Source of the DNA: Candidatus Hermodarchaeota archaeon
GTDB lineage: Archaea > Asgardarchaeota > Lokiarchaeia > Sigyniarchaeales > SOKP01
Assembly: GCA_048885525.1 (NCBI GenBank)
Contig: JBHLLP010000064.1
Coordinates: 1 to 14,521 of the forward strand
DNA length: 14,521 bases
Direction of reading: 5' to 3'
Shown here: positions 1 through 14,521 of the stretch, one piece after another
How the letters are laid out: each line of letters begins with the position of its first letter
How positions within the stretch are numbered: position 1 is the first letter of the stretch
Program-made: the position numbers and the translations under genes
Notes under the pieces: model-generated
What the model was told of the DNA's origin: nothing
Database searches by the model: none
Seen by the model: only the letters and a program-made list of their open reading frames with translations

Positions 1-492
1 GATCATTTCTTGAAAATTTCCTTGTATTTCAGACATATCAAAATTTTTCTCAAGCCATTTCCAGATTTCATCTTTTATTTCATTTGGAGCATTAATTATA
101 AGTTTATCGCCAAATTCAGCGCCATATTTTTCTAGTAGTTCTTCTAAGAACTGTTCAAAATTCTCAATATTTATATATTCTTGATATTCTCTAAGAAGGA
201 GTTGTAACCCTTCGATAAGTTCTGGGAGCGTAATTTCTTTATTAAGCCAATCCCATATTTCTTGTTTAATATCTTCGGGGAATTTTAACATCGCTTCTTT
301 GAAAAAGTTCGCAAAAGCAATATCATAAATGTCAAATTGGTGTTCACTTTTGCATAATATTGAGCGGGAGATGTAGTAAAATTCAACCATGTTATGGATA
401 AGCCCTTGATTGAGAGCTTCCATTAAGGTCATATATTCTGTAATACTTACAGACAACCTTTCCTTGAGATAATAGAAATATTCAATAAACAT
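1..492 (-). CDS. CoxE-like/VWA-domain protein, N-terminal part (runs off the left edge; not in the ORF track)
   Basis: ATG at 492, open for 164 codons to position 1: MFIEYFYYLKERLSVSITEYMTLMEALNQGLIHNMVEFYYISRSILCKSEHQFDIYDIAFANFFK. This resembles the MFxxFFxxL..VSxxEYLxLLEAL..FYYLxRxxLxKxExxxDxFDxxF N-terminus of CoxE-like VWA proteins (recognised from memory). Confidence 0.7.
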   Translation of the reverse strand, partial: MFIEYFYYLKERLSVSITEYMTLMEALNQGLIHNMVEFYYISRSILCKSEHQFDIYDIAFANFFKEAMLKFPEDIKQEIWDWLNKEITLPELIEGLQLLLREYQEYINIENFEQFLEELLEKYGAEFGDKLIINAPNEIKDEIWKWLEKNFDMSEIQGNFQEMI

Positions 493-620
493 TTAATAGA
501 ATTTTCAAATGTAGTCTTTATTAATAATATAGAATTAAACAACTAATATAGCTTTTTAGGTTGTTTAATAAAAATATAGGATTTTAAGAAAAAAAATTAA
601 ACAAAAGTAGCAGTAAAAAC

Positions 621-1880
621 TTAACATATACTTTTATCTTGAGTCCAAGCAATTTTAAACAATTTATCTTCTGAAATTAATTTTTCTAATATATTCTGAC
701 TAAATTGATTATAAAAAACAGGTTCTAAAAAGCTGGAGCTTTCAAAATAAGGTTTTATCAAATTTCTCTGTAAAGTAGTGTCGTTTTTAATTGTATTCGC
801 TAATTTCGTGTAATTATATACCCGAAGGTAAGAATCTACGCTTATTTTTGTAGGGCGATGAGTTTTAAAAAAACTTATCATGTTTTTAACGGATTCAAGC
901 GATTCATCTGGAAATCCTACTAATAAATCAACTGTTAATTCTATTTGATACTTATTACAAAATTCAATTATTTGCTTTAGGTGATTATAGTCGTAATGGT
1001 TCAAATTCTGAATTCTTTTATCGCTGGAAACAGTAAGTGCTATTAAATATGCATTAGATTCGTGTAGTAGCGAAAATAATTCTTCATTATAAGGATATGG
1101 CTTCATAAAAAGTTTCCATTTAATAGGGAAATTCTCCTTAACTAAAGCCCTACAAAACTTCATTGAAAAATTTAGATCAGAATTAAATTCGTTATCACAT
1201 GAGCGAAATTGCTTATAGCCTTGATCGACAAGATATTTAATTTCTTCTATAATATGTGGGATTTTTTTGTACCATCTTTTTGTATAAGATGAGACGCAGA
1301 ATGGACATTTATCTGAACATCCGGCGTGGGTTTCAAATCCAATATCCTCTTCCTTAGATAAATACATGGAATAATCAATTCTACTACCCCGAAAATGGAT
1401 TAATTCAATATCAGGTCCATATTGCCAACCATTATAAATCTTTTTTGTTAATTTTTGAGATTCATATAATTTTAAAAATCGGGGGAACATAATTTCCCCA
1501 GGACCAATGATACCATAATCCCCATCAAGATAATCTAATATTTCATGAGGCATGGCAGAAAAACCTGAACCACCTAGAACTACCGGGATGTTGCGTTCTT
1601 TGACGCATTGAACTAAAGGTTTAATAGCGGGTAGAAAAAACTCATTGTTAAAATAACCTAATGAGTCAATGTTACGGATTGAAAAACCTACGATATCATA
1701 TGAAATTTTATCTAATGCATTAGATAACTTATCTTCTTGAGATTCACAAAAGCATAAATCTAAGATATCAACATTGTAATTGTATTTCTCTAGAGCAGAT
1801 GCAATATATTCTAAGCCAATGGGGATTACTGGGGGGTCTTTGAATCTGTTTGGATTCACTAATAATATATTAAAAACCAT
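621..1880 (-). CDS. Cobalamin-binding radical SAM protein (class B methyltransferase-like), substrate unknown
   Basis: N-terminal B12-binding domain (ILLVNPN..PIGLEYIASAL..DIVGFSIRNID..VVLGGSGFS..GPGE) followed by CxxxCxxC (GCSDKCPFC) and a later LLVGFPDES motif. Confidence 0.85.
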   Translation of the reverse strand: MVFNILLVNPNRFKDPPVIPIGLEYIASALEKYNYNVDILDLCFCESQEDKLSNALDKISYDIVGFSIRNIDSLGYFNNEFFLPAIKPLVQCVKERNIPVVLGGSGFSAMPHEILDYLDGDYGIIGPGEIMFPRFLKLYESQKLTKKIYNGWQYGPDIELIHFRGSRIDYSMYLSKEEDIGFETHAGCSDKCPFCVSSYTKRWYKKIPHIIEEIKYLVDQGYKQFRSCDNEFNSDLNFSMKFCRALVKENFPIKWKLFMKPYPYNEELFSLLHESNAYLIALTVSSDKRIQNLNHYDYNHLKQIIEFCNKYQIELTVDLLVGFPDESLESVKNMISFFKTHRPTKISVDSYLRVYNYTKLANTIKNDTTLQRNLIKPYFESSSFLEPVFYNQFSQNILEKLISEDKLFKIAWTQDKSIC

Positions 1881-2137
1881 GTTTCTTCAATTTAATATCA
1901 TTTTAAATCGAACAGAAATTTAGAATATCATCTATTAATCTTTATTCTAAGGGTTAATATATCTTATATTTTCTATATAATTAAAAATAGAAAGTAATTG
2001 AAATAAAAGATGACAATATATAAAAGACTAAATCTAAAAATTTCTCTATTAGTATAAGATTGGAACAAGGAGATAGATTTTTATTTAAAACTAAAATCTT
2101 ACATTTTATTTTTTTCTTTTTAAATATATTTCATAAA

Positions 2138-2743
2138 TTAACTCGTGATTTGTATAATTTCCTCTATTAATTCATCTATCATTTTCACAGGTATACCACA
2201 TAACAATTCGCAATCACTAAAGATACCATTCAATCGAGAATTAGGACATAAAAATGAAAAATTTACCTCATTTCGTTTAATTACATAAGCAGTAACTTCG
2301 CTACATACTCCATCAATTATACCACAAGTTGCTTTTAAAGGTTTTTGATATAATCTAACATATGCTTCAACAATATACATACAATTATGAGGATTTAAGA
2401 TTAAAATAATACTATCATATTCTTCAACTTGTAATTTATTAATAGGAAAAAGTAGGATATATTCAAGTCCTTTTGCTTCTAACCTCATTGTTAATTCTAG
2501 ATTATCGGGTTCATTAAAAGCTAATATCCCTTTCTTTTTATGACAAGAAAAGTTTCCATTCTGGACTTTCAAAAATTCTCCTTGAGAAGCCATTTTAATA
2601 TATTCACAGAATCTTCTTGATTTACTTACTTCTTTAAATTTTAATTTATTGGATAAGTTTTTATTAAAATTATAAATGAGTTTAATCCCAATCGGATTAT
2701 ATTCTAATTTTAAAGTTTGCTTTAAATTTTCAAATTTATTCAT
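2138..2743 (-). CDS. DUF169 family protein (Cys-containing, probably metal/Fe-S binding)
   Basis: PIGIKL, RFCE, FSC, GVCSE, FSFLCPNSR and ELLCGIP match the DUF169 pattern as I recall it. Confidence 0.7.
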   Translation of the reverse strand: MNKFENLKQTLKLEYNPIGIKLIYNFNKNLSNKLKFKEVSKSRRFCEYIKMASQGEFLKVQNGNFSCHKKKGILAFNEPDNLELTMRLEAKGLEYILLFPINKLQVEEYDSIILILNPHNCMYIVEAYVRLYQKPLKATCGIIDGVCSEVTAYVIKRNEVNFSFLCPNSRLNGIFSDCELLCGIPVKMIDELIEEIIQITS

Positions 2744-2787
2744 ATACGTTCTACATTTCCTATAATAAAATTTTCAGAAGTTAAAGA

Positions 2788-3153
2788 TTAGAACCACTGT
2801 GTAGCATCTACTTCTAAGACTAAATCATTTAAAGTTGCAGCTCCAACTATTTTAACTCCTGGTATTAAATCCACTTTTTCCCAACCTAGCATTCTTTTAG
2901 AAGCTTCGCATACTAAAATCTCAATTCCCATTTCTAACGTCTTATCTATCATTTCCTTAACGGTTGGAAACGAGCCAAGTTTTATTCTGTCAGCTTCCCC
3001 AGGTTTTAAAATTCTTAATGCTGTACCTAAATAATATACTATAGGTTTAATATCCATCGCTTTAGCGGTTTGAGCTAATACTAAAGGAGAATATTGGCGT
3101 TCAGGGTCGTGTGATGTTTGAACATATAAAATTGTTTTTTCTTTTTCGTTTAT
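2788..3153 (-). CDS. DsrE/DsrF-like sulfur-relay or peroxiredoxin-like protein, about 121 aa (longer than the 89-aa track ORF)
   Basis: The frame stays open upstream of ATG 3057 to a TAA at 3159-3157, adding the DsrE N-terminus (TILYVQTSHDPERQYSPLVLAQTAKAMD). Conserved Cys in ILVCEAS and a VGAATL motif are present. The only start near the SD GAGGTG (3166-3161) is ATA at 3153. Confidence 0.75.
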   Translation of the reverse strand: MNEKEKTILYVQTSHDPERQYSPLVLAQTAKAMDIKPIVYYLGTALRILKPGEADRIKLGSFPTVKEMIDKTLEMGIEILVCEASKRMLGWEKVDLIPGVKIVGAATLNDLVLEVDATQWF

Positions 3154-3160
3154 TTTTTAA

Positions 3161-3166
3161 CACCTC
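3161..3166 (-). promoter_or_regulatory. Shine-Dalgarno GAGGTG for the DsrE-like gene
   Basis: Minus strand reads GAGGTG-TTAAAAA-ATA AAC GAA, a 7-nt spacer. Confidence 0.65.
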
Positions 3167-3691
3167 TTAACTTTTCAAAATTCTCATTTTTAAAACAAAT
3201 AAATTTTAATTTAAATTAGCGCTATTCACATAGAGTTTCTAACCCTAATAAATCTCACTTTTATCTTTCAGAAAGAAAAGTCAATATCATAAATTAAAAT
3301 ATTTATAAATCCGTGAAATAATTTATATAATATTATTTACGACCGAATTATTATTTAACAGCAATCTTGGGATTTATTTATATAAAAATCTAAAAATTAA
3401 TATTTTCGCTATTTTTCGTCTTTATAATTTTAATATTATTAAATTTTCGTTACCCCTTTTTAGAAATGAGAATTAAGTAATTATTGTATTTTTTTATTGC
3501 CTAAAGATTTGAAATCATAAAATGAAAATCATTTCCTTTAAAAAGTTTTATTCGAATGGTCTTCGTTTCCCACCGTCTCTCGCCGGATTAAGTTCGGCAG
3601 ATTTAAATATTGTAAATAACATATATAAAATGATAAAATATTATTTTATTTATTTAATTTAAATTTCTAATCCACTGAACCTTATTCGAAA

Positions 3692-5038
3692 ATGTTAAAA
3701 AAAAGAGAAAGGGAATTTGTTTATAGCAAGAATATAATTATTCCAGAGGATACTGAAATTTTAGAGTCAATTGACAAAAAAATATCAGAGATTGCTGATC
3801 CATATGAAATGGCACAAAATCAAATTGATATTGTCGCAGAAAAAATAGGGTTGAATGAGAACGTCACAAAATACCTTAAAAAAGTTGAGCGCTCATTAAT
3901 TGTATCAATACCTATTAAGATGGATGACGGGACTATCGAAATTTTTGAAGGATATAGAGTTCATCATTCAACCCTTCGTGGTCCCGGAAAGGGAGGGATC
4001 AGATTTGCTCCTAATGTTGATCTTAATGAAGTAAAGGCATTGGCTACTTGGATGACATGGAAATGTAGCTTGCTGAATTTACCTCTTGGAGGTGCAAAAG
4101 GAGGAATATGTGTCGATCCTAAAAAATTATCTAAAGGTGAATTAGAAAGATTGACTCGGAGATATACTGCTGAAATCTTGAATTTTATAGGACCAGATAT
4201 AGATATTCCTGCTCCTGATATGAATACGAACGCTCAAGTAATGGCTTGGATAATGGACACATATTCAATGCATAAAGGTAGACCCATTCCGGGTGTGGTG
4301 ACAGGAAAACCAATAGAAATTGGGGGATCGGTTGGAAGAGAGTCAGCAACAGGAATGGGATTATACTATGTACTTGAATCCTTATGCGAAAAGATAGATT
4401 TAGATTTAAAAGACTTAAGAGTTGTAATACAAGGATTTGGGAATGTTGGTGGAAATATTGCTGAAATTTTATATGAAAAAGGTGTTAAAATAATAGCAAT
4501 TTCAGACATTACAGGGGGATTATACCATAAAAATGGTTTAAATGTAAAAGATTTGCTAAGATGGAGGGATAAAAATTGCTATTTAAAAGATTTTGATAAA
4601 TCAAATTATAAGTTCATTTCCAATGAAGATTTAATCACATTAAATTGTGATATATTAATCCCAGCTGCAATAGAAAATCAAATCACTCACAAAAATGCTT
4701 TTGACATGAAATGTAAAATTATATTAGAGGGTGCAAATGGTCCTACAACTCCAGAAGCAGATGAAATTTTGAATGAAAAAGGGATCATTATAGTTCCAGA
4801 TATCCTTGCTAATGCTGGAGGTGTATGCGTTTCTTATTTTGAGTATATACAAGACATCCATAGTTATTTTTGGGATCTAAATAGAATTAATAAGGAACTA
4901 AAGAACATTCTTGTTAATGCGTTTGAAGAAGTGTATAATTTATCAATGGAAAAAAATGTCAGTCTTCGTATAGCTGCTTATATAATAGCCATTTCAAGAT
5001 TAGCTAAGGCATTTGAAGTGAGAGGTATTTTTCCATAA
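3692..5038 (+). CDS. gdhA: Glu/Leu/Phe/Val dehydrogenase family, glutamate dehydrogenase
   Basis: GYRVHH, RGPGKGGIRF, MTWKC, GGAKGG, DIPAPDMNT, VTGKP, GR.SATG, QGFGNVG, EGANGP, PDILANAGGV..SYFE and a C-terminal RGIFP. Confidence 0.95.
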   Translation: MLKKREREFVYSKNIIIPEDTEILESIDKKISEIADPYEMAQNQIDIVAEKIGLNENVTKYLKKVERSLIVSIPIKMDDGTIEIFEGYRVHHSTLRGPGKGGIRFAPNVDLNEVKALATWMTWKCSLLNLPLGGAKGGICVDPKKLSKGELERLTRRYTAEILNFIGPDIDIPAPDMNTNAQVMAWIMDTYSMHKGRPIPGVVTGKPIEIGGSVGRESATGMGLYYVLESLCEKIDLDLKDLRVVIQGFGNVGGNIAEILYEKGVKIIAISDITGGLYHKNGLNVKDLLRWRDKNCYLKDFDKSNYKFISNEDLITLNCDILIPAAIENQITHKNAFDMKCKIILEGANGPTTPEADEILNEKGIIIVPDILANAGGVCVSYFEYIQDIHSYFWDLNRINKELKNILVNAFEEVYNLSMEKNVSLRIAAYIIAISRLAKAFEVRGIFP

Positions 5039-5091
5039 TTGTTTATATTTAAAATATATAATCTATTTTTAAATATTTTTGAAGACTCACC

Positions 5092-6405
5092 TTAATGTGT
5101 CGTACATGAGACACAAGGATCAAAAGCTCTGATTATTCTCTGAATATTGTTTTTCACTAAATTAATATCTCCTGTTCTTTCAAAAAGTAATTTTGCATAA
5201 TTCGTAATCATTTCATTTATAAGAGGAATATTAAATTCGGTAGCAACAAATAATTTTGTTCGATCAATAAAATTATGATCATTTACGTAATAATGATGTA
5301 ATAATAAGCCTCTGGGAGCTTCAATAACACCAATCCCTTCAACTTTTTTTACAGAATTCAAAGCAGGGTTTTCTTGTTTAGTAATTAAATTAGGATCATC
5401 TAAAATTTGTAAACTCTGGAAAGATTCTAAATACATTTCTAATAATCTAAAAAAATTAGCAAATAAGATATTATTTTTCCATTGTTTATCAAAATATTCA
5501 AGATAATTTTGAGTCTCATCTGTACCATAATTCTCTGTAATATTGTACCGGGCAAAAGGACCTACAATCACATTTTTTTTATTATTAAAGTAAAAATCAA
5601 TTCCACGTAAATCAGGCTCCTTTCCAAAATAGGAAGAATAATTGTGCTTTTCAAAATCTATTAAATTTTTATTATCCTCTTTGAGTGATATTCTACCTGA
5701 ATATCGATTAGAATTTTTAAAATTCGAGAGCCCTAGATGAATGAGATTTGGAGTCTCAAATTCTTTAGGTGGTACTTGATGGGAAAATAATTCAATAAAT
5801 TTTTCGATAATCCATTCTAAATTGACTAATGCATTTTGAAATTTCTTTTTAGCTGTTGAAATATTTTTTTTGGAAGGATAAAAAATAATTCCTCCAGGAA
5901 TAATTGAAATTAAATGAACGGATCTACCTCCAAACAAATTATTAATTTCATTTCCAATTTTAATTAATTCATATATATTTGTAGTTAGTTGTGGGTCATA
6001 ATTGATTAAATCATAAGCATTTGCAGTTTTCTGACTAATATTAAAGATATTTAATAGATCTGGTAAAGCTTGGAAAAAGAAATTCATAGAATGGGATTTG
6101 ATTAATTCTCCAGTCATTAAAATACGTCTTAAGAGTTTTGCTTGTTCCGAAACCTTGATATTATATATATCCTCAACTGCTTTACAACTAGCGATTGTTT
6201 GAGAAGCATAACATAATCCACATATCCTAGAAACTATTTTTGGGATATCTAATAATGACTTTCCAATTAAAAAATGTTCAAAACCTCTATAAATTTTAAA
6301 TTCAAAATTAACTAAAGAAATTTCATCATTTTGGATTAAAATTTTTATATCGCCATGTCCTTCTATACGTTTACAAATATCAATCACTTTTAACACATTT
6401 CTCAC
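5092..6405 (-). CDS. mvhA: [NiFe] hydrogenase large subunit, group 3 (MvhA-like by context), with atypical sensor-like features
   Basis: RIEGHG, RGFE, L1 SRICGLCYASQ, EAPRG.L.H and L2 RAFDPCVSCTTH-stop. The GTG start overlaps the upstream TGA (GTGA, 6405-6402). Confidence 0.88.
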   Translation of the reverse strand: MRNVLKVIDICKRIEGHGDIKILIQNDEISLVNFEFKIYRGFEHFLIGKSLLDIPKIVSRICGLCYASQTIASCKAVEDIYNIKVSEQAKLLRRILMTGELIKSHSMNFFFQALPDLLNIFNISQKTANAYDLINYDPQLTTNIYELIKIGNEINNLFGGRSVHLISIIPGGIIFYPSKKNISTAKKKFQNALVNLEWIIEKFIELFSHQVPPKEFETPNLIHLGLSNFKNSNRYSGRISLKEDNKNLIDFEKHNYSSYFGKEPDLRGIDFYFNNKKNVIVGPFARYNITENYGTDETQNYLEYFDKQWKNNILFANFFRLLEMYLESFQSLQILDDPNLITKQENPALNSVKKVEGIGVIEAPRGLLLHHYYVNDHNFIDRTKLFVATEFNIPLINEMITNYAKLLFERTGDINLVKNNIQRIIRAFDPCVSCTTH

Positions 6406-7160
6406 CCTTCCAATTTTGGTTTAGAGAATCGATAAAAAATCCCAGTATAGTCTTTAAGTTCTTGAGATAAATTTATCAAACTTAAATAGTTAACAATATT
6501 AGAAGTAAAATCTTTTGATACAGGCCCTAGACATCCTTCACAGGGAAGACCCATTTTAATGCATTTATGTTCACACCCATCTCGAGTTATGGGTCCTAGA
6601 CATAATATGCCATTTTGTAAAAAACATTGAGAGGTTTCCTCATCAAGTTTAATCTCTTCTGGATTTGGAGCAATTTTTGTAATATTTATACTTGAATTTA
6701 TTTTCATATCTCCTCTTAATGGACAATTACCACACATATTCTTTTCAGAGAGCTCTATTTCCTTATTTTCAACCAATCTAATTAGACAATTTCCAAAAAG
6801 TTTCATAGGAGGTGGACAGCCAGGGATAATACCATCAATTTCAATATAATTTGAAATTGGCTCTGTAACTTTTACATCTGATAGACTCAATATTCCTCCA
6901 AAACTAGCACATGTTCCTAATGCATATATTTTTTTTGCTTGTTTTCGGAGTTTTCGAAGGATAGGTATTTGATTTTCTTCAGAAATGCATCCTTCCACTA
7001 AGCATATATCACAATCTTCAATGTCTTTTACATCAGAAATAAACTGAAAGTAAATAACTTTAGTTCTTTCAAGAAATTGCGGAAAAATATCTAACGAAAT
7101 AAGAGATGAGATGCATCCACTACAAGATGTTAGAGATACTATTACAAATCTACGTTTCAA
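6402..7160 (-). CDS. mvhG: [NiFe] hydrogenase small subunit (MvhG/VhuG-like), about 252 aa
   Basis: SLTSCSGC, LVEG, ALGTCASFGG, IPGCPP, CGNCP and CFLQNGILCLGPITRDGCEHKCIKMGLPCEGCLGP. Start reassigned to TTG 7160, which lies 5 nt after SD GAGGAGGT (7173-7166) and overlaps the upstream stop by 11 nt. Confidence 0.85.
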   Translation of the reverse strand: MKRRFVIVSLTSCSGCISSLISLDIFPQFLERTKVIYFQFISDVKDIEDCDICLVEGCISEENQIPILRKLRKQAKKIYALGTCASFGGILSLSDVKVTEPISNYIEIDGIIPGCPPPMKLFGNCLIRLVENKEIELSEKNMCGNCPLRGDMKINSSINITKIAPNPEEIKLDEETSQCFLQNGILCLGPITRDGCEHKCIKMGLPCEGCLGPVSKDFTSNIVNYLSLINLSQELKDYTGIFYRFSKPKLEG

Positions 7161-9699
7161 ATTTAACCTCCTCATATAATTTTGTATAAAATTTATTAAC
7201 TGCCTCAGCAAACTTAATGCCCTCAACAGCATTCATATGTTTAAGAATTATTCGTTCACGGTATTTCTCTGGTATGATATTTTTTAGTAACATTATTTTT
7301 TTTTCTACTTTTTCTACTCCATCAATATAACGACATGCGTTTTTTCTACAACCAATTACCATTATTCCATCGAAACCAAACTCAAAAGATTTAAGTATGA
7401 AACTTGTATCAATACGACCAGTACAGGGAACAGGTAAAATAAAAATGTTCGGATTATATGAAATCTTTTTATAACCAGCATCATCAGCAGCAGCATAACC
7501 ACAAGAGCGACAACAAAAGGCAATAATTTTAGGTCGTTTTCTGAACTTCGAAAAAATTTCAATTGATTTTAAAATCTTCCCAGAATTATCTATATTTAAA
7601 TCTATCGCATTAGTTGGGCATATACTAGCGCATGTACCACAACCCTTGCATTTAAATTTATCTATACTTACTTTTTCTGATTCTATTGTAATTGCGTTAT
7701 AAGGACATATTTTAGAACACAAACCACATAACCCACACTTGTTATCATCGATTTCAATTCCACTAAATTCCGCTATCAAATAATCATTGGAGAGAAGTGA
7801 AATTATCTTAATTGCAGTATTATTAACTGTTGAAATAGTAGAATTATAATCTAATGGTCCAAATATAGTTCCAACTCCATATATTCCAGATGCTAAGGTT
7901 TCTTCACTCATAAATCCGTAATCATCTAATGTAAAATCCATTGTTTTTCGAAATGATTTTAGATCTTCATTTGGTATTAATGTTTGGTTTAAAACAATTA
8001 AATCACTTGGATATTCTTTCGAGTCCACCTTTACTATCTTTTGATTGTTTTTTTCAATTATTTTTATTTTATTGCTATAATGCATTCTAGAATCCATGGA
8101 TCTAAGTAAAAAATCATCAGCTTTATTTATCTTACTTAAATCGTAAAAAATGTTTACTTTACAGCTAGGAATTTTTGCTTCAATATAATTTAAATATTTT
8201 AGTGCTAGGATATCTTGAAGTTTATGTTGGTGATCAGGAGGTCCTACATATTGTACAATTGAAATTGTCTTTGGAGGTGTTTTATCAGAAATTTTTAATA
8301 TTTTGCCTTCTGTAAATCCATCCGAGGATAACATTCTTTCAAATTCAGATGATGTAATTATATCATTTTGTGGGTTATAACAATAATCGTCTAAATCTGA
8401 GAAAAGGTCAGAACCTATAGCTATAACTTTTGTACCTACTTTAATTTCCATTGGCTCTGGTCTTTTTGTCAAATCTATGGCCTTATTCACGCAAGCACGT
8501 TCACAAATTCTGCAGTTAAGGCAATTATTGATATCTGATTCATCAATTAAAGGAACATAGGGAAAAGAATGAATAAATGGGATGTAAATAATTTTTCTAT
8601 TAATTAATCCAAATTCATATTGATTTGGTTTTTCAATACTACATACTTCTATGCATTGTTTGCAACTAGTACATTTCTTTATATCCACATATCGAGGTTT
8701 TTTAATCAAATTAAGAGTAAAATTTCCAACTTCACCTGAAACGCTTTCTATTTCAGTATTAGTAAGAACTTTTACATTTTTCTCATTAACTAACTCACCT
8801 ATTAATTCTGAAATCAAGCATATAGAACAATCACCCATATTATGAATTCGATCCCATCTGGCAACCTTACCTCCTAAAGTTGGCGATTTTTCAATAACAT
8901 ATACCTTTATACCAGCTCGAGCTAAATTTAATGCTAGTGTTATACTAGCAATTCCACCTCCTATAATTGCAGTACTCTTTTCAATTTCCACTCTCTTAAC
9001 TTTTACTTTTTCTTGAAGACTTATCCGTTCAATAGCTGCTTCAATTAGCAATTTTGCCTTTTCTAATGAAAGAACAGGGTCTATCTGATTTGTTTCGAAC
9101 TGATGTACCCAACAACATTGTTCTCTAATATTTGCTATTTCTATATTGAAATGGTCAATAACGCCATCAAAAATTCGTTTAAAAAGATGTTGATGAGTTC
9201 TAGGAGAACATGCTGCTATTACAATCTTATTTAAGAAATTATCTTTTACCCAATGAGTAATTTTATCAAAATTTTTTTGTTGACATAAATTTTCGAAGAT
9301 TTTTACAGAAACAACCATTCTTAACTTACTAATATATTTTTCAAGTGCCATTATATTAATTACATTTGAAATTTCTGTATTGCAGTTGCAAATTATCACT
9401 CCAATTCGGTTTATTTCACTTCCCTTGGAATCTAAATATTCCTCAATATTCTCTCCTGATAAAATTCTTTTGTTAAGGTTTAGAATCTTTAATACGCGTT
9501 TACCATCTTCAGTAAGAAAATATGATTTTTTGTCTTTATTTATCAGTGAACCAATTTTTTTAAGATGGAAATTTAGTTGCCCTGTTGTTTCTAGACCCAA
9601 TTTTTCCATTAAATCTGTATAGGGAATATAACCCTCTTTTTCTAAAAGAAGTAAGATTTTTCTTCTAAACGGGTGAGATAATATAGCATATAAATCCAT
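7150..9699 (-). CDS. Fusion protein: ArsR-like winged HTH (aa ~1-75) + degenerate HdrA (aa ~98-720) + MvhD [2Fe-2S] domain (aa ~722-849)
   Basis: wHTH: LSHPFRRKILLLL..YTDLMEKLGL.TTGQLNFHLKKI..YFLTEDG. HdrA: RIGVIICNC, AACSPRTH, ANIREQCCWVH, IIGGGIAS, GDCSIC and four CxxCxxCxxxC motifs. MvhD: IIAFCCRSCGYAAAD..VPCTGRID..DGIMVIGCRKNACRY. Confidence 0.9.
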   Translation of the reverse strand: MDLYAILSHPFRRKILLLLEKEGYIPYTDLMEKLGLETTGQLNFHLKKIGSLINKDKKSYFLTEDGKRVLKILNLNKRILSGENIEEYLDSKGSEINRIGVIICNCNTEISNVINIMALEKYISKLRMVVSVKIFENLCQQKNFDKITHWVKDNFLNKIVIAACSPRTHQHLFKRIFDGVIDHFNIEIANIREQCCWVHQFETNQIDPVLSLEKAKLLIEAAIERISLQEKVKVKRVEIEKSTAIIGGGIASITLALNLARAGIKVYVIEKSPTLGGKVARWDRIHNMGDCSICLISELIGELVNEKNVKVLTNTEIESVSGEVGNFTLNLIKKPRYVDIKKCTSCKQCIEVCSIEKPNQYEFGLINRKIIYIPFIHSFPYVPLIDESDINNCLNCRICERACVNKAIDLTKRPEPMEIKVGTKVIAIGSDLFSDLDDYCYNPQNDIITSSEFERMLSSDGFTEGKILKISDKTPPKTISIVQYVGPPDHQHKLQDILALKYLNYIEAKIPSCKVNIFYDLSKINKADDFLLRSMDSRMHYSNKIKIIEKNNQKIVKVDSKEYPSDLIVLNQTLIPNEDLKSFRKTMDFTLDDYGFMSEETLASGIYGVGTIFGPLDYNSTISTVNNTAIKIISLLSNDYLIAEFSGIEIDDNKCGLCGLCSKICPYNAITIESEKVSIDKFKCKGCGTCASICPTNAIDLNIDNSGKILKSIEIFSKFRKRPKIIAFCCRSCGYAAADDAGYKKISYNPNIFILPVPCTGRIDTSFILKSFEFGFDGIMVIGCRKNACRYIDGVEKVEKKIMLLKNIIPEKYRERIILKHMNAVEGIKFAEAVNKFYTKLYEEVKFET

Positions 9700-9821
9700 A
9701 ATTCAGTTTTCCCTTATTTCTTTCAGTTTCAAATAAATTATATCATATCTTATTAATAGAGAAAAAAAAGTTTAAATTCAAAAATAGATTTCAGCAGTTA
9801 TTCTTAACTATTCCACAGTAT

Positions 9822-10955
9822 TCATGAAGGAGTTTTGTATGATTTCGATTTATTTAATAAAAATTGCTCCGTTCTTGCTATTTTTGATTGAGAGAACTGG
9901 TTAAGTGTTTCTTTCATTTGATTTTTAATTGTATTATCTATTTTTAAACTCTTAATTATCCCTGTTTTAATTGCTCTATCAATTATATCTTTTCCTTTTT
10001 TAGTTCGAGTGATTACTGTTGTAAATTTATCTGGGGAACCTAATCCTCCAAAAGAGATATCAGCATAAATATTAGTAAAATCTTTGCAAACTTCACAGGC
10101 GGGACGCATATAATCAGTTAATTCTTTAAAGTTTATATAAACCTCTTTTTGATCGGCTACATGGTTTTTTAACTCAATAATTAAATTCTCTTTAATATTT
10201 ATTCTCTTAATATCCTTGAATTTAATTTTAAATTGCTTCTCGAATTGTTTCATTTTTGTTCTATCAAAGAAGAAATTCTCATAGCAAAATAGTCCAAGAC
10301 AGATTTCTATGTTTTCGGATGGAATTATTCCTAGACTTTGCATACATCTAATTGTATAAATTTGGCAAGGAGTCCCAACAAGTGCTAATTTCTTAAATTT
10401 ATAATGCCGTAATTTAGGTAATGAACTAATATATGTATGGAATTTCTGTATCGTGTCTAATTGTGCTGACATGTCCAATTTTGTACCTGAGGCATTTATT
10501 AAATCATTTCTAGTTTTAGCGATAATAGCTTCTCTAGAGAAAGCTGATTTTGTTTTTGCAACAATTGCTCCTTCAATAATTTTTTTTTCTATTAAGTAAT
10601 TTATAATTGTGTTTACAACGCCTCCATCTGTTCCATATTTCAAAAATTCCTCATCAGTTGATTGACATGAATAAATATTATCTATATAACCTAGAGGCAT
10701 TAATGAAAAGTCTGAAAAATTGAAAGTTTTATTAAGATCTTCATCTAAAATATGTGTTTGTGGACAGATCAAATAACAGATACCGCACTCTAAACACTTT
10801 TTCTTGTTTATATATTCTGGCGGTGAATTAGGGTTTTTAAAACCAATCACTTCGTTTTCAATTGAATTACAAAAACTCACACAGCCACCACATTGTTGAC
10901 AAATGCCGAGTTCATGAACCTCTTTAATTAAATCTTGAAAATCTTTAATTTTCAT
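9822..10955 (-). CDS. Coenzyme F420 hydrogenase/dehydrogenase beta-subunit family protein (FrhB/FdhB-like) with N-terminal ferredoxin domain
   Basis: CQQCGGCVSFC, CLECGICYLICP, GTDGGVV, VGTPCQ, LGLFCYENF, CEVCKDFT.IYADISFGGLGS and RTKKG. SD-like GGTGA lies upstream. Confidence 0.9.
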   Translation of the reverse strand: MKIKDFQDLIKEVHELGICQQCGGCVSFCNSIENEVIGFKNPNSPPEYINKKKCLECGICYLICPQTHILDEDLNKTFNFSDFSLMPLGYIDNIYSCQSTDEEFLKYGTDGGVVNTIINYLIEKKIIEGAIVAKTKSAFSREAIIAKTRNDLINASGTKLDMSAQLDTIQKFHTYISSLPKLRHYKFKKLALVGTPCQIYTIRCMQSLGIIPSENIEICLGLFCYENFFFDRTKMKQFEKQFKIKFKDIKRINIKENLIIELKNHVADQKEVYINFKELTDYMRPACEVCKDFTNIYADISFGGLGSPDKFTTVITRTKKGKDIIDRAIKTGIIKSLKIDNTIKNQMKETLNQFSQSKIARTEQFLLNKSKSYKTPS

Positions 10956-11372
10956 TTTTAAAAATCATCACCATTCATTATTAATTTTAAAAATTTTTAT
11001 GACTATTTTGATAAACTTTATGATCTCTATGATAAATATTGTTGTCAAAGTATATAAATGTGATCTATTTTCCGTTTTTTACTTTTAGATATTGTCAAAA
11101 ATATATTAATAAAGTCTCAATAATAATTATGAAACCGATAGATCCATCGTATGAAACCAACCATATAAATATCAGATTCGTACATTAAGTCAAAAAAAGA
11201 CAAAAAAATTAGTCAAATTAATAAAATTTCCCTTATCATATTTTTTAAATTGACTTAAAATCTTCATTTAAACGGAATAAGAGATAATAAAACATTTTTT
11301 GCATTTTTAAATTTTTAATTGTTTTAATTTCATTCATTTGCTTTATTATTAGGAGTTGGTGATGTTATAAAT

Positions 11373-11378
11373 AGGTGA
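11373..11378 (+). promoter_or_regulatory. Shine-Dalgarno AGGTGA for hdrA
   Basis: AGGTGA-ATAAA-ATG(11384). Confidence 0.7.
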
Positions 11379-11383
11379 ATAAA

Positions 11384-13420
11384 ATGTCTGAGATACAGAC
11401 CATAGTAAGAATAGGAGTTTATATTTGTAGATGAGGAGTTAATATTAGTGCTTCTATTGACTGTGATATCATCAGAGATTACGTTGAAGCTCTCCCAAAC
11501 GTTATTGTAGCAAGAGTAAATGATTTTACTTGTAGCGATCCAGGACAAAATATTATAAAAAATGATATTTTAGATTTAGACTTAAATCGAGTTGTTGTTG
11601 CAGCTTGTACACCTAAAATTCATGAATCCACCTATCGAGTAGTTTTAACTCAAGCAGGATTGAGCCCTTATTACTTCCAAATGGTTAATCTGCGTGAACA
11701 TTGCTCATTTACATACTCGGGAAATAAGAGAAAGACTACTGAAAAAGCGATAAGGTTAGTGCAAGCTGGGATAAATCGTGCTAGAGAATTAGAAATAATA
11801 CCTTATAAAAAAGTGTCAGTAGAAAAATCAGTATTGATTATCGGTGCGGGCATTGCAGGGATGAATGCTGCATTAGATTTAGCAAATCAAGGAATTAACG
11901 TCTATTTAGTCGAAAAAGAAGCCACAATTGGCGGGAAAATGGCACAATTAGATCGAATTTATCCTACAGACGATTGTGCTATATGAGTTTTAGCACCTAT
12001 AATGGTTAGCACTTCAAAACATCCAAATATAACATTATTTACTTATAGTGAAATCATTAAATTTAGTGGTATCCCTGGAAATTATAATGTTAAAATTCAC
12101 AAAAAAGCACGGTATATTAATGAAAAAAAATGCACTGGTTGTGGATTATGTACAACTGAATGCCCAATAAAAGTTCCTAACGAATTTGATAGAGGTATTG
12201 GCGAACGAAGTGCAATTTTCATACCTTTTCCCCAAGCAGTACCTAAAGTTGCGTTAATTGACAAGAGTGTATGCATAGGATGTAAAAATTGTCAAAGAAT
12301 TTGCCCTGCAGAAGCCATTGATTTTGAACAGACTTCAGAATATATAAATATAAAAGTTGGAGCGGTAATTATTGCAACGGGATGGGATGAATATCCAATT
12401 ATGGAAAATAACGATTATAAATATGGTATTTATCCTGATGTTATTACTCAAATAGAATTAGAACGTATGTTGAGTCCAGTAGGACCAACTGGAGGTCATG
12501 TATATAGAATTTCTGATGGGAATATCCCAAAAACAGTTGCAATGATTCAATGCGTAGGTTCAAGATCCTTAAATGGAAATCCCTATTGCTCAGGAGTATG
12601 ATGTAATGTTGCACTTAAAAACGCGCAATTGTTAAAACAAGAATATCCTGATATGGAAATTGTTATCTTTTATATAGATATGCGGACATGGGATAAAGGA
12701 AATGAAGAATATTATAGAAAAGCGAGAGAAGCAGGGATAATGATGATTCGGGGGAAGGTAGGAGATATTCGAGAAGATCCTAACCTTAAAAAAATAAAAG
12801 TTATAGCTTCTTCAACATTGACAAATGATTTCATTACCATGAATACCGATTTAGTTGTATTATCCACCGGTATGATTCCATCTAAAAAAACAACACAAAT
12901 TGTTGAAACTTTAGGTATTGCTAAAGATATCAATGGGTTTTTAACTGAAGTTCATGGATGCCTAAAACCTCAAGAAACAACTAATTTGGGTATTTATATT
13001 TGCGGTTGTGCTGCTGGACCTAAAAATATCCCTTATTCCGTCTCAACAGCGTTAGCTGCGGCAAGTAAGGTATCTACTTTACTTTCTAAAGATAAAATAA
13101 CTCAAGAGTTAATCATCGCTGAAATAAATGAAGATTTATGTATAGCTTGTCATAGATGTGAGAAACTCTGTAATTATAAGGCAATAAAAGTTAATGGAGA
13201 AAATATAGCTGAAGTAGACGATTTGAAATGTAAGGGCTGCGGAGTTTGTGTATCTTCATGCCCTGCTCGAGCAATTGATCTAAAATACTATAGAGATCAA
13301 CAAATTATTGAAGAGATAAAAGGGATTTGTAGCACTGAACTTGAATATAAGGAAGAATTTATTGAATCTATTGAACTTGTTTGGAAAAAAATAGAAGAAT
13401 TAACTCCTTATACTTCATAA
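11384..13420 (+). CDS. hdrA: Heterodisulfide reductase subunit A, 678 aa, predicted selenoprotein with three UGA-Sec codons (U17, U201, U406)
   Basis: A single frame from ATG 11384 to TAA 13418-13420 joins track ORFs 11660, 12002 and 12629 plus an unlisted N-terminus (MSEIQTIVRIGVYICR*GVNI). TGAs at 11432, 11984 and 12599 fall in CR*G, DDCAI*VLAP and YCSGV*CN, all Cys positions in HdrA. GAGIAG, QCVGSR, GPKNIP and four ferredoxin motifs are intact. Confidence 0.93.
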
Positions 13421-13491
13421 TCTGAAAAGGAATGATCCTCCTAAAAAAATGTTAGTTAAGAGGAGACTAACCCATTGTATGGGTTTTCAGA
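13421..13491 (+). promoter_or_regulatory. Eukaryote-like (Lokiarchaeota-type) SECIS element in the hdrA 3' UTR
   Basis: Outer helix TCTGAAAA(13421-28)/TTTTCAGA(13484-91). Core ATGA(13432-35) faces GA(13465-66). Upper helix TCCTC-C-TAA/TTA-A-GAGGA. The apical loop begins with unpaired As. Confidence 0.85.
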
Positions 13492-13528
13492 CAAATATAA
13501 AAAAGTAATTGATATTAATTTTTTATCA

Positions 13529-14521
13529 TCAGTAGCGATTAATTTGATTTTTGATCTTTAAGGAAATTAATTTATTATACCAATCTAATTTCTTATTCTT
13601 CCATTCAATAGTTCTGTCAGATGGAACAATAAGTTGCTCAATTATTCCTTTTGAAAGCATATTATTTATTACTTTCTCACCTTTATCTGTTCTAATTAAA
13701 ATCATGGAATATCCTTCTGGAGCTCCAGACGCCCCAACACTAATATCTGTAAATCTTCCTGTGAATTCATCACATTCATGGCAATTAATTCTTACTGCAG
13801 GATTAAGAGTTTTTATATTGATTTCGAATTCTTTATTATCTTTAGTTTGGATAAAAAAATTCTTTTTTATCCAAGTTTTTTTAATATTAGTAGGATCAAC
13901 ATTAGTCTCTTTTCTTAGAATATCATATAATTCGCTATAGATAAAATTCTCAAAACAGAAAAGACCTATAATATATTTAATTACATGCGCGGGTTTTACA
14001 AGTAAATATTTCATTTTACTTACAGCCTTACATTGACAAGGAGTTCCAATAAATGCAATTCTTAGCTGATCGATATCAAATATTTCCTTTTTCATAAGAA
14101 TCTCTTGTGGTATAGTATATAAATTTTTTAAAGGAAATATTTGAGGAGAAATTGAATAACGAGTACCTGCTGATTTAAAAAGATCTTCTTTATCAAATAT
14201 GATTTTTGGAACAGGTTCAAAATTATCGTTAAATTCTGAAACAATAGCTGCATCAATTTTATGTTTTTCAAATAAATATGTTAGAATTGCTGAGACCACT
14301 CCTCCATCTTGTCCAATTTTTTCTAATGTTGAGATTGTTGTTTTAGCAGCAAGAATTTTAATAATATATCCAATATTATCTTCAATACAATAATTATCAT
14401 TCAACTCTTTTAATAATACTTTAGTTTGGGGACAAATATAATAACAAACACCACATTTAGTACAATTCTCAACAGTTTTTTCTGATTTAAACTCCGGAAT
14501 GTATCCTTTCATTTCAATAAC
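13529..14521 (-). CDS. Second FrhB/FdhB-like F420-binding beta-subunit protein, 5'-truncated by the window edge
   Basis: CTKCGVCYYICP, GQDGGVV, SAGTRY, IGTPCQ, IGLFCFENF, CHECDEFT...DISVG and RTDKG. The frame is open beyond ATG 14512 to the edge (..VIE-MKG), and the paralog's first ferredoxin motif is missing, so the true start lies outside. Confidence 0.88.
   Translation of the reverse strand, partial: VIEMKGYIPEFKSEKTVENCTKCGVCYYICPQTKVLLKELNDNYCIEDNIGYIIKILAAKTTISTLEKIGQDGGVVSAILTYLFEKHKIDAAIVSEFNDNFEPVPKIIFDKEDLFKSAGTRYSISPQIFPLKNLYTIPQEILMKKEIFDIDQLRIAFIGTPCQCKAVSKMKYLLVKPAHVIKYIIGLFCFENFIYSELYDILRKETNVDPTNIKKTWIKKNFFIQTKDNKEFEINIKTLNPAVRINCHECDEFTGRFTDISVGASGAPEGYSMILIRTDKGEKVINNMLSKGIIEQLIVPSDRTIEWKNKKLDWYNKLISLKIKNQINRY

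Follow-up and report, generated by a model that had tools for sequence, protein, structure and literature searches.

Enzyme-regulator fusions with a DNA-binding domain, such as PutA, BirA and NadR, are well known. The archaeal RbkR likewise joins an enzyme to a winged helix-turn-helix (wHTH), and its operator lies at its own gene and at pathway genes (PMC5397151). None of these proteins, RbkR included, is known to contain a hydrogenase-connected Fe-S/flavin subunit for electron routing. SurR of the Thermococcales, a redox-responsive regulator of energy genes, is a stand-alone protein with a CxxC switch that activates from upstream of BRE/TATA and represses by overlap (PMC12401011). A hydrogenase is linked to transcription in the H2-sensing HoxBC-HoxJ-HoxA system of Cupriavidus necator (group 2b). 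In the MvhAGD-HdrABC complex of methanogens (5ODC, 8RVU, 9SW2), the HA4 cluster of HdrA is the electron route to HdrB (PMC13580544), and solved complexes place the N-terminal domain of HdrA in a mobile arm (PMC12350162).

Asgard archaea live on H2 exchange with partners, and H2 sensing in archaea is, to our knowledge, an open question. Two papers describe a Helarchaeota 'energy-transferring complex' for which electron or H2 transfer was proposed (Seitz 2019, PMC6478937) and an Asgard-specific 'group 3b' hydrogenase that is absent from MK-D1 (Zhao and Biddle 2021, PMC9723726). A term search of both found no wHTH, operator or regulatory role. The Seitz 2019 complex is very likely the operon reported here, as it has three genes of the same kinds. 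Literature searches on DUF7347, on HdrA with a helix-turn-helix in Lokiarchaeota and on an Asgard HdrA regulon, mostly outside subscription journals, returned nothing relevant, and we could not find a DNA-binding HdrA described in the literature searched.

The fusion gene and its conservation

The window analyzed here is a 14,521-nt stretch of contig JBHLLP010000064.1 (GCA_048885525.1) from Candidatus Hermodarchaeota archaeon, a Lokiarchaeia-type genome, and all coordinates refer to it unless another contig is named (Table 1). A single minus-strand frame of 849 open codons (9699..7150) encodes a wHTH, HdrA (aa 98 to ~705) and MvhD (aa 725-841) in that order, as placed by profiles and alignment. 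The initial annotation had the wHTH running into HdrA without a stop, with codon 75 ending at 9475 and R98 beginning at 9408; the uninterrupted frame and both positions are correct. From codon 35 to codon 100 there is no in-frame start codon.

Table 1. Features of the window (position 1 is its first nucleotide)
Feature	Coordinates	Strand	Remarks
MvhA-like [NiFe] large subunit	5092..6405	-	ends at L2 His, tail absent
MvhG-like small subunit	6402..7232	-	13 invariant Cys; second Met may be the true start
MvhD/FlpD domain	7150..7527	-	own cysteines present; profiles, alignment
HdrA body	7585..9408	-	N-terminal cluster Cys, Cys291/294 pair, FAD motif, two ferredoxin domains, Glu454 and Lys501 retained
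Former HA4 cluster loop, aa 484-500	8200..8250	-	all four Cys lost here; hypervariable across the family
Helix 5 end and flexible linker, aa 76-97	9409..9474	-	neither stop nor start codon; low pLDDT at 78-94
wHTH (DUF7347, ArsR-like fold), aa 1-75	9475..9699	-	profiles, model, dN/dS 0.038
FrhB-like gene	9822..10955	-	first gene of the operon here; same place in 24/79 loci
Candidate operator 2	11009..11026	.	two mismatches; 21 bp (two helical turns) past operator 1
Candidate operator 1	11030..11047	.	perfect TGAYAA-N6-TTRTCA, directly downstream of the operon TATA box; scores highest among the genome's intergenic sites
Candidate TATA-like box of the frhB-fusion-mvhG-mvhA operon	11051..11058	-	conserved at -11..-4 from operator 1, 66 promoters
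Candidate operator 3 (11198-11215), half-site, then TATA-like box of divergent Sec-hdrA	11198..11250	+	operator with two mismatches here, perfect in most relatives; 27/28 loci
Canonical selenocysteine HdrA (Sec-hdrA), predicted target gene	11384..13420	+	in-frame UGA at three Cys positions

The wHTH is present in each of the 120 best homologues (66-90% identity); for 14 of these, the annotation begins only at a later start. At 80/80 genome loci from other assemblies the wHTH is in frame with HdrA, and mvhG- and mvhA-like genes come next, with one exception, if the contig extends far enough. Because the homologues and these loci share the fusion, an assembly artefact can be dismissed, and the wHTH-HdrA-MvhD fusion is confirmed as real. 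Homologues with a named source come mostly from Promethearchaeota/Lokiarchaeia, and 71 of 301 Asgard genomes, in seven families, hold 72 fused copies. The fused HdrAs form one clade (100/100) separate from 15 unfused HdrAs. Separate encoding of the two parts, raised at the outset as grounds for rejecting the fusion, was not seen among the matches, and the tree points to a single old origin.

The wHTH is the most constrained part of the fusion protein. Its mean identity in the homologue alignment is 86% versus 64-80% elsewhere, and its dN/dS is 0.038 versus 0.06-0.12 in the other regions, with no region above 0.12. The alternative that a decaying hdrA was joined passively to a regulator gene upstream, or that initiation occurs separately past the wHTH, would agree with the poor conservation of the HdrA TrxR2 region and the loss of its cluster, but it is scarcely credible given the single origin, the low dN/dS in every region, the missing internal start and the absence of a split form among the matches.

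The wHTH domain

Residues 2-72 match PF24038 (DUF7347) with 44.8 bits against a cut-off of 27.6, and HTH_24 is matched too, which bears out the predicted HTH. The match to the NCBIfam ArsR/SmtB profile (NF033788) lies below its cut-off (22.7 vs 55 bits). The earlier description as an ArsR-like wHTH is thus right for the fold and not for the family, for which DUF7347 is the best assignment. The AF2 model (pLDDT 85.6) has winged-helix topology (helix-helix-HTH-wing-helix), and the top Foldseek rows are ArsR/HxlR/MarR-type regulators (1y0u, NolR, YodB, CadC) at a probability of ~1.0 and E values of only 0.007-0.05. The recognition helix (aa 39-48) is almost invariant, and residues 1-97 contain no Cys. 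A long C-terminal helix spans aa 64-80; in ArsR-type proteins such a helix is the dimerizing element. Complex prediction with two wHTH copies gave a score of 0.28 against a mark of 0.42, which carries no weight for or against a dimer. Dimerization through the HdrA homodimer, as put forward in the initial annotation, is a further hypothesis. Three further DUF7347 domains are encoded in the same genome (G000 C3:96300-96527, C39:22521-22715, C60:846-1052), one of them inside a 669-codon frame.

A candidate operator at the operon promoter

Of 79 operon promoters, 66 contain an 18-bp palindrome, TGAYAA-N6-TTRTCA, with no more than one mismatch, versus 1.4 expected from resampled sequence. Since the pattern was derived from the same related promoters on which it was first scored, independent sets weigh more. 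The palindrome recurs in 13 of 18 distant loci (36-63% identity, GC 27-46%) that have different neighbours, and the five misses are all in family f18. No clear site accompanies the fusion in this family or in two further distant loci; one f18 genome (G050) carries two copies of the fusion operon, also with no clear operator. Where frhB has been inserted, the palindrome stays at the operon start and is found in 0/24 of the frhB-fusion spacers. Across lineages the site and the operon co-occur, with the site at the operon start and lost where the operon is lost. Its place just behind the TATA box would, by analogy, be a repressor position.

A genome scan allowing one mismatch gave 128 matches, mostly chance, and for this reason we claim no wide regulon. 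Covariation of helix residue 41 (Lys/Arg) with site loss looked suggestive in 7 loci and was rejected on account of locus L083, which has the palindrome despite a changed helix residue.

An altered HdrA

The wHTH on HdrA is real, unusual (as the initial annotation noted) and conserved; the HdrA that bears it is not the normal one that had been assumed. The cysteines equivalent to 386, 399, 403 and 404 of 5ODC, which we take to be the HA4 ligands, are all absent from a hypervariable loop, and the LDKTFPT motif is altered. The TrxR2 region, in which this cluster is lost, is the least conserved part of the fusion. Retained are the N-terminal cluster cysteines, the Cys pair, two ferredoxin domains and MvhD, with invariant Cys. 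The GxGxx motif is also kept, its neighbouring motifs are altered, and FAD in the Loki form is putative. Lys501 and Glu454 (Lys409 and Glu356 of 5ODC) are present in 121/121 sequences; Lys409 is the flavin-N5 lysine (PMC13514486).

The fusion shares the HdrA fold of the methanogen complexes (~30% identity, TM 0.8 by target), their MvhG and MvhA partners, the flavin Lys/Glu and the Cys pair. MvhD is fused as in the HdrA2-type HdrA-MvhD fusion NF040770, against which the protein scores 571 bits where the cut-off is 1100. It differs in its N-terminal wHTH, in the loss of HA4 in this lineage, in a large subunit with Gln and no tail, and in an operon (frhB-fusion-mvhG-mvhA) that lacks hdrBC; CCG proteins are encoded elsewhere in the genome. 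With HA4 lost and the HdrA N-terminal domain located in the mobile arm, the wHTH appears to be attached to a part that moves as electrons are transferred, and one electron exit is closed.

The order of losses was read on the HdrA tree rooted with unfused HdrAs. Deep fusion members retain HA4, the L1 His and the large-subunit tail. Family f21 has lost HA4 in part, f3 and f1 share the Gln, and f1 alone has no tail. This suggests that the fusion did not start as a stripped sensor.

The hydrogenase subunits

The MvhA-like subunit has all four Ni cysteines, the Glu and the canopy Arg. The L1 His is replaced by Gln in 71/71 large subunits from close loci, and the C-terminal tail is absent in 69/69. 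Both features belong to HoxC (PMC5665086, PMC7294309), and our own check of HoxC also found the Gln and the missing extension. They are not diagnostic of sensing, because PMC5665086 states that the L1 Gln 'seems not to be involved in H2 sensing', and the tail is likewise missing from group 4 enzymes (PMC7294309). In a tree with long branches and few references, the Asgard large subunits form their own clade (100/98) apart from HoxC, and their nearest solved structures are group 3. As deep members keep HA4, the His and the tail, the likeness to HoxC reads as convergent and recent. The Asgard enzyme shares with the Hox system these two features and the link to transcription. In contrast to that system, it is of group 3 lineage, unrelated to HoxC, and it is the partner protein of the hydrogenase itself that carries the DNA-binding domain; in profile searches, neither the operon nor the window yielded a histidine kinase or a response regulator.

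Relatives have a separate canonical selenium hydrogenase adjoining hyp and hdrCB genes, and hypD is present in 37 of 40 genus genomes. In this genome, rated 99% complete, hypC/D/E and the housekeeping hydrogenase are missing. A Hyp-independent hydrogenase-like protein was considered and rejected: contig C48 ends (27489) within hypF, where relatives continue into the hyp/hydrogenase locus, so an assembly gap is the best explanation. In family f18 (L087-L090), the large subunits have Lys in place of the L1 Arg and Val in place of the terminal His.

Predicted target genes

Under translation table 11 Sec-hdrA appears as three ORFs; read-through gives a single selenoprotein of 678 aa in which codons 17, 201 and 406 are UGA. 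Sec-containing HdrA is known for Asgard archaea (PMC11227280). At this divergent promoter the palindrome lies upstream of the TATA-like box in 27/28 loci. The composite, activator-type site was detected in 26 of 41 genus genomes and in 0 controls, and 29 of the 30 composite-site loci examined lie ahead of either Sec-hdrA or an operon that includes the gene for methylene-H4MPT dehydrogenase (mtd).

The composite site is missing in eight genus genomes without a detected operon, and before three mtd orthologues there. Genome G225 retains a 73-codon mvhA remnant between gdh and mtd (L170:8614-8832); the rest of the operon is gone, and 17 kb of sequence contain no palindrome site. Site loss along with the operon is support, not proof, since the genomes concerned are drafts, site and operon are frequently linked, and the site-less mtd genes also lack the first gene of their operon. 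Matches to Sec-hdrA in fusion-less genomes (site in 1/13) are mostly paralogues and serve as background only.

Discussion

Based on these observations, we hold with moderate confidence that the fusion protein is a redox- or H2-responsive transcription factor built on an Mvh-Hdr chassis. The parts of this reading carry different weight. It is very probable that the wHTH binds the TGAYAA-N6-TTRTCA palindrome, which it would do as a dimer, and, given binding, redox control of it is likely. The wHTH would repress its own operon from the sites just behind TATA and activate the Sec-hdrA and mtd operons from the site ahead of TATA. These positions fit the rule of SurR, which differs in its other motif, its CxxC switch and the lack of a fused enzyme. 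The sites are placed such that the protein would turn its own genes off and neighbouring redox and one-carbon genes on, and it is probably a gene switch that responds directly to H2 or redox state.

In the mechanism that we propose, the co-encoded hydrogenase would dock on the fused MvhD, and electrons would be loaded or unloaded at the HdrA clusters and FAD. Loss of HA4 would close the exit to HdrBC, so the module would hold a redox state that tracks H2 or the carrier pool. This state would shift the mobile N-terminal arm of HdrA with its wHTH and alter DNA binding; we infer both the mobile-arm mechanism and the direction of the switch. A more specific proposal, somewhat short of an even chance, is a kinase-free archaeal H2 sensor, in which a group 3 hydrogenase and a bifurcation chassis were rebuilt stepwise into a one-component transcription factor that sets Asgard C1/redox expression by H2. 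Such a dedicated sensor would be categorically new and convergent on bacterial H2-sensing hydrogenases.

The strongest competing explanation, which we consider rather unlikely, is a metabolic enzyme that evolves or oxidizes H2, with ferredoxin as partner or F420 through the FrhB-like protein. HdrA would then regulate by abundance or assembly, the free subunit binding DNA, and not by redox. The retained catalytic Cys, Glu and Arg, the invariant Lys501 and Glu454, co-transcription of frhB-like in 24/79 loci and the resemblance of deep members to complete enzymes are all as expected of such an enzyme, and two papers interpret the cluster in terms of energy transfer (PMC6478937, PMC9723726). It accounts less well for the progressive loss of HA4 with convergence on two sensor-hydrogenase marks, for predicted targets beyond the operon itself and for the existence of a separate canonical hydrogenase.

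It is less probable still that the palindrome is owned by another regulator and that the wHTH acts non-specifically or in a role unrelated to DNA, as a nucleoid or protein tether. A similar site could be recognized by the three other DUF7347 proteins of this genome, some fusion loci have no site, and L083 keeps the palindrome with a changed helix residue; set against this, the site tracks the operon start across lineages and moves with the operon, and the recognition helix is nearly invariant.

The transcription-factor reading makes a named protein, an 18-bp operator and a set of target promoters available for in vitro tests. If it is correct, the Asgard 'group 3b' hydrogenase, at present taken to indicate H2 production, would have to be interpreted differently, and the HdrA moving arm would prove to be reused as a signalling device.

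Neighbouring genes and related loci

The window also encodes a second FrhB-like protein (13529-14512), glutamate dehydrogenase (3692-5038), a DsrE-like protein (2788-3057), DUF169 (2138-2743) and a B12 radical SAM protein (621-1880); frhB2, gdh and dsrE recur near the fusion operon in close relatives. In locus L082 (760-5589), a distant fusion operon directly follows a NuoEFG/HydABC-like cluster of diaphorase genes that has a small-subunit gene of its own. On contig C85 of the present genome (L130), the predicted target operon (1115-3426) encodes a 209-aa family-less protein and then a 561-aa protein, whose N-terminal part is related to the 209-aa protein and is joined to a methylene-H4MPT dehydrogenase; another candidate site is found at 3698. 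On the same contig (13-945), an FrhB C-terminal domain is followed by a TrmB-type HTH without a break in the frame, which gives this genome a second redox-enzyme/HTH fusion.

Follow-up and report, generated by a model that had tools for sequence, protein, structure and literature searches.

The DNA analysed here (the window) is the whole of contig JBHLLP010000064.1, 14,521 nucleotides of a Candidatus Hermodarchaeota genome, in which the following can be differentiated (Table 1): (i) a gene for a protein that joins a winged helix (wHTH), an HdrA part and MvhD; (ii) two genes for the subunits of a [NiFe] hydrogenase; (iii) an FrhB/FdhB-like gene; (iv) a canonical HdrA paralog; and (v) an operator-like palindrome.

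Table 1. Features of the window, with their positions and the data on which each is based.
Feature	Positions	Strand	Description
MvhA-like [NiFe] hydrogenase large subunit	5092..6405	-	PF00374; RICGLC ... DPCVSCTTH, ends at His
MvhG-like [NiFe] hydrogenase small subunit	6402..7175	-	PF01058; VhuG model E 1e-37, below cut-off
wHTH-HdrA(HA4-less)-MvhD fusion gene	7150..9699	-	849 aa; ORF and translation, Pfam, PDB, AF2, Foldseek
Fused MvhD/FlpD domain	7177..7527	-	Residues 725-841; PF02662; six conserved Cys
C-terminal FAD ('GD'-type) motif GIYGVGTIFGPLD	7849..7887	-	Residues 605-617; solved HdrA has GVYLAGVAQGPKD
K501, counterpart of K409 (the flavin-N5 lysine in HdrA from M. thermolithotrophicus)	8197..8199	-	121/121
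Former HA4 [4Fe-4S] loop	8200..8262	-	Residues 480-500; alignments to paralog and 8rvu
Cys pair C291/C294 (DCSIC)	8818..8829	-	121/121 each; Cys197/200 (Cys202/205) of solved HdrA
FAD dinucleotide-binding motif GGGIAS	8944..8961	-	Residues 247-252
N-terminal ArsR-like wHTH (DUF7347)	9484..9696	-	Residues 2-72; PF24038
FrhB/FdhB-like flavo-iron-sulfur protein	9822..10955	-	PF04432, PF04422, Fer4_9; N-terminal 2x[4Fe-4S]
Operator-like palindrome TGACAACAATATTTATCA	11030..11047	. (read on -)	Exact TGAYAA-N6-TTRTCA
Canonical HdrA paralog, divergent	11375..13420	+	Three in-frame TGA (Sec); intact HA4 motif

The reading frame of the fusion gene is open over its 849 codons, as an earlier reading made from the sequence only had stated, and in its product an HdrA core is preceded by an ArsR-like winged helix (DUF7347) and followed by MvhD. 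The Pfam families found in it are PF24038, FAD/Rossmann families, Fer4 families and PF02662 (the last with E 3.7e-33 and 114.6 bits against a cut-off of 22.3). Among proteins of known structure, its sequence matches HdrA (8rvu, E 1e-109) and MvhD (5odc_D, E 8e-25). Among the NCBIfam models, HdrA2 gives the best match (E 3e-171), and the protein stays under the cut-offs of all the HdrA/HdrA2 models (571 vs 1100 bits for HdrA2; 422 vs 1300 and 366 vs 1400 bits). The predicted fold is that of HdrA plus MvhD: the AF2 model (pLDDT 87.8) is paired by Foldseek with 8rvu_A and 5odc_A (TM-score by target 0.85; 0.83-0.85 over the methanogen HdrA structures), and its MvhD domain with 8rvu_F (0.91). The winged helix, which the sequence-only reading had left unmentioned, scores 39.5 bits with PF24038 (cut-off, 27.6), at the same positions in a scan of the organism's own genome, and shows a weak match to the putative ArsR protein 1y0u (E 0.008); the linker that follows it (residues 84-94) is modelled with low confidence (pLDDT <50).

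The fusion gene, mvhG and mvhA overlap in series (the start of mvhG overlaps the hdrA-like stop by ~26 nt), and this three-gene unit recurs in all related loci for which downstream sequence is available. The best PDB matches of the MvhA-like subunit are 7t2r_D (E 9e-58) and MvhA itself (5odc_F, E 1e-48), together with the NAD-reducing hydrogenase 5xf9_D; by these matches, it has no affiliation with the group 2b regulatory (H2-sensing) hydrogenases. The His of DPCxxCxxH is the very last residue of the large subunit in 52 of 61 relatives, an ending also seen in regulatory hydrogenases. The genome, which is 99.3% complete, holds no other match to PF00374 and none to PF00346 or PF02906. An abundant [NiFe] hydrogenase has been reported for cultured Lokiarchaeia (PMC11216029). 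A link between that enzyme and the present operon was considered and dropped, since the occurrence of the fusion family in those organisms could not be established.

The HA4 site lies in the thioredoxin-reductase-like domain of HdrA. BLASTP aligns the fusion protein with the paralog in the window at 34% identity and sets QYVGPPDHQHKLQDILALK against QCVGSRSLNGNPYCSGV(U)C; in the solved HdrA of M. marburgensis (8rvu), the HA4 motif falls at the same alignment place as this stretch of the fusion. None of the four residues at the ligand positions (Y484, Q491, Q495 and D496; the codon of Q483 starts at 8253) is a Cys, which bears out the earlier claim that the site of the paralog has been replaced with loss of all four ligands. 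The loop is ~5 residues shorter than that of the paralog, and it is modelled as a strand (478-485) and a helix (493-509) in a block with pLDDT 83-84. In the paper on the 5ODC structure, the motif CxGSR...CSxxCC is said to bind HA4. A published domain description likewise ties CxGSR...CSxxCC to this cluster (PMC9012536).

The replacement is common to the family, nearly all of whose 120 orthologs among the matches listed (66-90% identity) measure 816-855 aa. At the four HA4 columns, Cys occurs in 32, 0, 1 and 0 of 121 family members; within residues 480-500, 82 members have no Cys, 32 have one and seven have two, and none has more than two. Since all the orthologs share the loss and do not retain the cysteines, it is not the strain-specific decay that the sequence-only reading had contemplated. 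By comparison, Cys is retained at the 29 other ligand columns in 117-121 of the 121 members, and at the 23 of these that lie in the HdrA part in 120-121. These include (i) the N-terminal domain cysteines (C104, C106, C139, C164 and C195); (ii) the Cys pair of DCSIC; (iii) the four CxxCxxCxxxC motifs of the inserted and C-terminal 2x[4Fe-4S] ferredoxin domains; and (iv) the six MvhD cysteines (117-121 of 121), all of them correctly described as retained in that reading. The loss of HA4 hence exceeds chance: four of four ligands are gone from one site while 29 other ligand columns are essentially invariant. The role of the Cys197/200-type pair is discussed elsewhere (PMC9012536, PMC13580544). 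Judging from these residues, the HA4 cluster itself is presumably absent from the protein. In published Hdr structures, HA4 stands on the path from FAD to HdrC/HdrB (PMC9012536, PMC12350162, PMC13580544) and, in consequence, an HA4-less protomer would not be able to pass the high-potential electron to heterodisulfide reductase; to this extent, the published structures agree with the earlier proposal that the branch towards HdrBC is disabled.

The changes in the two FAD motifs that had been read as further decay are of another kind. At position 252, 120 of the 121 members have G and this protein alone has S, so GGGIAS is a private variant of GGGIAG; moreover, GGGxAG is itself canonical (8rvu has GGGVAG). 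Around it, G247 and G249 (121/121), the acidic residue after strand 2 (E270, 119/121) and the GG that follows (G276 and G277, 121/121) are conserved. In the second motif, no ligand or FAD contact has been lost: both Cys of GIYICGCAAGP belong to the paralog alone (solved HdrA has GVYLAGVAQGPKDIP), and G605, G610, G614 and P615 are kept in 116-121 of 121 members, with D617 in 78. Two further residues, E454 and K501, are invariant in the 121 members; E454 is the equivalent of E356, and K501 aligns to K407-K411 of canonical HdrA proteins of ~650 aa. The FAD domain of the fusion is complete, and degeneration of its FAD site was rejected on account of the private nature of GGGIAS, the intact GD motif and the invariance of E454 and K501. 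E356 and K409 have been proposed to separate bifurcating from non-bifurcating HdrA (PMC12054007). As their equivalents are kept throughout, the term 'non-bifurcating', used in the sequence-only reading as part of a sink-or-sensor role, stands for an inference and not for a demonstrated property.

The invariance of E454 and K501 means that the flavin may still bifurcate with some other high-potential partner, which speaks against the explanation preferred below. In this alternative, which is rather improbable, the complex would bifurcate or confurcate with either a diffusible cofactor bound in the freed loop space or the FrhB-like protein. The loop is shortened with the second Rossmann strand-helix kept, direct access of F420 to the FAD has been suggested for HdrA2 (PMC12054007), and in the near clade the frhB-like gene is co-transcribed, standing at the head of the operon. 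That gene, however, is found upstream only in relatives of ~74% identity or more and is missing from more distant HA4-less members. Nor does the site have a nucleotide-binding glycine motif, the family having VGP plus variable residues.

Selection was estimated as dN/dS (Nei-Gojobori) over 97 pairs with at least 84% identity. The median for the whole fusion gene is 0.098; the wHTH shows the lowest value of all regions (0.044), and constraint is weakest in the HA4 region (0.18), which is more in keeping with a relaxed loop than with a new binding site. In the taxonomic family of the window, 50 of 69 sampled genomes contain a full-strength match to the HA4-less family, and the same DNA was found, at no fewer than half of the sampled words, in four sediment metagenome runs; the 13 sequencing runs with matching DNA include no RNA run and have no bearing on expression. 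That the gene is decaying or is an assembly artefact is hardly credible. The private substitution G252S is what would suggest it; against it stand the open frame, the orthologs, the low dN/dS and the sediment runs. Pseudogenisation, which the sequence-only reading had already set aside, is refuted by conservation and selection together.

In the tree, the proteins with a wHTH are monophyletic (SH-aLRT 100); among them, the HA4-less members group as a single clade (98), which is nested within HA4-keeping wHTH-HdrA-MvhD relatives. These sister lineages (other Asgard families and Bathyarchaeia) share with the fusion the three-part architecture, the mvhG-mvhA neighbours (eight Asgard loci), an 8-residue deletion before the GD motif and similar promoter palindromes. 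They are only 35-53% identical and, unlike the fusion, keep HA4, in the form C-x6-7-C-x3-CC, while a 55%-identical HA4-less family shows an intermediate remnant, SSEYCY, at the site. The paralog in the window, which had served as the intact reference, does have an intact HA4 site but is only 34% identical to the fusion and is not its ancestor; the informative comparison is with the HA4-keeping sisters.

As had been observed before, neither hdrB nor hdrC is present in the window. Since the window is an entire contig, this absence is weak on its own; all 28 CCG-domain matches of the genome lie on other contigs, so that HdrB-like partners exist, which is a further point against the explanation preferred below. 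The scanned flanks of six relatives (L058, L066, L080, L082, L083 and L086) likewise contain no HdrB/HdrC domains. Adjacency to hdrBC was rejected as a discriminator because the HA4-keeping relatives also lack adjacent hdrBC.

HdrA is dimeric in the solved complexes, and by pairing with a paralog that bears HA4 the fusion could regain a path to HdrBC, an observation that counts against the explanation preferred below. It is conceivable, if quite unlikely, that the fusion pairs with a canonical HdrA (e.g., the paralog with three Sec) in an asymmetric heterodimer that preserves bifurcation in one half-complex. As for the division of labour, equally unlikely in our judgement, the fusion, with its MvhD and shuttle cluster, would serve the FAD of the partner, whose HA4 would feed HdrBC. 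In solved complexes, electrons pass from MvhD to the FAD' of the other protomer (PMC13580544, PMC12350162), and complementary losses in paired HdrA paralogs have been proposed for ANME (PMC9012536). Furthermore, Asgard hdrA genes have been reported with mvhD beside them (PMC11227280), and no mvhD follows the paralog in the window. The paralog adjoins the fusion gene throughout the near clade, but not in members of ~72% identity or less, nor in the 55%-identical HA4-less family. An idle flavin, moreover, would not need the invariant FAD motifs, E454 and K501; the paralog lacks none of its sites, which means that the losses are not reciprocal; and hdrBC genes are near neither of the two.

The palindrome lies in the promoter of the frhB-like/hdrA-like operon, 3 nt downstream of its TATA box, TTTATATA (11051-11058), and stands out as a conserved block when 19 intergenic regions are aligned. 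It was found by this comparative alignment only, and not by an inverted-repeat scan of the window's two promoter regions, which returned AT-rich imperfect pairs. Exact sites number 62 in 106.6 kb of upstream windows vs 14 in 948.9 kb elsewhere (~39-fold enrichment), one or more sites occur upstream in 41 of 61 loci, and both arms change symmetrically between TGACAAA/TTTGTCA and TGATAAA/TTTATCA. Taken alone, the window gives no significance to the palindrome (two matches with at most one mismatch, a number reached by 24 of 200 shuffles; the site at the second promoter is degenerate), and the excess of the half-site TTGACAA (nine vs 3.6 expected; one of 200 shuffles reached nine) is weak on its own.

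From its position and conservation, the palindrome is a candidate operator, and the wHTH of the fusion is its putative binder; redox control of this DNA binding may be envisaged. The sensor or regulator part of the role that had been proposed gains support from the wHTH and the operator-like palindrome, neither of which the sequence-only reading had drawn on. A dedicated H2/redox sensor-regulator, without metabolic flux, is nevertheless unlikely: here, H2 oxidation by MvhAG would set the state of the FAD and Fe-S clusters and so switch the wHTH on its operators. It would agree with the wHTH being the most constrained part, on a flexible linker, with the place of the palindrome directly after the TATA box and its enrichment upstream of orthologs, with the end of the large subunit, and with the removal of one catalytic outlet along with the exit cluster. 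Yet no other hydrogenase large subunit was found in the genome, and a sensor that has no metabolic hydrogenase under its control would be odd unless it reports environmental H2. All five remaining [4Fe-4S] sites are invariant, including both ferredoxin-type output domains, whose need in a sensor is not obvious, and the best PDB matches are group-3-type enzymes. The HA4-keeping relatives, too, have the wHTH and similar palindromes upstream, so DNA binding does not explain the loss of HA4. Equally doubtful is a transition from enzyme to regulator, by which a complete [NiFe] hydrogenase would have become a self-contained hydrogen or redox sensor and transcription factor for its own and neighbouring operons, with the HA4-keeping relatives representing the earlier state.

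The explanation that we prefer, tentatively and at somewhat less than an even chance, is that of a hydrogenase module uncoupled from HdrBC, linked instead to ferredoxin or FrhB, which also regulates its own operon. In a [NiFe] hydrogenase encoded by three genes (wHTH-HdrA-MvhD, MvhG and MvhA), the fusion would be the subunit that transfers electrons by way of flavin and iron-sulfur clusters; from its thioredoxin-reductase-like domain, one Lokiarchaeial clade would have eliminated HA4. The FAD, the N-terminal 'shuttle' cluster, the Cys pair, the ferredoxin domains and the MvhD [2Fe-2S] site are kept, under strong purifying selection. The remaining chain would run from [NiFe] through the MvhG clusters, the MvhD [2Fe-2S], the FAD, the N-terminal cluster and the inserted ferredoxin clusters to external ferredoxin or the co-transcribed FrhB-like protein. 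The HA4-less hydrogenase plausibly evolves H2 in a fermentative syntroph. It weighs on the other side that, in the absence of bifurcation, electron transfer from H2 to ferredoxin should be uphill, which would leave the evolution of H2 as the one thermodynamically easy direction. The tethered wHTH would most likely bind TGAYAA-N6-TTRTCA immediately downstream of the TATA box in the promoter of its operon and, in this way, could couple expression to the state of the complex.

Several known systems resemble this one in part. Methanogen HdrA (MvhAGD-HdrABC, Elp-Hdr and Fdh-Hdr; 5ODC, 8RVU and 7BKB) has the same fold, FAD motifs and E356/K409-type residues, as well as the N-terminal cluster, the Cys pair, the ferredoxin domains and the MvhD/MvhG/MvhA partners. 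The fusion differs in that it lacks the HA4 ligands, has MvhD fused, carries an N-terminal wHTH and has no hdrBC nearby; it probably works unlike its methanogen namesake. HdrA2 and the 'type Ia' HdrA-MvhD fusions (Methanosarcina HdrA2B2C2, as classed in PMC12054007) also bear a C-terminal MvhD on a five-domain HdrA. In contrast with HdrA2, the present protein has no HA4, has gained a wHTH and is encoded with a hydrogenase instead of hdrB2C2. The sHdrA of Hyphomicrobium denitrificans (6TJR; Foldseek match, E 9e-19) is an HdrA-type, thioredoxin-reductase-like flavoprotein that is considered to be non-bifurcating. The FAD-proximal cluster is retained in it, whereas the other domains are missing; the reduction is thus the opposite of that in the fusion, where HA4 alone is lost. 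Finally, in trigger enzymes and regulatory hydrogenases (PutA; HoxBC-HoxJ/HoxA), a redox enzyme or hydrogenase also controls transcription. With these there is no homology, and in the present system the putative DNA-binding domain is part of the electron-transfer subunit of the hydrogenase itself. In the literature searched, which did not extend to subscription journals, no description of an HA4-less or wHTH-fused HdrA was found; 'DUF7347' did not occur in it, nor 'winged helix' in the matches retrieved.

Metabolic models of Loki-type Asgard archaea feed the syntrophy scenarios for the origin of eukaryotes, and the combination of Asgard group 3c [NiFe] hydrogenases with HdrABC has been read as a methanogen-like bifurcating complex (e.g., PMC11291895). 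If the cluster is truly absent, the annotation as a methanogen-like bifurcating complex would be wrong for a widespread clade, and the production or use of H2 by these organisms would have to be explained in another way. In any case, the winged helix and the promoter palindrome provide a testable case of an enzyme of energy metabolism that may regulate genes.

The protein encoded by the fusion gene (wHTH-HdrA-MvhD) lacks all four cysteine ligands of HA4, the FAD-proximal [4Fe-4S] cluster of the thioredoxin-reductase-like domain of HdrA. The sequence-only reading of this DNA had claimed as much from comparison with the three-Sec paralog, a divergent canonical HdrA (34% identity), and the claim holds against both this paralog and solved HdrA aligned at the same place: where the paralog has QCVGSRSLNGNPYCSGV(U)C, the fusion protein has QYVGPPDHQHKLQDILALK, a shortened loop in which every ligand position is gone (the codon of Q483 does start at 8253, as had been stated). 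The CxGSR...CSxxCC motif is taken here to be the ligand set of HA4, following a domain description (PMC9012536) and, reportedly, a 2017 structure paper.

In the clustered protein collection, 120 relatives were listed at 66-90% identity, nearly all of 816-855 aa and nearly all with PF24038; those named by source are Asgard MAGs. In their alignment with the window's protein (121 rows), Cys occupies the four HA4 columns in 32, 0, 1 and 0 rows, and residues 480-500 hold no Cys in 82 rows, one in 32 and two in 7. By contrast, 117-121 rows retain Cys at each of the 29 other ligand columns (those of the N-terminal domain, the DCSIC pair, 16 in ferredoxin motifs and six in MvhD); the cluster sites retained by the fusion protein agree with those listed earlier. 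The HA4-less family has gained conserved Cys of its own (C513 in 110/121 rows, position 243 in 109, C196 in 80) which are too few and too scattered along the sequence to substitute for a four-Cys site. Position 243 of the window's protein is Thr.

Since the four-Cys HA4 site is missing family-wide, loss through strain-specific decay is ruled out. Besides, dN/dS among orthologs, a check proposed by the sequence-only reading, was estimated (Nei-Gojobori) on 41 full-length genes, 40 of which belong to related loci and one to the window. For 97 non-independent pairs, all with at least 84% protein identity, the median was 0.098 for the whole gene, 0.044 for the wHTH and 0.18 for the HA4 region (residues 478-512), the highest value yet still purifying. 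Strain decay of the fusion gene was rejected on both grounds, and decay or artefact of any kind is given next to no credence.

Regarding the origin of the loss, an exhaustive HMMER search over 50%-identity protein representatives retrieved (i) P0123, P0124, P0125 and P0128, full-length wHTH-HdrA-MvhD proteins which keep the four Cys as a short C-x6-7-C-x3-CC loop (cluster members of the first three are named as Bathyarchaeia, P0128 as Lokiarchaeia); and (ii) P0126/P0278, a further HA4-less lineage. In a quick maximum-likelihood tree (LG+G4, SH-aLRT support only, 58 of 80 aligned rows, HA4 columns excluded), all wHTH proteins group together (support 100), and so do the HA4-less proteins (support 98), whose clade is nested inside the HA4-keeping ones. 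Among 301 scanned genomes of the phylum, full-strength matches (E = 0) occur in 50 of the 69 genomes of the window's own family, and weaker full-length matches in other families, where all eight fetched loci contain the wHTH-HdrA-MvhD/mvhG/mvhA unit. In fetched loci, the HA4 site is a remnant at 55% identity (QSVG...SSEYCY) and intact at 51% (QCVGGID-KCSTYCC) and at 36-38%.

According to PMC12350162 and PMC13580544, the high-potential electron passes from FAD' via HA4' to HdrB; its low-potential counterpart takes the route through the shuttle cluster HA3 to HA5/HA6. The earlier proposal that the branch towards HdrBC is the disabled one is thus in line with the literature. The degeneration of the FAD site, also proposed, was not borne out: GxGxxG, E270, G276/G277 and the C-terminal FAD motif are conserved in the family alignment. 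The Ser of GGGIAS is present but private to the window's protein (1/121), the family having GGGIAG; and the Cys in GIYICGCAAGP of the paralog are non-canonical (solved HdrA has GVYLAGVAQGPKDIP). The family retains G..G...GP.D.

PMC12054007 describes K409 and E356 as stabilising the flavin and mentions a proposal that their presence separates bifurcating from non-bifurcating proteins. The aligned K501 and E454 are found in 121/121 rows, which argues against labelling the protein "non-bifurcating" with confidence. Bifurcation with a different high-potential partner, which would reach the flavin directly, is regarded as improbable. So, to a slightly lesser degree, is a dedicated H2/redox sensor-regulator: neither a pure sensor nor an idle flavin fits well with the retention of E454/K501 and with output ferredoxin domains that do not vary.

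The window corresponds to one whole contig (14.5 kb) out of the 87 that make up the 3.58-Mb genome (99.3% complete). Four consecutive minus-strand genes encode the FrhB/FdhB-like, fusion, MvhG-like and MvhA-like proteins (see the table). Among 66 loci of other species, every one whose sequence extends past the fusion gene has mvhG and mvhA next in line, but its divergent three-Sec HdrA and FrhB-like neighbours are shared only at about 74% identity or above. An asymmetric heterodimer with an HA4-bearing paralog, by which bifurcation would be preserved, seems rather improbable, and if obligatory it conflicts with the canonical paralog adjoining the fusion gene only in the near clade.

Features of the operon, its surroundings and related loci
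Feature	Position	Strand	Remark
B12-binding radical SAM protein	621-1880	-	downstream in the window
DUF169 protein	2138-2743	-	downstream in the window
Small DsrE-like protein	2788-3057	-	downstream in the window
MvhA-like large subunit	5092-6405	-	4-nt overlap with mvhG
MvhG-like small subunit	6402-7175	-	overlaps the end of the fusion gene by about 26 nt
Fusion gene, wHTH-HdrA-MvhD	7150-9699	-	open over 849 codons
FrhB/FdhB-like gene	9822-10955	-	operon member
Exact operator-like palindrome	11030-11047		3 nt past the TATA box at 11051-11058
Three-Sec paralog, 681 aa	11375-13420	+	three in-frame TGA codons; comparison partner in the sequence-only reading
FrhB-like gene	13529-14512		convergent
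PF09176 proteins, locus L058	3659-5332, 7139-8821		
PF09176 protein, locus L066	7262-8254		
PF09176 protein, locus L080	3948-5630		
PF09176 protein, locus L083	2728-4422		
PF09176 protein, locus L086	2173-3870		

The window contains no hdrB or hdrC, as already pointed out, and the 28 CCG (HdrB-type) domain matches of the genome are all on other contigs. Nor did Pfam reveal any HdrB or HdrC beside the fusion unit in six relatives whose flanks were scanned (two family members, one of the 55% family and three that keep HA4). The HdrA paralogs of contigs C48 and C12 of this genome directly adjoin CCG-domain (HdrB-like) matches; canonical hdrA-hdrB clusters are therefore located elsewhere in the organism. 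No hydrogenase large subunit other than the window's MvhA was found in this 99.3%-complete genome: PF00374 matches nothing else, and there were no matches to PF00346 (group 4 large subunits) or PF02906 ([FeFe]), and no second copy of MvhA/MvhG (tblastn across the genome returned the window only).

Without HA4, the FAD of the protomer would be left with the MvhD side, the shuttle cluster and the ferredoxin-type clusters as its sole electron partners, for which reason the hydrogenase is read as no longer serving HdrBC. The complex would be linked to ferredoxin or to the FrhB-like protein, would probably evolve H2 (because H2-to-ferredoxin alone is uphill) and would sit on its own promoter via the tethered wHTH. 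This reading as a whole is held tentatively, its probability being put somewhat below even.

In 19 aligned intergenic regions (three-Sec hdrA to frhB-like gene), two TGAYAA-N6-TTRTCA palindromes are conserved, one of them directly following the TTTATATA box, and both arms co-vary in some genomes (TGACAAA/TTTGTCA to TGATAAA/TTTATCA). The window's second site is degenerate, and its palindrome count is non-significant on its own (2 matches at ≤1 mismatch; 24/200 shuffles reach 2). Across 61 loci, 62 exact palindromes occur in 106.6 kb of upstream DNA (within 1.8 kb 5' of the fusion gene) versus 14 in the other 948.9 kb; 41 of these loci have at least one upstream. HA4-keeping relatives also carry the palindrome upstream, exact or with one mismatch, and the pairing of the wHTH with this putative operator thus predates the HA4 loss. 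Farther away, exact palindromes recur in L063, L072, L030, L052 and L014 (about -5100 to -5900 relative to the start of the fusion gene) and in L037, L039, L040 and L047 (about -4050 to -4090), and the distal one of L063 is upstream of a gene homologous to the L066 aminotransferase. Such recurrence hints at a possible small regulon.

Regarding other genes, the three-Sec HdrA is followed by no mvhD, the next ORF being a convergent FrhB-like gene; Asgard hdrA and frhD/mvhD are reported as always adjacent in PMC11227280. The MvhA-like protein ends at the His of DPCxxCxxH (5092-5120, minus strand), without C-terminal extension, as in 52/61 relatives; the large subunit of 36-55%-identical lineages has 7-10 extra residues and, in one lineage, an altered motif. 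This subunit diverges faster than the HdrA-like one (loci L009-L086), as exemplified by within-locus identities of 78-84% vs 90%, 50-57% vs 67-70% and 34-36% vs 51-55%. Beside the hydrogenase unit of scanned relatives there recurs a protein whose N-terminal domain is that of methylene-H4MPT dehydrogenase (PF09176; about 560 aa in 5/6 cases, 330 aa in L066). Its gene is divergent and upstream in HA4-less relatives, whereas in two HA4-keeping lineages it immediately follows mvhA in the same orientation. Several relatives also have the DsrE-like ORF near the operon (87-93% identity).

As to its parts, the fusion protein consists of (i) a winged helix at residues 2-71 (PF24038/DUF7347, 39.5 bits vs a cut-off of 27.6); (ii) a middle region with FAD/Rossmann and four 4Fe-4S ferredoxin-type signatures; and (iii) a C-terminal MvhD/FlpD domain (PF02662, E 3.7e-33). 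Among solved structures, residues 95-714 matched HdrA of M. marburgensis (8rvu, E 1e-109) and M. thermolithotrophicus (5odc_A, E 4.5e-103), and residues 722-841 matched MvhD (5odc_D, E 8e-25). An AlphaFold2 model from 80 aligned sequences (mean pLDDT 87.8, linker residues 84-94 disordered) reached a TM-score by target of 0.85 when superposed on either 8rvu_A or 5odc_A, and of 0.91 for the final domain on 8rvu_F. The protein seems to resemble in fold and working HdrA with fused MvhD ("type Ia" or HdrA2 architecture), but it differs from HdrA in lacking the HA4 ligands and an associated hdrBC, and scores 571 bits against the curated NCBIfam cut-off of 1100.

Fe-S cluster number varies commonly among HdrA classes, as PMC12054007 indicates, and cluster loss as such is thus nothing new. 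No description of the loss of the FAD-proximal relay in an MvhD- and wHTH-fused subunit of a hydrogenase operon was found in the literature searched (outside subscription journals and supplements). For a Lokiarchaeial clade that is widespread, the HA4-less family calls into question the customary interpretation as "MvhADG-HdrABC bifurcation", and the fusion protein is an enzyme of energy metabolism whose possible role in gene regulation can be tested.

Follow-up and report, generated by a model that had tools for sequence, protein, structure and literature searches.

The window, by which we mean the whole 14.5-kb stretch of DNA analysed here, belongs to a Loki-type Asgard (Promethearchaeota) genome of 3.58 Mb in 87 contigs that is 99% complete. 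Its forward strand holds a frame for the heterodisulfide reductase-type protein HdrA, which translation table 11 breaks into pieces of 108, 199 and 263 amino acids; read with TGA as U, the same interval gives one frame that is otherwise uninterrupted across 678 codons, with in-frame TGAs at codons 17, 201 and 406 (nucleotides 11432, 11984 and 12599). The pattern at 11384-13420 is far beyond chance expectation in this AT-rich window. The locus is organised as follows.

7150-9699, reverse strand: all-Cys paralog fusing a helix-turn-helix (HTH) region, an HdrA-like protein and MvhD, devoid of the four Cys of the 390/402/406/407 motif
9822-10955, reverse strand: FrhB/FdhB-like gene (PF04432/PF04422), divergent from hdrA, a conserved neighbour that is syntenic in orthologous loci
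11374-11378, forward strand: putative Shine-Dalgarno-like GGTGA, 5 nt 5' of the ATG, as read from the sequence
11384-13420, forward strand: hdrA coding sequence, 678 codons plus a TAA stop, with TGA read as U
11432-11434, forward strand: UGA codon 17 of the N-terminal cluster domain, motif CRUG, aligned with Cys13 of 5odc_A
11984-11986, forward strand: UGA codon 201, motif DCAIU, aligned with Cys197 of 5odc_A, at the canonical Sec site of HdrA
12599-12601, forward strand: UGA codon 406, motif YCSGVUC, equivalent to Cys403 of 5odc_A
13422-13490, forward strand: predicted Loki-type SECIS, from an alignment of 32 orthologs
13529-14512, reverse strand: second FrhB/FdhB-like gene (by Pfam), convergent with hdrA, where the published arrangement has VhuD

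The hdrA product is predicted to comprise an N-terminal Cys-rich domain, a domain of FAD/thioredoxin-reductase fold and two 2x[4Fe-4S] ferredoxin domains, one inserted and one C-terminal; Pfam places FAD/Rossmann families at residues 149-216 and Fer4 families at 236-314 and 579-635. Searches against PDB sequences returned unbroken alignments to 9sfi_A (residues 9-651, E = 7e-211), in which the canonical Sec position is written X for a non-standard residue, and to 5odc_A (residues 9-648, E = 6e-206). Every HdrA Cys column is kept in the window protein, with Sec at 17, 201 and 406, and codon 406 corresponds to the leading Cys of the CC pair that closes a C-x11-C-x3-CC motif of the thioredoxin-reductase domain (residue numbers of 5odc_A were counted off the printed alignment). 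A first, sequence-only reading had described a single hdrA split by gene callers, with three in-frame TGAs at conserved Cys sites (CRUG, DCAIU and YCSGVUC) and nothing else disrupting the frame; the 678-codon translation with TGA as U, the full-length match to HdrA structures and the alignment with Cys13, Cys197 and Cys403 of 5odc_A bear out each of these points. The best NCBIfam match was HdrA2 at 817.6 bits, under its cut-off of 1100 and short of the equivalog threshold, and other NCBIfam HdrA models scored 593-603 bits against cut-offs of 1300-1400, which were likewise not reached; the models, 762-777 positions in length, derive from proteins of methanogens. Judged by these matches, membership holds at the level of the HdrA family, and exact equivalog status does not.

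The alternation of TGA and Cys that the sequence-only reading had expected among orthologs was seen across relatives. Among the 80 closest homologs (70-92% identity), TGA occupies codon 17 in 80 of 80 and codon 201 in 80 of 80; in a broader collection, the 55-gene set of HdrA from the phylum, 53 genes have TGA at codon 17, with Sec at both codons in 53 and Cys at both in 2. From these comparisons, the predicted Sec17 and Sec201 are fixed features of the window's HdrA lineage. Codon 406 is TGA in 2 of the 80 (the window and locus L112) and TGT or TGC in 78, and codon 407 is TGA in 3. Further Sec positions in the 55-gene set lie at residues 50 (7 genes), 75 (13), 300 (1), 303 (7) and 622 (1), and among the 150 matches listed from a search of 301 genomes HdrA occurs with one to five TGAs, most having at least two. 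Nine of the 11 columns with sporadic TGAs are invariant Cys (binomial P ~2e-4) where 26% would be expected, this being the share of Cys codons among the one-step neighbours of TGA in hdrA; such clustering fits Cys-to-Sec exchange and does not fit random nonsense mutation. The two sporadic TGAs outside Cys columns, at Leu164 in locus L059 and at the variable column 112 in one of the 80 loci, may be errors or true nonsense alleles. One relative (L112 / L051; MAG DZ1B.199, JBHLJY010000012.1) has an HdrA with five in-frame TGAs, two of them adjacent at the CC doublet (V-U-U-C) and one in the C-terminal ferredoxin CxxCxxC; a simple motif scan of the 700 nt downstream of this gene found no SECIS.

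Downstream of the window hdrA, a candidate Loki-type SECIS starts 11 nt past the UAA stop and is built from the following parts.

13422-13428 with 13484-13490, forward strand: lower helix
13432-13435, forward strand: AUGA
13436-13444 with 13456-13464, forward strand: 9-bp helix with one C.A mismatch
13445-13455, forward strand: 11-nt loop, AAAAAUGUUAG
13465-13466, forward strand: GA
13471-13483, forward strand: extra small hairpin held inside the lower helix

In the alignment of the 32 orthologous 3' regions (alignment A1), 93.8% of the cells are paired and 9 of the 21 SECIS pairs have changed on both sides; the covariation score was reached by 0 of 500 shuffles, and slid registers were 30-60% paired. 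No second such motif occurs on either strand of the 14.5-kb window. The published lokiSECIS, in the part of PMC4989117 that deals with it, has a 9-bp stem, an 11-nt apical loop with an A run and an AUGA..GA core, and the element at 13432-13466 fits these features (AUGA...GA core, 9-bp helix and 11-nt loop beginning with A's). The SECIS call rests on covariation and not on a single-sequence fold: the 9-bp helix has a C.A mismatch here where the orthologs have U-A, and, maybe because of that mismatch, it is missing from the minimum free energy fold of 13418-13500 (z -1.72), in which the lower helix and the extra hairpin do form. An Rfam scan of 13300-13650 with E values allowed as high as 10 returned nothing but noise, without any SECIS family, which is no evidence against the element since the Rfam models do not cover the Loki type. 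The extra 5-bp hairpin (13471-13483), which follows the GA of the core and precedes the 3' arm of the lower helix, is conserved in the orthogroup; 3 of its 5 pairs have changed on both sides, and it goes unmentioned in the lokiSECIS part of PMC4989117.

The third site differs from the other two in its history. The nearest orthologs (91-92% identical) have TGT at codon 406, a single-base difference from the TGA of the window with 27 identical flanking bases, which argues that TGA at this codon is derived and recent. It is found in 1 of the 32 direct orthologs. An alternative interpretation keeps Sec at codons 17 and 201 but puts the TGA at 406 down to faulty sequencing or assembly, or to a nonsense allele carried by part of the population, in which the protein would end at residue 405. 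That the TGA is unique among the direct orthologs, one base away from TGT and set in identical flanks speaks for this interpretation, as do the prevalence of Cys at 406 in 78 of 80 relatives, the MAG origin of the contig and two degenerate-pattern scans of metagenome contigs that returned no further copies of TGA at codon 406. We nevertheless consider it rather unlikely, because a fragment covering residues 207-405, with an identical sequence of 199 amino acids, was found among 5.8 billion predicted proteins on three contigs, the longest of which (16.9 kb) exceeds the 14.5 kb of the window contig. Three other 199-residue fragments in that collection (78-85% identical) also stop at 406, and in seven fragments of 200 residues the stop falls at 407. 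Longer members with the CC doublet occur in two of these 90%-identity clusters as well, so that, together with the fragments stopping there, the 406/407 doublet has switched between Cys and Sec several times among close relatives. TGA at 406 or 407 recurs in at least 10 other protein clusters and at loci L085, L086 and L112, in every case with an intact frame downstream. The gathering of sporadic HdrA TGAs on Cys codons and the functional-looking SECIS also speak against an error or a truncating allele. We therefore favour Sec at 406 as well, as a single-base derived state and not as a conserved feature on the sequence comparisons made here.

The genome also holds a set of genes for making and inserting selenocysteine, all the components that the sequence-only reading had named being found. 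A tRNA-Sec scores 63.6 bits, over the Rfam cut-off, with anticodon tca assigned by ARAGORN, and is adjoined by SepSecS (385 bits). Two selD genes stand side by side (G000:C16:19043-21411), one of them with an in-frame TGA of its own. A PSTK-like kinase (155 bits) has PSTK as its best family by far, and an EFSec-like GTPase ~5.4 kb from the tRNA-Sec scores 228 bits against selB and 127 bits against EF-Tu; both scores lie under cut-offs built on other lineages. Within the window, TGA acts as an ordinary stop at the expected length in three other genes, so it is not reassigned genome-wide.

These observations bear on two further interpretations, both of which we reject. A decayed pseudogene, or three small genes of 108, 199 and 263 amino acids as called under table 11, is very improbable: gene callers do split 11384-13420 in three, and public collections list the hdrA fragments as individual proteins, but the 678 codons contain no frameshift or other stop, two of the TGAs are kept at Cys columns in 80 of 80 relatives, the fragment borders would cut through the FAD domain and the cluster motifs, and there is a conserved SECIS along with the Sec machinery. 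A genome-wide reassignment of TGA to a standard amino acid such as Trp or Gly, with no selenium involved, has the open frame itself in its favour and nothing more, and can be dismissed given the three neighbouring genes that end in TGA at their expected length, the alignment of the in-frame TGAs with Cys and not with Trp or Gly, and the dedicated tRNA-Sec with the genes for its synthesis. Our interpretation, which we hold with good confidence on the sequence evidence, is that 11384-13420 is a single intact hdrA whose three UGAs are read as selenocysteine.

The surroundings of the gene are conserved in the order HdrA-MvhD fusion (reverse strand), FrhB-like gene (reverse), hdrA (forward) and FrhB-like gene (reverse). 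The fusion paralog is adjacent to Sec-HdrA in most orthologous loci, and the second FrhB/FdhB-like gene is kept at 68-90% identity in most of them. As the sequence-only reading had stated, the paralog has Cys at the first two sites (CNC and DCSIC). It encodes 849 amino acids that begin with a winged-helix/DUF7347 region, continue into an HdrA-like core and close with an MvhD (FlpD) domain. While the N-terminal and DCxxC Cys are kept, all four motif Cys (equivalent to 390, 402, 406 and 407) are gone from its thioredoxin-reductase domain, and because of this loss the fusion protein is probably unable to pass electrons to an HdrC-type partner. Genes for the small and large subunits of an Mvh-type [NiFe] hydrogenase lie at 5092-7232 on the reverse strand; the large subunit ends in DPCVSC and is of the Cys type, not the Sec type, despite the use of Sec elsewhere in the genome. 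No gene for an HdrB-type CCG-domain protein occurs on the hdrA contig, though many occur elsewhere in the genome, one of them beside an all-Cys HdrA on contig C48. The FrhB-like neighbours would be the obvious candidate partners of the window HdrA. Three other Sec-HdrA paralogs of the genome (on contigs C24, C5 and C6) resemble the window copy in having Sec at 17 and 201, the C6 paralog having an additional Sec at 50, and none of them has Sec406. Downstream of each stands a two-Sec VhuD gene, as in the arrangement published in 2016, whereas the window copy has no VhuD, and in the C24 and C5 paralogs a SECIS motif lies 451 and 492 nt past the hdrA stop, downstream of VhuD; a motif scan downstream of the C6 paralog found no SECIS.

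Comparison with published systems places most of these features within known diversity. Multi-Sec HdrA was reported from Lokiarchaeota in 2016 by Mariotti et al. (PMC4989117), whose sections on HdrA describe up to four Sec at five positions, a tandem of hdrA and vhuD with one shared SECIS after vhuD, and the general statement that HdrA always borrows the VhuD SECIS. The window HdrA is like these proteins in family and phylum and in having Sec near residue 200 and at additional conserved Cys positions, and the SECIS elements are alike in their AUGA...GA/AA core, 9-bp helix and 11-nt loop starting with AAAAA. Unlike the hdrA-vhuD tandem, the window gene has no vhuD downstream, has its own SECIS 11 nt past the stop and has the extra 3' hairpin. 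A 2024 survey of the Asgard selenoproteome (PMC11227280) collected 1439 selenoprotein sequences; its HdrA file (supplementary file 77) has Sec, written X, ~376 times at CxU and ~407 times at the canonical site, and it includes clear orthologs of the window gene with Sec at CxU and DCxxU. The sequence-only reading had taken Sec at the N-terminal CxU to go beyond the known case, a claim not supported in view of the Lokiarchaeota proteins and the ~376 CxU entries. Its broader suggestion that three Sec at predicted ligand positions exceed the classic case is for the most part not supported either: codons 17 and 201 are already catalogued, while Sec at 406 was not found in the 2024 catalogue, where V-X-C occurs 0 times and CSGVC 84 times in the HdrA sequence file (a count that overlooks any motif broken by a line end). 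Thus two sites are catalogued, 406 appears uncatalogued, and the stand-alone SECIS qualifies a published generalisation.

Methanogen HdrAs are more distant relatives. Those of 9sfi and of the Cys-type 5odc from Methanothermococcus thermolithotrophicus are ~50% identical to the window protein over the full length in the printed alignments that were inspected, and have every one of its domains and Cys motifs, with Cys where the window protein has residues 17 and 406. Methanococcales HdrA with a single Sec197 (9sfi; PMC13518236) has this residue at DCxxU, as the window HdrA does. The methanogen genes stand in hdrA-vhuD or HdrABC-Vhu contexts with a classical archaeal SECIS, whereas the window HdrA belongs to a non-methanogenic Asgard host and is flanked by FrhB-like genes.

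According to the mechanism that we propose, the hdrA mRNA would be translated through its three UGAs as selenocysteine, recoding being directed by the eukaryote-like lokiSECIS 11 nt past the UAA and drawing on the tRNA-Sec, PSTK-like kinase, SepSecS, SelD and EFSec-like factor encoded in the genome. Sec406 would be of recent origin, the leading Cys codon of the CC doublet having gone from TGT to TGA. A SECIS in the 3' untranslated region can serve any in-frame UGA of its message, and because of this a Cys-to-Sec change would be a single-base, near-neutral step, which would account for the sporadic occurrence of Sec at many HdrA Cys codons in the phylum.

The structural roles of the three residues are less certain. 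For the canonical site, the passage on this cluster in PMC9012536, a secondary citation, reports from the crystal structure that one HdrA protomer supplies Cys197 as a ligand to the N-terminal [4Fe-4S] cluster of its partner protomer. More recent cryo-EM work differs, describing this CxxC/U pair as binding a density of unidentified nature that lies between FAD and the [2Fe-2S] cluster of MvhD (PMC13580544) and as possibly forming a selenylsulfide (PMC13518236). Residue 17 is one of four invariant Cys positions of the N-terminal cluster domain. The thioredoxin-reductase domain, which holds a cluster passing electrons toward HdrBC, has no invariant Cys besides residues 390, 402, 406 and 407. We infer that the C-x11-C-x3-CC motif is the site of cluster HA4, and it is reasonable to regard residues 17 and 406 as probable cluster ligands; nothing usable was found in the literature on residue-level ligand assignments for HA3 and HA4. 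The sequence-only reading had placed all three Sec at predicted Fe-S ligand positions, which for residue 201 agrees with the crystallographic but not the cryo-EM description and for residues 17 and 406 is suggested by the invariant Cys pattern.

A bolder interpretation is that selenium replaces sulfur as a direct, tunable ligand of HdrA Fe-S clusters, with Sec17 and Sec201 coupled and Sec406 extending the principle to HA4. We regard this as doubtful. If it were true, Sec17 and Sec201, which are always found together in the Asgard sequences tabulated here, would be coupled at HA3, the mobile 'shuttle' cluster of the N-terminus, and could swap as ligands or form an Se-Se or Se-S bond as the arm swings. 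With Sec406, seleno-ligation would reach HA4 as well, which receives the high-potential electron of the bifurcating flavin, and Cys/Sec toggling at 406/407 would be a natural tuning of potential in a bifurcating enzyme and not neutral drift.

The most immediate consequence is for annotation: the window gene, along with hundreds of similar ones, still stands in databases in two to four pieces, and such annotation hides a full-length bifurcating flavoprotein in metabolic reconstructions of Asgard archaea. The locus adds a putative Sec position, at the CC doublet of the thioredoxin-reductase-domain motif, to those of the 2024 catalogue, and it provides one HdrA orthogroup with its own predicted SECIS right after hdrA and without VhuD, which qualifies the 2016 statement. 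The known picture of Asgard selenoproteins is unchanged by these results, and their biological value is modest but real: they suggest that Cys and Sec interchange freely at the Cys codons of cluster motifs once a SECIS in the 3' untranslated region serves the whole message.

Follow-up and report, generated by a model that had tools for sequence, protein, structure and literature searches.

The segment at 13421–13491 (+) of the window, that is, of the whole 14.5-kb contig C64 of a 3.58-Mb assembly (29% GC, rated 99% complete), is, judged from its sequence, a conserved lokiSECIS, an element of the eukaryote-like kind known since 2016 that would direct the insertion of selenocysteine (Sec). It lies directly behind hdrA, the gene for heterodisulfide reductase subunit A, and with a probability of roughly 87% we consider that it is a lokiSECIS in the 3′ UTR of hdrA, which is transcribed as a monocistronic mRNA, that Sec is inserted at UGA codons 17, 201 and 406, and that the body of a vhuD gene has been lost at this locus.

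The hdrA gene and its three in-frame UGA codons

The hdrA gene at 11384–13420 (+) comprises 678 codons followed by TAA and is open when TGA is read as U. Its product has FAD/Rossmann and Fer4 (4Fe-4S ferredoxin) domains in Pfam, and solved HdrA structures match it from end to end (9sfi_A, E = 7e-211; 5odc_A, E = 6e-206). As it is flanked by a divergent and a convergent FrhB-like gene, hdrA should be monocistronic. UGA 1, codon 17 (11432–11434, +), lies in the N-terminal CxC motif and faces Cys in solved HdrA; the codon is UGA in 31 of 32 orthologues, and Sec is also found there in three paralogues of the same genome. In orthologue L068, codon 17 encodes Gly. UGA 2, codon 201 (11984–11986, +), is the canonical HdrA Sec site, equivalent to Cys197, which ligates the N-terminal FeS cluster of the partner subunit (PMC9012536). 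It is UGA in 32/32 orthologues, and U201 faces an X in PDB entry 9sfi_A, which we read as the canonical Sec. With a full-length HdrA and a UGA at the canonical position, at about residue 200, the gene agrees with what defines an HdrA selenoprotein.

UGA 3, codon 406 (12599–12601, +), is the first residue of a conserved CC pair and faces Cys in solved HdrA. A UGA at this codon was seen in the genome under study only; the orthologues have TGT or TGC, the codon differs by one base from the TGT that all close relatives have, and two orthologues (L080 and L081) instead carry UGA at the neighbouring codon 407. The examined multi-Sec paralogues have their Sec sites at 17, 50, 75, 201 and 619, and these five sites, including the C-terminal ferredoxin site, fit Mariotti's description. 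Since it is absent from these paralogue sites, Sec406 is an extra site, and motif searches of the sequence files of Huang 2024 returned Sec at neither 406 nor 407. Sec406 is thus predicted, from one assembly, to be a new Sec site, though it could be an assembly or sequencing error or a recent nonsense mutation.

The restriction of UGA 406 to one genome, a single base from the TGT of its relatives, is also what would be expected if hdrA were a decaying pseudogene, or if this UGA were an assembly error or a fresh nonsense mutation, with two or none of the UGAs being decoded. Such an explanation appears improbable, because the frame is otherwise intact over all 678 codons, with 92% identity to the nearest orthologue and every domain present, because UGAs 17 and 201 are kept across the orthologues in the numbers given above, and because UGAs at 407 in two orthologues and at 112, 260 and 297 elsewhere indicate that switching between Cys and Sec recurs under a SECIS. 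The last three codons are orthologue-specific extra UGAs, at codon 112 in L097 and at codons 260 and 297 in L079. As far as can be read from sequence, these scattered Cys/Sec switches (112, 260, 297, 406 and 407) fit a position-independent recoding by a 3′ element.

The distances from the UGAs to the AUGA of the element are 2000 nt (from 11432), 1448 nt (from 11984) and 833 nt (from 12599), confirming the positions given in the initial annotation of this DNA, which had described a single element 0.8–2.0 kb 3′ of three in-frame UGAs that it would recode. Structure after UGAs 1, 2 and 3 was not above chance (z = 0.21, -0.07 and 0.27, respectively; folding vs shuffles), and a bacterial in-CDS SECIS was rejected, as folding of the 80 nt behind each UGA was no better than that of shuffled sequences.

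Elsewhere in the window, 5092–9699 (-) is occupied by a Cys-type Mvh-like cluster without in-frame TGA, which encodes the large (5092–6405) and small (6402–7232) subunits of a NiFe hydrogenase and, at 7150–9699, an HdrA-like protein of 849 residues with a fused MvhD/FlpD domain and an N-terminal winged-helix DUF7347 (all -). The convergent FrhB-like gene at 13529–14512 (-) ends with three consecutive stops, TGA TGA TAA, at 13523–13531, on the opposite strand and 40 nt from the SECIS; UGA is thus also an ordinary stop in this genome.

Anatomy of the element

The hdrA frame is closed by the stop codon TAA at 13418–13420 (+), as read from the sequence. The basal helix (helix 1), indicated by compensatory changes and RNAalifold, pairs 13421–13427 (+) with 13485–13491 (+), so that its first paired base is the first base after TAA; it can be extended to 13421–28/13484–91, the innermost pair 13428/13484 being in competition with a hairpin at 13470–75/13479–84. 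The AUGA core, the defining feature of the lokiSECIS, follows the stop codon at a spacing of 11 nt (13432–13435, +) and is invariant in an ungapped 24-sequence alignment. Helix 2 and its apical loop span 13436–13464 (+), as deduced from sequence and covariation: the 9-bp stem is formed by the 5′ arm UCCUCCUAA (13436–13444) and the 3′ arm UUAAGAGGA (13456–13464), with eight Watson–Crick pairs and the single mismatch C13441·A13459, and it carries the 11-nt loop AAAAAUGUUAG (13445–13455, +, read from the sequence), in which A30–32, T36 and G38 are invariant in the same alignment. On the 3′ side, the core GA (13465–13466) and a conserved CUA form the stretch 13465–13469 (+), of which the first base is G or A among the orthologues, the next A, C and U are invariant in the 24 sequences, and the final A is at least 90% conserved.

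The initial annotation had located AUGA, the 9-bp stem, the loop, GA and the start of the basal helix, all of which proved exact to the base. It had also proposed that the core forms tandem G·A/A·G pairs; though AUGA and GA are indeed present here, the pairing is not conserved, and since the core is AUGA...AA in most orthologues, with GA found here and in a few others, tandem G·A/A·G pairing is no conserved requirement. The first oligo-T tract 3′ of the element, a T6 at 13519–13524 (+) that may serve as an archaeal terminator signal, lies 27 nt past its end. A run of five or more T is absent between the stop codon and 13491, and there is hence no hint in the sequence of termination ahead of the SECIS.

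Assignment to the lokiSECIS class

The lokiSECIS was defined by a 9-bp stem flanked immediately by AUGA on its 5′ side and by GA (or AA) on its 3′ side, and by an 11-nt loop in which the first five bases are mostly A and the last G is usually preceded by A (Mariotti 2016, PMC4989117); it lies close behind the selenoprotein CDS and was reported in HdrA-VhuD, VhuU and PrxL genes (PMC4989117). Under its other name, the Asgard type I eSECIS-like element, it has looser limits, with a stem of 7–15 bp and at most two mismatches (Huang 2024, PMC11227280). The sequence at 13421–13491 agrees with all the published lokiSECIS sequence criteria and with the type I limits, having AUGA abutting the stem, eight pairs and the C·A mismatch in the 9-bp stem, an A-rich 11-nt loop ending in G and GA 3′ of the stem, and it closely follows a selenoprotein CDS, the genome having Sec machinery. 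On these published sequence criteria, the initial assignment to the kink-turn-type SECIS class of eukaryotes and Lokiarchaeota holds, the kink-turn fold being a prediction from them.

As to the Sec machinery, contig C8 carries tRNA-Sec (66342–66434, -) adjoining SepSecS (64962–66119, -) and, about 5.5 kb from tRNA-Sec, an EFSec-like GTPase gene (71870–72757, +), and a PSTK-like gene is found on C41. The relatives are labelled as Promethearchaeota/Promethearchaeia MAGs, that is, the Loki lineage.

Rfam searches of the whole window and of 13400–13530 returned matches at chance level only, with no SECIS or C/D-box family among them, and no SECIS family even at E ≤ 10. Membership of the Rfam eukaryotic SECIS families and a snoRNA-like C/D k-turn RNA were rejected on this ground. 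ARAGORN found no tRNA in the window. The euryarchaeal eaSECIS is defined by a GAA_A internal bulge, three consecutive G-C pairs and an upper stem of 3–6 bp (PMC11227280), and it was rejected because inspection of 13421–13491 revealed no GAA_A bulge. The element was thus correctly set apart in the initial annotation from bacterial in-CDS elements and from the GAA/A elements of Methanococcales, given that neither above-chance structure after the UGAs nor this bulge is present.

Conservation and covariation

The orthologue group of the window hdrA, with products of 675–678 residues and 75–92% identity, was drawn from 14 congeneric genomes and 32 public MAG loci. In 32/32 orthologues fetched, the element starts at the stop codon and AUGA lies 11 nt downstream, in accordance with the initial expectation that the motif would stand behind orthologous UGA-containing genes. 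In several orthologues (L079, L084 and L086, at about 3535–3552; L037 and L039), TAA is replaced by TTA, which extends the frame by five codons to the UGA within AUGA. As these frames end on the UGA of the SECIS core, the stop codon is itself part of the recoding signal in the TTA orthologues.

Covariation downstream of other selenoprotein genes had been named as a check on the structure, and compensatory changes were found in all three helices. An ungapped MAFFT alignment of 24 elements exhibited compensatory changes in helices 1 and 2 at a score reached by 0/500 shuffles, and slid registers collapsed. Among 84 model-aligned elements, 22/22 pairs exhibited compensatory changes (7/7 pairs of helix 1 and 9/9 of helix 2), again with 0/500 shuffles reaching the score, and 95%, 95% and 82% of cells were paired in helices 1, 2 and 3, respectively, counts that are inflated because the homologues are close kin and this alignment (A2) was fitted to the model. 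Furthermore, RNAalifold returned the three helices de novo, including the CCC/GGG core of hairpin 3. Unconstrained MFE folding alone does not choose helix 2 (z = -1.4), preferring an alternative pairing for part of the element; helix 2 was recovered both by constrained folding and by RNAalifold on the 84 homologues.

Occurrence of the element in the genome

A loose hairpin descriptor gave 237 mostly meaningless matches in this 29% GC genome and was therefore tightened. The strict descriptor (ATGA, 9-nt arms with at least eight pairs, an 11-nt loop AAA...G, then GA or AA) matched two sites in the 3.58-Mb genome, behind the window hdrA and a two-UGA vhuD, compared to a mean of 0.4 in block-shuffled genomes; both sites are 3′ of UGA-containing hdrA/vhuD genes. 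A covariance model built from 24 homologues, with which 150 candidates were scored in the same genome, returned eight sites, of which seven stand behind UGA-containing ORFs and the eighth is weak (E = 1.3). The element behind the vhuD on contig C5, which has a 12-nt loop, was missed by this search of 150 scored candidates.

Four further lokiSECIS-like sequences with a side hairpin were observed in this genome behind other ORFs. The UGA-containing ORF upstream of C35:26517–26595 is a small one for a membrane protein with GGGG-U-A-C, those upstream of C70:460–536 and C40:22978–23052 encode a two-helix micro-protein and a CxxC micro-protein, respectively, and C1:79761–79837 is preceded by a 163-codon ORF with adjacent UGA-UGA.

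Given the 108-nt gap between the convergent genes, the oligo-T and oligo-A tracts nearby and an overall folding energy that is unremarkable (z = -1.4), the structure might be regarded as solely a transcript-end element of these genes, a terminator or 3′-stabilizing hairpin, with the UGAs being recoded by other means or not at all. We regard this as extremely improbable. A plain terminator has no need of an unpaired AUGA, an A-rich loop, an AG at the loop end or an ACU behind the core, all of which are invariant or almost invariant; the elements of the same design that were checked in this genome follow UGA-containing ORFs; and the same element occurs behind vhuD in tandem units whatever the downstream gene.

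Absence of vhuD from the locus

hdrA and vhuD/frhD have been described as always adjacent, sharing an element behind vhuD (PMC4989117, PMC11227280). The genome has four Sec-HdrA genes, and behind each of the three besides the window gene stands a two-UGA vhuD with the same kind of element after it. The window hdrA is without vhuD, and throughout its orthologue group the SECIS lies directly behind hdrA; members of this standalone-hdrA group are present in the HdrA selenoprotein file of Huang 2024. The literature generalization is thus corrected, in that hdrA is not always paired with vhuD and a whole orthologue group has the SECIS directly behind hdrA.

The C-terminal tail of HdrA (13349–13411, +) is homologous to that of VhuD by hhalign and Smith–Waterman comparison: EEFIESIELVWKKIEELTP, the last 20 or so HdrA residues, aligns with the VhuD tail EKFINSVEDIVAKINALPP. 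In hhalign, the tail profile matched residues 117–137 of 143 of the VhuD profile (E = 1.9e-5, probability 78%), and the Smith–Waterman score of the tail against VhuD was reached by 5/2000 shuffles. Derivation of the tail from the C-terminus of the paralogue HdrA itself was rejected, its score being lower (27 vs 41 for VhuD). In addition, the element is homologous base for base to the post-vhuD element of a 75%-identical paralogue unit, including the TAAUC[UC]GAAA lead-in. Most likely, in view of this alignment and of a tail homology extending over about 20 residues, an in-frame deletion of the HdrA stop codon and most of vhuD brought the SECIS next to hdrA.

At L107:3513–3645, a member of the 75%-identity paralogue group is also without vhuD and has a different HdrA tail. 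Its element has AUGC...AA in place of AUGA, with the C·A mismatch at the shared position, possibly representing a second, independent loss of vhuD with a degenerating core.

A third hairpin next to the core

A six-pair hairpin (hairpin 3, ACCCAU-UGU-AUGGGU; 13470–13484, +; pairs 13470–75/13479–84), placed 3′ of the core GA and 5′ of the closing strand of the basal helix, was indicated by folding, covariation and RNAalifold; it stacks directly on the basal helix and makes the element a three-way junction. It is absent from the initial annotation. Hairpin 3 was found in 6/6 SECIS elements of this genome that were folded, 3–5 nt downstream of the core GA/AA and directly against the basal helix, and among the 84 homologues its core CCC/GGG pairs switch to U-A in 8–10 sequences. 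A literature search returned no description of an Asgard SECIS as a three-way junction, and the figures or supplement of Mariotti 2016 may draw an extra hairpin.

We tentatively put forward, as a possibility on the doubtful side, that the Asgard SECIS is a three-way junction in which the signal requires the side hairpin (13470–84) beside the AUGA/GA core. The published models define the core, upper stem and loop only, and conservation is poor for the outer pairs of hairpin 3 (82% of cells paired), as might be expected if hairpin 3 and the basal helix formed an adjoining module of their own, such as a processing or termination signal, that is close by chance of descent. That explanation is rather unlikely in our view, given that hairpin 3 occupies the same place in all six folded elements, including those behind unrelated genes with different sequences, and that its core pairs covary.

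Discussion

Considering these results, we propose the following scenario for the hdrA mRNA, in which we infer the kink-turn geometry, the binding partner, the recoding and the deletion history. The RNA would fold into the basal helix, the AUGA/GA core with its 9-bp helix and A-rich 11-nt loop, and the small side hairpin. Given its analogy to the 3′-UTR SECIS elements of eukaryotes and methanococci, the folded element may recruit a Sec-specific elongation factor with Sec-tRNASec, directly or via an adaptor, to ribosomes on the hdrA mRNA, which would then read the UGAs 2.0 kb (codon 17), 1.4 kb (codon 201) and 0.8 kb (codon 406) upstream as Sec. An ancestral hdrA-vhuD-SECIS unit may have lost the body of vhuD, fusing the VhuD tail and the SECIS onto hdrA, and this presumed loss would explain why the element stands immediately behind the stop codon. 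Neither published study of these elements found SBP2 in Asgard genomes (PMC4989117, PMC11227280), and if the side hairpin is obligatory, it could be a docking site for an archaeal counterpart of SBP2. The literature yielded no account of any Asgard SECIS having been tested experimentally.

How a 3′ element could act when translation is coupled to transcription had been raised in the initial annotation, and the question is a real one, as ribosomes would arrive at codon 17 well ahead of the transcription of the SECIS. Every archaeal 3′-UTR SECIS faces it to the same degree, and the coupling problem is thus not new. The service of several UGAs by one element had also been presented there as a prokaryotic parallel to SELENOP; the idea is not new, since in HdrA-VhuD as many as six UGAs spread across about 2 kb were described as served by one lokiSECIS (Mariotti 2016, PMC4989117). 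The vertebrate SELENOP mRNA shares with hdrA the decoding of several UGAs from 3′-UTR signals, though two SECIS elements operate there (PMC4989117), compared to one element with three well-separated UGAs here.

The element has AUGA, the 9-bp stem, the AAAAA...AG 11-nt loop, GA/AA, its position after the CDS and its several distant UGAs in common with the lokiSECIS and type I eSECIS-like elements. It differs from the published lokiSECIS in standing behind hdrA itself rather than vhuD, and in its basal helix and third hairpin, which are absent from the text of both reports (PMC4989117, PMC11227280). Compared to the eukaryotic SECIS (Rfam SECIS_1 and related), the upper helix of 9 bp is shorter (PMC4989117), C rather than U follows the 3′ GA, and the internal loop carries an additional hairpin on its 3′ side. 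The 3′-UTR SECIS of Methanococcales and Methanopyrus is likewise an archaeal 3′-UTR element for upstream UGAs in HdrA and VhuD, whereas the element here has an AUGA/GA core, no GAA_A bulge and no three consecutive G-C pairs in its upper stem.

A k-junction is a three-way junction built on a k-turn, as in TPP riboswitches. With its G·A-type core at a junction of three helices, the element may resemble such a junction.

Covariation from more than 80 homologues supports a Loki-type, eukaryote-like 3′ SECIS serving several distant UGAs, leaving the basic published story unchanged. The additions made here are modest, namely the vhuD-less layout with its likely origin by deletion, Sec406 and the three-way junction in HdrA and VhuD elements. 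If the side hairpin does prove to be an obligatory part of the signal, the monocistronic hdrA, with one element and three UGAs at most 2 kb away, would be the simplest natural template for finding the factor that binds it, and the same hdrA would allow the action of a 3′ signal to be tested where translation may be coupled to transcription. If functional, hairpin 3 would call for a revision of the working model for the Asgard SECIS and, with it, of the picture of the origin of the eukaryotic SECIS.
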